A stretch of DNA of 58,207 nucleotides from a virus. Its lineage: Duplodnaviria > Caudoviricetes. The stretch lies in IMG/VR virus record IMGVR_UViG_3300021966_000003, positions 1 to 58,207 of that record. One strand, written 5' to 3'. The translations under genes and the position numbers were made by a program. Positions 1-58,207 of the stretch are shown here, in pieces. How positions within the stretch are numbered: position 1 is the first letter of the stretch; the number at the start of each line of letters is the position of its first letter. Below the pieces are notes generated by a model. That model made no database searches. It was not told the origin of the DNA and saw only the letters and a list, made by a program, of their open reading frames with translations.

Positions 1-329
1 TCATCAAAGATATAATACAGGCCGCCTTGACTATTATCATCAATAAAATCTAATGCAGATTGATATACATTGACGGTAAAGCCATCTTTATTTTCGGTTA
101 AGTTAATCTCATTACTTTCACCGTCATAAGCGTAACCATCTCTAAGCAACTCAACACAATCGGTATAATCCAAGTCCACTTTTTGGTCTAAAAAGTCTGA
201 TAATGCTTCACCGTCCAAGTCATCAGGGTTGTAATTGCTATCCTTGTAAGTAAAGCTGTCAATTAAAAACAGCTTACCTTGTGCACTTGCTTCACTCATT
301 GATTTTGCTACTCCATCTGTATATCCCAT
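1..329 (-). CDS. Acidic hypothetical early protein, 3' end beyond window
   Basis: ATG at 329 with AGAGGT RBS and own promoter; open to window edge (MGYTDGVAKSMSEASAQGKLFLIDSF...). Confidence 0.7.
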   Translation of the reverse strand, partial: MGYTDGVAKSMSEASAQGKLFLIDSFTYKDSNYNPDDLDGEALSDFLDQKVDLDYTDCVELLRDGYAYDGESNEINLTENKDGFTVNVYQSALDFIDDNSQGGLYYIFD

Positions 330-418
330 AATGTAAATACCTCTTTTTATATTTTTTTATTTTGGTTCTTCCTTATGTATTAAGAATAGCATGGCGCTAT
401 TCTTTTGTCAACTCTTTT

Positions 419-697
419 TTAAATAATTCCTAAAAGAATTTTATGGATATTTTCCGCCGTGATTGCCAGCATGTTTTCTTTAAAACCCGTATTCCAGTCT
501 ACCGTGTTAGTCCCGCCGTGTGTGTCTGTAACCGTTACTACGTTGCGTTTAAAGCTTACTAGCACATAATCACGAATATCATCCGCCCATGCGCTTAGAT
601 ATGCTTTACCGTCATTTGGGTTGATTGTTACGTCTGTATCAATATCACACCAATCTAATAAGTTGCTTAAATTGTCAAAAAATTCAGATTGTTTCAT
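419..697 (-). CDS. Hypothetical early protein
   Basis: ORF track 419..715; start moved to MKQS. Confidence 0.65.
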   Translation of the reverse strand: MKQSEFFDNLSNLLDWCDIDTDVTINPNDGKAYLSAWADDIRDYVLVSFKRNVVTVTDTHGGTNTVDWNTGFKENMLAITAENIHKILLGII

Positions 698-698
698 A

Positions 699-1001
699 TT
701 ATTCACCATCCTCAACTAATTGTAATAGTTGTTGTCGCCGTTCTTTTTCTAATATTTCATAAAAATCATTTAATAAGTCCGTGATTTCGTCATCGTTGTA
801 AAAGTCCCAAACGTCTTCACCGTATTCGTTACGTTCGTTCTGATAAGAACTACTGTCGCCATATTCGTTAGCGTCATCATCAGCAACTGAGATAGTGTTC
901 TCATCGTATTGATTCAGTTCGTTAACTAGTGTAATCTGCTCATCATTATCCAAACCGTTTAGAATACTATCTGTGTCGTGTTTCGTGAATTTAATAATCA
1001 T
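699..1001 (-). CDS. Highly acidic small early protein
   Basis: ORF with GAGGT RBS, strongly D/E/N-rich, own promoter. Confidence 0.75.
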   Translation of the reverse strand: MIIKFTKHDTDSILNGLDNDEQITLVNELNQYDENTISVADDDANEYGDSSSYQNERNEYGEDVWDFYNDDEITDLLNDFYEILEKERRQQLLQLVEDGE

Positions 1002-1070
1002 AATGTATATACCTCGTTTTTTTTATTTATGGGTTTATTATAACCCTTAGCTTACAAACTTGTCAACAAT

Positions 1071-1169
1071 TTAATACCAAATATTTACCTCACTATCGAA
1101 CACTTCACTATCATAGTCGGTTCCCACGAAATCATTATCAAGCAATGCGCTCAATTCGTTTTCTGTCAT
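1071..1169 (-). CDS. 32-aa acidic peptide
   Basis: Manual translation MTENELSALLDNDFVGTDYDSEVFDSEVNIWY; RBS AAGGGAAGTGA and promoter upstream. Confidence 0.55.
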   Translation of the reverse strand: MTENELSALLDNDFVGTDYDSEVFDSEVNIWY

Positions 1170-1244
1170 ATTGTTCACTTCCCTTACTTGTTAAAACTAG
1201 TTTACCATGCTGTTTTAAAATTGTCAATCCTTAATCTTAATTTT

Positions 1245-1370
1245 TTAGTCTTGCCAGATACCGGCGATTACCAGCGAACTGCTTAAAAATGCTACGGCGA
1301 ATAAGAACGGGTTTACGATAGTCGCAACGACTACCGCCGCTATTGCTGTAATTGTTCCTAGAATCTTCAT
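1245..1370 (-). CDS. 41-aa hydrophobic membrane peptide
   Basis: Manual translation MKILGTITAIAAVVVATIVNPFLFAVAFLSSSLVIAGIWQD; RBS GGGAGGTG. Confidence 0.6.
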   Translation of the reverse strand: MKILGTITAIAAVVVATIVNPFLFAVAFLSSSLVIAGIWQD

Positions 1371-1949
1371 ATCTCTGCACCTCCCTTACTTGATGACTTA
1401 ATTTTAACTTTCGGCGTTCAAGTTGTCAAGACTTTTTTCAAATTTATTTTTTTTTGCTTGTTGTTTGTTTGCCATGAGTTAATTAAACCATATTGGGGCG
1501 TAAACGTCAACCCCTAAACATAATTAATTTAAACCGTGGTTGTTCTATAGTAGGAAAAACTCAATTTTGCAACTTAAAAAGTACTTTCTGTCTTACTCTC
1601 ACAACGGTTACAATGATTATAAAAACCGACATTTTTTAATTTTGAAAAAGGTAAAAGGTCTATACCAATCCGCTTTATTGTATTATGGGCGTTATGGTCC
1701 TAAAACCTACAACCACAACGTTTAGGCCCTGTTTATCGTTTAAAATCATCAAGTATTTACTTAATAGGAAGAAAAAAGTTAAAAATGCACTGCTTAAAAG
1801 CTTCCAATTCCTTGTTAGAGTAAGGCGCAACCCGCTTTTAAAAACCGAAATTTATACCTTTTAAACTGGTCTACCATTGGTCTAATCCGTGCACACAAGT
1901 ATCCTGAGAATTCTACGGGAACCCCTGAGTTTATAGCGTTTTGCCAGTT

Positions 1950-2230
1950 CCCCCGTGTATATGCATATATTTCCCCAGATTTCCACAAACCCCGCCCCGT
2001 ATACGTTTTATATTTATTATCTATGTGAATCTCTGTTATATCAACGTTTTGCCCTTTTTTATGTGTGTATGTGTGTTTTTTCCGTGTATGTGTTTATATG
2101 TTTTTAACCCTCCTCCGTGTGCTTTATGTGTTAATTTCCCCTGTGTGTGCGTGCCTGTTAAAACGGGGTATAGCGCTAAGCGCTTATGTATGTATGTGTG
2201 TAAAAATTGGGGCTTAGGGGTGCGTGTGCG
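1950..2230. repeat. Strand-biased TGTG/TATG short-repeat tract in a non-coding region
   Basis: About ten CCGTGT/TATGTG/TGTGTG-like motifs, all in one orientation, separated by T or C runs. Confidence 0.6.
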
Positions 2231-2336
2231 GATCTCTAAAAATGTAGGAAAGTATAGGTAGATTTCTATAGTATGCTAGCGTATACTTGTCTGTGTACAA
2301 CGCTAGAAATTGCTTAGGGTGCGTCTCTCAGCACAC

Positions 2337-2365
2337 AAAAAGCCCACCTTAGTGAGCTTTTGTTT
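2337..2365. terminator. Probable intrinsic terminator for the leftward block
   Basis: AAAAAGCCCAC-CTTA-GTGAGCTTTT hairpin with A and T tails. Confidence 0.55.
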
Positions 2366-2394
2366 GATCTCAAAATTTAATTTTTTTCAAATTT

Positions 2395-2697
2395 TTAATA
2401 ATCGTCGGGATTGTTTTCTCTTATTTGCAGCATAGCAGTTCTCGCTTCGTTCATCGTCATTTTTCCTTCACTATATCGCTGGATCACTTCGTCTACCGTT
2501 TTTGGTGTCCCTCGGTATTGCTGTGTTTGGGTTGCTTGATCCATCCACTCAATCAAACCCATGGCACCGCAATCTTCTTTTTTGTCTTCTGCTTTTTGAA
2601 ATTCACGCCATTTTTCCACGGCGGCAATTGCGTTCTGCATTCCGCTTGGAATAAAAATCGGATCATCGAAATCGTTGTATTTGTTTTTGCCTTCCAT
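2395..2697 (-). CDS. Hypothetical protein
   Basis: ORF track; GAGGAG RBS before MEGK. Confidence 0.65.
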   Translation of the reverse strand: MEGKNKYNDFDDPIFIPSGMQNAIAAVEKWREFQKAEDKKEDCGAMGLIEWMDQATQTQQYRGTPKTVDEVIQRYSEGKMTMNEARTAMLQIRENNPDDY

Positions 2698-2888
2698 TTT
2701 TAGTCTCCTCATTCCACGTTTCGTATGGTAGTTGAACAGATTTTTCTGGACATTTTTACCAAAATATTTGAATTTGAATTAGATAGGGGTACCTTATATT
2801 GAAGAAGTCTTTAAAAACTCAAATTTAAAATTGTTTGACACTATTTTAGTAAGGGGTATTACAATTGATAAACTTTTTCTGACAACAT

Positions 2889-3674
2889 TTAATAATATTT
2901 ATGATCTACTTTATGAGAGGGGTCCTCATGATATACTTTCCACCCATGAATTAAATTGTCAGTGTCGATTCTTAAATTAAGATATGATATGCCGGTATTC
3001 AACTTACTTGCCATCTCTCGTTGGTTCTTAGCTTCTATAATAGTGTCATCCTTTTCCGCAAAGACTTTACCAGTAGAGAATTGGGGTTCTGAGTCTGGTA
3101 TATATAAATTTCCATTTTCATCAACAGAATACGGAACCCAACCGTTCATTTTCTTTCCTAGGGGCTTAAGCCTTCTTAGTTGCGAGCTTATTGCGGACGG
3201 TCCTTTGTACCCTAAGAACGTAGCGGCATCACCTTGACTCTTAAAATATTTTGTTTCATCGCCTCTAACCAAAGCAATCTTCATAGGGGCATTCTGAGAT
3301 TCGTTATCTATCATAGTTTGTTTAGATTTTTTATCCCGATTACCTGCCACTAAGTTTTCTTGATGCGTTACCCACTGTAAATTCTCAGATCTATTATCGT
3401 CCCGGATCTCATTAATGTGATGTACTTCTATCTTATTATCTGGGTCGGGGCTATGGACGCACGCTTTAGCTACTAAGACAGAGACTATCAAAGTCTTTTG
3501 TTTTTCTGTGCTATCAATTGTGCCCACTTGAACATATCTATAAGCATTGTGAGACAATGGGGCAATTCGCCATTCTTTATCTTGAATATAATACTTATAT
3601 ATTCGTCCTTTATTACTCACCCGGAGTTTATCAAAACCCTCCACCTTATACCATTCTTCGATTTTATTTCTCAT
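2889..3674 (-). CDS. NUMOD4-HNH homing endonuclease with C-terminal DNA-binding repeats
   Basis: WYKVEGF...VSNKGRI; VHHINEIRDDNRSENLQW. Confidence 0.85.
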   Translation of the reverse strand: MRNKIEEWYKVEGFDKLRVSNKGRIYKYYIQDKEWRIAPLSHNAYRYVQVGTIDSTEKQKTLIVSVLVAKACVHSPDPDNKIEVHHINEIRDDNRSENLQWVTHQENLVAGNRDKKSKQTMIDNESQNAPMKIALVRGDETKYFKSQGDAATFLGYKGPSAISSQLRRLKPLGKKMNGWVPYSVDENGNLYIPDSEPQFSTGKVFAEKDDTIIEAKNQREMASKLNTGISYLNLRIDTDNLIHGWKVYHEDPSHKVDHKYY

Positions 3675-3675
3675 A

Positions 3676-3909
3676 TCACCATCTTCTTTTCTCAATTATC
3701 CATAAAGTATCTTTCATCAAATTAATTAGTCTAAGTAGCTGATCTGTATCTAATTCTTCCAAACGAATTAGGTATTTCGTATACAGCCAGTCTGATAAGC
3801 TCGAAGGGTTAACACTGCCCATAATTATTCCTTCTTTATTTTTCATCCAACGAACTAAAGCTGTCCTAATGAGGGGTTCCATCATCGCAAACTCTTTAGC
3901 ATTATCCAT
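3676..3909 (-). CDS. Hypothetical protein
   Basis: ORF with AGGAGG RBS. Confidence 0.7.
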   Translation of the reverse strand: MDNAKEFAMMEPLIRTALVRWMKNKEGIIMGSVNPSSLSDWLYTKYLIRLEELDTDQLLRLINLMKDTLWIIEKRRW

Positions 3910-3919
3910 AACTTTCCTC

Positions 3920-4171
3920 CTATAATTTTGTCATTGAGTATCCGTTCTCCGTTGCCCGGCGGATCAAACTTAAAAGTTCTTTCCACTGGCCTCTACTTAA
4001 ATCATCCCGATCTAGGCTATACCACATCAATAAAAAGTAATCAAGATATTCTGGGATCTCACGGCGCACCTCTTTTTCTGGTATTCCCACCTTCTTACTC
4101 ATCCGGGCATTGTCTACACTGGTCATATATAATTCATTTTTAATTGTTTCCCACTTTTGATCTGTTTTCAT
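3920..4171 (-). CDS. Hypothetical protein
   Basis: AAGGA RBS before MKTD; promoter directly upstream. Confidence 0.65.
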   Translation of the reverse strand: MKTDQKWETIKNELYMTSVDNARMSKKVGIPEKEVRREIPEYLDYFLLMWYSLDRDDLSRGQWKELLSLIRRATENGYSMTKL

Positions 4172-4199
4172 AGTAATTCCTTCTTTCTTTAATAAAGAT

Positions 4200-4235
4200 A
4201 TTATATCATAACAAAAAAGACCCGTCAAGGGTCTT
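4200..4235 (-). promoter_or_regulatory. Overlapping terminator and promoter
   Basis: AGACCC-TTGAC-GGGTCT-T run, then TATAAT at 17 nt spacing. Confidence 0.75.
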
Positions 4236-4239
4236 ATCG

Positions 4240-4482
4240 TTATGCACGGGGTACACTGCGTTTCTTAACTTTTTCGATGGCATCACGTACTGTGGTAGAT
4301 TCTTCTGGTTCTTTAACAACTTTCATAGGCACATTACCTCTGTGATCCCGAAAAACCATTGTCTTACCACAACTTTTACAGGCCCACCTTGCACTTTTCA
4401 TATCGCCATCTTCAACAGTTGAAGAGATCTTCGTCCACGACGTATTATCCCCACAGGTACTACAATAACTCAATCGCTCCAT
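4240..4482 (-). CDS. Small zinc-ribbon protein
   Basis: CSTC...CKSC; AGGAG RBS. Confidence 0.7.
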   Translation of the reverse strand: MERLSYCSTCGDNTSWTKISSTVEDGDMKSARWACKSCGKTMVFRDHRGNVPMKVVKEPEESTTVRDAIEKVKKRSVPRA

Positions 4483-4500
4483 ATTATATTCTCCTTTTGA

Positions 4501-5176
4501 TTAATTAAATTTCCACTGATAACTACCAGCAGATTTTGTTTTACCCCTAGCACATCTTGATATGTTACTTTGTTTAATTCTGGATTTTTCACCAGCCGCT
4601 TTAATTGAATCAAACGTCTCAATTAACATACCATCTTTTATACTGCGTAACAGACTTTAACTTCTTTTTATTCGCACATTGCGGACAACCGTATCCACTT
4701 TTAAGGTTATTTGGGGTTATTAACCATTTATTCCGACAAACATTGCAAAACCACGAGCATTTTGTTGTGACGTTTTTATACCCACCAATATAAGTTACTT
4801 TTGGATTGATTGCTTTAATTTCTTTGATGACATCCACCACGTTTTTCGTTGCTCTATCAATTCTGACCGGTTCGCTATTATTATATTTTCTAGTACACCA
4901 CATTAGATTGTTGATATTATTATTCAATGGGTTTCCATCTATATGATGAACATCGCTATTAACAGACTTATTCCGATTTGGTATAAACATCATAGCGACC
5001 AAACGATGAATACTGGCTTTCTTTGATTCGCCATTTTTACTAAGACCTACGACTAGATACCCGTGACTATTTAACGTTCCATTCAATAACCTGTTTTCTT
5101 TGTTTTTAACTCTCCCTTTGTTACTAACCCAGTATAGCCCTTCATATCCTTCAATTTCCTTCCAAAATTCAATCAA
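4501..5176 (-). pseudogene. NUMOD4-HNH-zinc ribbon-NUMOD1 endonuclease, frameshifted near 4637
   Basis: Removing one A from TATAAAAGAT restores QYKDGMLIETFDSIKAAG...SAGSYQWKFN, matching the tail of paralog 44367..45059. Confidence 0.8.
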
Positions 5177-5733
5177 TATTCCATCTCCTCATAGTGATGC
5201 TTAGCACATCTAACTTCATAGGTGGCGTCGCCAATAACAATGTGATTTTCACTATCATCATCCGTTAACAGATCATTAAAGGTCGCCTTATTAGTACATC
5301 CATTAATTTCGCATACCCGTTCAATTTCTTTGATCTCATCAGCTTCTTCTAGCCAAGCTGTTGTACCGGGGAATAGTTCTCCGTCATAGTTCTTCATCAG
5401 CCCATAGGCGTAAATATCCGCCATGATAGTAATAGAAAAGATAAAGACTAATCTTGGTGATAGGAACTGTGCTTCATCAATTAGAATAACGTCCGGGTTA
5501 AGATCGTTTATTTTTTCAACTAACGAAACAATATATGGTTCTCGATCCGTATCCTCAATATTAATGTCAACCGGATGTTCAATACCGATCCGTGATTTAA
5601 TATTAGCGTCTCTTGTATCTGTTACAGGTTTTAGGTATAATACCTTTTTACCAGAATGTTCAAGGTCATACCCAGTCATCATTAGAGTGGCGGACTTACT
5701 ACTTTTCATCGGACCCCAAGTAAATTTAATCAT
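5173..5733 (-). CDS. tdk: Thymidine kinase
   Basis: GPMKSSKS P-loop, DTRD, LIDEAQFL, YGL, Zn-lasso cysteines. Confidence 0.92.
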   Translation of the reverse strand: MIKFTWGPMKSSKSATLMMTGYDLEHSGKKVLYLKPVTDTRDANIKSRIGIEHPVDINIEDTDREPYIVSLVEKINDLNPDVILIDEAQFLSPRLVFIFSITIMADIYAYGLMKNYDGELFPGTTAWLEEADEIKEIERVCEINGCTNKATFNDLLTDDDSENHIVIGDATYEVRCAKHHYEEMEY

Positions 5734-5737
5734 CTAT

Positions 5738-6517
5738 CTACCCCAGATACCAGTGCATAGTATACCGCACATTCTTCCATAAAAACCCACAACGGTTCGA
5801 GGTTACATACCATTGCCAACCACTAAAAATCTCATCATTGAACGCTTCCCACATCTCGTCTGTTAGGGCATCACGGTAAAGTAATGTAGACCATGTTGAC
5901 AAATAATATTCAAAGTCACTATTCTTTACCACATCATTGGACCCTAAAGTTTTTGCCCATGACATCAATACATCCGTACTAGCGTCTTCTAGTTCAACAG
6001 CAATACTATGGTTAATATGGTATAGAATATATGCTACCGATTTTGAAAACGATACTAGTATATTATCTTCTTTTTCACTCGGTGTATCAGTTCCACTAAG
6101 CTTAGCGAGCACTGATAACGTTTCAGCCGGTGTTAAGACATCATCATCATCATTTTTGTTATCATGCAGATCTTTTAAGAATGCTTTTAAGTCTTTGAAC
6201 TCTTCTTCCGTAAATACTGGGGATAAACGGTCTAAAGTGCTGCTACCATAATAATCCCCATCTTCTCCAAGTGCGATATATTGATCTTTGTATACGTGGC
6301 GTTCACGTCTTACTTCCGCCCCATATTCCAGCTTGGAGATTACTAAGTGCGGTTCTGGTTTACGATGAAAGGTAACTTCCGTCGTATTATGAGTACTGAT
6401 AGCTGCAGTGGTGTATTCAATCATGTCTTCAACAGTTCGCATCTTATTGATTTCTAACACACCGAGATCTGGTGATCGATAGGGGCCAATATTGCTATCC
6501 AACTTTTTAATGTTCAT
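5738..6517 (-). CDS. Hypothetical protein
   Basis: 259-aa ORF with AGGAGG RBS. Confidence 0.75.
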   Translation of the reverse strand: MNIKKLDSNIGPYRSPDLGVLEINKMRTVEDMIEYTTAAISTHNTTEVTFHRKPEPHLVISKLEYGAEVRRERHVYKDQYIALGEDGDYYGSSTLDRLSPVFTEEEFKDLKAFLKDLHDNKNDDDDVLTPAETLSVLAKLSGTDTPSEKEDNILVSFSKSVAYILYHINHSIAVELEDASTDVLMSWAKTLGSNDVVKNSDFEYYLSTWSTLLYRDALTDEMWEAFNDEIFSGWQWYVTSNRCGFLWKNVRYTMHWYLG

Positions 6518-6528
6518 GTTTATTCCTC

Positions 6529-6771
6529 CTAGTCTTCAATTGTAAATATAGATAGTGGGTTAACTTCAATGCCGTCTTCTACATATGGAGTATCTTCCAT
6601 CCATTCAATAATCTTTGTCTTACCGGCAACTTCACCCTCGTTGCCTAGGTAATCCATCTTATTGAAGTGGCGTTCTGCTATTTCTGCTTTCGCCATAGAA
6701 GTAAAAATTCCTAGCACACCAACTTCATTTGTATAGTTATCAATTACTTGGTACGTTACGACATATAACAT
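6529..6771 (-). CDS. Hypothetical protein
   Basis: ORF track; start moved to MLYV. Confidence 0.65.
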   Translation of the reverse strand: MLYVVTYQVIDNYTNEVGVLGIFTSMAKAEIAERHFNKMDYLGNEGEVAGKTKIIEWMEDTPYVEDGIEVNPLSIFTIED

Positions 6772-6773
6772 AC

Positions 6774-7064
6774 TTATTCCCCCCAATGTTTGCGATTATA
6801 TTTACGGATCATCTTAATAATATGAAGTGCTTCGTTACTATTAGTTTCAAATGCTTCATTTTTTGAATTGGAAAATATCATTCTTTCTGATGAGAAGCTA
6901 AAACTTGCTTTATTAAATACTGAATCATCTTGATTGAAGATTGCTCCACGTCCGCCAATAACTAATCCATCAATAGGGTCAACGACAGATTCAATCTGAA
7001 CGTTTTCCCAAGTGTGTTTCTTAATATATTTGGCGACTTCTTTTTCGATCGTTTTCTTTTTCAT
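6774..7064 (-). CDS. Hypothetical protein
   Basis: ORF with RBS and upstream promoter. Confidence 0.7.
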   Translation of the reverse strand: MKKKTIEKEVAKYIKKHTWENVQIESVVDPIDGLVIGGRGAIFNQDDSVFNKASFSFSSERMIFSNSKNEAFETNSNEALHIIKMIRKYNRKHWGE

Positions 7065-7282
7065 ATCTGTCCCTCGTTTCTATACTATTATTATACAACA
7101 AAAGGGCTGCTTTCGCAACCCCCATAAGAATTATTTTAACAATTCATTTAATTGTAAGATCAAGTTTCGTACCAGTTGTTCCTTATCAGTGATATTTAGG
7201 TTCATTTCGCTTCCAGATTTCCCATAAGTGTAATGATCTTTATTCATATAAATTTGCCAGCAGTGGCGGCGCTTTTTTTTGT

Positions 7283-7516
7283 TTAGCTATAGTGGACGAT
7301 AGTTCCCGGTGTTTCCATTCTAACGTTCAAGCTTCGTCCATTAATAAATACCACCGTATAGTCTGCATGAGGGCCATCCAGATTTTCATCGATACTAGCC
7401 ACTTCTGGATAATCGGGTGCAATATACTCATCTCTTTGGATATAATACATTGGCTTTCGACCAACAAAATACGCTCGATAGCGATATGGATTTTCAATTT
7501 CAAGTCCTCTAATCAT
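7283..7516 (-). CDS. Hypothetical protein
   Basis: ORF with AGGAGG RBS. Confidence 0.65.
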   Translation of the reverse strand: MIRGLEIENPYRYRAYFVGRKPMYYIQRDEYIAPDYPEVASIDENLDGPHADYTVVFINGRSLNVRMETPGTIVHYS

Positions 7517-7525
7517 GTCTTCCTC

Positions 7526-7846
7526 CTATAAATCAGAAATTTTATTTAGCAGTTGCTTTAACAATTGCCGTAGACATGCCATCCAGCATTGACTATCCTG
7601 AAACCAATACGGACTAGTTCCAAGAACAACATAGCCATCTTTTTGTTGATAACCGGTCATATACGTTACAAAAACTGTAGTTTCACGTCCTGTATATTCG
7701 GTTCCGTCCCATTCACGAAGGTGGAGTCTATCACCTACTTGAAAATCACGATCATTTTTTCGAATTTCAAAACACTTAACTCCAGCTAACTGAGCTTTCA
7801 GGTATTCAGACTCGATTTTCAATTCATGAATCTTTGACACAAACAT
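7526..7846 (-). CDS. ASCH/DUF3850-like protein
   Basis: HELKI...GVKCFEIRKNDRDFQVGDRLHLREW. Confidence 0.85.
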   Translation of the reverse strand: MFVSKIHELKIESEYLKAQLAGVKCFEIRKNDRDFQVGDRLHLREWDGTEYTGRETTVFVTYMTGYQQKDGYVVLGTSPYWFQDSQCWMACLRQLLKQLLNKISDL

Positions 7847-7858
7847 AGTCCCAACCCC

Positions 7859-8215
7859 TTACATAAAATAACGTTCAAACAAATCTCTGTGAATCAAGAA
7901 TTGTTCCCCATCAGCATCCTCGATAATCCGATCATCAAGTTCAATGCTCTGCCTACGATATTGGTTGTCCTTACCATAATTTGCCAAGAAACCATAGCCC
8001 CAAATATCGTCCCAAATAATCCCATGAAACTTATAGATTGTTTGCCATGTATGCCTTGGTCTATTATCACAGCCAGCCTGACTATCATCTTGCTCACGAG
8101 CTTTTTCAAATTCCACACGCACTTCTTCACCGAGCTTTTTAGTGACTCTAATCACCTTGAATTCATTTGGTCTTGCGGTACACGTCCCAATTTCCAAGCT
8201 ACTCACTCCCTGCAT
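7859..8215 (-). CDS. Hypothetical phage protein
   Basis: ORF track; C-terminal IIEDADGEQF...LFERYF. Confidence 0.6.
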   Translation of the reverse strand: MQGVSSLEIGTCTARPNEFKVIRVTKKLGEEVRVEFEKAREQDDSQAGCDNRPRHTWQTIYKFHGIIWDDIWGYGFLANYGKDNQYRRQSIELDDRIIEDADGEQFLIHRDLFERYFM

Positions 8216-8231
8216 AAAATAAGAATTTCAA

Positions 8232-8471
8232 TCAACCAAATGGACTGGTGCTCATCACCACATAACCGGGATTCTGCTGATAAGGTGTAATGTAGGTCAC
8301 ATACACCGTTGTTTCACGTCCCGTATACTCAGCACCGTCCCACTAACGCAGCCAGAGCCGGTCGCCCACCTTGTAGCCACGATCATCCTTACGAATCTCA
8401 AAGTTTTTAACTCCGGCTAGTTGTGCGGCTAGGTACTCTGGCGCAATCTTTAACACATGTAGTTCACTCAT
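8232..8471 (-). pseudogene. Second ASCH/DUF3850 copy with in-frame TAG at 8343
   Basis: [59 protein letters not shown] aligns to 7526..7846 (E replaced by stop). Confidence 0.8.
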
Positions 8472-8602
8472 TCGTCTTCCCCCACCGTATACCCATCTAG
8501 CCACGCACGGGCAAAGTTATCTTGAAGCTCAATCCACCGTTCCGGTGACTGATAATTTCTGAAATAATCTGCAGCTGGCTTAGAACTACTTTCATTCGTC
8601 AT
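8468..8602 (-). CDS. Short DUF1642-like remnant
   Basis: Manual translation ending [18 protein letters not shown]. Confidence 0.5.
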
Positions 8603-8700
8603 CGCTCCTTGTCCCATATTTATGATCTAGCCATGAATCCCAACCAGCTAACAACATCCCAACTACAACAATAATTACTATTCCTAGCATAAAAATCCAT

Positions 8701-9015
8701 TTAACTACCTAGCTTTCTGCCACACATTGGGCAATAATTAAACCAGAATACGGCAGTGGTAGAATCACCCGGTCTTGCATCTGGATATTTTGAATCATTA
8801 ATGTCAACTTGAACATTGCCATGGTAATCTTGACGAATACGATTCCAGTAATCATCGTTTGAATCTAAATGATAAATTTCATCATCCTCACCAGCGTTTG
8901 CAACAAATTCACGGTGGCCCGGTTTGGAGTCTTTTCCTTCTGTTACAGAAATATTGTCCCAATGACGTGCTTTTAGCCCGTTTTCAATAGCAATTTTAAT
9001 CTTCTTTACACCCAT
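8701..9015 (-). CDS. Hypothetical protein with C-terminal CPxCG knuckle
   Basis: FNYCPMCGRKL. Confidence 0.7.
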   Translation of the reverse strand: MGVKKIKIAIENGLKARHWDNISVTEGKDSKPGHREFVANAGEDDEIYHLDSNDDYWNRIRQDYHGNVQVDINDSKYPDARPGDSTTAVFWFNYCPMCGRKLGS

Positions 9016-9017
9016 TG

Positions 9018-9608
9018 TTAATACTCCTCGATAGACGCCGTAACATTAAACCCAGCTGTTTTTGAGCGCTTTTGAAACCCATTAATATTATAGCGGGCTA
9101 GATCTAAATATTGGAATATTTCACCATCTTCTGGCATCATAGCTCCAAGACGCAGATCAGCAGCATTCTTCTCTAAACTAACCGCTACGCTTTCGTTTTT
9201 ATCAATAAATTCAACGACATATCCTTCATCCAAAATGCCAAACAAGTCTACCCGGGCTACTTCAAAATATTTTTGCAATAGCTTTGTTAGATATTTTGTT
9301 AATGATTCCATTTCTTTGTCCCAGTCAAACGTATTATCTCTATCAAATTGTTGAATCATTCGGATGATTTCTTCATCATCCCTATCGAATCCGCTGGGTT
9401 CAAATAATCGTTCTTTATCTTCAATTCTAATTAATTCTTCACCCTCCGTAGAGAACCTAAACATAGCGTGTTCTTTTTCTAAACTATCAGAAGCAAAAAT
9501 ATCAAATGACAGTTTTTCTAAAACGTTAGTCTTCAACGATTCGATTTTCCACCCATTATCTTTGATTTCCTTACGAACTTTTTGTTCAATTTCTTCTGCA
9601 CTCATCAT
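9018..9608 (-). CDS. Hypothetical protein
   Basis: AAGGA RBS before MMSA; promoter upstream. Confidence 0.75.
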   Translation of the reverse strand: MMSAEEIEQKVRKEIKDNGWKIESLKTNVLEKLSFDIFASDSLEKEHAMFRFSTEGEELIRIEDKERLFEPSGFDRDDEEIIRMIQQFDRDNTFDWDKEMESLTKYLTKLLQKYFEVARVDLFGILDEGYVVEFIDKNESVAVSLEKNAADLRLGAMMPEDGEIFQYLDLARYNINGFQKRSKTAGFNVTASIEEY

Positions 9609-9638
9609 ATAAATTCCTTCTTTCTTATCTATAAATAC

Positions 9639-9675
9639 ATTATATAACAAAAAATAGCCCCCGTCAAGGGACTAT
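9639..9675 (-). promoter_or_regulatory. Overlapping terminator and promoter
   Basis: ATAGTCCC-TTGACG-GGGGCTAT-T run, TATAAT at 17 nt. Confidence 0.75.
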
Positions 9676-9680
9676 CGTGA

Positions 9681-10418
9681 TTAATCATAAAATACTGCAT
9701 CCGATGCAGGACCATTGTCTTTCAAAATTCCTAACGCAAGCCTAATATCATCCTTTGTTAATTGACTTTCTTGAAACTGCGCCATGATCCCAGCTGTCTT
9801 TTGTAACGCTAGTCCGGCTTCTTTAATACTTTTGTGGATCAAATATTTTTTGAGTTCTTCTTGTAATTCTTTTAATTGTCCTGTAAGCTTAACAAGGTCG
9901 TTGATATTAATATCATATACTTCAATACTAATATTTTCTTCTTCGATAAGAATATTGTTTAACGAATCTCCATAATCATCGGTAGTCGTAACATAAATAT
10001 TGTTGCCGTTTTGGATATTAAAGTCATAATTATCGAAGTATTCATCGAATACTCGTGCTACTGAAATTTCAAGTTGACCTTTTGCTGAAATAACTTCTAA
10101 GTGAGGGGCTTCGAACTGTTTATCATACTCATTAATTTCTTTTAGTAACATAAATTCAAAACTATCCGAGGCCATTTCATCAAACGTAATATAATATGAA
10201 CCGCCACCGACCACATTCTCAACATCGTCCTGTACAAAGATATAGTCTTTCGTTACAGTTAGATCAATGGTGATTAATTCTCCAAAATATTCTGATACGC
10301 CTGAGACAAATAATTTCAAACCTGATTCAACTTGTACACTTGAACTTCGTACAAAGTCATACCCGAATTCATTCACTAACAAGATTTTTAAGTCTTCCAT
10401 CAATGTTTTCTTATCCAT
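9681..10418 (-). CDS. Hypothetical protein
   Basis: Long ORF in operon. Confidence 0.75.
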   Translation of the reverse strand: MDKKTLMEDLKILLVNEFGYDFVRSSSVQVESGLKLFVSGVSEYFGELITIDLTVTKDYIFVQDDVENVVGGGSYYITFDEMASDSFEFMLLKEINEYDKQFEAPHLEVISAKGQLEISVARVFDEYFDNYDFNIQNGNNIYVTTTDDYGDSLNNILIEEENISIEVYDININDLVKLTGQLKELQEELKKYLIHKSIKEAGLALQKTAGIMAQFQESQLTKDDIRLALGILKDNGPASDAVFYD

Positions 10419-10434
10419 TCTTATTCCTGCTTTC

Positions 10435-10734
10435 TTATTGTTTATTATATTCGGCAATCATTTGACGAATTTCATCAGATGAGTTAGGGTTAAAGTTTTC
10501 ATATGAATGAATATTAAAGTCTGCGTTTCCCTCGCTATCCTCAAAAGTAACCCGATCTTCTGAAAAAGTAAACTTAGCTTCTTTATCAACGTTGGTATTT
10601 ACAGCTTTAATTATCATGACGGCATAATCGGGATCATCTGTATTAAAGTCATCTTCTAAAATAAACCACCCCTTCATATTTACAAAACGATGTGTTGCTG
10701 TGAAAATTTCATAAAAAAGCGTCGGATTAATCAT
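10435..10734 (-). CDS. Hypothetical protein
   Basis: GGAGGGG RBS before MINP. Confidence 0.65.
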   Translation of the reverse strand: MINPTLFYEIFTATHRFVNMKGWFILEDDFNTDDPDYAVMIIKAVNTNVDKEAKFTFSEDRVTFEDSEGNADFNIHSYENFNPNSSDEIRQMIAEYNKQ

Positions 10735-11318
10735 TACATCCCCTCCCATACTCGTTGCTGTTCTTTTCCTCGACCCATCAATTCAGATATTTCGTCAAAG
10801 TCTTTAAGGACATCTTCTAGCAGGATGACTTCATTTCCATATCCATCGTTAGCACGAGTGCCATCAGGCGTAATATGGATGTAAGTTAACTCATTTGACA
10901 AGGTACTTGCCCGCAAACAAACATCCGTGGCGTCGTATCCTACGCCTATTGTAATGACTACACCATAGTCTTGCATAATGTTCATCATCAATTGAGTAAT
11001 GTCTTCGATACTGACGGGGTCGCCAAGATCCTTACTCCCCCGTGTATCATTATCTTCATTTTCTATGATTATTTTTAAGATTTCCCCTATTGTATCAAAA
11101 AAATAAGCAGTGAGTAACGGCACATGGTGGTTGGATTCTAGCAGATCTCGACTAACTCCGCCTTTCGAAATATCAATTAAACCCTGTGGAGATGATACAA
11201 ATAAGTGTGGGTCATTCCCATCAAACCCAACTCCTTCAATATTTGTAAACGGAATATCTTGTTTATCCAATTCTCCCATTAATACCCGAATAATATTTTT
11301 ACTCATCGTCTTTTTCAT
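10734..11318 (-). CDS. Hypothetical protein
   Basis: ORF in tightly packed operon. Confidence 0.7.
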   Translation of the reverse strand: MKKTMSKNIIRVLMGELDKQDIPFTNIEGVGFDGNDPHLFVSSPQGLIDISKGGVSRDLLESNHHVPLLTAYFFDTIGEILKIIIENEDNDTRGSKDLGDPVSIEDITQLMMNIMQDYGVVITIGVGYDATDVCLRASTLSNELTYIHITPDGTRANDGYGNEVILLEDVLKDFDEISELMGRGKEQQRVWEGM

Positions 11319-11694
11319 ATCCTTCTATTTCTTCATAGGCGTCGTTTAAGCTTTCGTTAATTGATGGAGCTATGATAGATGTTTTTGGTACGGTGCGTGT
11401 CACAATTGAGAACCTGTTATAGCAATGCGGGCATAGATAAACTACCGTTTCAGAAAATGTTTGGTCTTCATTAAAATGGGGGTCATACCCCATACCAACG
11501 CTACGCTCAATAAAGTCTGTCCCACACTTGAAACATTTAACGTGGGCTGCGGTCCAAGTGTCGGGATCAAAATTAACGAATGTGTTACCATTGTAAACGT
11601 AGATTTCTTGTAATTCATTACCGAATACATCGTGAATTACCTTTAAGCTTTCATTACTTCGTAGTTTGTCAACTAAAAATCGTGAGTCTGCCAT
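11299..11694 (-). CDS. Zinc-binding hypothetical protein
   Basis: CFKC...CPHC. Confidence 0.7.
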   Translation of the reverse strand: MADSRFLVDKLRSNESLKVIHDVFGNELQEIYVYNGNTFVNFDPDTWTAAHVKCFKCGTDFIERSVGMGYDPHFNEDQTFSETVVYLCPHCYNRFSIVTRTVPKTSIIAPSINESLNDAYEEIEGYEKDDE

Positions 11695-11697
11695 TAT

Positions 11698-11985
11698 TTA
11701 ATTCCTTTCTCGTTTTAATCCATTGGGATATAGTATGTTAAATTCCTTTTTATACCAAGAACTATATCGCTCAATAACGTCAAGTTCATCCAAGTCATTC
11801 ATTTCACGCCACATTTGACCCAACATGTTCTCACTGTTCTTTTGCCCCACAATTTCATTAATTACCTGCATCGGGGACATATCATTACCTTCTCGTGTAA
11901 GGTTTACCATAGCTTGGAACATAAATATTTGTTCTGGAATTGTATGATCTGCATATTTAGTTCTACCATTTACGTCTTGGGACAT
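11698..11985 (-). CDS. Hypothetical protein
   Basis: GAGGA RBS before MSQD. Confidence 0.65.
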   Translation of the reverse strand: MSQDVNGRTKYADHTIPEQIFMFQAMVNLTREGNDMSPMQVINEIVGQKNSENMLGQMWREMNDLDELDVIERYSSWYKKEFNILYPNGLKRERN

Positions 11986-12301
11986 CTTTAGTTTCCTCAA
12001 CTTTTTTAGTTAATAGAAAGATTCTTAAATCATCTGAATCTGTCACGTGTATCTTTTGATAATTATAAAACATAACAATACTATCTGGAGCAGTGTCTTC
12101 ATAAATAAAATATCCAGTATCCAAGACGATTACATACGTGCCTTGTGATCCATCAATAACATCCTGCCGCACATCATTTAATTCAACCTGTTCTGCTTCC
12201 CATATCTCATCACGATAAAGCGGGGATATCTTTTGTTTTAATATTTGTAAATTTCCATAACCATTCCCGTACAGAATACCAGATTTCTTAGAAAAGTACA
12301 T
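11963..12301 (-). CDS. Hypothetical protein
   Basis: AGGAGGTGA RBS before MYFS. Confidence 0.7.
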   Translation of the reverse strand: MYFSKKSGILYGNGYGNLQILKQKISPLYRDEIWEAEQVELNDVRQDVIDGSQGTYVIVLDTGYFIYEDTAPDSIVMFYNYQKIHVTDSDDLRIFLLTKKVEETKDVPRRKW

Positions 12302-12357
12302 TCTATCACCTCCTACAAATAATATTATATCATGACATACGCAAAAAAGCAAGCCAA

Positions 12358-12588
12358 TTAAGACTTACTTTCAAGGTGTTCTTTAACTTTCATGAGCACT
12401 TCTTGTAATACTTCTACTTCTTCAATATCCGTCAACCCATCAAAATATTTAAAAGCTTCTGGGTGGTTTTCAGAGTCATTAAATCCAGCATTAATTGCTT
12501 GTGACGTGGCTGTAATTGGATAGCTAAATTCTAACGATTTAAGATATTGTTCATAAAATACATTAACTAACTCTTCTCGACTAGTCAA
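12358..12588 (-). CDS. Hypothetical protein
   Basis: TTG start after GAGGTGA. Confidence 0.6.
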   Translation of the reverse strand: MTSREELVNVFYEQYLKSLEFSYPITATSQAINAGFNDSENHPEAFKYFDGLTDIEEVEVLQEVLMKVKEHLESKS

Positions 12589-12922
12589 TTAACTTCACCT
12601 CAATATCATACATCGGTACTTCAAGTGTCTTTGGTAATGTTTTGTAGGCTGGGGTACCCTCGCTACCATAAACAGTTGTCACAGATTTTGTTTTTTTTGC
12701 AATTAGCTTAACGATCTTTCCTGAACCGTGTAACCGTTCGATTTTGTCGTATCCTTGCTCTGATAAATATTGAGTTAAGATTGTTGCGATCAATTCTCGT
12801 TTATTAACCGTAATATTTAAATTTTCATCTACCTTAAATAGATCTATAATATTATTGAATGCTGTCGCAAACGATTTTGAGTATTCATATTCTTCCTCTG
12901 ACATTAATACCTTTTTTTCCAT
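12581..12922 (-). CDS. Hypothetical protein
   Basis: GGAGG RBS. Confidence 0.7.
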   Translation of the reverse strand: MEKKVLMSEEEYEYSKSFATAFNNIIDLFKVDENLNITVNKRELIATILTQYLSEQGYDKIERLHGSGKIVKLIAKKTKSVTTVYGSEGTPAYKTLPKTLEVPMYDIEVKLID

Positions 12923-13105
12923 GATTTTCCTCCATTTTTTAACTTTTTAGAAAAATGACCTCGTGAGAGCTTCTGTGAGACGTTCTAAAACTTGAAACGT
13001 ATAATTAGTCTCAACAAACATTAATCATGCACACGTGAACTGTGAAGGGTATTCCAAGAAGCCCTGTCATCTATGTTATCGGTGTTCATTTTTCATCCAT
13101 AAAAT

Positions 13106-13294
13106 CTACCTTTTATTTAAATCTCTACCACATATCGGGCAATAATTGATTGCATCAGCAGCAAACCCTCTGCTTGTACTCATTTCGATCCAATAATACC
13201 CTTCATCATCTTTGTAAACAATTGTCTCCCAATCTAACTCTTCAATTATTGGTTTCGGTGATATACCACAGTATTCACACTGTTCTTCTGTCAA
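13106..13294 (-). CDS. Small zinc-finger protein
   Basis: CEYC...NYCPICGRDL. Confidence 0.7.
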   Translation of the reverse strand: MTEEQCEYCGISPKPIIEELDWETIVYKDDEGYYWIEMSTSRGFAADAINYCPICGRDLNKR

Positions 13295-13415
13295 TTAAAA
13301 TACCCCTATCTACGAAAATTGTCAATGTCACTATATAGCATAAAACATAGTACAAACGCCAATGCAATAATTGTAGTAATAGCGACTGCCGCTTCTGTAA
13401 TTGTCATAATTGCTC

Positions 13416-13739
13416 CTACTTTCCTTTTACATATACAAGAGTGCCGGTAGTAGAATTTGCAATTCGGGGCGTCAATGTTGTTGAGACCGACACTCCATAT
13501 CCACTGCTGGCACCAGTAACAGTAGTTTTAATATATTCAATTTTTGTTTGTCGATCCATCAAGATTTCAATAACGGTTGTGTTGGATTCTTAACGGATTA
13601 CATCACGACTAATTGTTTTAAACGCAGTTGTGTTTTGAGATAAACTTGTTGTCTTTGCTGGAACAGTATTTGTTTCTCCTTTATTACACCCTACTAAAAG
13701 TAATACTGGTAATAATAAAGCAACTAACATTTTCTTCAT
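13416..13739 (-). pseudogene. Lipoprotein (DUF6440-like) interrupted by in-frame TAA at 13590
   Basis: Lipobox LLVGC; frame continues *ESNTTVIEILMDRQTKIEYI...LTPRIANSTTGTLVYVKGK to TAG at 13416. Confidence 0.7.
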
Positions 13740-13749
13740 TCTTATCCCC

Positions 13750-13947
13750 CTAAAATGGTAAGCGTTCTTCATCTTTTACTTCGTATACAACTAAAGCTGT
13801 AACATAATTTGCTCCTCCGTACCGGTCTTTTGTACGAAAAGTTGACATAGTGACAATACTAATATTAGGTGATCCTTCTAACCATTCATTGATTGTTCTT
13901 GAAAGTTTGTTTAATCCTTGTTCTTGAAAATATGTTGTTCTTTGCAT
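13750..13947 (-). CDS. Hypothetical protein
   Basis: AGGAG RBS. Confidence 0.65.
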   Translation of the reverse strand: MQRTTYFQEQGLNKLSRTINEWLEGSPNISIVTMSTFRTKDRYGGANYVTALVVYEVKDEERLPF

Positions 13948-13957
13948 AATAATTCTC

Positions 13958-14206
13958 CTATTCTAAATAACCGTCATAAATAGTCAGCGAAGTTGGTTCG
14001 TCTCTATTTTCTTTATTTACGATAACGCCAAACTTAACTGTATTTACAAGCAATAACATATCTTCAAACTCAAAATTATCAATATAAGACTCTGGTATTG
14101 AAAATAGTCCAGCCTTCAATGATAATTTAAACCCGGCTTCTTCTAAAGCTTCTCCATAATCTTCCGTTACATTACTACTATATGCCGTTTTAATTCTTAT
14201 CTTCAT
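13958..14206 (-). CDS. Hypothetical protein
   Basis: Start at MKIR; ends LTIYDGYLE. Confidence 0.65.
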   Translation of the reverse strand: MKIRIKTAYSSNVTEDYGEALEEAGFKLSLKAGLFSIPESYIDNFEFEDMLLLVNTVKFGVIVNKENRDEPTSLTIYDGYLE

Positions 14207-14377
14207 TCTTCTTTTCCTCTTGATATTTCCCGTGATCATCCACAACAGTGAATAATACTCCGATTAATGTAACAACAACAAACACTCCTAACATACTAAC
14301 TAATCTCCTTTTAGGATGCTAATATTAATAGTTCTAACATTTTCTCTGATACTTCTGACATGCCGTTCCTCCTAAGC

Positions 14378-14632
14378 CTAACTGATGATAACGCTTGGAT
14401 AATTCCCATCATTAGATAAACAATACTTAACACGATAACCCAATGCAATAAGTTTGTTTTCAATATTTCTTGTTAAGTAATCTCCAGATCTATCAATTAA
14501 TCCAAAATCGCTTACTTCAATCATAATTTCACGCTGTCCCTGAGAGACATCTTTCAAAAGGTCTCCAATTACGTCTTCCCAACTTTTAGCTTTCGTACCT
14601 GTAGTTAATCTCATCGTTTCTGCACTTAACAT
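14378..14632 (-). CDS. Hypothetical protein, paralog of the C-terminus of 15715..16149
   Basis: LSAETMRLTTG vs PSAKTMRRITG; ENKLIALGY vs EKTLYDLGF. Confidence 0.7.
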   Translation of the reverse strand: MLSAETMRLTTGTKAKSWEDVIGDLLKDVSQGQREIMIEVSDFGLIDRSGDYLTRNIENKLIALGYRVKYCLSNDGNYPSVIIS

Positions 14633-14687
14633 ACTATTTTCCTCCTATTCAATAACCATAGTATAACATACATTTAATTGTATGTAA

Positions 14688-14714
14688 AGAAAAAGAGAGG
14701 CAGCTGCCTCTCTT
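14688..14714 (-). terminator. Intrinsic terminator
   Basis: AAGAGAGGCA-GC-TGCCTCTCTT inverted repeat with T tail on minus strand. Confidence 0.65.
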
Positions 14715-14720
14715 AATTAA

Positions 14721-14942
14721 CTATTTTGGAATTGCCAACACTGCATATAACTTGGCGCTAATTGTGATGGGGGCACCATCGTCTGTAAAACTTAATGATA
14801 CAATCCGTGTGTTATCCCAAGTTTCTGAATCAAGTGCATAGGCGCCTTTGATTTCTTCAAATACTTCGTGTGCTTTTAATGGATCAACTAAGATTGTAGT
14901 AACTGATCCATCTTCTTGAATAAAGTCCATTAGGTAATTCAT
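14721..14942 (-). CDS. Hypothetical protein
   Basis: Coupled ORF. Confidence 0.65.
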   Translation of the reverse strand: MNYLMDFIQEDGSVTTILVDPLKAHEVFEEIKGAYALDSETWDNTRIVSLSFTDDGAPITISAKLYAVLAIPK

Positions 14943-15172
14943 TATTCTTCGCCCTCCCGTTTGATTAGAGTGAATACAAAATCATTGGCTTCGATAACTA
15001 ACTGACTACCATTCTTTCGTGAATGATATTCAAGTTCACCATCTTCTGGTACAGAATTTTCAATTTCTTTTACTAAAGCAACATATGCTGACTGATATGA
15101 ATTGAAGTACCGGATGATATCTGACTGATAGACGTCAAAGTTTTCTACTCGTAATTCATAAAATTCTTTCAT
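14942..15172 (-). CDS. Hypothetical protein
   Basis: Coupled ORF. Confidence 0.65.
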   Translation of the reverse strand: MKEFYELRVENFDVYQSDIIRYFNSYQSAYVALVKEIENSVPEDGELEYHSRKNGSQLVIEANDFVFTLIKREGEE

Positions 15173-15480
15173 TCATCTGCCTCCATATCATCAAACGATC
15201 GTTGCACCCAGTCTAGCATCATTTCACGTGCTAAAGGAATATTACCTTCTGTTCGATCAATGAGTGACATTGCCGTTGCTGAGAAGAGGGCTACAAGTGT
15301 TTCGTCTTCGTCCATTGTGCTAGCTAATCCAGCTGGGACGTCATCACGTAAGTTGATTAAGACTTGTTCATCGCCATCACGAACATCTAGGTCCTCTGCA
15401 AACGTTCCGCCTAAATCAGACACTTCTTCTTCTGGAAAGTCGTTATCAATTCCACTCATAAAATCATCAATTGCGCTCAT
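15169..15480 (-). CDS. Acidic hypothetical protein
   Basis: Coupled ORF with AAGGA RBS. Confidence 0.7.
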   Translation of the reverse strand: MSAIDDFMSGIDNDFPEEEVSDLGGTFAEDLDVRDGDEQVLINLRDDVPAGLASTMDEDETLVALFSATAMSLIDRTEGNIPLAREMMLDWVQRSFDDMEADE

Positions 15481-15482
15481 AA

Positions 15483-15701
15483 TTATTCCTTCCCTTCATC
15501 GTCGGTATCATCGTCGTCTTCAAATTATTCTAATAAATTGCGCAAAGTATCTACCGGATCTTCATCGCTGTTTTGAATTACTGCTGATGCAAATGCGATA
15601 CCCAAGTAGGCTGCTACTTCGTAAATATCGAAGTCTTCCGCATCAATCCCTACTGGACGACCATCTTTAACTTCAATTACCACTTTACCTGTTTTCATCA
15701 T
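15483..15701 (-). CDS. Small protein, possibly with premature TAA at 15525
   Basis: MMKTGKVVIEVKDG...RNLLE*FEDDDDTDDEGKE*; second stop abuts the next ATG. Confidence 0.55.
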
Positions 15702-15714
15702 TATTCCCCCTGTA

Positions 15715-16149
15715 TTATGCCCAAATAATTTCTACATACTGCACTTGAACGTCATCATCTTCTGTGAATCCATAGTTATAAGTTAATTCAAATCCTAAGT
15801 CATATAATGTCTTCTCGTTATCTCCAGTTAAGTGAAAGTAATCAGTACGATCATTAGGGGCGAATTCATTAATGTTAATTCTAACAGATCGTCCATTTTC
15901 TAAAGAACCATTCAACGCTTTCCAGATAACCTGATCGAATGGCGCTGGTTGATGACCGGTAATTCGTCTCATTGTTTTTGCACTTGGAAACCCCTTAACA
16001 GATGGATTTAAATGAAGGCTATTTTTCTTTTGCGTCAGATGGTCTGATTCTTTTTCTTTCCTATCTTGTCGATTGCTAGCAATGACAGCATAGATAATAA
16101 CTACCAAGAATGCTAATAATTGAATGAAGTGTTGTTCGTTGAGTGCCAT
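15715..16149 (-). CDS. Membrane-anchored hypothetical protein
   Basis: N-terminal hydrophobic helix; AGGAG RBS. Confidence 0.7.
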   Translation of the reverse strand: MALNEQHFIQLLAFLVVIIYAVIASNRQDRKEKESDHLTQKKNSLHLNPSVKGFPSAKTMRRITGHQPAPFDQVIWKALNGSLENGRSVRININEFAPNDRTDYFHLTGDNEKTLYDLGFELTYNYGFTEDDDVQVQYVEIIWA

Positions 16150-16168
16150 GATATTCTCCTTTTTTTTA

Positions 16169-16873
16169 TTAAATATATTTCCATTCGCTACCGTCTAGCG
16201 GCTTTCTTTGCCCTTTTGCATACCTTGAAATTGTACTTTTTCCTAACCCCATGAACTTCGTAGCTTCTGAAACTGACCTAAATCTATTGATTTCTAACCC
16301 ATCTTTATATTGAGCAACAGGTTTGCTATTCTTTTCGCCAATAATCCTTGCTGCGCATTTAGGGCACCCATGACCGTGAGTAACAGAGTCACTCGTCGCC
16401 GCCCAATTGTTGCTGCACACTTTACACTCCCATAAACATTTTGTCATGGCGTTGTAATACCCTTCTACATAAAAGATACTTGAATTAATAGTTTTTGCTT
16501 TTTCAACCATTGTCCCAACACTTTGAACCTAAGAATCATGATTACGCTTTTTAGCAATTGGCTCACTGTTATTATATTGATAAGTACACCACATTAGATT
16601 GCTTGCATTATTGTTAAACGGATTACCATCAATATGATGGACTACAGTGTTGATTTCAGAGTGAGGATTTGGGATAAACGCTTCTGCTACCAAACGGTGA
16701 ACCTTATAAAAATGTTTATTATCAAGACGAACTGTTAGTCGTTTTGATTCTCCACTTCCAGTAAAATATTCAGGTACTGCTTTCCTATTATCAGAACACC
16801 TAACACAACCATCCGAACAAACTTCAAAATTTTTTATTTTTCCAATAATCGGCACCCAAATCCTATGTTCCAT
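16169..16873 (-). pseudogene. NUMOD4-HNH-zinc ribbon-NUMOD1 endonuclease split by one in-frame TAG at 16529
   Basis: ORFs 16529..16873 and 16169..16510 are in frame: HDS*VQSVGTMVEK vs HDTMVQGEQAMVEQ in 44367..45059. Confidence 0.85.
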
Positions 16874-17063
16874 ATCGCATTCCTCCTGTTTCGTCTGTTC
16901 TGTGAAAAGAATGTTTTGCGTCCCATTTCATAGGGTTCCCAGATTGTGGTGGTACACGAGAGTTAACGTGAGCATTACTTTTAATATTACTTGGATTTTC
17001 AGCTCCATAAATACCTAATTTTTCCTGAGTCTTCATTGATACTGGTTTAAATTTCATGGGCAT
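16863..17063 (-). CDS. Hypothetical protein
   Basis: GGAGGT RBS; a start at the nearby ATG is possible. Confidence 0.55.
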   Translation of the reverse strand: MPMKFKPVSMKTQEKLGIYGAENPSNIKSNAHVNSRVPPQSGNPMKWDAKHSFHRTDETGGMRYGT

Positions 17064-17313
17064 TACCTCCCGTAAGTACGATCGTTGTATTCACCTCATA
17101 GAATTTATCTGTTACCCCAATCAAATACGCTTCTTTAACAGCTGTCGCTAACGTTTTAGTCTCAATGGTCGTTTCTTCCGCTAAATCGTATAGTGCTTTT
17201 TCATAAATATACATAGTAACTTCTTTTTCTTGCAGGTGTGGATCTCGTTCGTTTAGTCTGCGAAGCTTCTCCTGAACACCTTTTAATCCTGTACCTCTAA
17301 GTGTGATTTCCAT
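17047..17313 (-). CDS. Hypothetical protein
   Basis: AAGGA RBS before MEIT. Confidence 0.65.
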   Translation of the reverse strand: MEITLRGTGLKGVQEKLRRLNERDPHLQEKEVTMYIYEKALYDLAEETTIETKTLATAVKEAYLIGVTDKFYEVNTTIVLTGGNAHEI

Positions 17314-17341
17314 ATCTGTTTCCTTCTTTCTAGTTAGTGCG

Positions 17342-17488
17342 CTATTTACGTTTTTTACGATGATTGCGTTTCTTCCCACCCCACCGACCTTTTCTATATA
17401 GTCCTTTATCACCGTGCTTGCTAGCATACTTATTAAATTTAGCATTGGCCTCATCCATCACCCTGTTATGATCTTCAATAACTCCCAT
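17342..17488 (-). CDS. 48-aa peptide with Arg/Lys-rich C-terminus
   Basis: AGGAGGTGA RBS; MGVIEDHNRVMDEANAKFNKYASKHGDKGLYRKGRWGGKKRNHRKKRK. Confidence 0.7.
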   Translation of the reverse strand: MGVIEDHNRVMDEANAKFNKYASKHGDKGLYRKGRWGGKKRNHRKKRK

Positions 17489-17518
17489 TGCACTCACCTC
17501 CTATTAGTTAATAAATAT

Positions 17519-17547
17519 ATTATAGCATCTTTATATTAATGAGTCAA
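17519..17547 (-). promoter_or_regulatory. Leftward sigma70 promoter
   Basis: TTGACT-17-TATAAT with extended -10 TG. Confidence 0.8.
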
Positions 17548-17611
17548 CCTACTTGTTTATTTAATTTATACGTGATACAATAGTATTATACAATAAAGTA
17601 ATACTATTTAG

Positions 17612-17640
17612 TTGACTTTTAGTATGTTATGTGTTGTAAT
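17612..17640 (+). promoter_or_regulatory. Rightward promoter in front of the putative ncRNA
   Basis: TTGACT-17-TGTAAT; a second candidate TTGTTT-17-TACAAT at 17553-17581. Confidence 0.6.
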
Positions 17641-17660
17641 TAACTTACAATTAAATACAA

Positions 17661-18271
17661 AAGTTCAAGGCTGTTGTTTTATCAATGGTAACCGGTCCGA
17701 TGTGCATCGTTAAGTACATGTACGTCCGAGAGAAACTTTAGATGAGATTGAAGACTCTTGGAAAGACGTTAGCCGAGTAAAGCGGTCAAGCTCGGTACCT
17801 GTAGAGCATTCACTTCGTTGTGTTTGTATCAATACGGGACGCTAACGCTTCTATAAAGTAGTGATATTTGATAGGGGTTATGCAGAAAAGACGGCGGCGA
17901 GGAAACGCTTGTGAGCAACATATCGGTCCTTTAGGATTTATCTGCCCCATGATGAGGGTGACACTTTTAGGATGACGATTCACAGGTGAGGGAAGCATAT
18001 AGCAACTCATTCAAGCGTATATGGAAACAGCGCAATACCGAAGGGGCTTCATGCCGGTATGAAAAGTTTGAGGATTATCTGAAATGATAATCATAGTCAA
18101 TCTCTTATGACGACGGGTTCTCAGTGTTCGAACTCTCGAAATTACTAATTGTCCTTTAGTCTCTTTAGTGCGCTCTAAAATAAGTTCACTTTTAGTAGCA
18201 GGCAATTAGTATATTTCCTCTAGGAAACTCGTATTCAAACTCTCACATTAGCCCAGCTTGGTCTTGATCTT
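17661..18271 (+). ncRNA. Candidate large structured ncRNA, about 610 nt
   Basis: No credible ORF; upstream promoter; ends pair (AAGTTCAAGGCT / GGTCTTGATCTT); at least eight internal helices found by eye. Confidence 0.6.
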
Positions 18272-18467
18272 AATTACTTATCTTTTGATTAATTGATTAT
18301 TAATTAAGTTAACTTAAAACGGTTTACATAATACTAGCGTAACGTAGCAACAGAGAGGATAAGAATTATCGTTAACACGAAGACATACAGTATAGTAATA
18401 GAGCATCTCAACCAAGCCGGTTTCTAAGGCGTAAACATTCGCACTATACATACAAGGAGGTGATTAA

Positions 18468-18578
18468 ATGATTAATGGGAGTAATCCGCTAAAGGATAAT
18501 TATAAATCTGTAGAAGAACAGTCCAAACAATTGAAAAGATTATTAGAAATTGTTGAATTTCCTAAGAAGAAAAAGTAA
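18468..18578 (+). CDS. 36-aa peptide ending PKKKK
   Basis: AAGGAGGTGA RBS; MINGSNPLKDNYKSVEEQSKQLKRLLEIVEFPKKKK. Confidence 0.55.
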   Translation: MINGSNPLKDNYKSVEEQSKQLKRLLEIVEFPKKKK

Positions 18579-18655
18579 TTAATAATGTAAACTATTGTTG
18601 ACTTATATGTATTTTCGTGCTATAATGGTATTATTGATAGGAAAGGAATGATAAT

Positions 18656-18889
18656 ATGACATCTGGCGATCAGCTTGTTGCATCTACTTTAGTTATTGTT
18701 GATGCAGAAATGCCGAATCTAATTAAACGTTGGGTTGGACCAACGGGAACTTGTGAAGAATTAGATACTTTTGTGAGTCAACTTAAAGTACAAGATAACG
18801 AATATCGTAAAGAATGGCGATTAGGTAAGAATGAAGATTATGCTTATGCCATTTCTCGTAGATATACTGTTGTCAAGGCTGGTAAGTAA
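18656..18889 (+). CDS. Hypothetical protein
   Basis: Follows a TTGACT-17-TATAAT promoter and AAGGA RBS. Confidence 0.7.
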   Translation: MTSGDQLVASTLVIVDAEMPNLIKRWVGPTGTCEELDTFVSQLKVQDNEYRKEWRLGKNEDYAYAISRRYTVVKAGK

Positions 18890-18890
18890 T

Positions 18891-19325
18891 ATGCCAAAAT
18901 CTTTTGCAAAAAAAGTTAAACTGGACGGTTATACCTTTGATTCTATGAAGGAAGCTAAGTTTTATGAAGATTACATCCGTGATAGCGGGTATAGTTTTAC
19001 TGTTCATGAAAAATTCCAACTCATCGATAAGTATAAGATTGGGAATTATAATATGCATGGAGTCACTTATTCTCCTGATTTCGTTATTAGAAATCAATGT
19101 GGAGAGATCATCCACGTATATGATGTAAAAACAGGGTATACTTCATATGCTATTACAACTGGTGTAAGCCTACGATTTAAAATGTTTACTTTGAAGTATG
19201 GTGTGCCGGTGGAAGTTGTTGTTGTTAGGACTCGTGATTTTAAAACTAAGATAGTTGGATTAACTAAAAAAACAGATCCACAAGTAAGAAATAACGTTTC
19301 CTACCGTTGGGACAGCGGATATTAA
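18891..19325 (+). CDS. DUF1064-family PD-(D/E)xK nuclease
   Basis: KVKLDGYTFDSMKEAKFY; TYSPDF; DVKT. Confidence 0.85.
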   Translation: MPKSFAKKVKLDGYTFDSMKEAKFYEDYIRDSGYSFTVHEKFQLIDKYKIGNYNMHGVTYSPDFVIRNQCGEIIHVYDVKTGYTSYAITTGVSLRFKMFTLKYGVPVEVVVVRTRDFKTKIVGLTKKTDPQVRNNVSYRWDSGY

Positions 19326-19345
19326 AATGAAAAGAGGTGTAAGAT

Positions 19346-19927
19346 GTGGAGGAGTGGGAAAAACTATATATTGTATATGGTCATGACTTTAAGGGCAATT
19401 ATGAAGTTAGTGATTGCGGGGATGTGAGAAGCATTGACCACTACGTGAACGCAAATACTGGTACGAGATTGGTGAAGGGGAGGATTCTTTCGTATGATAT
19501 TGGGAAATCCGGGTATAAAAGAGTTGGTCTTAGCGATTCTGGAAGAGTCAGAAAAACCGTTAACGTCCATACGCTTGTTATGTTAGCATTTGTTGGGGAT
19601 GCTGACGGACTTGTTATCAATCATAAAGACGAAAACAAGTTAAACAACAAATTGAATAATCTTGAATATGTAACACAAAAACAAAACTTAAATTATAAAA
19701 ACGCACAAAAGAGAAGAGTCCACACACGAACATTTAAAGTTGGGTATTTTACAGAAACGGGAGTATCTTTTTTTGGCAATATAACTAAAGCCGAATGTTT
19801 AACCGGTATTGATAGACATAAAATCAGAAAGTCAATTAATAGTGGTGGATTAATTGACTGCTGGAAAGATATAAAAACTAAAACAGGTTTTGAAAATGAA
19901 GAAGTAAGTTGGCAGCTTACTCTATAA
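19346..19927 (+). CDS. NUMOD4-HNH homing endonuclease
   Basis: YEVSDCGDVRS; INHKDENKLNNKLNNLEY. Confidence 0.88.
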   Translation: MEEWEKLYIVYGHDFKGNYEVSDCGDVRSIDHYVNANTGTRLVKGRILSYDIGKSGYKRVGLSDSGRVRKTVNVHTLVMLAFVGDADGLVINHKDENKLNNKLNNLEYVTQKQNLNYKNAQKRRVHTRTFKVGYFTETGVSFFGNITKAECLTGIDRHKIRKSINSGGLIDCWKDIKTKTGFENEEVSWQLTL

Positions 19928-19937
19928 TAAGGAGGCG

Positions 19938-20264
19938 ATGACTTTGTACAGATCTTTTATTGGGAAGTTAGATAACAAAACGTTACCGGAACTACGAAAG
20001 AAATTCTATTCAGAATACTTTCAGCAAGTAGAAGACGCAGGAGAACGATTAAAGATTGTAGAAACATTTTTTGATATAGAGGTAGGAGAATTCTTTGATG
20101 AGTACGTAGAACGAATCTATCATGTGTCACCAGTACAAGATGAAGTTGTAGCAGATGGAGATAATGTCCTTCAATTTTTAGCAATGATTGGCGACTACTT
20201 AGTACGTGGTAATGATAAAAACTATTCATTTGAACCAAGTAATTTTATTTCGTCAAGAGGTTGA
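19938..20264 (+). CDS. Hypothetical protein
   Basis: AAGGAGG RBS. Confidence 0.7.
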   Translation: MTLYRSFIGKLDNKTLPELRKKFYSEYFQQVEDAGERLKIVETFFDIEVGEFFDEYVERIYHVSPVQDEVVADGDNVLQFLAMIGDYLVRGNDKNYSFEPSNFISSRG

Positions 20265-20338
20265 CATTAAATATATTTAATGATATAATATTATCATAGG
20301 TTAGTTAATAACCAAAACAAATTAGGAGGAATTACACT

Positions 20339-21298
20339 ATGGCACAACTAACAGAACTAAAGACGAATGCGATTACGGTTATCGGTACGTTAAAAACGAA
20401 GGAATTGGAATTAGCTACTGATCGACAAGGTGAAACGATTATTAAAGGTCGTGTTACTGTAGAAGTTAAACAAGGGGATAAGGTAAATAACCTTACTTTA
20501 AATGTATACAATAAGCGAATTACAAAGTCTGGTAGTGTTAACCCATTCTTTGAAGGTTTGGTAACTGTACGAAATGACTACAAGGCATTAGATGACTTGC
20601 AAGATGGAGAAACTGCTGATCGAGTACGTGTTACTGGAGAAAATAGTTACAATGTGTATGAAAGCAACGGTTCATTGCGTGAATCAAATCGTCTTCGTGC
20701 AAGTCGTTTTACTCGTGTTGGTAACGACGTAGAAGATTCTGCACAAGGCGAAGTTGATGCAGTTATCTTAGGTTATGTTACAGAAGAAATTAATGATGAA
20801 GAAACTGGTAAGTTGCTTGTTAACGCATTTACTGTGGGTTATGGTGGCCGAGTTAATAAGTTAGTTAACTTAAAAGTTCCTGCTTCATTAGGTATGGATG
20901 ACTACTTTGATGAAAACTCAACCGGTCGATTAAGTTATGATCTTTTAAACTATGTGGTTGTTAAAGAAACTCCTGCAGACGAATCAGAAGGGTTTGGTGA
21001 TTTTCATTCAGTTGTTCAATCAAATTCTTACGTTAATGAATTGCTTATTACTGGTGGGAAAAACGTTCCTGATGGTACTGAATACGAAGAAGATCAAATT
21101 GCGGAAGCGTTGAAGTCGTTACGTGCTCAGAAAGAAGAAGCTAAGTCACGTGCAGCACAACAAAATAATCAGAGCCGGTCAGATGTTGAACAAGCAGCGG
21201 CTAAGACTGAAAATGCGTTTGGTTCAGCTAAGAAGCGTACAGACCCATTCGCTGATTCTAGTACAGTAGAAATTTCAGACGACGATATTCCATTCTAA
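20339..21298 (+). CDS. Putative single-stranded DNA-binding protein
   Basis: Acidic C-terminal tail DDDIPF; strong promoter; precedes the AAA ATPase as in SPbeta-like modules. Confidence 0.7.
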   Translation: MAQLTELKTNAITVIGTLKTKELELATDRQGETIIKGRVTVEVKQGDKVNNLTLNVYNKRITKSGSVNPFFEGLVTVRNDYKALDDLQDGETADRVRVTGENSYNVYESNGSLRESNRLRASRFTRVGNDVEDSAQGEVDAVILGYVTEEINDEETGKLLVNAFTVGYGGRVNKLVNLKVPASLGMDDYFDENSTGRLSYDLLNYVVVKETPADESEGFGDFHSVVQSNSYVNELLITGGKNVPDGTEYEEDQIAEALKSLRAQKEEAKSRAAQQNNQSRSDVEQAAAKTENAFGSAKKRTDPFADSSTVEISDDDIPF

Positions 21299-21348
21299 AG
21301 AATGGTCTTAATGGATGGTCACTATGTGTATTATAAAGGAGAATAAGA

Positions 21349-22413
21349 ATGCCTAAAGTAGATTTATTAGGAATTGAACCAATTAAGGTAAGTACAGATA
21401 TCAAGAGTTATTCAATGCTGTTTTATTCTGAATCAAAGTTTGGTAAATCAACATTTGTTAACGACCTTTTTGGCGATCGAGTATTAAATATCATGACTGA
21501 AAAACGTTACAGTGCTTTAGAAGGGGCTAAGGTTGTCTATGTACCGGATTGGGCGACGTTTAAGTCTGTACTAAAAGAATTAAAGAAACCAGAAGTCAAT
21601 GCGATGTATGATGCGATTTCTATTGATACTGTCGAAAACTTGTACGATTCACTAAACAAATATGTTGCCGGTCAATACGGTGAACAATTCGTTGGTGATG
21701 ATAAGTCGATCGGATTTGGTCAAGACTACACCCGGATGGATAATGTTTGGAAACGGACTATGAAAGAAGTAGAATCATTAGACTATACTTCGATCTTTGT
21801 AAGTCACGTTCAAGATAAGATCGATTCTATTCCTATTGTTGATGTTGATGAAAAGACTCACATTGTTGGTGGCAATAAAACTACTGATAAGAACGGTAAA
21901 GAAGTTATTGAATTCACGAAACATCAAGCAAGTTTGCGTGAAAAGGCGTTGGGCGTAATCACAAAGATGGTTGATAACATTCTATTCGGAGAAATTGTGA
22001 TTGGTAGTGATAACGAACAACATCGTGTAATTCATTTGCGTGGTACTCTTCAATATGATGCTGGTACTACATTTAAGGATGTACCAGACACGATTCAGTT
22101 CAGCGCTAAGGCTTATAAGGATGCAGTTGACAAAGCATTGGGTAAGTATGAGAATACAACTGATGATACTATTCGGCATTCTGATATTAAAGAAACTGAA
22201 TATGATTTTGATGATATCATGGGATACGCTAAAGAATTAGCGATGGCATTTCATGAAGCTGGTAAAATGGGTGAAGTTACTAAGATCACTGATAAGGAAC
22301 TTGGTAAGGGCGTACAGGTTGGTAGTCTTGATGAAACTCGTGTAGAAGAACTTGACGTTGTAACGAATGCGATGCATGATAAAGCATTAGAACTTGGTTT
22401 AGTAAAGGCTTAG
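21349..22413 (+). CDS. AAA_24/Sak4-like ATPase
   Basis: YSESKFGKST Walker A; ISIDT Walker B; FVSH. Confidence 0.8.
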   Translation: MPKVDLLGIEPIKVSTDIKSYSMLFYSESKFGKSTFVNDLFGDRVLNIMTEKRYSALEGAKVVYVPDWATFKSVLKELKKPEVNAMYDAISIDTVENLYDSLNKYVAGQYGEQFVGDDKSIGFGQDYTRMDNVWKRTMKEVESLDYTSIFVSHVQDKIDSIPIVDVDEKTHIVGGNKTTDKNGKEVIEFTKHQASLREKALGVITKMVDNILFGEIVIGSDNEQHRVIHLRGTLQYDAGTTFKDVPDTIQFSAKAYKDAVDKALGKYENTTDDTIRHSDIKETEYDFDDIMGYAKELAMAFHEAGKMGEVTKITDKELGKGVQVGSLDETRVEELDVVTNAMHDKALELGLVKA

Positions 22414-22425
22414 GGAGGTCTGAGA

Positions 22426-23640
22426 ATGGCATTATATCACTTCAAAGGTAAAAAGGGCGAGCGACACGAGATTGATGACGTAGGGCTTCGCCTTGCGGTT
22501 AAGATTAAAACTGAAATGCAAAAAGATACTGGTCGTGCAGCTTGGGGTCGTCTAGTTAAGATGATGAAGGATGAAGGGTATGATGTCGTTCAGACTGAAA
22601 GCTTTAGACTTCTTGTCAAGAACTTCAAAGCACGTGTTATTGATCCAGAAGATGACACTGAAATCACATCAGTTAGTGAACTTAACAAGCAGATTGGTGA
22701 ATTGGCGATTGAAAAGCGGGACCTTCAAAATATCCGTCGTGATATGGGCAAAGTTCGTCGAGAAATGACAGACGGGGCTATCTTCAATCGTGAATTAATT
22801 GATGCTGTCAGAGACGGGATTACGATTAATGTTGTTAAAGGGGTAAAAGACATTGAACACGAATTAACAAATCAAACGTTAATTGCTGTACTATCTGATG
22901 TTCATATCGGAGCGCTTGTTAAGTTTAACGGCAACAAATATGACACATTCGTTGCTCACGAATTGATAGAAGAATACGCAGAAATTATCTTGGATAGGGT
23001 TAATAAAGAGCATCCTAGTGAGGTTATTTTGGTTGGTCTTGGGGATTATGTGGAACAGATCGCAATGAGACCAAATCAATTATGGACGGTTGATTCTGAT
23101 TTTGGTACACAACAATCTAATGCAATTAAGTTTGTATCTGAGTTTATCTCAAGAATTGCTTATGGAGCTACGGTTCCAGTCAAAACAACGTTCATTGGCG
23201 GCAATCATGATCGGTTTAATGGCAATAAGAAAGATAACATTTATGGAGATACTTTCTCAACAACACTGTCAGAAGTGATGAAGATTGTTGCAGAACAGGT
23301 GCCTAACCTAACTGTTGTCGATCCTGATACTCCGTTACGAACGCATCTAAACGTTAATGGGGCTAAAATTAAATTTGTTCATGGTGACATTGATAAGATT
23401 GCTGACAAAGGTATTCTTGGAAAAGTATCTCAGTTTGATGGACGTATTTATGATGCTATTGTTGGTGGTCATTTGCACTCAGCTAGCATTCGTGAGGATT
23501 CTGGGTGGATTATTCAAAGCGGTAGTATTATTGGCAGTAATGAATATTCTGATAGTTTAGGTGTAAGCTCAGAACGATCTCAGGTTATCTTAATGGTTGA
23601 TGGTTTTGGAAATATCACTCCAAGTATTATTAAATTATAG
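22426..23640 (+). CDS. Calcineurin-like metallophosphoesterase/nuclease
   Basis: SDVHIG, GLGD, GNHD, HGD, GHLH. Confidence 0.88.
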   Translation: MALYHFKGKKGERHEIDDVGLRLAVKIKTEMQKDTGRAAWGRLVKMMKDEGYDVVQTESFRLLVKNFKARVIDPEDDTEITSVSELNKQIGELAIEKRDLQNIRRDMGKVRREMTDGAIFNRELIDAVRDGITINVVKGVKDIEHELTNQTLIAVLSDVHIGALVKFNGNKYDTFVAHELIEEYAEIILDRVNKEHPSEVILVGLGDYVEQIAMRPNQLWTVDSDFGTQQSNAIKFVSEFISRIAYGATVPVKTTFIGGNHDRFNGNKKDNIYGDTFSTTLSEVMKIVAEQVPNLTVVDPDTPLRTHLNVNGAKIKFVHGDIDKIADKGILGKVSQFDGRIYDAIVGGHLHSASIREDSGWIIQSGSIIGSNEYSDSLGVSSERSQVILMVDGFGNITPSIIKL

Positions 23641-23786
23641 TTGACGCAAAGTAAGTTAAATGATATAATGTTTATATGGTGTAGAATGTTAAGGACGATT
23701 ACCTCAGATAGAAATCTTCAAATTCGGGTTTGGTCACCCGGATACATAATGTAACACTTGACTTTACATACTGTTTATTATATAAT
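23641..23786 (+). promoter_or_regulatory. Two tandem consensus promoters
   Basis: TTGACG-17-TATAAT (23641-23669) and TTGACT-17-TATAAT (23758-23786). Confidence 0.75.
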
Positions 23787-23878
23787 AGTATTACAAACTT
23801 GAAGGGAATGAGACAGAAGAAGGTCTTGGAGACCGGATAAGGACGGGGTAGGAGCCGTAACCTAAAAAATTAGAAGGG

Positions 23879-24409
23879 ATGTTAATGGACGTAAAAAACG
23901 AAACAGAAATTTGGAAACCAATTATTAACTACGAAGGATTGTATTGGGCAAGCAATTTTGGCAACATAAGAAATAGACATGGTAGAATTTTAATTCAGGG
24001 AATTAACAAAAATGGATATAAAATAATAGGACTTTCTAAAAATGGTGTTAAAAAAACGTTAAAGGTTCATAAAATTATCGCTAAATTATTCGTAGAAAAC
24101 GATGATTTAAATGTTAACACCGTGACACATCACATAGATGGAAATAGGGGAAATAATAACTATAAAAATCTAATGTGGACTACTCAGGAATACAATGTAA
24201 ATGAACCGATATCTATCAAGAGAAGAACTTTAAATGAACAAGAAGTTAATAATAAAGTTAAAAATATCCATTGCAACGTAACTTATGTTGAGGGGTATAA
24301 AAAATCTTGGGAAAAGTGTTGGTGGAAATGCGAAAAATGCGGATATACATGGGAAAGTGCGTTATATACGCTCATTAACGGCTCTGGATGTCCGCAGTGC
24401 AAAAACTAA
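23879..24409 (+). CDS. NUMOD4-HNH-zinc ribbon endonuclease lacking the NUMOD1 tail
   Basis: WKPIINYEGLYWASNFG; HHIDGNRGNN; CEKC..CPQC then stop. Confidence 0.85.
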   Translation: MLMDVKNETEIWKPIINYEGLYWASNFGNIRNRHGRILIQGINKNGYKIIGLSKNGVKKTLKVHKIIAKLFVENDDLNVNTVTHHIDGNRGNNNYKNLMWTTQEYNVNEPISIKRRTLNEQEVNNKVKNIHCNVTYVEGYKKSWEKCWWKCEKCGYTWESALYTLINGSGCPQCKN

Positions 24410-24420
24410 AATAAAAAAGG

Positions 24421-25227
24421 ATGGTAAATATTTTGAAAGATTTTGGAGAAACTATCGACCCATGGTTTATGAACCTAGAATTGGGTAAGCGGTTTAAGCA
24501 AGCTGGAAAGGTTCTTACTTTGAGCTACTACAAAGAAGGATTCACGGGTTGGTCTAAACCATCGTATGTATTAGCAGTTATTGGTGTATTGTTTCAATTG
24601 ATTATCGGTTTAGGCGCAGGTATTACGTCGCTTGGTGTAATTGCAACGTTATCTGGGATTATTGGTTTCTTATGTACTGTTACAATCACAAACGGTAAAT
24701 CCATTAATGGCTTACTTGGTGCATTGAGCGCATTAGGATATATCTTCATTGCGTTTAAAACCGGTAATTATTCAGACTCGATCATGCAAATTGTCTACTT
24801 CTTGATCCTTGATATTCCTATTATGTTTAGTCTTCAATGGGGAGAATTTAAGTCACGCAAAGCAACTGGTAAGAACTATGCATTGTTTACAGTAATCTTC
24901 GTAGTATTCTTATTCTTGTTATTCCACTTAGATGTATTCTTAGGATCACCACGTCCGTTGATTGATGCTTTAGCAGCAGCTATTGGTTTGACAGGAGCGG
25001 TATTATGCTTATATCGTTTCTCTGACCAATATTACTTCTGGTTAGCGCAGGGGTTGATGTCAGTAACCTTATGGGGTATCACAGCCGCATCAGGTCACCC
25101 AGTTTGGGTATTGTTGTTCACTTATGTACTATACCTTCTGAATGACTTAGTAGCATTCTTGTTCTCTCCTTGGTTTGGCAAAGGAAAGAACAAAGCAGTA
25201 GAAAAGTTAGAAACTGAAAACAATTAG
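24421..25227 (+). CDS. PnuC-family nucleoside/vitamin transporter
   Basis: Multiple TM helices; PLIDA...QYYFWLAQG, YLLND pattern. Confidence 0.85.
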   Translation: MVNILKDFGETIDPWFMNLELGKRFKQAGKVLTLSYYKEGFTGWSKPSYVLAVIGVLFQLIIGLGAGITSLGVIATLSGIIGFLCTVTITNGKSINGLLGALSALGYIFIAFKTGNYSDSIMQIVYFLILDIPIMFSLQWGEFKSRKATGKNYALFTVIFVVFLFLLFHLDVFLGSPRPLIDALAAAIGLTGAVLCLYRFSDQYYFWLAQGLMSVTLWGITAASGHPVWVLLFTYVLYLLNDLVAFLFSPWFGKGKNKAVEKLETENN

Positions 25228-25232
25228 TTTTA

Positions 25233-25262
25233 CGCCCTAGTTAATTCTAGGGCATTTTTTTG
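25233..25262 (+). terminator. Intrinsic terminator
   Basis: GCCCTAG-TTAATT-CTAGGGC followed by T run. Confidence 0.8.
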
Positions 25263-25318
25263 TTGACTAAACTAACAAATTGCAGTATAATGTAATATAT
25301 AGATAAGGAGGAACGACA

Positions 25319-25975
25319 ATGAAGGAAATATTAAGATCTGAGTACCTATCAAAGCTTCGTAAAGATGATAAAATTTACTTTGACACGGGTATTTGTGGAA
25401 TAGTTGCCATATATGATTCTAGTGATGAAATTCAGCCTATTTGTTTATTCTTTACGAATGATAGTGGTAGACGCATCTTTGGAATCGAGACTCTTTGGCC
25501 TTTTAAATATAACCTGTCTGATGATTTTGAGGGGCACGGTGTTGGTGAAGCAGTTAGCGTTAATATTGACGGGGAAGATTATGCTATTGTTAATGCGCTG
25601 TCAAAGGACAAGGAAATTATCATCCCGTTAAAAGATACTATCAACGCTGGACGCTTGCTTGCTGACACGTTAACTCGTTTATCCGATACCTTTAAGTCTA
25701 AAGAAGATACTGATATGAAAACTTATATCAGAATCTCAGAATTAGTAAGGGTTGTACTTGGTGAAGATGATGAGAATTATGAATTAATTCAAACGCAATA
25801 TTTTGCTAATGAGGATCGTTATCGGGCGCACATTTTAAATGTTCGTGAACATCAAGTATATTTTGCTGACTATACTGAAGATGATGAAGGGCTTCATTTC
25901 ACTGACTTTGTAAATGGGTTCACAGTAAACCAGAATGATTTCAATACTGTTATTCAGTTAGGGGAAGAACGATAA
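25319..25975 (+). CDS. Hypothetical protein, paralog of 26526..27071
   Basis: MKEILRSEYLSKL vs MLEIKNSELLSKF; QP and WPFK motifs shared. Confidence 0.75.
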   Translation: MKEILRSEYLSKLRKDDKIYFDTGICGIVAIYDSSDEIQPICLFFTNDSGRRIFGIETLWPFKYNLSDDFEGHGVGEAVSVNIDGEDYAIVNALSKDKEIIIPLKDTINAGRLLADTLTRLSDTFKSKEDTDMKTYIRISELVRVVLGEDDENYELIQTQYFANEDRYRAHILNVREHQVYFADYTEDDEGLHFTDFVNGFTVNQNDFNTVIQLGEER

Positions 25976-26532
25976 TGGGCTTTATAATCGGATTTTTTTC
26001 TGGACTATTAATCGGTGCAGTTATTGTATGGATAGTTTCTATATTCGTTGATGACGATGAATTCAATGAAAGCGAAGCTGCTATTCAACCTGCCGTCGGA
26101 GAAGGAATGGCAGGGGTTACTAGACTTAATAAGAGAGCATTTGATAATCAGTTTGTTCTATATGGTGGATCAATTTACCGGGCTGGCCTAGTTAATATAT
26201 TTCCTGACCATGATGAATATTACTTAACAAAGCATACAATTAATGGTATTGTGGGATTGAGCAGTGTTGAGGATAGATTTCTACAATGGACTCCATTTGA
26301 ATATCAAGAACATCAAGAAGTATTTTACCATAACAGAATGGTGAAAATTATAGATCGGATTCAAGGAGACCAAAAGATTATATATAGGGTTGAAGATATT
26401 AACGGGGACCATATGCACAATACAGTTGATGCAGATCAATTAACAACTGACGTTCCTGAATATCAAACTATCTATTATCCAGACGGCAGCTTTAAATTCT
26501 ATAATACAAAGGATGGTAAATTCAATTGTTAG
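25975..26532 (+). CDS. Membrane-anchored hypothetical protein
   Basis: N-terminal TM helix. Confidence 0.75.
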   Translation: MGFIIGFFSGLLIGAVIVWIVSIFVDDDEFNESEAAIQPAVGEGMAGVTRLNKRAFDNQFVLYGGSIYRAGLVNIFPDHDEYYLTKHTINGIVGLSSVEDRFLQWTPFEYQEHQEVFYHNRMVKIIDRIQGDQKIIYRVEDINGDHMHNTVDADQLTTDVPEYQTIYYPDGSFKFYNTKDGKFNC

Positions 26533-27071
26533 AAATTAAAAACAGTGAACTACTCAGCAAGTTCGGTGAAGGTGATGCGATCATTAGTGAAAACTATACG
26601 ATGGTAGCGTTTGAATTAGACCCAAAAGATGAAAATCAACCAGTTGAATTCAGGGTTTATGATAAAGGAACAGCCGAGCATATGGATGTTAACTGGCCTT
26701 TTAAGGGATCATCGCCTATCTTTGATGGAGAAATGCCAGAAGAAGCTGAACATGAAAAGATTGACTATATCTTAATTGGAGAAGAAATGTACCATTATAA
26801 TTCAGATACTAGAAACTTTGTTTTACAAACCGATAGACGCCAATTCAGTCAAGAAGGCAATGATCTTGCAGAGGTATTTGAATTTGAAGACGGTACATTC
26901 TTGGCGAGGTTGTGGAATAGTGAGTGTGAGAGCGATCTTGGATACCAGTCAACCGTTATTTTAGCTGATGAATTATTTAAGGCGAAATTGTATGATACAG
27001 GCTCTAGTGAAGAAAAAGATTTTATTGCTCACACTTATAACGGATTCTTTAGAATAGTTACTTTAAAATAA
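26526..27071 (+). CDS. Hypothetical protein
   Basis: TTG start, coupled ORF. Confidence 0.7.
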   Translation: MLEIKNSELLSKFGEGDAIISENYTMVAFELDPKDENQPVEFRVYDKGTAEHMDVNWPFKGSSPIFDGEMPEEAEHEKIDYILIGEEMYHYNSDTRNFVLQTDRRQFSQEGNDLAEVFEFEDGTFLARLWNSECESDLGYQSTVILADELFKAKLYDTGSSEEKDFIAHTYNGFFRIVTLK

Positions 27072-27076
27072 TCATT

Positions 27077-27113
27077 AGACCAACTTGACGGTTGGTCTTT
27101 TTTGTAGTATAAT
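27077..27113 (+). promoter_or_regulatory. Overlapping terminator and promoter
   Basis: AGACCAAC-TTGACG-GTTGGTCT-T run, TATAAT at 17 nt. Confidence 0.8.
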
Positions 27114-27142
27114 AGGTTTATAAACTAAAGGAGGAGATTAAT

Positions 27143-27589
27143 ATGAGCGAATTTGAAGAAGCAGAGGCACGAATTGATGATCTTGAAGATGATTTAAACG
27201 AAGCTTATGATATTATTGCTGATAGAGAACATGAACTTGCAGACGTGACAGAAGAAATTGAAGAAATTCGTGAAGAGCGTGATAACGCTTTAGAAGACTT
27301 GCAAGATGCTCAATCAGAATTAGATGAATCAGAAGACGACTTGATGCGTTTGGAAGGCAATTTTGATTCTCTTCAAGACGAATATGATGACCTTTATACA
27401 AATGGTCCTGATGATATGGATGACCGTATTGAAGCCGCTCATGAAGAAGGAATTAAAGAAGCAGTTGAATTGTTAGTTAACCTGCATAATGAAGTTGTTA
27501 TCTCTGACAGTCAATTTACCAAGATCATGAATGAAATTACTGTTAAACATCGTATTTCTGATATTATTCCGGGATATGATACAAAATAA
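27143..27589 (+). CDS. Very acidic coiled-coil protein
   Basis: D/E-rich heptads. Confidence 0.75.
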   Translation: MSEFEEAEARIDDLEDDLNEAYDIIADREHELADVTEEIEEIREERDNALEDLQDAQSELDESEDDLMRLEGNFDSLQDEYDDLYTNGPDDMDDRIEAAHEEGIKEAVELLVNLHNEVVISDSQFTKIMNEITVKHRISDIIPGYDTK

Positions 27590-27600
27590 GAAGGTTTGTT

Positions 27601-28041
27601 ATGAAAGAATACGAACAGGGAATGGTACTAATCAATAATCGTTCAGGCTCAGAACCATCTATTGTTATTCATGACGAAGATCTAGGGTTTGCCATCTTAC
27701 TTCTGGAGCAGGGTTTAATTGATACGGATTGGATGAAATCTTTAGAAGACTTATTTGATGTTTACGGTGAACAAGATGATGAATCCGTTCCGTATGATAT
27801 TATTGCTAAGACAGTTCCGTATGATCCAAAAGATACGTTAGTTTATCAAGTTGCACATTCATCCGTTCATGACGGAGACCTGTACGTCGTTATTGAAGAT
27901 TCTGGAACATATGCTCAATATAGCATTGAAAATGCTGAGGTTTCGACAGAATGGTATGATAGTTTAACTAATTTATATGACGCTGAATTTAAGATTGGCG
28001 AAAAGCCAATTGATATTTACTTGCAAGATCCAATTAAATAG
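27601..28041 (+). CDS. Hypothetical protein with internal duplication
   Basis: TDWMKSLEDLF and TEWYDSLTNLY repeats. Confidence 0.7.
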   Translation: MKEYEQGMVLINNRSGSEPSIVIHDEDLGFAILLLEQGLIDTDWMKSLEDLFDVYGEQDDESVPYDIIAKTVPYDPKDTLVYQVAHSSVHDGDLYVVIEDSGTYAQYSIENAEVSTEWYDSLTNLYDAEFKIGEKPIDIYLQDPIK

Positions 28042-28051
28042 GAGGATAGGA

Positions 28052-28999
28052 ATGAAGACTTTTCAGAAGATCAAAACATTAGATAACGAACTATTACGTG
28101 AAGGGCAGTTACGAGATAAAGGCGTAGACGTCTTATCATTTGAAAAAGGTGATCGTATTGTAATTACAGAAAAACTTGATGGGTCCAATGCGTCCGTTAA
28201 ATATAAGGGAGATGAAATTCAAGCGTTCTCTCATCACCGTAAACTTGATAAAGACAATACGCTTAATGGATTTTATGGTTTTACACAAAGCACTGATGCA
28301 TTTAAGGATCTCCCAGAAGGAATTGTAGCATTCGGTGAATGGTTGACGCCACATCGCTTGAAATACCACATGTCCCACTATAAGAAATTTTATTTATTTG
28401 ATGTATTTGATGAAAGTACTGGAGAATACTTGGGGTATAATGGAGCTTTAAGTTTATATAAGCACACGCTCTCCAATTATGATAATATTGAAATGGCACC
28501 TATTATTTATTCCGGTAAAGATGTTCGTTTAATTGAGCTTAATCAAATTGCTGTAGACCAAGAACATCAATCGGTAATGTCTGTTAATGGAGATATGGAA
28601 GGCATTGTCGTTTCTGATCTTGATAAGGTAGTTCCAATTGACGAAGGAACAAAAGGCCCGATCCGTATTAAGATTGTTAATCAAGCGTTTCGAGAGACGA
28701 AGATGCCTAAAGGAACTGGTGGAAATGGTAGTGGAGATTTAAAGGTTTGGTTAGCTAACAACATTACGTCTGCACGAGTAAGCAAAGCTATTGAATCAAT
28801 GCGGGAAGATGGTAAGTTAACTTCTAAAGTGAGCTTTGATTGGATGAAAAACGGAAATAATGAACAGATCGCATTAAAAGTTCTGTTGGATGCAATTGAA
28901 GAATCCGAAACGTTACCTCCAGAAATTAAAGATTTATTACGATTCTCTAAAAAAGCTACAGATAAGTTTGTTGCTTTATCTATTAAGGGGATGATTTAA
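28052..28999 (+). CDS. ATP-dependent RNA ligase family protein
   Basis: TEKLDGSNAS motif I, FGEW, FYLFDV, EGIVV. Confidence 0.85.
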   Translation: MKTFQKIKTLDNELLREGQLRDKGVDVLSFEKGDRIVITEKLDGSNASVKYKGDEIQAFSHHRKLDKDNTLNGFYGFTQSTDAFKDLPEGIVAFGEWLTPHRLKYHMSHYKKFYLFDVFDESTGEYLGYNGALSLYKHTLSNYDNIEMAPIIYSGKDVRLIELNQIAVDQEHQSVMSVNGDMEGIVVSDLDKVVPIDEGTKGPIRIKIVNQAFRETKMPKGTGGNGSGDLKVWLANNITSARVSKAIESMREDGKLTSKVSFDWMKNGNNEQIALKVLLDAIEESETLPPEIKDLLRFSKKATDKFVALSIKGMI

Positions 29000-29214
29000 T
29001 GAATATGGAGGTTGAATTACCTGTAATTCCGCAGGAAATCGCTGATTATATTGAGTCTGAGAAAGCGTTTGGTAAAGAAAATGATATTAGCTGTCTGGGA
29101 AATATCTTTTATGATGCTTTAGAGTTCGGAGATCCAACAGGATGGGCTGGCTGGATCTATGACCACGAACGTGAGGTTGCGTTAGCCTATTTAGTCGGAT
29201 ATACAATTAAATAA
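28999..29214 (+). CDS. DUF1642-like protein
   Basis: PVIPQEIADYIE...ALAYLVGYTIK. Confidence 0.7.
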   Translation: MNMEVELPVIPQEIADYIESEKAFGKENDISCLGNIFYDALEFGDPTGWAGWIYDHEREVALAYLVGYTIK

Positions 29215-29280
29215 AAATAACACTTGTAATTATAACTCAATTGAGTTATAATTATTACATAAGTTAAGGAGGAATGAATA

Positions 29281-29748
29281 ATGAAGATTGTTGTTAAGAC
29301 GAAAAACAAAACAGTCAAGAAGTTAAAAGTAGGAGATTTTACTATTGATGGGCCTAGCAGATCATCTATGTTGGTATTCGAGGCTGACGGGGAACGCTAT
29401 CAAGTTGGTTTAAACGATGGGCACGTGGTTTCTGCTTCATTAGATGAAGATGGTCGAATGTACTTTTATATTACGGAACATAAGGCGAAATTAAAAGTTA
29501 AGATCAGCGATGAGGACTTTTTAAAATTGAGTAATGACTTTAATTATGAAGTCGGCCAGATTATTATTTTTATGGGGCAAGCATATATCAATGTCTATAA
29601 TGACGAAACTGAAAAGTTTGCGCAAGTTTGTCTATCCAGTGGCTTTTCTAACGGTTGGTATGATTCATTAGAAAAACTTGAAGATAATATCAAGAATTCA
29701 CTTGAAAGGTTGTATAATAAAGATATTAAAGAAAAAGGCTGGGGATAA
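29281..29748 (+). CDS. Hypothetical protein
   Basis: AGGAGG RBS; WYDSLEKL motif shared with 27601..28041. Confidence 0.7.
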   Translation: MKIVVKTKNKTVKKLKVGDFTIDGPSRSSMLVFEADGERYQVGLNDGHVVSASLDEDGRMYFYITEHKAKLKVKISDEDFLKLSNDFNYEVGQIIIFMGQAYINVYNDETEKFAQVCLSSGFSNGWYDSLEKLEDNIKNSLERLYNKDIKEKGWG

Positions 29749-29750
29749 AA

Positions 29751-29963
29751 ATGGAAGATGAGATTGAAAAAGTAATTGAAAATATTAATTTAGAAATTTA
29801 TGAATTGAGAACAAAAAATGATAAACTTGAACGGTTTTTGGATTTACACGGTAATGATATTTCAAAAGAGCAAAAATCTCTGTTAGATCAGCAAAGTGGA
29901 CTACAAGTAACTTTAATTAGCGTATTAACTGATCGTCGTGATGATTTGTTAAAATCAGAATAG
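29751..29963 (+). CDS. Small coiled-coil protein
   Basis: KLERFL...LLDQQ...VLTDR. Confidence 0.65.
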   Translation: MEDEIEKVIENINLEIYELRTKNDKLERFLDLHGNDISKEQKSLLDQQSGLQVTLISVLTDRRDDLLKSE

Positions 29964-29975
29964 GAGGAATATATT

Positions 29976-30425
29976 ATGGTTAAAGTAGGAGATATCGTAA
30001 CAATTAAAAGTGTTCAAGGGTTAGAAAATCGCACGGGGCACCGACATATTCATTTAAATGAAGAAATGAACTATTATGCTGGTGAAACGGCGAAGGTTGA
30101 TAGTATTGATGATCGTGATGACTCATTTACACTGAAAGATGTGATTGGTCTGTATAATGGCAATCAGTGGTATTGGGATAACACCATGACTAAGAAACAA
30201 AAGTTTTTCATTAAGCTTGGTAATGGAGACTTTGTGAATATCAAAAAAGAAGAAGACGAGTTATTTGTTACAGATAACAGAGTTACCTCGGATGTTGACA
30301 CTCAGTTTAAGATCAAGAAGGCTAAGAAGATCAAGAAGCGTTTCTTAAAAGAATTTGATAATTATAACGAATCTGATGTAAAAATCGTCCCAGTGCTAAC
30401 GGATGCTGATATTACGGTATTTTAA
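29976..30425 (+). CDS. Hypothetical protein, N-terminus paralogous to 30545..31165
   Basis: KVGD..EMNYYAGET..WYW. Confidence 0.75.
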   Translation: MVKVGDIVTIKSVQGLENRTGHRHIHLNEEMNYYAGETAKVDSIDDRDDSFTLKDVIGLYNGNQWYWDNTMTKKQKFFIKLGNGDFVNIKKEEDELFVTDNRVTSDVDTQFKIKKAKKIKKRFLKEFDNYNESDVKIVPVLTDADITVF

Positions 30426-30450
30426 CTGTAATTATGATTGTTACACTTTA

Positions 30451-30514
30451 GAAACGCCGGTATATCAACGTTTTGAAACGCTAAAACCTAAATAAAAGTT
30501 GAATTTTATTTAAG
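30451..30514. other. Putative recombinase-type site
   Basis: TAAATAAAA-GTTGAA-TTTTATTTA (9-6-9 inverted repeat) preceded by AAACG...TATATCAACGTTT. Confidence 0.4.
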
Positions 30515-30544
30515 ACGTGATTTTGACACAGGAAAGGATAAATT

Positions 30545-31165
30545 ATGAAATACAAAGTTGGAGACAAAGTTCGAGTTAAAGATAGCTTGATCTCAAATGA
30601 AAGTTATGATGGTATTATATTTGTTGACAGTATGGAAAAATACGGTGGTGAAACTCATACTATTACAAAAATTAATGAAAGTTATTATGGAATTGATGAA
30701 GATGGGGACTGGAATTGGTCTGATGGTATGCTAGACCCGGCAGATAAAAAAGAACGTTATATTGTATTTTTCGGAGAAGATCGAAGGTTTTATCTTGGGT
30801 CACTTGATGGCAAAGGGATTCTCATGAAATACAACGGAATTGATGAACTTGATGATATTGCTGGTTTCACTCAGAAAAAAGCACTTAAATTGATGCAAGG
30901 TATTAAAGGAATCGGAAAAGTCGAATTCGTAAAGTTAGAAAAAGAATCTGATGAAGAAAAAACGCTGTACGTAGTATCGGATACTTCTAAAACTTTAGGT
31001 TTCCAATTCTTAAATCATGAGGTAGTTAATAACACGTATTGTTTTCTTGGATCTGGAGAAAACGCATTATACAAAACCCACCTAACTAAAAAGCAAGCGT
31101 TGGAAGGAATTAATAGGTTAAAAGATGTTATTGATTTAAATTGTTTAGAAATTAAAGAAGTTTAA
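30545..31165 (+). CDS. Hypothetical protein
   Basis: KYKVGDKVRV..SMEKYGGET..WNWSDGML. Confidence 0.75.
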   Translation: MKYKVGDKVRVKDSLISNESYDGIIFVDSMEKYGGETHTITKINESYYGIDEDGDWNWSDGMLDPADKKERYIVFFGEDRRFYLGSLDGKGILMKYNGIDELDDIAGFTQKKALKLMQGIKGIGKVEFVKLEKESDEEKTLYVVSDTSKTLGFQFLNHEVVNNTYCFLGSGENALYKTHLTKKQALEGINRLKDVIDLNCLEIKEV

Positions 31166-31171
31166 TTAACT

Positions 31172-31208
31172 AATAGGAGTTGACGCTCCTATTTTTTTGT
31201 GCTATAAT
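31172..31208 (+). promoter_or_regulatory. Overlapping terminator and promoter
   Basis: AATAGGAG-TTGACG-CTCCTATT-T run, TATAAT at 17 nt. Confidence 0.8.
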
Positions 31209-31303
31209 ATATATTGATAGATAAGCGAGTGAGACTGGGACAGGCAGACTTGCAGAAAAGTAGTTAGTTAGTTTATCAATGATATAAAATAGGAGGAATT
31301 ACT

Positions 31304-31804
31304 ATGTTTAATAGCGAAAAGGAATATGACGATCGAGTATTATATTTAGAAGCACGGGAAGCTGAATTAGAAGATTTAATCAATGAAGGTATTGCACGAG
31401 AATCTAATTTAATGGATCGTTTATCTGAGTCAGAGGGTACGAACGAAGTTCTTCGGAAGAAATTAGAAGATCAAGTAAGTATTAACAGCTCGTTAAGTGA
31501 TAGGATTAGCGCTAGCGATATTCAGTCCGGACCATTATTATCATTGCCGTCATTTCTTATTAGTGATGACGAACGAATTGATGCAGTTCATCCAGACCAC
31601 TACGATAACGGTCACGGTGATGTTATCGAACACTTAGAAGGATTGTTCTCAAAAGATGCGTATGAAGGGTTTATGGTTGGTAATGTAATTAAATATCTGG
31701 AACGCATGAATAAGAAACACAATTCTCCATTTGAAGATATTGATAAGGCAACCTACTATATTAAACGATTGCGTGAGTTCGAAGAAAAGCAGGTGAAACA
31801 ATGA
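31304..31804 (+). CDS. DUF3310 (SaV-like) domain protein with N-terminal coiled coil
   Basis: VHPDHY; GFMVGNVIKYLER; EDIDKATYY. Confidence 0.85.
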   Translation: MFNSEKEYDDRVLYLEAREAELEDLINEGIARESNLMDRLSESEGTNEVLRKKLEDQVSINSSLSDRISASDIQSGPLLSLPSFLISDDERIDAVHPDHYDNGHGDVIEHLEGLFSKDAYEGFMVGNVIKYLERMNKKHNSPFEDIDKATYYIKRLREFEEKQVKQ

Positions 31805-32157
31805 AAGAAATTAAGTATTTTGAATCTCCTAATGGTGGTATGGTTCAGACGATCATCGTTAGAACCGCTAGGGATAACTATTACGATGCGATGATTCTTG
31901 TTTTAGCTGTTGGTAATACGTCTTCTAAGGCCATTTCAGAGTTATTTGATGATATGTTCCCGGAAACAGTAGCTGTACGAGTCATTGAAGTAAAGGCTAC
32001 TAATTATATTAATGATAATTTACAAGAACTTACAGAAGATATCAGTCAACTAAACGATCGAACTGTTGAAAATGCAATGAAGATTGTGACTAATTTATTT
32101 CAGTATGCTAAGTTCGCTGAACGAGATATTTCAACCACAGAAAGTAAAGAAGGTTAA
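31801..32157 (+). CDS. Hypothetical protein
   Basis: Coupled ORF. Confidence 0.7.
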   Translation: MKEIKYFESPNGGMVQTIIVRTARDNYYDAMILVLAVGNTSSKAISELFDDMFPETVAVRVIEVKATNYINDNLQELTEDISQLNDRTVENAMKIVTNLFQYAKFAERDISTTESKEG

Positions 32158-32162
32158 ATAAT

Positions 32163-32669
32163 ATGAGTGTAACCAAAGATTTACAGGCGTTTGTATTAGG
32201 GTATTTTGAAGATAACAGAATTGAATTACGAGAAATTGTTAATGCAGTAATCGAAAATCAAAAACGGTATTATCAAGACTTAGATCGAGTTGAGGTATTA
32301 CGTGCGCTAGATGCGATTCTAAGCAAGCGTGATGTACTACAAGCGATTAGTGTTGCAATCAACCTAGATGAATTGGCTGAACAAGGGTTGTTACTGGGTC
32401 CGCTGCAAGAACTTGTATCCAACGATTATCCATTCTATGGTGTCGATGAAGGCATCGCAATGCTGATTGGAATGGAAAACGGGCCTATTGCATTAAGTAA
32501 TTTTGGATTCCAAGATGTTGTTAAGTCTGGGGTAGCTAAGCGTCTTGACGAAGAACAAAAGAAAACTGGGCGTGTACGAACGCATATTGATGATGTAGTG
32601 AGTGCGCTAGTTAGTTCAACTGCAGCAAAGGTTAGTCACACACGAGAAAATATTGAGGAGAATGCCTAA
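32163..32669 (+). CDS. PgpA/YutG-like phosphatidylglycerophosphatase family protein
   Basis: LSKRDV..INLDELAEQG..YGVDE..NFGFQDVVK. Confidence 0.75.
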   Translation: MSVTKDLQAFVLGYFEDNRIELREIVNAVIENQKRYYQDLDRVEVLRALDAILSKRDVLQAISVAINLDELAEQGLLLGPLQELVSNDYPFYGVDEGIAMLIGMENGPIALSNFGFQDVVKSGVAKRLDEEQKKTGRVRTHIDDVVSALVSSTAAKVSHTRENIEENA

Positions 32670-32914
32670 TGAGTGAAGCAGAAGAAAAGTTATCGGCTAT
32701 GATTTTGGAAGATTTGGAAACACGTGATGCACTTGCATCATTGTACTTATTTGACGATGAATTTGTGCAGCGTTTAATGAAAATTGTATTTGACGAAGAA
32801 AAGAAAACCGATCTAAAAAAGGATATGGTTGTAGGGCAGATTAAGGAAATTGAAAATGAAGTCGGGCTTGATTTACTTAGTTTCTTCAAAAATCCAGATG
32901 AGGTGTTTGATTAA
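32669..32914 (+). CDS. Hypothetical protein
   Basis: Coupled ORF. Confidence 0.65.
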   Translation: MSEAEEKLSAMILEDLETRDALASLYLFDDEFVQRLMKIVFDEEKKTDLKKDMVVGQIKEIENEVGLDLLSFFKNPDEVFD

Positions 32915-33195
32915 TGAAAGAATACCTTGTCACAATCTTACGTAATCCGATCTGCTCAAAGTGTGACTTTACAGAACGAATGTTTAGATCCGCTGGGATT
33001 AACTTTGACGAGAAGCTTATTCCAGAACTTAATGACAGTGAGCTGCAAGAAATCAGAGAGAAAGGTTATATGCAGGCCCCTGTGGTGGTGGTTGATATAT
33101 GGGACCAGTACGAAGAAGATCCGATTCACTTGGAATGGTCTGACTTACAGGTTAACAAGATCAAAGATACTATCAAGTTGATTAAAGGAGAATAG
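32914..33195 (+). CDS. NrdH-like glutaredoxin
   Basis: CSKC; GYMQAPVV; WS. Confidence 0.85.
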   Translation: MKEYLVTILRNPICSKCDFTERMFRSAGINFDEKLIPELNDSELQEIREKGYMQAPVVVVDIWDQYEEDPIHLEWSDLQVNKIKDTIKLIKGE

Positions 33196-33197
33196 TA

Positions 33198-33599
33198 ATG
33201 GAAGTCAAAAATAGAGAACTATACCAGTTTGATAAGAAAGTTGGAGTACTACCTAGTGTAAAACGGATTAACAACAATAAAACACTTGGCAAAGATGTTG
33301 TTGTAACTACTGTAGGATCTGATTTAGTATTTGGAGATGACCAATTTGCGGCTTGTGTGTCTGCTGGCGGTGCAGGAACTCCGGCAGTAGCATTACACTT
33401 TGCTACTCTTCAACCAGCGTTAAGACAGAAGCTGACAGCTAATGCGTTTAAGTATGCTTTGTTAATCAGCTTTATTAAAGAAACAGAAGAATTCTTTTTA
33501 GTTGGCGCACGAGATAAGTTCACTGATAAAGAATTAACACAAGAAGAATTTGATTCGTTGTATGACAGTTTCGATGAAACAATTGGATATCCACAATAA
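33198..33599 (+). CDS. Hypothetical protein
   Basis: AAGGAG RBS. Confidence 0.7.
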   Translation: MEVKNRELYQFDKKVGVLPSVKRINNNKTLGKDVVVTTVGSDLVFGDDQFAACVSAGGAGTPAVALHFATLQPALRQKLTANAFKYALLISFIKETEEFFLVGARDKFTDKELTQEEFDSLYDSFDETIGYPQ

Positions 33600-33604
33600 A
33601 TATT

Positions 33605-33641
33605 AAGAACCCTTGACTTTGGGTTCTTTTTTTGATATAAT
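33605..33641 (+). promoter_or_regulatory. Overlapping terminator and promoter
   Basis: AAGAACCC-TTGACTTT-GGGTTCTT-T run, TGATATAAT. Confidence 0.8.
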
Positions 33642-33668
33642 ATTATTATAGAAATGGAGGAATTCATT

Positions 33669-33881
33669 ATGGAAATTAGATATATCAATAAATCTCCGTG
33701 GCTAGTTATTGGGGGATTAGAATACCCTCTGGTTTCATTGAATGCATACTACGAAACTTCTGACGGTCACAGTGACGGTATTAATATGTTTGTAGCAGAA
33801 TATATTTACGTTAATGGTATTCCAGATGCTAATGGAGAGTATCCACATTTCACTATTCGCATCGGAGGCGATGAATTATGA
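33669..33881 (+). CDS. Hypothetical protein
   Basis: GGAGG RBS before MEIR. Confidence 0.65.
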   Translation: MEIRYINKSPWLVIGGLEYPLVSLNAYYETSDGHSDGINMFVAEYIYVNGIPDANGEYPHFTIRIGGDEL

Positions 33882-34801
33882 GGACTATTCATGTAATGGT
33901 TGGAGCTAGTGGATCTGGAAAGAGCACGTTTGTTGGCAATAATGTTAAACAAGGTGACTCGATCGTTGAATCTTATTTTATTCGAGAAACTAATGGCCTT
34001 GGGTATAGCAAAGAAGATAACAAAACTGTATTTTCACATGCTGAAAATGACGTTGAATCCTATATTGTTAATGGCGATGAAGGCAATTTATGGTTTGATG
34101 CAACTAACCTTGATCGAAATCAACGACGTATCAAGTTTAACAAGTGGACTGATATGGCTTGGGATACTGGACTGCCAGTAATAATTGAAATTCATTTTAT
34201 GTTTGCTAGTATTTATACATTACTACATCATAATGAGCTTCGTGAAGATAGTGTAACGGTTCAATATCTATGGAATAATTGGTTGCCTGATATTCCTCGT
34301 GTTGGCGTAGATTGTCACAGTTTTACTTTTGAGGGTGCGGATGATATGATTAGCGAAGTTGGGCTACTAAAAATATTAATGAATTATACTGAAAATAACC
34401 CGTATCATTCAGAGTCTTTAAATAGTCACATTACAGATGTTGCTCTGGGATGCATTAAACAGGGACTGCCATTTGATATTGGATACTATCATGACACTGG
34501 AAAACCTTGGACGATTCATACAGACAACAATGGTATTACTCATAATATTGGTCATGAGAAGTTAGGAGCTATGTTTTACTTAGCTAGTAATATTAATGAT
34601 CATATTATTAATAATAAGTTTGATTGGACCCATAACACAGAGGAACAGGATGGGGCTGAAATTATTTATCAACATATGAATGCCGTTAATAACGATGGGA
34701 AACTAGGAAAGAAAAATATTAAAAAGAATAAACTTGAAAAATTAGTACGGCGGATTGAATTATTCGCTGAAATTGATAAAGGGGCTGCGAAAAGAAAATG
34801 A
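33878..34801 (+). CDS. Polynucleotide kinase-like P-loop domain fused to HD phosphohydrolase
   Basis: GASGSGKST, DATN..R; NPYH...H, YHDTGK, GHE, HM. Confidence 0.8.
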   Translation: MRTIHVMVGASGSGKSTFVGNNVKQGDSIVESYFIRETNGLGYSKEDNKTVFSHAENDVESYIVNGDEGNLWFDATNLDRNQRRIKFNKWTDMAWDTGLPVIIEIHFMFASIYTLLHHNELREDSVTVQYLWNNWLPDIPRVGVDCHSFTFEGADDMISEVGLLKILMNYTENNPYHSESLNSHITDVALGCIKQGLPFDIGYYHDTGKPWTIHTDNNGITHNIGHEKLGAMFYLASNINDHIINNKFDWTHNTEEQDGAEIIYQHMNAVNNDGKLGKKNIKKNKLEKLVRRIELFAEIDKGAAKRK

Positions 34802-35238
34802 AAAACATCTATTTAGCTGGTGGTATTTACAGTGGTGTTCAGAAGGATATGGTTGAATCTGCACGAACTCAACTAGACTTAAATGAGTCTGTAGGTGATG
34901 TATTTGATCCGTTCAACGAACGTACAGGGGTACCATTTGATCCTAATGACCAAGCGTGGAAGCTAGCAACATTCCAGAGTGATCTTCACGGTATTGAAGG
35001 ATCAGATGTTGTAGTAGCATTATATGATGTGGACAAGCCGGATACAGGTACTGTATTTGAAATTGGTTATGCTTACGCTATTCATAAGCCAGTGTTGTTA
35101 GTAGTGAGCCGAGACGATGCACCAATTAACTTGATGGAACTTCAAGGAGCTACTAATGTAACGACGATTGAAGTGTTGAGTTTAATTGACTTTAAACGTC
35201 CATTGCGCTATACTATTACCGATATGGAATCACTATAG
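34798..35238 (+). CDS. Nucleoside 2-deoxyribosyltransferase
   Basis: IYLAG; FQSDL; DTGTVFEIGYAYA; NLM. Confidence 0.88.
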   Translation: MKNIYLAGGIYSGVQKDMVESARTQLDLNESVGDVFDPFNERTGVPFDPNDQAWKLATFQSDLHGIEGSDVVVALYDVDKPDTGTVFEIGYAYAIHKPVLLVVSRDDAPINLMELQGATNVTTIEVLSLIDFKRPLRYTITDMESL

Positions 35239-35248
35239 GAGGAATGAA

Positions 35249-35959
35249 ATGATTTATGTAAACGCAAGTATTGGTGCAGGGAAGTCAAGTCTAGTAAAGA
35301 TTTTGTCAGAAGACTTAGGTACACCTGCATTTTTTGAAGAGGTTGAAGGAAATGAAATGTTAAAAAAATTCTATGCTACAGGACCGGAATCACGAGAAGC
35401 CTTAGCATTCCCACTACAAATTTCATTCTTAGTTGGTCGGTTTGAACAGTTACGACGAGGAATTCAACTTGCACAAGAATTAGGTGTTAAGAACACAGTA
35501 TATGATAGTTCGTTATTAAGTGACTCTATCATGGCACGTAACTTGCATAAGCGGGGAGAATTCCCAGACGCAGAATATCATTTATATATGCGAACGGTTC
35601 AACAAATGGTATCAAGTATTTCTGCAAATGCATCTGCGCCGATCCCTGATGTAGTTATCTATTTGAAAATTAGTCCAGAAAAAGAAATTGAGCAAATTGC
35701 AACTCGCGGACGAGACATTGAAGTTCTTGATGAAGATCGTATTAATTACTTCAAGGATGTTAACGGTATTTATCACAATTGGGCTGAAAGTTATTCTCAA
35801 TCACGTATGATTACTATTGATATGGATGAAGTTGATTTTGTTAATAATCCTTCCGATCGAATTGACGTTCTCAATCATATTGAAGACGTGTTACAACAAG
35901 AAGGGTTATTGTCAGAAAAAGATCGTGAAGAGATTTTAAAACGGCGAGGAGACAAATAA
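35249..35959 (+). CDS. Deoxynucleoside kinase
   Basis: ASIGAGKSS; FPLQISFL; PDVVIYL; RGRDIE. Confidence 0.9.
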   Translation: MIYVNASIGAGKSSLVKILSEDLGTPAFFEEVEGNEMLKKFYATGPESREALAFPLQISFLVGRFEQLRRGIQLAQELGVKNTVYDSSLLSDSIMARNLHKRGEFPDAEYHLYMRTVQQMVSSISANASAPIPDVVIYLKISPEKEIEQIATRGRDIEVLDEDRINYFKDVNGIYHNWAESYSQSRMITIDMDEVDFVNNPSDRIDVLNHIEDVLQQEGLLSEKDREEILKRRGDK

Positions 35960-36174
35960 TGAAGGAACATTTGAAAGTTATCTTAATTAGCACAATCTCA
36001 ATGCTGTTGATCTATGCAGTTTTGTTTATCCAATCATATATCTTAGTTGATGCTATTATTGGATTTAATACACCATATCGATTTGTTGCGTTACTTGCTG
36101 CTAGATTAGCGATGATTGTTTATTCAGCAGCTTTGATTGGTAAGAACATTTGGAAATTAGTTTTAATGGATTAA
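35959..36174 (+). CDS. Small two-TM membrane protein
   Basis: Two hydrophobic segments. Confidence 0.65.
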   Translation: MKEHLKVILISTISMLLIYAVLFIQSYILVDAIIGFNTPYRFVALLAARLAMIVYSAALIGKNIWKLVLMD

Positions 36175-36183
36175 TAAAGATGC

Positions 36184-36222
36184 GGCTGGGAGATTGACTT
36201 CTCTCAGCTTTTTTGATATAAT
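36184..36222 (+). promoter_or_regulatory. Overlapping terminator and promoter
   Basis: GGCTGGGAGA-TTGACT-TCTCTCAGCT-T run, TGATATAAT. Confidence 0.8.
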
Positions 36223-36242
36223 AATATAAATGAGGTGAAAAA

Positions 36243-36728
36243 ATGGCAGAGAGAAAAGTTAAATGTTATCACAAAGATTGCTTAGAACACAATTTAAAAT
36301 ATAATAAATCTGAAATGACTGAGATTAAAGGCAAACGATATTGCTCAGTTCATGCATCGGAAGTCGAGCAGGAAACTGAATATCAGCAATTACTATATCG
36401 AGCGTTAAGGAGCGAATTTAACGAGCGAATACTACCGGGGATGATTTACGCCCAGATTAAAAACCTGATGAAAGATGGAGCAACGTACGTCGGACTTTAT
36501 CAAACATTTATATTTATGAAGAGGACGAAAAATATTTCATTCGAATTAAAGTACGGCATCGGACTGATGAAAAATTACTATAATGAAGGTCGAGGGTATG
36601 ATCCAGAAAAGCCTTCTCAAAAAATTACTAACAATATTGACGGAACTCGTGTCGTGATTAAGAAGCCAGAATATCATCGACATGTTATGAATGAGATTAA
36701 GGGAGATGGATTGTTTGACGATGAATAG
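36243..36728 (+). CDS. Replication-associated protein upstream of the helicase, possibly Zn-binding
   Basis: C..C...C..H N-terminus; GIGLM..YY; position in operon. Confidence 0.65.
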   Translation: MAERKVKCYHKDCLEHNLKYNKSEMTEIKGKRYCSVHASEVEQETEYQQLLYRALRSEFNERILPGMIYAQIKNLMKDGATYVGLYQTFIFMKRTKNISFELKYGIGLMKNYYNEGRGYDPEKPSQKITNNIDGTRVVIKKPEYHRHVMNEIKGDGLFDDE

Positions 36729-38307
36729 AAGCTCACTAAAACTATTAAATCCACAAAGCCAGATTTATAACGTATTAGGAAACGTTGCTAATAATCCCGG
36801 TTTAATTCTGGATAATAATTTAAAATTAGAAAAGAAGGACTTCCCGCTTCCGTTTCATCGAACAATTTTCTTTGCTATCAACAACCTTGTTGCTAGCACG
36901 GGAAAATTAGATGAAATTGGTGCGTTAGATGTAGATACTTATCTAAGTCAGTTTGAAGAATACTATAAAGTGTTTAACGATAATGATGGCATTAACTGGC
37001 TGCAAGATGCAAAAGATACTGCTAATAAGGGTACATTCGTGATGAATTATCATTACGTTAAGAAAATGTCTGTACTTCGTATGTTGATTAAAAAAGGATT
37101 CGATATATCAGAACTATATAACTTGTCAACTGATGACAATGAAGTGCTATCTGCTCAACAACAAGCTCTTAATGACATGAGCGAAGAAGAAGTTGTCAAT
37201 CACTTTATGCAAGACGTGTCTGAAATTAAAGATGTTGTATCTGGATGGAAGAACAGCTCTGAATCATTCATGGCTGGCGATGGTATTATGGATCTTATTG
37301 ACAGAGCAGACGATAATCCTATGTATGGATATGGGTTCACGGATGAATATCTAAATACGTTCACGGGCGGTATGCAGCTTGGTAAGCTTATGCTTCGGTC
37401 TTTAGTTACTGGTGGTGGTAAGACTCGCTTAGGGTTGCTAGATATGCTTAATGTATCTGCTACTGAGATTCGCAATGCCAAGACTGGCCGATGGATGAAA
37501 CAAGAGAGTCCGGATACTTCATTATTTATTTCAACCGAATTGGAGAAAGATGAAATTCAACTAATTCTATTAGCAGCAGTAACTAGATTAAGTCCTAGTA
37601 TCATCAAAAAAGGGGGGTTTAGTGACGAGGTTCATGACATTCTCGTACACGGAGCGCAGGTGCTACATGATACAAATATCTATTTTACAACGTTATTAGA
37701 GTTTGATATTCAGGATGTGACAAGCACTATTGAACGCAATGTATTGGAACACGGTGTTAAGTACGTTAACTTTGATTATATTCAAGCGTCGTCTAAGTTA
37801 CTTCGGTCTGGAAACGAGCTATTCGGTGGTCGTGAAACACGTGATGACCAACTATTGTTAGAGCTTACAAAAGCGTTAAAGGACCAAGCAGCTGATTTAG
37901 GGATCTTTATTGAAACCGCAACCCAATTGAATGGTGAAAATTCTGATGACTATATGATTTCTCGTACCCAAGGTGCACTACGTGGTGCTAAAAGTATCGC
38001 TGACAAGATTGATATCGGTATGATTACTGCCAATCTCAACAGTAAAGATATCTCTAATCTGCAGGATATTATTAATGATCCAGTTGCTAATCCAACAGGT
38101 ATGACACCAGACCAAGGATCTTTCATCTACAAGAACCGACTGGGAGATAAAGGCGTTGTCATCTGGTCGAAAGTTGATTTAGGTATGTTAACGTACTATC
38201 CTTTATTTGTAACAGACTACAATTATAATCGACTTGATGTAGAACGCACTTCTATTAGCGTCAAGGATGACGGGAATTACACAGTTAAAGATAATATTAA
38301 ATTCTAG
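36721..38307 (+). CDS. DnaB-like replicative helicase
   Basis: TGGGKTR; FISTE; FDYI; ATQLN; LRGAKSIADKID; KNR. Confidence 0.92.
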   Translation: MNRSSLKLLNPQSQIYNVLGNVANNPGLILDNNLKLEKKDFPLPFHRTIFFAINNLVASTGKLDEIGALDVDTYLSQFEEYYKVFNDNDGINWLQDAKDTANKGTFVMNYHYVKKMSVLRMLIKKGFDISELYNLSTDDNEVLSAQQQALNDMSEEEVVNHFMQDVSEIKDVVSGWKNSSESFMAGDGIMDLIDRADDNPMYGYGFTDEYLNTFTGGMQLGKLMLRSLVTGGGKTRLGLLDMLNVSATEIRNAKTGRWMKQESPDTSLFISTELEKDEIQLILLAAVTRLSPSIIKKGGFSDEVHDILVHGAQVLHDTNIYFTTLLEFDIQDVTSTIERNVLEHGVKYVNFDYIQASSKLLRSGNELFGGRETRDDQLLLELTKALKDQAADLGIFIETATQLNGENSDDYMISRTQGALRGAKSIADKIDIGMITANLNSKDISNLQDIINDPVANPTGMTPDQGSFIYKNRLGDKGVVIWSKVDLGMLTYYPLFVTDYNYNRLDVERTSISVKDDGNYTVKDNIKF

Positions 38308-38317
38308 GAGGTAAACT

Positions 38318-39343
38318 ATGGCTTATACTAAAGCAGATGTAGATATGGTCATTGAACATTATGGTTTTGAATATAAAGATGTAGGTGGCTACTACCAAAT
38401 GCGGACGTATTGTCATAATCCAGAAGGAGATGGCAGCCATAAGCTTTATATTTACTTTAATGATGATGATGTTAACTTTCAGTGTTACACTAATTGCGAC
38501 CATATGGATCTTGTACAGTTTATTATGCACTATCGTGAAGAGAACTACTATGATGCTAAGGATGAATTAGACAGTATTATAGGGGCTTCTAGGATGATTG
38601 GATTTGAGGTCAAGAAGGCTTTTAACCCAGCATCACGTTTAAAGAAAAAGAAACAAGAAATCGAAGAGATTAAAAAACTGAACAAAGCAATCCTCAATCA
38701 CTATTACAATTATCAATATGGTTCTTGGATTAGTGAAGGCATTAGCATGCGTACCCAAAACAAGTTTGGCATCCGTTATTCTATCGAAGAGAATAAAATA
38801 ATTATTCCTCAGTTAGATAAAGATGGTAATTTAATTGGTGTGCGAGGACGTGCTTTGAACAGTTTTGAGGTTGACAGATATGGTAAATATCGACCGGTAG
38901 TTTATAATCATGAGTCATTGAAGTATCCAACGGGGCAAAACTTGTACGGGCTGTATTATAATAAGGAAGAGATTGTTAAAACCCAGCAAGTAGTCGTGTT
39001 TGAATCTGAGAAGTCTGTTATGCAAATGGATACTTTTCAGAATGGTCATGGCAATGGTGTGGCTTTGTCCGGATCATTTATATCTGAGTGGCAACTTGAT
39101 GAGCTATCAAAATTAGGCGTAAATGAGATTGTAATTGGACTTGATAAGGATTATAATAGTAAGTCAGGACAACGGACACGTGCAACTATTATCACTAAGA
39201 TGTTCCGTAAATTGGTAACTAGGTTCAATGTGACAGTGTTATTCGATGATGTTGACGGTAAGTTAGACTATAAAGACAGTCCGACAGACAAAGGCAGAGA
39301 AGTATATGACTACCTTATGAAACATCGTCAACAGATTAACTAG
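38318..39343 (+). CDS. DNA primase
   Basis: CH..CYTNC zinc domain; GVRGR; FESEKS; GLDKD TOPRIM. Confidence 0.9.
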   Translation: MAYTKADVDMVIEHYGFEYKDVGGYYQMRTYCHNPEGDGSHKLYIYFNDDDVNFQCYTNCDHMDLVQFIMHYREENYYDAKDELDSIIGASRMIGFEVKKAFNPASRLKKKKQEIEEIKKLNKAILNHYYNYQYGSWISEGISMRTQNKFGIRYSIEENKIIIPQLDKDGNLIGVRGRALNSFEVDRYGKYRPVVYNHESLKYPTGQNLYGLYYNKEEIVKTQQVVVFESEKSVMQMDTFQNGHGNGVALSGSFISEWQLDELSKLGVNEIVIGLDKDYNSKSGQRTRATIITKMFRKLVTRFNVTVLFDDVDGKLDYKDSPTDKGREVYDYLMKHRQQIN

Positions 39344-39355
39344 GAGGAATAAGGA

Positions 39356-41098
39356 ATGAAACAGAAAGACTTAAATACAATTATTGAAAAGAACGACTTG
39401 TTTAAGGTCAACTTACGAGGAAGCGATGATAGATTGTCGGAGTTATTGCTGGTTCAGGCGCTTAGAACACGTCTGGGAGACAAGTATGAACCAGACGGGA
39501 TGACTACAGGAGGAGATTTTCCAGAACGTGTTGTTGGACCATTGGCTGATTTTTTTGAAGATGTGAAAAGTGATAAGATAATTACGGTTGGGATTTTGGT
39601 TGATGTCGATGTCGATGGGTATATGTCTGGGGCTATGATGCAATTGTTCTTGGAAGCGAACAGCACCGATGAAGATACGGATATTATTGAAATTTTACCG
39701 GACGATAAGGCTCACGGACTAAAAGCTAACTTTGATAAGTGCAATCGTGGATTTAATTATTTAATTCTTCCGGATAGTTCATCAAATGATATTAATGAAA
39801 TTCAAAAGCTACAATCAAAAGGGACTAAAGTTATTGTGATTGATCATCATATTTCTGACCACATCGACTATTTAGACGACCATGAGGACTTAGTTATTAT
39901 TAACAATCAGCTCCCTTGGTTTTATGGGGTTCTCAACGATAACTTAACAGGGGCAGGCATGGTACGAAATGTAATTGACTTTCTTGTAGAGACTGCTGGA
40001 GCAATTGACCTACCCGAGAAACGAGATATGATGGCACTGGGTCAGATCGCAGATATGAGTGACCTGAAAGATTATGAGGTATCAATCGAAGTATCGGATG
40101 CTCTATTAGACTTTCAACACCCGTTCTTTAAATCGTTCTTTAAAGATGATCCAGAAGTTATGAGTATCAAGCATATGCAATTCTCGATTATTCCTCGTAT
40201 TAATGCTGTATCTCGTGTGGGAACACCAGAGGAGCGCCGTGCTATTTATGACGCTTTAATTGAGATGTCTACAGAACATGAAGTAAAGAAGCGTTCTGGT
40301 AACGTTGTTATGAATGCTTATGACTATGCGACTGACGTTATTACTAAAGTTAAAGGGCGGCAAGATCGTAAAGTTAAAAAAGCCGTTGAAGAGGCACGAG
40401 TCATTTCGAGCGGTAATGTCAATGTAATTGAAATGCCAGATAATGTAGAAAAAGGATTATCTGGGCTGATTGCCAATAAGTATTTGGGTAATACTAAGAA
40501 GCCAACGTTTGTTGTAAAGCCGTTCAAAGACCTTTTAAGTGGATCTGCACGTATCCCAGAACAATATAAGTATGGTAAAGATATGGTTAATGCTGTCGAT
40601 GGAGTAACACTAGCGGCTGGACATCAGCAAGCTTTTGGTTTTGCGATGAAAGAAGCGGACTATAGTGACACTGTTAAAATGTTAAACACCTTATTTGATA
40701 GCAATAATGATGTCGAGTACGAGGTAGATCGAGTTTATTTGGAAAGTTTACCAACTGTTGAAGATATTAGAGATGTTTATAATAGTGAAGACGAATTTTC
40801 AGGAGCGAAAGATGCTGTTACGGTTGCGGTATTTGGATTTAGAATTCCTAAAAGACTCAAATTGACGAACCGATATTTAAATATGTTTGCGAACGATATT
40901 TTAATTGTTAATTATAATATGACAGATGAGCTAATTAAAGAAATTAATACTGGATTTGGAGATAAATATATTAATTTTGTGGCTAGCGTGGGTATGAATT
41001 TCTGGGGAAAGGAGCCTACTCCGATTCTAGTAATGGATCATATGGCGATGGGCGAACAACTTAAAGATGCTGTCACGACCGATACAATCGTATTTTAA
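39356..41098 (+). CDS. recJ: RecJ-like DHH exonuclease
   Basis: DVDVDG, HG, IDHH, PRINA, GSAR, AGHQQAFG. Confidence 0.9.
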   Translation: MKQKDLNTIIEKNDLFKVNLRGSDDRLSELLLVQALRTRLGDKYEPDGMTTGGDFPERVVGPLADFFEDVKSDKIITVGILVDVDVDGYMSGAMMQLFLEANSTDEDTDIIEILPDDKAHGLKANFDKCNRGFNYLILPDSSSNDINEIQKLQSKGTKVIVIDHHISDHIDYLDDHEDLVIINNQLPWFYGVLNDNLTGAGMVRNVIDFLVETAGAIDLPEKRDMMALGQIADMSDLKDYEVSIEVSDALLDFQHPFFKSFFKDDPEVMSIKHMQFSIIPRINAVSRVGTPEERRAIYDALIEMSTEHEVKKRSGNVVMNAYDYATDVITKVKGRQDRKVKKAVEEARVISSGNVNVIEMPDNVEKGLSGLIANKYLGNTKKPTFVVKPFKDLLSGSARIPEQYKYGKDMVNAVDGVTLAAGHQQAFGFAMKEADYSDTVKMLNTLFDSNNDVEYEVDRVYLESLPTVEDIRDVYNSEDEFSGAKDAVTVAVFGFRIPKRLKLTNRYLNMFANDILIVNYNMTDELIKEINTGFGDKYINFVASVGMNFWGKEPTPILVMDHMAMGEQLKDAVTTDTIVF

Positions 41099-41120
41099 AG
41101 AGCTTCGGCTCTTTTTATTT
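41098..41120 (+). terminator. Intrinsic terminator
   Basis: AAGAGC-TTCG-GCTCTT followed by T run. Confidence 0.75.
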
Positions 41121-41192
41121 ACATAAAAGTTTGACAAGGTAAAAATATCATGCTATACTGTGTATGCAGATAAAGAAAGAAGGAAATACATT

Positions 41193-41552
41193 ATGAAAAA
41201 AGAAATTTTTCGTGGAGAAGTATATTTAGTAGATTTTGGAAAGCCATTCAGCGAACGGGATAGTCGTCAAGCGGGGGTTCGTCCGGCAATTGTGGTATCC
41301 AACTCGTCAAATAATAAGTTTAGTCCGGTCTTAATCGTTGTTCCACTAACAACCAAAACGAAACGCTCTATTCCTACACATCATACTTTTGATCTTTGGA
41401 ACCAACCATACCACAAGTTAATTACAAACACAGCACTTTGTGAACAGGTATCAACAATTGCAAAAGACCAAGTTATCAAACGTGTTGGCAAATTAGAATA
41501 TGAAGATATTCTTGAAGTTACGACTAAATTAAGAGTCGCTATGGGGTTATAA
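41193..41552 (+). CDS. PemK/MazF-family endoribonuclease
   Basis: RGEVYLVDF; Q.GVRPAIVVSN; VVPLTT; LCEQVSTI.K. Confidence 0.9.
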   Translation: MKKEIFRGEVYLVDFGKPFSERDSRQAGVRPAIVVSNSSNNKFSPVLIVVPLTTKTKRSIPTHHTFDLWNQPYHKLITNTALCEQVSTIAKDQVIKRVGKLEYEDILEVTTKLRVAMGL

Positions 41553-41553
41553 T

Positions 41554-41913
41554 ATGAAATTATATTTAACTAACGGAGTACAGAATAAAAAGCTATATAT
41601 TGCTTACTCACTTGAATATGATAATGGCGAACGTAAAGATTATTTACATGTTCAGGACACGTTTAATTACCCGGCAATTGATACTGTGAATTATGTTATG
41701 GGGTTTCTTAAAGAAGTCAATAATTTAACTATTGACAGCAACAAGGATGATGTGTTAGAATTGTTTCAAGATATAAATAGAGGTAAGTTTAAGATTAAAG
41801 TTAGTTTGTATAGATTACTATTGCATGAAACTTATGCAGAGGAACCTTACAGTCAGATGATTTATAGCAGTTTAAATTACGCAATCAGCGAAAGGATGTC
41901 ACATAATGTTTAA
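41554..41913 (+). CDS. Hypothetical protein
   Basis: Coupled to the MazF gene. Confidence 0.7.
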   Translation: MKLYLTNGVQNKKLYIAYSLEYDNGERKDYLHVQDTFNYPAIDTVNYVMGFLKEVNNLTIDSNKDDVLELFQDINRGKFKIKVSLYRLLLHETYAEEPYSQMIYSSLNYAISERMSHNV

Positions 41914-42424
41914 ATTTAATATTGAAAAAATTACTTTATCACAGCACTTTATCGAACGAGGAGCACAACGGTTTGCTACGAGCGGTTCTACGATTATGCA
42001 CTGGGCACGCAATGTCATGCACAATGGAACCCAGTCTCCTTCCCATGATCGTGATCGAGTATTCATTGACTACAATGAAGTAAGATTAATTATTGATGTT
42101 AAAAACAATGTAGCTATTACTTGTTATTCAACAAATGACAGCGAAGCCAAAGACAGAGAATTAAAAACTCTCGAAGGCTATGACGAAGCTATGCTCATTG
42201 CACAATCAGAAGTACAAAAGATTCGGGTGAAACAACTAAAGATTGTTGATGCAAAGATCTTAAATATGATGAATACATTAACTAAGTTGTATAAAACGCA
42301 TGGAAATACTAGTCGAGCAGACTATTTTGAAAAGCAGGAACTTCAAATTGCGGCGGTTGAGAAAGAGTTGGCAATAACCCGTGAACAACGGGTAGCTGTC
42401 AAAGGGGTTCTTAGAAAAATTTAA
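41906..42424 (+). CDS. Hypothetical protein, possible BECR/RelE-like N-domain plus coiled coil
   Basis: LSQHFIER..QRF...VAITCY pattern. Confidence 0.55.
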   Translation: MFKFNIEKITLSQHFIERGAQRFATSGSTIMHWARNVMHNGTQSPSHDRDRVFIDYNEVRLIIDVKNNVAITCYSTNDSEAKDRELKTLEGYDEAMLIAQSEVQKIRVKQLKIVDAKILNMMNTLTKLYKTHGNTSRADYFEKQELQIAAVEKELAITREQRVAVKGVLRKI

Positions 42425-42505
42425 ACGTAACGTAACTGTAAAGGTGGTGACACAATTATGTAACGTCAATATGTTATAATTAATTATCAAAAATAGAAAG
42501 AGGTA

Positions 42506-43012
42506 ATGTATATAATGAATGAAGGGAGTAAAAATGGTAACTATGTTGATGGATTGTCAAAAAGTCCTGAAAAAATATGTTATTATGCGATGGTTAACAG
42601 GGTAACGAATAAAAATCATAAAAGTTATCAACATTATCAAGATATGATTAGTGGAGATAAAATTGAAAAATCTTGGTTAGATAGTTTTGAAAACTTCTTA
42701 AATGATATTGGAAAAAGACCGAGCGACAAATATACCCTGCATAGGGTAGATAATCATAAAGGGTATGTAAAAGGTAACGTTATTTGGGCGAATCAATTAA
42801 CACAGCATATAAATAGGGATTTAAAACCCGGCAGAAGCGGATTCGTGGGCGTTACAATACTTGGTAAAAATGTAAAGAAAAAATATTCTGCAAACATCAA
42901 GATGAACGGAAGAAATATATTTTTAGGTAACTTTTTTGACATAGAAGACGCTAAGGTGGCCCGTTATGAAGCAGAAACTAAATATGGGTTTAACCACACT
43001 TTTGAAATTTAA
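42506..43012 (+). CDS. HNH-like/AP2-domain endonuclease
   Basis: SFENFLNDIGKRP..TLHRVDNHKGY..GNVIWA; SGFVGV..LGNFFDIEDA..AR. Confidence 0.85.
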   Translation: MYIMNEGSKNGNYVDGLSKSPEKICYYAMVNRVTNKNHKSYQHYQDMISGDKIEKSWLDSFENFLNDIGKRPSDKYTLHRVDNHKGYVKGNVIWANQLTQHINRDLKPGRSGFVGVTILGKNVKKKYSANIKMNGRNIFLGNFFDIEDAKVARYEAETKYGFNHTFEI

Positions 43013-43023
43013 AGGAGAACAAT

Positions 43024-43731
43024 ATGAAAAAAACAATCATTGCTGTAGTAACAACATTGCTGGCAGTTTTGACTATTGGAGATTCTGCAAATGCGGATTC
43101 TGTTACTGTCAAGCCGGGCGACACCCTAGGAGAAATTGCACAAGCGAACAACCTAGAAGTGTCAACGTTGGCTAGCGTCAACGGTATTACGAATGTTAAC
43201 TTAATTTTCGTTGGGGATGTTATTCAATTAGATGGTCATGCAAAGGCTACGGTTATATCAACTCCAACGGTTACAGAAATTCCAAAAACAGTAACTCCTA
43301 CAACGACACAACCAAAGGAAGTGGTATCATCACAAACAAGTCAAGGATCATCAAGTCAATCAACAACAGTAAATCAAACATCAACGCCACAGACGGATCA
43401 ATCAGCATCACAGCAGGCCACATCAGTATCAAAGCAGGAAACATCTTCATCACAGAGTCAATCAGTCAACGAAAGTTCGACAAGTTCACAAACAGTGACT
43501 CAAAGCACAACGACTAGCTCTGCTAAAGAATGGATTGCAGGTAAAGAATCAGGTGGTTCTTATACAGCGTCAAATGGTCAGTATGTCGGAAAGTATCAAT
43601 TAGATTCAAATTATTTGAACGGAGATTACTCAGCTGCAAATCAAGAAAAAGTTGCGGATTCGTATGTTAGTTCACGTTACGGATCATGGGAAGCGGCTAA
43701 AGCACACTGGGAAGCGAATGGTTGGTATTAA
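43024..43731 (+). CDS. Secreted LysM protein with Apf/transglycosylase-like C-terminus
   Basis: Signal peptide, LysM, S/T/Q linker, AKEWIAGKESGGSY...NGWY. Confidence 0.9.
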   Translation: MKKTIIAVVTTLLAVLTIGDSANADSVTVKPGDTLGEIAQANNLEVSTLASVNGITNVNLIFVGDVIQLDGHAKATVISTPTVTEIPKTVTPTTTQPKEVVSSQTSQGSSSQSTTVNQTSTPQTDQSASQQATSVSKQETSSSQSQSVNESSTSSQTVTQSTTTSSAKEWIAGKESGGSYTASNGQYVGKYQLDSNYLNGDYSAANQEKVADSYVSSRYGSWEAAKAHWEANGWY

Positions 43732-43801
43732 TATAACACCGAGTTTTTACTCGGTATACATACTCAGATATAGTTGGGATAAAAAGAATAGAGGTAATGG
43801 A

Positions 43802-44026
43802 ATGAAAACATTTAGAATGATTTTATCATTTATCGTATCAGCTGTGGTTGTGTTCGCAATTGTTTTAGGAGTACCAGCATTGGTAACGGCGTTCTACAAC
43901 GTTGTTATGACAAGAATTATTGACACAGAGACAATCACTTACTTAGAAGGATTCTTTTCAACAGCAATGATCGTTACATTTGGAGTAACGCTAACATCAT
44001 TTCAGGAGGAAAACTTATGGCAGTAG
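43802..44026 (+). CDS. Small membrane protein
   Basis: GAGGT RBS before MKTF; two hydrophobic segments. Confidence 0.6.
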   Translation: MKTFRMILSFIVSAVVVFAIVLGVPALVTAFYNVVMTRIIDTETITYLEGFFSTAMIVTFGVTLTSFQEENLWQ

Positions 44027-44286
44027 AAATCAAGCTGGATCGAGTTTATACAATCACTGACAACCAACCAACGATAGGATTCGTTTTAGTCGAAACTCGT
44101 AAGAAGAAGGATAACAAAAACCCGGTCGTTACAAAGACATATCACATGACGATCGAGCAGGTATTAAAATACTACGTACGTGATGCTTTAGCGAAGAAAC
44201 CAGAAAAGATTGCTACGATTCGTGAATATCTTGATGAGTATGAAGTGCTGATGAAAACGGTAGAAAAGATCACAAATGGATTATAA
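44017..44286 (+). CDS. Hypothetical protein
   Basis: AGGAGG RBS. Confidence 0.7.
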   Translation: MAVEIKLDRVYTITDNQPTIGFVLVETRKKKDNKNPVVTKTYHMTIEQVLKYYVRDALAKKPEKIATIREYLDEYEVLMKTVEKITNGL

Positions 44287-44291
44287 GAAAA

Positions 44292-44317
44292 TGGTCAGCT
44301 TAGGCTGGCTTTTTTTG
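44292..44317 (+). terminator. Intrinsic terminator
   Basis: GGTCAGC-TTAG-GCTGGCT followed by T run. Confidence 0.75.
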
Positions 44318-44366
44318 TCGTTACATGATATAATGTAATTATAGAAGAACATTAGGAGGAAACATA

Positions 44367-45059
44367 ATGGAATTTTGGTTACCAATAAGAAGCTATGAGG
44401 GATTATATTGGGTTAGTAATAAAGGGAACGTAAAAAATAAGGATGATAAGATTTTAAAAGCTTATATTAATCGTAGTCGCCGACATGTAACCTTATGTAA
44501 AGATGATATTCGTGAATTATGTGTAATGTATCGTTTAGTCGCCCAAGCTTTTATACCTAACTCAAATCCAAATGTCAATACCGTTGTTCATCATATAGAT
44601 GATAATTCGCAAAATGATAACGTTGATAATTTAATGTGGTGTACTCAAAAATATAATATAAGTGAACCGATTGCAATTAAAAAACTTCACGATACAATGG
44701 TTCAAGGCGAACAGGCAATGGTTGAACAAACAAAAGCATTGAATCCTGATGTCTCTTATATTAGAGGGTTTTACAATTCAAGAACAAAATGTTTATGGAA
44801 ATGCAAGACCTGTGATAATAAGTGGATGGCGACCCCTGACCATGTAAAAAGAGGTAGTGGATGTTTTAAATGCGCCCATAAAAAATTAATTACATCTCAA
44901 CAAAAACCGGTAGAACAACGTAAAAATAAAATTGTGGTTGAGACGTTCTTTTCGATTGCAGATGCTAGCAATAACACAGGAATTAGTAGGCAAAATATAT
45001 CCTCTTGTTTGCATGGAAAGCGAACGTCGACTGGTGGATACCAGTGGAGTTTCAAATAA
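44367..45059 (+). CDS. Intact NUMOD4-HNH-zinc ribbon-NUMOD1 endonuclease
   Basis: YEGLYWVSNKG; HHIDDN..ND.VDNLMW; CKTC..CFKC; SIADAS..ISSCL.G..GGYQW. Confidence 0.88.
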   Translation: MEFWLPIRSYEGLYWVSNKGNVKNKDDKILKAYINRSRRHVTLCKDDIRELCVMYRLVAQAFIPNSNPNVNTVVHHIDDNSQNDNVDNLMWCTQKYNISEPIAIKKLHDTMVQGEQAMVEQTKALNPDVSYIRGFYNSRTKCLWKCKTCDNKWMATPDHVKRGSGCFKCAHKKLITSQQKPVEQRKNKIVVETFFSIADASNNTGISRQNISSCLHGKRTSTGGYQWSFK

Positions 45060-45072
45060 AGGAGATTTAAAG

Positions 45073-48000
45073 ATGAAAAAAAACGAATTGATTGATTATA
45101 GGTTTGGGAACATTCATTCGCACACAGACTACAGCAACGTACGTCTTTTAGACGCATCTGAGACCGTTAAAGATGTTTTGGATGAAGCCAAACGTTTGAA
45201 CTATTCTCTTATTGGGTTTACAGAACATGAGGCACTGGGAAGCCATCTTAAAGCAATTAATACTTTAAACAACGGCGATTATGGCGATCTTAAAATTATT
45301 TTAGGAAACGAAATCTATTTGGTAGATAAGGATGAAATGGATAATGCAGTTGATAACAACCTATCTGCTAAGGATTTCCGATTTAATCATTTTCTATTAA
45401 ATGCGCTTGACTATAAAGGCCATCAATTCCTGCAAAAACAATCAACGCAGGCGTGGAAAAATAGTTTCCGGTATCATGGGATGTTCCGTGTGCCATCTTT
45501 TTACCATGAAATTGAAGAAATGATGAAGGGATATAAAGGACATGTTATTGCTAGTTCTGCTTGTTTGGGCGGATATGTTGACCAAGAACTAATTGCATAT
45601 CGTGATACGGAAGATACTAAGCACTTGAATAATGTAATTAATTTCTGCAAGTGGGGTGTCAAGGTATTTGGAGAAGAAAACTTCTTCCTTGAATTAATGC
45701 CCGGAGATAACTTGGACCAAATGTATGTTAATCAACGTATGAGGGATTTATGTGCAAAGATGGGTTATAAGTTCATTATTACCTTGGACTCTCACTACGT
45801 TAATGAAAGTGCACGTCCTGTTCATACAGCCTTGCTGCAATCACGAGACATTGATCGAGATGTTAGCGTTTATGACAGTGCACATTTTTATTCAACAGAA
45901 GATTTATTCCAATGGTTTGATGATGACACGATGACAGAAGGGTTACAAAATATTAAATCAATCGAGGAACGTGTGGAACAATATGAATTAGCTCATACCC
46001 CAATCGTGCCAACTGGTCGAATTCCAAAGTTTGACAAGCTAAAATATGAAGATTTAGGCGTCGAGGAGACGTATTCTAACGTTCAGTTCATGATTGATAG
46101 TGAAGACTTGTCCGATAACTACCTTGTAAAGATGGCTGTAGACGGGCTTAAAAAGTATAAATTTGATGATAAGAAAGAATATTGGGAACGCCTCGATTTA
46201 GAGCTTGGAGAGCTGGTTAAAATCGGTAATAAGATTGGTCAAGCGATGAGCGCTTACTTTGTGCTAATGACTGATATCTTAGATTTAGTTCAGGATAAGT
46301 CATTACTTGGAGCTGGTCGAGGAAGCAGTTCGTGTTGGTTACTAAACTTTTTAATTGGATTAACTAAGATTAATGCATTAGAATATGGTTTACCATATTA
46401 TCGATTCTTATCAGCCGAACGTGTTAGTCATAATACTGCTGGAGATTACCCAGATATTGATAGTGACAGCGAAGCTAATCAACGAGGAAATATTCTCCAA
46501 CATATTAAAGATGTGTACGGAGAAGAACGAGTGTTGAGTTTTGGTACGTTTTCGACAGTTGGTACAAAGTCCGCAATTCAAATGGCTGGTCGTTCATTGG
46601 GACTAGAAGCTGCGGAGAATAATTATATTGCTAGTCTACTCCCCGGCGAAGGGCACACGATTTATGACCTCCCAGATGCAATTAACGGTAACCCCAAAAA
46701 GGGTATCAAACCCGGCAAGAAGCTATTAGAAGAATTAGATAAGCACGGGAATATGAAAGATATTGCAATGGGGCTATATAAGATTGTTGTTGGAGTGTCT
46801 CAGCACGCTAGTGGTCTTATGATTGCTGAGGATTCATACACGGAGCATAATGCTATGATGAAGACAAAGAACGGTATTCCTATTACTCAGTTTGATGCAC
46901 CGGATACAGAGGAAATGGGACATATCAAATTAGATGTTCTTGCTCTTAATGCTCTTGATAAAATTCATGAAGCTATGAATTTACTATTGAATGATGGCAA
47001 ACTAGAGTGGCAAGGAACTTTGAAGTCAACTTTTGAGAAGTATTTTGATGTTGATAAGCTAGACTTTACTAATCAAGAAATGTATGATAAGCTTGCTAAT
47101 AATGAAATCGTTAATGCTTTTGAATTTACTAGCAAGGCTGGGCGTGATGCTTTGCATAAAGCCGATGCTCATGAGTTCTTACAGGTAACCGATGTCAATG
47201 GCCTTATGCGATTGACGGGTGGAGACGCAGGTGAATTGGCTATCGACCGTTTTGTTCGTTACTCAAAGAATATCAACTCTTGGGATGAAGATATGGATAA
47301 GGCGGGCTTGAATAGTCAAGAGAAACAAACCATGCATGATAAGTTTGATATCTCAACGGGTATCAACTCATCACAAGAAGGACTTATGGACTTAGTTATT
47401 ACGGTTGTTGGCTATTCGCTAGAAGAAGCTAATAAGATCCGTAAATCAGTTGCCAAGAAAGATAAGAAGGCGCAACAGGAAGCGGGAGTATTCTTCTATA
47501 AGAAAGCTGAAGAAGAAGGATTGCGAGACGAATTTGCCCGGTATATCTGGGAACAACAAATTATGATTCAAGCGAACTATGCTTTTGCGAAGTCTCACGC
47601 TTTAGTTTATACTCTTAACTTATTAATTGAAATGAACATTGCTCAGTTTTATGGTCTTGAATATTGGAGTGCAGCTGTTTTGTCTGTTAATTCTGGTTTA
47701 ACGGGTGATGTTGTTGGAACACCAGACTATGAAAAAGTTGCAACTGCTATTGGTGAACTACCAAAAGGGACTGTTATCGCTCCAAATGTTAACAAATCGG
47801 GAATTGGTTTCACTCCAGACTTAAATAAAAAGAACATTTTATTTGGTCTTGGAGGTATCGTGGGGCTTGGTGATAAGGAGATTAAGAGCATTGCTGAACA
47901 CCGTCCATTCAAGTCTGTCGATGATTTTCTAGAACGGGAAAGTGAAGACTTGAACTACCGCAAAATGATTATTGCAATCAAGTCTGGTATGTTGAATGAA

Positions 48001-48921
48001 TTTGAACCAGATCGGCGTAAGCTTCTAATTAAGTTAGTGTCAGATAATTTCCCTGCAAAAGCAAAGCTGACAACAACGAGTGTTAATAAGCTAAAAGATG
48101 TCATTCCAGATAATTTAATGGTTTATGTAATGGCATATCATATTAACACTAGAATTAAAAAGAACCCATTCTCATCTCAAAGTGATACGGGTCAATATTT
48201 CTTAAATATTATTGAGCCGCTAATCTTAGAAAGACAGGATAAATCTAAGAAAGGCGTCGAAGGCGGTCTTTGGGATATGAATGAAGACACGATTGTTATT
48301 GACCAGAAACAGTATAAGAAATGGATGGATAAATATATTGTTCCGTTAAAGGATTGGCTAAAGACTAATGAAGCTACTAATCTTGAAGCTAACATGAATC
48401 GTCGTGAGGAATGGATCAAAAATATGTCTGGTAATCCTGAACATTGGTCATTTGAAACGCTACACTATTATCCGGAAAAACACGAGCTTGAATTATCAAC
48501 ATTGAATGAAATCTTCACTTATAAAGGTTTTAAAGAATTATCTGAAAGTCCTAAAGTAATTGGATTTAAGAAATGGCGAGGGCGTGAGTTTCCTCAATAC
48601 AATTCAACAGTAATTGCTGGAACAGTTATTAGTAAAGACAATGTAAAAAGTTCAGTAACTATCTTAACTGCGGATGGAGTTGCTAATGTTAGTTTAGGAA
48701 AAGATCGGTTTGCAAAATACAATAAAAAGATTATAGAGGGAACAGGTAAAAGTCGTCACTGTGTTGAAAATAGTTGGTTAGATGTTGGTACCCGATTAGT
48801 TTTAACTGGGTATCGGGATCAAAATGACTTCCGATTGCGAAAATATCAAGGAATGGAACGACAAATTCTTAAAGTAGATGGATTTGGAACAAAAATTAGT
48901 GTAAATTACAACAAAATGTAA
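45073..48921 (+). CDS. dnaE: DNA polymerase III alpha subunit (family C)
   Basis: PHP motif HSHTDYS; GAGRGSS; PDIDSD; QHASG; KLDVL; YAFAKSHA; AAGGAG RBS before 45073. Confidence 0.95.
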   Translation: MKKNELIDYRFGNIHSHTDYSNVRLLDASETVKDVLDEAKRLNYSLIGFTEHEALGSHLKAINTLNNGDYGDLKIILGNEIYLVDKDEMDNAVDNNLSAKDFRFNHFLLNALDYKGHQFLQKQSTQAWKNSFRYHGMFRVPSFYHEIEEMMKGYKGHVIASSACLGGYVDQELIAYRDTEDTKHLNNVINFCKWGVKVFGEENFFLELMPGDNLDQMYVNQRMRDLCAKMGYKFIITLDSHYVNESARPVHTALLQSRDIDRDVSVYDSAHFYSTEDLFQWFDDDTMTEGLQNIKSIEERVEQYELAHTPIVPTGRIPKFDKLKYEDLGVEETYSNVQFMIDSEDLSDNYLVKMAVDGLKKYKFDDKKEYWERLDLELGELVKIGNKIGQAMSAYFVLMTDILDLVQDKSLLGAGRGSSSCWLLNFLIGLTKINALEYGLPYYRFLSAERVSHNTAGDYPDIDSDSEANQRGNILQHIKDVYGEERVLSFGTFSTVGTKSAIQMAGRSLGLEAAENNYIASLLPGEGHTIYDLPDAINGNPKKGIKPGKKLLEELDKHGNMKDIAMGLYKIVVGVSQHASGLMIAEDSYTEHNAMMKTKNGIPITQFDAPDTEEMGHIKLDVLALNALDKIHEAMNLLLNDGKLEWQGTLKSTFEKYFDVDKLDFTNQEMYDKLANNEIVNAFEFTSKAGRDALHKADAHEFLQVTDVNGLMRLTGGDAGELAIDRFVRYSKNINSWDEDMDKAGLNSQEKQTMHDKFDISTGINSSQEGLMDLVITVVGYSLEEANKIRKSVAKKDKKAQQEAGVFFYKKAEEEGLRDEFARYIWEQQIMIQANYAFAKSHALVYTLNLLIEMNIAQFYGLEYWSAAVLSVNSGLTGDVVGTPDYEKVATAIGELPKGTVIAPNVNKSGIGFTPDLNKKNILFGLGGIVGLGDKEIKSIAEHRPFKSVDDFLERESEDLNYRKMIIAIKSGMLNEFEPDRRKLLIKLVSDNFPAKAKLTTTSVNKLKDVIPDNLMVYVMAYHINTRIKKNPFSSQSDTGQYFLNIIEPLILERQDKSKKGVEGGLWDMNEDTIVIDQKQYKKWMDKYIVPLKDWLKTNEATNLEANMNRREEWIKNMSGNPEHWSFETLHYYPEKHELELSTLNEIFTYKGFKELSESPKVIGFKKWRGREFPQYNSTVIAGTVISKDNVKSSVTILTADGVANVSLGKDRFAKYNKKIIEGTGKSRHCVENSWLDVGTRLVLTGYRDQNDFRLRKYQGMERQILKVDGFGTKISVNYNKM

Positions 48922-49031
48922 AATAGGGACCTGAGAGCTTGTTTAAGAGCTTTTAGGCCTTTTTGATATAGTTAACCAAGACAAAATAAAAGACTCCCTC
49001 AGCGAGCACTGGGAGAGCCAAATTGTTAAAG

Positions 49032-49292
49032 CTATTCAATTTTGATGCGATAACCGATTACTGTTGTTCCAAAACTATACTTTTCGCCCTCAATATTCTT
49101 TTTGATCGTATCCATTTTAGACTTAGTAATTTTCTTATCTTTTGGGTGAATTTCAAAGTATTTCCGTTCTAAGAAGTCTGTATATTCTAAATCTGAAAAG
49201 TAAACTAACCAGCCTAAGTGATTTGATGAAAACAATTTGACACGTGCTGAAACAAGATCTTCTGAATCTTCTAACTTAATATCTTTTAACAT
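49032..49292 (-). CDS. Hypothetical protein, isolated on the minus strand
   Basis: AAGGAGG RBS and own promoter. Confidence 0.7.
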   Translation of the reverse strand: MLKDIKLEDSEDLVSARVKLFSSNHLGWLVYFSDLEYTDFLERKYFEIHPKDKKITKSKMDTIKKNIEGEKYSFGTTVIGYRIKIE

Positions 49293-49319
49293 TATATATC
49301 CTCCTTTATTTATGTTATA

Positions 49320-49390
49320 ATTGTACCATAGATTAATTGTAAAGTCAATGAACAAAAAGTGTTGACATTATATTTGTATCATGTTATAAT
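49320..49390. promoter_or_regulatory. Divergent promoter pair
   Basis: Leftward TTGACT-17-TACAAT; rightward TTGACA-17-TATAAT. Confidence 0.75.
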
Positions 49391-49421
49391 AGTTTTATAG
49401 ATAAGAAAGAAGGAATAATAA

Positions 49422-49688
49422 ATGTCAGAAGAAAAGGTAGTATTAATGAAACAAGAAAATAAAGAAGAAGTCAAACCACAGCATCAAGTGCTAGTTAACT
49501 ACACGGATGGTGGTGACTTATCTGTTGATACGACAATTACAACAGATGTTAATACTTCGTTGGCGATGTTAGCGAACGCACTAGCATATACTGGTATTCA
49601 AAGCGGTACTGATCCTAAAACATTAGGGGCGTTTGTTGTAAACGCAGCAGAACAGATCTTGAAAAACTCGGAGGAAGACGATGACTAA
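49422..49688 (+). CDS. Hypothetical protein
   Basis: AAGGA RBS. Confidence 0.7.
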   Translation: MSEEKVVLMKQENKEEVKPQHQVLVNYTDGGDLSVDTTITTDVNTSLAMLANALAYTGIQSGTDPKTLGAFVVNAAEQILKNSEEDDD

Positions 49689-50154
49689 TTTAGAATTAGT
49701 TCAACGGCTAAAAGATGTTTTGCTTGTGAATGGTTCGGACGTGATCGAAGTAAACGACCAAGAGAATAGCGATAATTTCACTGTAAGTATTAATAGTCAT
49801 GAAACCATTGACGTGAATGGAACTCGTATCTACTTTAATAGTAAATATGCCCCTAATATTCTTAGTATTAATGAATTAACTAAGGCATTAAACGACTATC
49901 TGAATACTCCAAAGGTTAAACGAGTAAGGAAATATATCTTGATCGCTAACCTTGACTCTGCGCATCTGGAAAATTCGCTTGCCGTTGGTGTCCGTGAAGA
50001 TGGAAGCTTTTTACTGTTTCCGGTTAAAGAATTATATACAAGACGGGCCAATGAAATTTCTTTGTTTGCGCAAGGAACAGAATTTGATACCAAAATTAAA
50101 CAAATGCGCTTTGAACTATATTCGCTTCAATACTTTGCTGGTGTGTTCGAATAA
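49681..50154 (+). CDS. Hypothetical protein
   Basis: GGAGG RBS. Confidence 0.7.
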   Translation: MTNLELVQRLKDVLLVNGSDVIEVNDQENSDNFTVSINSHETIDVNGTRIYFNSKYAPNILSINELTKALNDYLNTPKVKRVRKYILIANLDSAHLENSLAVGVREDGSFLLFPVKELYTRRANEISLFAQGTEFDTKIKQMRFELYSLQYFAGVFE

Positions 50155-50157
50155 AAT

Positions 50158-50195
50158 GAAAATTGCCTCTACTGATTGAAGTAGGGGCAATTTTG
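50158..50195. terminator. Bidirectional terminator at the convergence point
   Basis: AAAATTGCCTCTACT...AGTAGGGGCAATTTT. Confidence 0.8.
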
Positions 50196-50200
50196 TGTTA

Positions 50201-51169
50201 TTATAAAGTTAAACCAAAAGCATCTGCCAATTTTTCATCAGAGTGGTCTTTTAAATATGATTGAGTAGTGCTAATGTCACTATGATGGGCGATTAGTTGG
50301 GCAACGTCAAGTGGTAAACTATCTTTACCCATTTCTTTAAGAACGTAATGTTCGCCATTGGTATATGCTTCTAGTCCGCTGTGGCGGAATGAGTGAACGT
50401 TGAGATTAATCTCTTCACCGGTTAAATCTAATAGAATACTGCGGAATCCTTCAACCCAAGCATAAAGAGTAGCGTATGAAACAGCACGTTTTTTGTCGCC
50501 TTTGCCAGTAATCCACAACGACTCCACGTCATCTTCGCCACGCTTTTGTAGGTAGATCTTAGCAAGCTGGCGTGTACGATTGAAGTACAGTAGTTGAAAT
50601 TCCTTTGAGCGCTTACCCTTGACCGTATTGGTCTGGTGTGAATCTACAAAACCGTCTTTCTTGACCTGTGCTAATTCATTTCTACGACCGCATGAGTCAT
50701 AAGCTAAACTAACGAATAAAGCTTTTTGATATTGTTCGTGACGAACTAAATAATCAATCAGTTGATTGACCTGATGGTCAGTTAAGAATACAATTTTACG
50801 AACTTCTTCTTTTTGCAGTCCTTTAATGTGGGCCATTTCATTAATATCATAATCGTAATCGTCTTCTGTAACGGCGTATTCTAATAAGTTGCGCAAGCTT
50901 GATTGCAAACGATTAATCCGTGCATTGCTTGCACCTTCCTTTTGAACTGTTAAAAAGAAGTTACGAAAATTCTTGCGCTTTAATTCCAGAGTTAGCTTGT
51001 TGTGAAGACCTTCTACCTTCCAGCAATAGAAGCCTTTAATGTCGGTTACATATTGATAGATAGACTTTTCAGCTTTTCCTTGTGCTTCCATTTCAAGCTG
51101 ATAATCTTCTAACAGGTCTTTATCATCGTCGGGAACCTTTTCCCACGCAAATTTATTAAACAATCTCAT
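50201..51169 (-). CDS. XerC/D-like tyrosine recombinase
   Basis: CGRRNEL, GK, HSFRH, AHHSDISTTQSY; SAM-like N-domain. Confidence 0.9.
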   Translation of the reverse strand: MRLFNKFAWEKVPDDDKDLLEDYQLEMEAQGKAEKSIYQYVTDIKGFYCWKVEGLHNKLTLELKRKNFRNFFLTVQKEGASNARINRLQSSLRNLLEYAVTEDDYDYDINEMAHIKGLQKEEVRKIVFLTDHQVNQLIDYLVRHEQYQKALFVSLAYDSCGRRNELAQVKKDGFVDSHQTNTVKGKRSKEFQLLYFNRTRQLAKIYLQKRGEDDVESLWITGKGDKKRAVSYATLYAWVEGFRSILLDLTGEEINLNVHSFRHSGLEAYTNGEHYVLKEMGKDSLPLDVAQLIAHHSDISTTQSYLKDHSDEKLADAFGLTL

Positions 51170-51230
51170 ATATAACTCTCCTTTGTTTTACGTGATTTAT
51201 GTATCCCCTCATGCGAGGGGCGATGCTAAT

Positions 51231-51749
51231 TTAATGGGCAGCTGATGTTGATGCGCCGTCAGGAACTGAATTAGTCATAGCATCCGTTAAAGCTTTTTGA
51301 GCACTAACAATCTGAGCTTGTGCAGCTTCGGTCTGAGCCTTTACTGCGTCGGCTTGATCTAAGATGTCTTGAGCTTGTTGTAACTTGATACTGGCCTTAG
51401 CTGAGTCACTATCTTTATATACGGTATCGAGTTGAATTTTAGCATCAGCATATGCTTTTTCAACTTGAGCCTCAATAATAGAAAGATCGGCGTCTGTAAT
51501 GCCAAGTGCTTTTAGACCATCTTGAACGCTTTTGACAGCCAGTTGGAACTGTTCTGAACCAACTAGACTTTGAGCTACACCTGTCTTTTCGGCAACAGCA
51601 ACAGCGCTTTTTGCTAATTTTTCAATAGCATTTAGCACGTCTGTATTCTTTAAATACTTAGTAGCAATTCGTGTAAGCCAAGCTGCGATAATAGGAATCA
51701 AAACGACTGCGATTGGGACCACAATTTGACCAATAAAGTTTAAGTTCAT
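51231..51749 (-). CDS. LL-H-type holin
   Basis: One N-terminal TM; AKSAVAVAEK..G..IEAQVEKAY; next to endolysin. Confidence 0.8.
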   Translation of the reverse strand: MNLNFIGQIVVPIAVVLIPIIAAWLTRIATKYLKNTDVLNAIEKLAKSAVAVAEKTGVAQSLVGSEQFQLAVKSVQDGLKALGITDADLSIIEAQVEKAYADAKIQLDTVYKDSDSAKASIKLQQAQDILDQADAVKAQTEAAQAQIVSAQKALTDAMTNSVPDGASTSAAH

Positions 51750-52078
51750 TTATCTGCATCTCCATTTTTTATAGACCCGATCTGCTGTTGCAGCTCATGG
51801 TTTGTCTTAGTTAAATCATTAATTGTGTCTTGTGCCTTCGTAAGCTGTGACATAGTTTCGTCCAAGCGTTCGTCCAGTTTATCAGCATTCGTGGATTCTT
51901 TATCTGCACGTTCGTTGGCTGAATCTAGCTGGTGTTGAAAAGCATCGAGATAATCTTTTGCAAGACCGGTATCGCTGGGTGACTTTTTTACGGTATGATT
52001 GCTTGCGAGATAGCCGATCAAGGCCCCTAAAAAAGTCATAAACCATTGATTTGTCAATAGAGTCATTACGAAGTTCAT
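51746..52078 (-). CDS. Lysis-cassette membrane/coiled-coil protein
   Basis: N-terminal hydrophobic stretch, then coiled coil. Confidence 0.65.
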   Translation of the reverse strand: MNFVMTLLTNQWFMTFLGALIGYLASNHTVKKSPSDTGLAKDYLDAFQHQLDSANERADKESTNADKLDERLDETMSQLTKAQDTINDLTKTNHELQQQIGSIKNGDADK

Positions 52079-52461
52079 TAATTCGGGTCAACCTCCCATA
52101 GAGTGAATAAGTCTATTAGGAACATACCCGCAAACGAAATAAGCCCCACGTCAGGAAAACCGTCACTCCATCTCCCCAGATAAGCAATAGTGTACGCAAA
52201 TAATATTCCGCAGGCGAGAATGAGCATAAACTTCGTCCACTTAGATGATCCCATTGCTAGGATGGTTAGCATAGCGACTCCGGTAAGGATAAGAAAGAAC
52301 GAAACGAATGGACCATCAAACATATCTAAGATTCTAGCGAATGGCGCTCCTTGATCCTGAAATAAACCGGTGACTAACATTAATGCACCGTAGCCAATCA
52401 AAAATAACCCGATAGTAATCGTATTCGTAGTAAATAAACGTGACTTTGAAGGGTTAAACAT
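52078..52461 (-). CDS. Four-TM membrane protein in the lysis cassette
   Basis: GGAGGTGA RBS before MFNP; four hydrophobic segments. Confidence 0.7.
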   Translation of the reverse strand: MFNPSKSRLFTTNTITIGLFLIGYGALMLVTGLFQDQGAPFARILDMFDGPFVSFFLILTGVAMLTILAMGSSKWTKFMLILACGILFAYTIAYLGRWSDGFPDVGLISFAGMFLIDLFTLWEVDPN

Positions 52462-52500
52462 AGCATCACCTCCATTCAAACCCAAGGATGTTTTTATTTC

Positions 52501-53868
52501 TTATTTTACTCTAAGTGTCTGGCCTACATAAATAAGGTTTACATTTGATAAACTACTGAGAGACTTGATCTTTGCTGTCGTTGTGCTATACTTAGCGGCG
52601 ATAGTTCCGACCGTATCTCCAGATTTAACAGTGTAATAGACCTTGGTTGATGCAGTAGTGGTTGTAGTTTTACGAGTACCATAACTTGTACCGCCATTAA
52701 CACCTAAAGCAATATATCCATATTTTCCATTAGAGCGAGTATAGCGTGCCCACACGTAATCAGATTTAATGATTACTTGATTATAACGAACACTTTCGCC
52801 CTTATAGTAAGTAGCTACCTTGCTATAGCTAGTACTAGAACCGTTGCGAACATTCAATGTCCGGTTGGGAGTGAACGTACCAGATTGCGTATAGGTTGTA
52901 ACCGTAGCTTTGTTTGTTGAAGTTGTAGTCGTTTCCTTAACCGTCGAAACACCACTAGAAACAATCCAACTATTTACACCAGAAAGTAATAAATTACTGC
53001 CCTTAACTTGTGTTACAGTATAGGTATTTCCTTTAATGGAAGAAGGAATCGACTGACCTGTAGCCCACTTAGAACCAGTAACTTTAACCTTGGTTCCTAC
53101 TTTAATGGTAGTTGGTTTAGTGGTAGTAGCGTTGTCAGTAGCTGTCGTTGAAGTATTCGGTTTAGTGACGGACCCGTTCTTATAACCGTTGTCAGTAATT
53201 CCAGTAAGATCAATATTACCGTCAAGTCCGCCATAAATATAGGTGGACGTGAACTGAAAAATACCGATGTTATCAGCACTAGGGAAGTAGTTATAGTTAG
53301 GCTTCGTAGTCACGTTATAGTCAGGGTATTCACCTAACCATAATTGATACTTACTAGATACTTGACTTAGATAGATGTGGCTGTTAAAATAAGTTAAATA
53401 CCCATAAAGCATAGGGGTATAGCCAGCTTGTTCGATGCGTTTTAAAGCGTAAAGAATAGCATCGGTATTTGCTTGTTTGTTGCTGCTTGCCCCATCTTCG
53501 TAATCAAGGGCTACAATAGAACCTTTTGGAGTTTGAACGTTGGGTAACATTTTATCCAACATTGCTTTAGCTTGTGATTGACTAGAACCGAATTGGCCCC
53601 ACAAATATGTGTGAGCACGTTTACCGGCATTTAAAGCCGAAGTGACCTGAGTCTTATAGGTAGACTGAGTATAGATAGAACCGCCAATCGTACCCCCTTG
53701 TTGAATGAGAACGAACTTATCGTTCGGATAAGCGAACTTACCTAATGCACCTTGATAGACAGCCCAGTCAGTTCCTTGGTCACCAACGGCTGCCATTGCG
53801 CTCATTGTAGTACCGCCTAGCGTGAATAAGGCGGCAAATACTGTGATCGCTTTAGCGAACTTGTTCAT
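52501..53868 (-). CDS. Endolysin: signal peptide, GH25 muramidase, SH3b-like and LysM
   Basis: GTDWAVYQG; ALDYE; FQFTS..GLDGN; YVWARY; YTVKSGDT..NLIYVGQTL. Confidence 0.93.
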   Translation of the reverse strand: MNKFAKAITVFAALFTLGGTTMSAMAAVGDQGTDWAVYQGALGKFAYPNDKFVLIQQGGTIGGSIYTQSTYKTQVTSALNAGKRAHTYLWGQFGSSQSQAKAMLDKMLPNVQTPKGSIVALDYEDGASSNKQANTDAILYALKRIEQAGYTPMLYGYLTYFNSHIYLSQVSSKYQLWLGEYPDYNVTTKPNYNYFPSADNIGIFQFTSTYIYGGLDGNIDLTGITDNGYKNGSVTKPNTSTTATDNATTTKPTTIKVGTKVKVTGSKWATGQSIPSSIKGNTYTVTQVKGSNLLLSGVNSWIVSSGVSTVKETTTTSTNKATVTTYTQSGTFTPNRTLNVRNGSSTSYSKVATYYKGESVRYNQVIIKSDYVWARYTRSNGKYGYIALGVNGGTSYGTRKTTTTTASTKVYYTVKSGDTVGTIAAKYSTTTAKIKSLSSLSNVNLIYVGQTLRVK

Positions 53869-53883
53869 GTTGTTTCCCCCTCT

Positions 53884-54270
53884 TTAAACGTCAAATGATT
53901 CTGTAATTTGGAAAGTGATGAATTTATCTCCGGGGAAGATTGCAACACCGGTAGAACTAGTTAACCAAACTTCGATATCGTAGAAGCCGACATTCAAGAA
54001 TGATGTGAACGAAGAGTCAAATAAGATTGGAATTTGAGAAGGGGTCGCATAAACGTCCTCTCCTTCAAGTTCCGGCGGGATAGGAAATGATACAGGAACG
54101 TTCTTAATTTCCTTATCACTTTCTCTTCGAATATGAACTTCGGCAGATACATAGGTTGTTAGATCTACTGTAGAACCATCTTCCGTTAAGTTGATCTTCA
54201 TAGTAGTCGTGGTATCATTGTGCTTAATCTCAGTTGGAGATTCTTTTGCAAATTGAAGATTACGACTCAT
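53884..54270 (-). CDS. BppU N-terminal-like protein
   Basis: IKHNDT..GFYDIEVW..IFPGD..FQIT. Confidence 0.6.
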   Translation of the reverse strand: MSRNLQFAKESPTEIKHNDTTTTMKINLTEDGSTVDLTTYVSAEVHIRRESDKEIKNVPVSFPIPPELEGEDVYATPSQIPILFDSSFTSFLNVGFYDIEVWLTSSTGVAIFPGDKFITFQITESFDV

Positions 54271-54275
54271 TTAAA

Positions 54276-54443
54276 TCACCCCCTATTTTCTGAGTTCTCT
54301 TTAAGTGCTGCGTTTTCTTCTTGCAGCTGATCGATGATAACTTGCAATACAGCAATCTGCTGTAGTTTTTGTGACAACTCTTCGGCATAACTCTGTGTCA
54401 TTTTTGTAACTACTTTTTGTGGATCAATATCAATATTGTTCAT
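54276..54443 (-). CDS. 55-aa coiled-coil protein
   Basis: Manual translation MNNIDIDPQKVVTKMTQSYAEELSQKLQQIAVLQV... Confidence 0.65.
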   Translation of the reverse strand: MNNIDIDPQKVVTKMTQSYAEELSQKLQQIAVLQVIIDQLQEENAALKENSENRG

Positions 54444-54706
54444 TATTCAGCAGCCTCCGTGGTTTGAGTGGCGTCTGTTTGTGTATCGACGTTTACAACA
54501 CTAGGTAATTTAGCCTGTAAAGCAGTGATAAGCGTATTTAAGATAAGTTCTTTCAGCGCTGCCTCACCCTTAGCAATTTCAGTATAAAATTGAGTCAATG
54601 GAATTGAGGTTGAAGCGTTAATCCCAAGGTCGTTAATGACGTATTTTAACACCATCACGTTATTTATAGCATCTGGTCGGTAATCTGTAAATAATAAGTT
54701 ATCCAT
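54443..54706 (-). CDS. Hypothetical tail-associated protein
   Basis: GGAGG RBS; follows the fibre gene. Confidence 0.7.
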   Translation of the reverse strand: MDNLLFTDYRPDAINNVMVLKYVINDLGINASTSIPLTQFYTEIAKGEAALKELILNTLITALQAKLPSVVNVDTQTDATQTTEAAE

Positions 54707-57700
54707 TTAATTTGGCCTCCATTTGTAGTAAGTGCATGTTTAAAGCAGAAATTTGTTTTTGTTGTTCTTGAACAGTTCCTAGTAATGCGTTAATCATAAT
54801 AGTTTGATCGATACCTTCGAACGCACCAGTATCATCACGACTAATAAATTCATTCGGCAAAGTCCATTGTTTATTCTCGTTGATGTCATCGACGATACCT
54901 GATAAGCGCACTTGATTTGTAAAGTCGTCAGTATTATATTGGTAAGTTGCCAAATCAACAGAATTGATTAGTTGTGACCAGTATGCCGTATCTGCTGGTT
55001 TTGTATCTTTTTTAACACTTAATAAAGAAGCGTTAGACAGAGCTGTATAGCTTAGAGTGCCCACATTTAAGTTGGCCCGACCTCCATCCCCTTTTGCTAT
55101 ATTCAAAGTAGCCCCGTCGGCACTAGAAATGGTGTGACCACGATTGACTCCAATATTCCCGACAAACAGATCACGATGCAATAATATGCCGTTAGCCCCG
55201 GCTGTGTCGGTACCAAAGTCAGCAACTGAAAGTGACCCACCATTCTGATTAATTCGCCACCAAGTTGATGCTGGGTCACCATAAAGATTACCGTAACTAT
55301 CAAAACTAACGGCGGTACCGGTTGATGAAAGGCCGTGGAATTGAATGCCTTGGTGCGCTCCCCAAAGTGTTATGCCAGTGTATGGATCAATTGAGAGAAA
55401 GTCGGTAACACCCGTGCTTGAGCTTGCACCTAGCGTTTGAGAGAACGTACCATCATAAGCGGTCGTAAAACCAGCCTTGAAAATCTGGCCGCTACCAGAA
55501 AGACTAATATCATACGCCTCATATCCAGCGCTGGAACCAGTATAAGACCTAAATTTCGTGTCAACAGAACCCCCAGAGATTTTAGTCTGGGACCCAGCGG
55601 TTGCTGAAAACGTGTTTGACGTGGTAGTCCCATTTGGAGCTATGGTCATGGGGTATAGCTTGGCAGTATTTGCTGCTACTGTACTAATTGTTCCACCATT
55701 GATAGTTGTCCCGTTGATAGTTGAACCATTAATAACTGAGCCGTCTATTTCGCCAGCGCTGACAACGTTACCTGTGTCCGGCATATAGCCAGTTGATTGA
55801 GAAGTTTGTGTTAGCATAGGTGAACTAAAAAAAGCATGACCATGTCCATTGTAGGACCAATATTGTAACCCAACGGATACGGCATTACTTGGTGCAACTG
55901 CATTATTAACAGCTACATAACGCCAATTCTGTTTTGAACCAACACCGTTCCAAATTTGACTAACGGATCCGCCGTTGATACGAGTACCATTTGAGTCAAA
56001 AAATGCTAATGTGAATTGATATTGTAAGCTGGTGTCACTACCTAATTCTAAGAACCATACAGAAGCACTAAACGGTTGACCAGTAGTTCCGTTTAACGGG
56101 TATAATTTAGTTTGTGCAAATATATTCCAAACTCCAGCTCCAGTAGCGTTGTTAAAACCAATAGATGGCACACCATCGTGAGTAGCGTTTAAGACACAAT
56201 ACCCATTGTTGCTTATACCCCATCCCGGAATGCTAGAGCCACTACCACCCAATAGTGCAGCATTATAAACTAGGTTAGTAACACCTCGTACGGTTAAATT
56301 GCTAGCGACCACAGCACCGTATTTGTCTACTGTGAATGTTCCGTTATTGGTACTAAACGTATTGGCTGAAATGTCAGCCGCTGTTAATTTCTTATCAACA
56401 AGGAGCTTATCGATATTTGCACTAGGGATTATTACGGGGTTAGTCGAATCAAAATAGATATTTTTACCAGATAGCGTTAATTGACCGCTAGATGAAATTA
56501 AGGTGTTACCAGCTTGGAGATTAATCTGGTCAACTAATTCCCCTTTTTTAACTCTAAGGTTCATATCATCGATTATCTGTGTGAATTGAGACTGTGTAGC
56601 ATTATCTGCTGGATTAGGAGCCCAATCGGTTGATTTATTACCTTTCTCAAGTTGATAATGGTGGAAAGTAACTTTGTTACCAGCAGTTTTCGAATCTACG
56701 CCAGCATATACAAGTAATCTTGGTTTATCCTGCACAGCTGTGAACGTCCATGAAATATGACCATTAACGATATCAACGATTGCATCTGGACCGTTTGAAT
56801 TCAGTCCGTCATTAATTGTTCTCACGCGAATTTGTGCAACATTTCCTGTATTGACCATAACATCTGAGCTGAATGTGTATTGCTGCCCAGCAATCAGGCC
56901 GTTATAGATATTACTGAAGCGCCAGTTGTCGTTTTTATTAATCGTGGCATCGAGAATTAAATCGTTGGCACTGTTGGCAATCAAGTTAGTGCCACCGATA
57001 CTGATATTACTAATAGCGCTCGTAACAGTTTGACTAATCGTATCAGCCGTTTGTGTTTTGTAGGTGTTAAATGCACTAGATTCAACCTTGCTAGATATTG
57101 CTTTAGCAGTTGTATCTTGGTAGGCCGAGAAGTCCTTAGTAGCTACTTTTGAGGAAATCAAGTCAGACGTCTGTTTCTGGTAAGTTGTGAAGTCCTTGTT
57201 GGCTACCTTTTCGGCAATTAAGTTAGCAGTTTGCGTCTTGTATGTGTTGAAGTCACTACTGCTAACTTTCTGTTCTATATCACCGCTTAACTGTGTGATT
57301 TGAGACTGCGTAGCTTGGTCTTCCGGTGCTGGTGTCCAATCAGTGGGCATATTACCAGTTTCTAACTTAGGTAGCTTGATATAAACGTCTAATGGACTTT
57401 TAGTAGCATCAAAATACATGATGATTGTCTTGATTTCAGCATTATCAAAATGTCCAGTTTGACTGATACGTGACCATTCACTACCAACGGTGCCTACTAC
57501 TGTATTTCTGCCGCCCCATTCTATACCAAACTTTGCAATCTTACCCGTACCTTTCACATCGGCACTATAAGACCAATCTGAGGTATCTGGCAATTTTTCG
57601 TTAGCATAACCAGAAAAATATATGCCAACGAGTCCACTAGCGCCCTGTGGTGCTACAATATGCCACATATTAGTAGCACTATCAAAAGGTTCTACCGTTA

Positions 57701-58205
57701 CCCTTACACCGACGCCGTTTGCACCATAACCATTTGCAAGTGATTTAGAATTTAGGTAAAGGTTTCGACCACCTATCTTCAAGTTGTTAAAATCAACGCT
57801 TGAAACCTTGCTAGAAATTGCATCAGCAGTTTGTGTTTTGTACGTGTTAAAATCACTAGACGCAACCTTGCTAGATATTGCATCAGCAGTCTGTGATACG
57901 TACGTGTTAAAGTCCTTGGTGGCTACTTTGCTTGAAATCAAATCAGCAGTTTGTGTCTTGTAAGTTGAAAAGTCACCATTATCAACCTTAGATGCAATCT
58001 GGCTAGCTGTTTGTTGCTTGTCAGAGGAATAGGCTGAGTTAGATACTTTACTATCAATCATGCCACTTAACTGAGTTATCTGTGACTGATTAGCTAGGTC
58101 CTCTGGTGCTTGTGAATACGGAGTCGGGTTTCCTAGTTCTACTTTAGGAAGTCTTACAAATGCCTCAACGGGGCTGTTATCATCATCATATATCGTGAAG
58201 GTGTT
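54699..58205 (-). CDS. Tail fibre/host-specificity protein, 5' end beyond window
   Basis: Frame open to the window edge; 22-aa repeats, GGRNL...ExGN..TDW.P.PED-bounded modules, C-terminal chaperone-like domain. Confidence 0.88.
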   Translation of the reverse strand, partial: NTFTIYDDDNSPVEAFVRLPKVELGNPTPYSQAPEDLANQSQITQLSGMIDSKVSNSAYSSDKQQTASQIASKVDNGDFSTYKTQTADLISSKVATKDFNTYVSQTADAISSKVASSDFNTYKTQTADAISSKVSSVDFNNLKIGGRNLYLNSKSLANGYGANGVGVRVTVEPFDSATNMWHIVAPQGASGLVGIYFSGYANEKLPDTSDWSYSADVKGTGKIAKFGIEWGGRNTVVGTVGSEWSRISQTGHFDNAEIKTIIMYFDATKSPLDVYIKLPKLETGNMPTDWTPAPEDQATQSQITQLSGDIEQKVSSSDFNTYKTQTANLIAEKVANKDFTTYQKQTSDLISSKVATKDFSAYQDTTAKAISSKVESSAFNTYKTQTADTISQTVTSAISNISIGGTNLIANSANDLILDATINKNDNWRFSNIYNGLIAGQQYTFSSDVMVNTGNVAQIRVRTINDGLNSNGPDAIVDIVNGHISWTFTAVQDKPRLLVYAGVDSKTAGNKVTFHHYQLEKGNKSTDWAPNPADNATQSQFTQIIDDMNLRVKKGELVDQINLQAGNTLISSSGQLTLSGKNIYFDSTNPVIIPSANIDKLLVDKKLTAADISANTFSTNNGTFTVDKYGAVVASNLTVRGVTNLVYNAALLGGSGSSIPGWGISNNGYCVLNATHDGVPSIGFNNATGAGVWNIFAQTKLYPLNGTTGQPFSASVWFLELGSDTSLQYQFTLAFFDSNGTRINGGSVSQIWNGVGSKQNWRYVAVNNAVAPSNAVSVGLQYWSYNGHGHAFFSSPMLTQTSQSTGYMPDTGNVVSAGEIDGSVINGSTINGTTINGGTISTVAANTAKLYPMTIAPNGTTTSNTFSATAGSQTKISGGSVDTKFRSYTGSSAGYEAYDISLSGSGQIFKAGFTTAYDGTFSQTLGASSSTGVTDFLSIDPYTGITLWGAHQGIQFHGLSSTGTAVSFDSYGNLYGDPASTWWRINQNGGSLSVADFGTDTAGANGILLHRDLFVGNIGVNRGHTISSADGATLNIAKGDGGRANLNVGTLSYTALSNASLLSVKKDTKPADTAYWSQLINSVDLATYQYNTDDFTNQVRLSGIVDDINENKQWTLPNEFISRDDTGAFEGIDQTIMINALLGTVQEQQKQISALNMHLLQMEAKLNG

Positions 58206-58207
58206 GC

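Follow-up and report, generated by a model that had tools for sequence, protein, structure and literature searches.

ROOL, according to two reports (PMC5737381, PMC12286853), is an RNA of approximately 580 nt with several junctions and pseudoknots. It occurs in phages and prophages, those of Lactobacillales among them, lies in some cases near tRNA islands, and has no known protein partner. The two reports also give size, occurrence in Lactobacillales phages and proximity to tRNAs as traits of ROOL and GOLLD (PMC5737381, PMC12286853). For GOLLD, a kissing loop supported by covariation proved to be an intermolecular bridge, and action in trans or self-assembly has been proposed for both RNAs (PMC12286853). 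The family described in this study resembles GOLLD (PMC12286853) in being a large ornate RNA of Lactobacillales phages in which a conserved portion is joined to a more variable one, but it measures about 525 to 630 nt against more than 800 nt for GOLLD, has no Rfam match and has no tRNA inside or adjoining it. Like ROOL, the family is large, multi-junction, pseudoknotted and phage-borne in Lactobacillales; unlike ROOL, it gave no match to the Rfam ROOL model at any threshold tried, has so far been seen only in virulent phages, where an early promoter always lies directly ahead of it and the strands diverge, and lies near tRNAs only in its LP65-type members. Transcribed origins, represented by ColE1 RNA II and by the origin of the lactococcal phage c2, which lies between divergent promoters, offer another comparison. 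The likeness would consist in a structured transcript of ~550 nt that runs from a constitutive promoter into an AT-rich region near replication functions, whereas the fold of the new family, with its pseudoknot and tetraloop hairpin, is of a kind typical of compact tertiary folds. The pRNA of phi29 (~170 nt) belongs to phages with protein-primed replication, is made from an early promoter and acts as a multimer, the RNA component of a machine; the new family is likewise a phage-encoded RNA behind an early promoter, but it has no similarity to pRNA in sequence or fold and no Rfam match.

The DNA analyzed here, referred to as the window, is an IMG/VR virus record of 58,207 bases with an estimated completeness of 74%. 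A first-pass annotation, made from the letters of the window, had suggested that the point of strand divergence encodes a large, structured RNA on the plus strand, belonging either to the ROOL and GOLLD kind or to a new class. Homologs rich in compensatory pairs, together with an excess of G-U pairs, support the large plus-strand RNA, and of the two class assignments the new class stands, whereas ROOL, GOLLD, introns and RNase P found no match in Rfam 15.

The locus and its relatives

The stretch was said to hold no credible ORF, and the longest ORFs within it indeed encode only 66 and 64 amino acids, both on the minus strand. It is also less AT-rich than its flanks, as had been noted (GC 0.37–0.445 for the stretch versus 0.245–0.31 for the flanks). 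The upstream promoter TTGACT-17-TGTAAT of the first-pass annotation was confirmed and found to carry a TG extension in addition; a consensus scan had missed it, since the second position of its −10 hexamer is a G. No plus-strand terminator was found in 17300–18800, and the 3' end of the RNA is uncertain for this reason, while its 5' end was placed from the position of the promoter and would lie at 17647. The cumulative GC skew has its minimum at ~17400–17600, at the strand divergence point. The features of the locus are collected in Table 1.

Table 1. Features of the RNA locus in the window. Positions are those of the 58,207-base record.
Feature	Position	Strand	Basis
Leftward promoter of the divergent operon	17519..17547	-	11/12 matches plus TG
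RNA promoter, TTGACT, 17-nt spacer, TG-extended TGTAAT	17612..17640	+	Sequence verified; register kept in relatives
Structured RNA, element A	17647..18275	+	Colinear family signals at 17736-17753, 18009-18131 and 18226-18239
P2 hairpin, signature CTTTAG-N6-TTGAAG, loop is the pseudoknot 5' strand	17726..17761	+	Signature single in 58 kb; R2 aligns weakly
Pseudoknot 5' strand GAGATTGA	17744..17751	+	8 Watson-Crick pairs with 18097-18104
P3 hairpin, CCGAG-loop-CTCGG	17773..17795	+	Near-identical hairpin in Ldl1; family P3 covaries
Central domain: P9 three-way junction, P9b, P10, P11	18009..18131	+	Top R1 match
GAAA-loop hairpin of the P9 junction	18022-18029	+	Within central domain
P9b	18035-18060	+	Within central domain
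P10	18073-18092	+	Within central domain
Pseudoknot 3' strand TCAATCTC, directly 3' of P10 as in the family	18097..18104	+	Alignment columns match the family's 3' strand
P12-like long hairpin TACTAATTGTC/GGCAATTAGTA	18143..18211	+	11 pairs; R3 without match
Conserved 3' block AACTCGTATTCAAA	18226..18239	+	Family pattern single in 58 kb, 0.01 expected
AT-rich, inverted-repeat spacer separating elements A and B	18269..18308	.	Repeat scan
Element B, second conserved noncoding block, separable from A	18320..18460	+	Blocks common to 10 other phages
Next rightward promoter, ahead of the early genes	18598..18626	+	11/12 matches plus TG

A Sak4-like protein encoded at 21349–22413 of the window has ~50% identity to the Sak4 proteins of Tybeckvirinae phages of Lactobacillus (Maenad, Satyr, P1, P2, SA-C12, Lenus, Nyseid, Gut-P1, and 8014-B2) and 41% identity to its counterpart in Ldl1. 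The window and Maenad also have a gene order in common, namely, the noncoding gap or RNA, small ORFs, a Holliday junction resolvase, further ORFs, Sak4, and an exonuclease. At the syntenic place, Maenad has an unannotated 1.2-kb gap between divergent genes, and a blastn search with this gap revealed two separable conserved elements, A and B. Element A, about 520–525 nt long, was matched in seven further distinct phages (P1/P2, Gut-P1, SA-C12, Nyseid, Lenus, 8014-B2, and LP65) with 72–90% identity; LP65 is a Herelleviridae myovirus unrelated to the siphovirus holders of the element. Element B, of ~135 nt, occurs also in the Harbinvirus myoviruses Dionysus, Bromius, Lpa804, and Iacchus, and RNAalifold predicts 0 pairs for it. 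In the annotated records other than SA-C12, the region of element A appears as a gap of ~1 kb at the strand switch; SA-C12 is the exception, with two "hypothetical protein" genes annotated inside the element. The longest ORFs of ten members have 25–72 amino acids and share neither strand, frame, nor position. The Lenus element directly adjoins the first early gene, an arrangement that, together with the missing terminator, is equally compatible with a leader and with a free RNA.

Promoters were compared among 14 members that carry element A (the window, 12 of the plantarum type, and Ldl1). A promoter-like site of the host type (−35 with at least 5/6, spacer of 16–18, −10 with at least 4/6) precedes the conserved 5' block in 13 of the 14, the exception being Ldl1, and a TG-extended promoter stands in an identical register (20–21) in 12 members, the window among them.

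The eight element A sequences gave an alignment of 561 columns with a mean column identity of 78%, for which RNAalifold predicted 104 consensus pairs; compensatory double changes occur in 38. A pseudoknot between the loop of the CTTTAG-N5-TTGAAG hairpin (P2) and the sequence that directly follows the TGAAAT-loop hairpin (P10) was added by eye, which brought the consensus to 110 pairs, and 96.1% of its 877 cells are standard pairs. Changes on both sides were found for 43 of the 110 pairs, compared with 25.4 ± 2.9 in shuffled alignments, none of 500 of which reached as high a count; these shuffles ignore relatedness, the structure was derived from the same sequences, and the sequences represent about six lineages of one host group. 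When the pairing was slid by 1–3 columns as a control, only 2–9 pairs were double-changed and pairing fell to 35–44%. The pseudoknot helix comprises eight pairs that are 100% paired, with compensatory changes in five, and P3 has such changes in 3/6 pairs. In the central domain, for which 14 sequences were available, 18/29 pairs covary, and the small junction hairpin carries a GAAA loop in 14/14 rows. Maenad, P1, Lenus, LP65, and 8014-B2 have a P5 internal loop that seems to resemble the classic GAAA tetraloop receptor. The consensus thus holds several junctions and one supported pseudoknot. Covariation among homologs had been named as a check by the first-pass annotation, which had also remarked on the G-U pairs of a plus-strand RNA; both points are borne out by the family, in which G-U and U-G cells number 111 versus 8 A-C and C-A cells, and the opposite strand would be 84.4% paired. 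This excess indicates that the RNA is the plus strand. These substitution patterns show that the predicted multi-helix fold is conserved, with its pseudoknot and plus-strand polarity.

Possible roles of the RNA

We lean toward a free, self-folding early RNA that would either act in trans on a host-specific target or assemble with itself. The RNA would be transcribed by the host RNA polymerase among the earliest transcripts of infection and would fold unaided, and the invariant GAAA tetraloop and the pseudoknot hint at tertiary packing. It may then act on its target in trans, or it may form a self-assembling particle as has been proposed for ROOL and GOLLD. By analogy with the kissing loop of GOLLD, the pseudoknot could be intermolecular. 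The match in LP65 covers the RNA only, blastn having found nothing beyond it, and has 64–84% identity to the siphovirus copies; host specificity would explain this cassette-like sharing between unrelated siphoviruses and myoviruses of L. plantarum.

Several features of the locus would also suit an RNA of the replication origin, an unlikely alternative by which the transcript of the early promoter folds and then, within the AT-rich spacer just downstream, either enters a persistent hybrid or undergoes processing and so primes the synthesis of phage DNA. The site is the strand divergence point and coincides with the GC-skew minimum at ~17400–17600, although any reversal of gene orientation would be expected to give such a minimum. 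In the window, SA-C12, and LP65, element A is followed by an AT-rich spacer that contains inverted repeats, but inverted repeats were not found in Ldl1 or Dionysus, and iteron-like direct repeats are absent from the spacers in four of the five phages examined; those of SA-C12 form a single two-copy family of 9 nt, with the copies 95 nt apart. The recombination and replication module lies directly downstream, the RNA is followed by no terminator, and an origin primed by the host polymerase that has no dedicated initiator could be common to unrelated phages of the same host. However, the fold, with its 43 covarying pairs, its pseudoknot, and its invariant GAAA tetraloop, is more elaborate than a primer is known to require.

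We place below this, as improbable, a leader that acts in cis on the rightward early operon: while still being transcribed, the RNA would modify the polymerase (processive antitermination) or otherwise gate the early genes. The RNA does follow directly after an early promoter on the same strand as the early genes, with no terminator before them, and the element of Lenus touches the first of these genes. Between the RNA and the early genes of the window, however, lies a second, stronger promoter (18598–18626, 11/12 plus TG), and the element moves without the downstream genes, as in LP65, in which the RNA alone is matched. The element is also 5 to 8 times larger than known RNAs of cis antitermination, which further counts against such a leader.

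Probable place of the window element in the family

The window stretch is very probably a divergent member of the new family. The strongest evidence comes from a covariance model of the central domain (R1) that was built from plantarum-type phages only and without the window. Its top match in the window, on the plus strand at 18009–18131, scored 32.1 bits (E 6.9e-5) over the full length of the model, and the next match reached 18.4 bits. Fitted to the model, the window forms standard pairs at 25 of 29 places; in 11 pairs both partners depart from the commonest pair of the family, and 10 pairs are of a type absent from the other 13 sequences. The window thereby has the three-way junction with the GAAA-loop hairpin, P9b, and P10 that mark the central domain of the family, and it shares the position of the family, at the divergence point before the recombination module, as well as its promoter register.

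Two family signatures also occur in the expected order, each a single time in 58 kb and on the plus strand: CTTTAG-N5-6-TTGAAG at 17736–17753 (0.00 expected) and AACTCGYATT-N0-1-CAAA at 18226–18239 (0.01 expected); both patterns are post hoc because they were written after the window had been seen. The P2 hairpin with a loop that pairs 3' of P10, another hallmark of the family, is likewise present in the window, its pattern having been chosen post hoc. The models of the other domains gave less. With the 5' model (R2, comprising P2, P3, and P5), the window matched weakly at 17716–17841 (11.7 bits, E 0.72, rank 2), and four chance matches outscored it in a search of 13 loci. Chance matches of comparable score, when fitted to the model, also pair nearly as fully as the window (20/27 versus 24/27 pairs). 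With the 3' model (R3, P12 and tail, 12 pairs), neither the window nor Ldl1 gave a match at its locus at E ≤ 5, and the 14-nt 3' block is the sole part of the 3' domain that the window has in common with the family. The window stretch had no blastn match among 50,697 phage records, and an nhmmer profile of eight plantarum-type RNAs gave none at the window locus. MAFFT misaligned P2 of the window, so no model of the three subgroups was built.

The copy in Ldl1 appears to bridge the window and the plantarum group on the evidence of its sequence. R2 scored it at 26.1 bits (E 1.8e-5 within 3 kb), the P3 hairpins of Ldl1 and the window are almost letter-identical, and Ldl1 has, by eye, its own complementary loop and downstream partner. 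Most of what separates the window and Ldl1 from the plantarum group lies beyond the core helices.

All ten helices of the first-pass annotation were recovered where it had placed them, nine without a mismatch and the pairing of the two ends with one. Three are homologs of covarying family helices: CCGAG/CTCGG of P3, ATACCG/CGGTAT of P9b, and the GATTATC hairpin of P10. The pseudoknot it had proposed was upheld as well and joins homologous elements of the family, the P2 loop and the stretch after P10. The helix TACTAATTGTC/GGCAATTAGTA is a plausible P12, the 3' strand of which has AGGCAA in common with the family P12 by eye, but R3 gave no confirmation of it. Two long-range helices, AGTTTGAG/TTCAAACT and ACGGGTT/AACTCGT, are probably wrong, as both compete with the local helices P9 and P11 placed by the family model. 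CGTTAGC/GCTAACG, GCTTGTGAG/TTCACAGGT, and the pairing of the ends fall in lineage-specific parts.

The check by folding energy that had been set for the proposal came out against it. The minimum free energy of the stretch is unremarkable (z = −1.09 on the plus strand, no better than shuffles, and −0.21 on the minus strand), and helices of at least 7 bp are not in excess (152 observed versus 153.8 ± 13.4 in 40 dinucleotide shuffles). Since single-sequence folding is at the chance level, the case for an RNA has to be made by comparison alone. The z-score and helix count would suit a non-homologous stretch of promoter-rich spacer DNA or a decayed gene, with helices that arose by chance, as would the lack of significant matches with nhmmer, R2, and R3. 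We nevertheless regard this explanation as very unlikely, given the top R1 match with its 11 compensatory pairs, the two single-copy signatures in order, the pseudoknot at the homologous site, the P3 hairpin shared almost exactly with Ldl1, and the agreement of synteny and promoter register.

Known RNAs, distribution, and significance

A search of Rfam 15 gave no match at gathering score in the whole window or in seven related loci. With permissive filters and E ≤ 10, the interval 17400–18700 and the Maenad gap gave only chance-level matches (E 1.3–6.6), those of the window (E 1.7–6.6) being to an Enterococcus sRNA, an lncRNA region, AfaR, and a snoRNA. ROOL was matched in neither the window nor the Maenad gap even at E ≤ 10, and GOLLD in neither of these nor in the seven related loci; group I and II introns, RNase P RNA, tmRNA, 6S, and SRP RNA had no Rfam match in the window, in which ARAGORN found 0 tRNA or tmRNA genes. 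These results indicate that the RNA is not ROOL or GOLLD. We give almost no credence to a very divergent ROOL or GOLLD missed by the Rfam models, for although the size, the Lactobacillales phages, and a tRNA island 1.6 kb away in the LP65 type would agree with it, nothing was matched at E ≤ 10 in the window and Maenad or at gathering score in the seven related loci. We regard the family as a new one within a known kind, the large ornate phage RNAs, which the Rfam models set apart from ROOL and GOLLD.

No description of the element was found in the literature, a statement that covers the accessible main text of PMC5737381 and PMC10690425 and not their supplementary motif lists (224 motifs and 10,006 candidates, respectively), which may contain short fragments of the RNA. 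The available portions of the Gut-P1 genome paper and of an Oenococcus phage paper that compares these phages hold no description either, nor does the accessible text of a large screen of viral structured RNAs, the candidates of which average 67 bases. No RNA run was listed among the sequencing runs with the window sequence, and no RNA-seq of these phages was found in the literature. Contigs of four DNA runs were identical to the stretch and thus offered no natural variants for covariation. Public assemblies break in the AT-rich spacer (18269–18308).

As judged from sequence matches, the family has so far been seen in virulent phages of Lactobacillaceae, namely, Tybeckvirinae siphoviruses, Ldl1, and the unrelated LP65-type myoviruses. 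A 23-nt family pattern, AACNCAMTCYNNWAGGCARACTA, was found in IMG/VR only in six known isolates. In JGI metagenomes it occurred in seven stretches, of which nhmmer confirmed five (four full-length and one partial), and these metagenome members are 88–98% identical to LP65, Lenus, or 8014-B2. In a set of one genome per bacterial species, this search with a single plantarum-type pattern gave six matches in unrelated bacteria, 0/6 of which were confirmed by nhmmer. The pattern GAGTAAANNNNNCAAGCTC occurred in at least 118 stretches of IMG/VR, and none of the 86 loci screened was member-like. A blastn search with the Ldl1 element against the 50,697 phage records returned only Ldl1 itself. When R1 and R2 were run with default filters on 29 IMG/VR loci around distant Sak4 genes, Ldl1 alone scored (R2, 26.1 bits, E 0.0028); the best R1 match, with 21 bits (E 0.099), lay inside a Sak4 gene. 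The two models had no match in three Harbinvirus loci. Harbinvirus myoviruses carry an unrelated noncoding element of ~800 nt at the same place.

In an LP65-like contig, the RNA lies at the divergence point with an island of ten tRNAs ~1.6 kb away on the other side, and no tRNA was found near the RNA in the siphoviruses or the window. Freestanding HNH endonuclease genes adjoin the noncoding block in P1, Gut-P1, SA-C12, Nyseid, and Lpa804, and the window has such genes at 19346–19927 and, on the other strand, at 16169–16873; none stands beside the block in Maenad, Lenus, LP65, 8014-B2, Dionysus, or Iacchus. We infer that they are homing enzymes that settled beside a conserved sequence and not part of an RNA-protein system.

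To our knowledge, very few bacterial or phage RNAs of more than 500 nt have a conserved tertiary-type structure (rRNAs, group I and II introns, RNase P, OLE, GOLLD, ROOL, and raiA), and each of them proved biochemically unusual. We tentatively propose that the family is a third class of ornate phage RNA beside GOLLD and ROOL and the first to serve as the leading early transcript of virulent phages. In this proposal, it would be a cassette exchanged between siphoviruses and myoviruses of the same host, its compact fold, with a pseudoknot, a GAAA tetraloop, and in some members a receptor-like loop, would suit a catalytic, host-factor-sequestering, or self-assembling role in takeover, and the ~800-nt Harbinvirus element would be a further such RNA. 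The annotation of SA-C12 is corrected, in that its two "hypothetical protein" genes lie within the RNA. Genetic tests are hard for ROOL and GOLLD, many examples of which are metagenomic. For the new family there are culturable pairs of phage and host, L. plantarum with Maenad, P1, Lenus, 8014-B2, or LP65 and L. delbrueckii with Ldl1, and its function is therefore genetically testable. The fixed place as a putative first early transcript and the horizontal exchange among unrelated phages of the same host point to a host-directed role, which may lie in takeover or in counter-defence.

Distribution and sequence of the second noncoding block

In most members of the element A family, the large structured noncoding RNA of Lactobacillaceae phages, element A is followed by a second noncoding block, element B. 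The two are separable: Lenus carries element A without element B, and the Harbinvirus myoviruses possess element B and are missing element A. Sequence comparison showed that the copies of element B have runs in common, for example, TACTAGCGTRACGTAG and CGGTTTCTAAG. RNAalifold predicted no consensus structure for element B; by eye, we found a covarying 3-bp stem flanking the GGTTTCTAA loop.

Public assemblies of the window's phage break at the AT-rich inverted repeat that lies between the two elements, and one public contig terminates in the reverse-complement arm of this repeat. Contigs from four studies (one of an anaerobic digester, two of landfill, and one of wastewater) were identical to window positions 17500-18600 where they covered them. 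The window may derive from the digester run.

Features of the noncoding blocks and surrounding genes (L-numbers denote loci compared with the window)
Feature	Position	Strand	Description
AT-rich inverted repeat	window 18269-18308		separates elements A and B
Element B	window 18320-18460; L004 6140-6290; L052 (Dionysus) 2500-2640; L029 1840-1960	+ (window)	noncoding; conserved sequence runs
36-aa ORF	window 18468-18578		strong Shine-Dalgarno AAGGAGGTG
Two adjoining ORFs, 114 and 113 aa	window 16169-16873	-	matches to HNH endonuclease families
108-aa protein	window 19938-20264		PHROG of unknown function
SA-C12 gp087, gp088	L008 1577-1988		annotated 'hypothetical protein'; within structured RNA
Harbinvirus stretch, ~800 nt	L052 1660-2470; corresponding region in L053, L054		noncoding; differs from element A

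Coding annotations near the RNA

The ORFs annotated as gp087 and gp088 in SA-C12 are not kept in other members of the RNA family and are probably mis-annotations. In the window, the 114-aa and 113-aa ORFs cover separate portions of longer HNH endonuclease families, and this pair may represent a single homing endonuclease gene that has been split or frameshifted. The 36-aa ORF is located immediately 3' of element B and upstream of the next promoter. The second match of the 108-aa protein, with a sigma-factor family, is weak (E 5.8e-4). An LP65-like metagenome contig (L173) has an island of ten tRNAs, and for the one at 4835-4911 ARAGORN reported an anticodon of four bases (atgg).

The noncoding stretch of Harbinvirus

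The ~800-nt Harbinvirus stretch is located at the same type of divergence point (strand switch) as element A, with a promoter-like site upstream and element B downstream, and is 98% identical across three phages. It matched neither Rfam nor R1 and R2, our covariance models of the central and 5' domains of element A. Short runs, AAAACTTAATA and ATAACCTACC, are common to this stretch and element A. The Harbinvirus stretch may represent a further large RNA, or else a relative that has diverged strongly.
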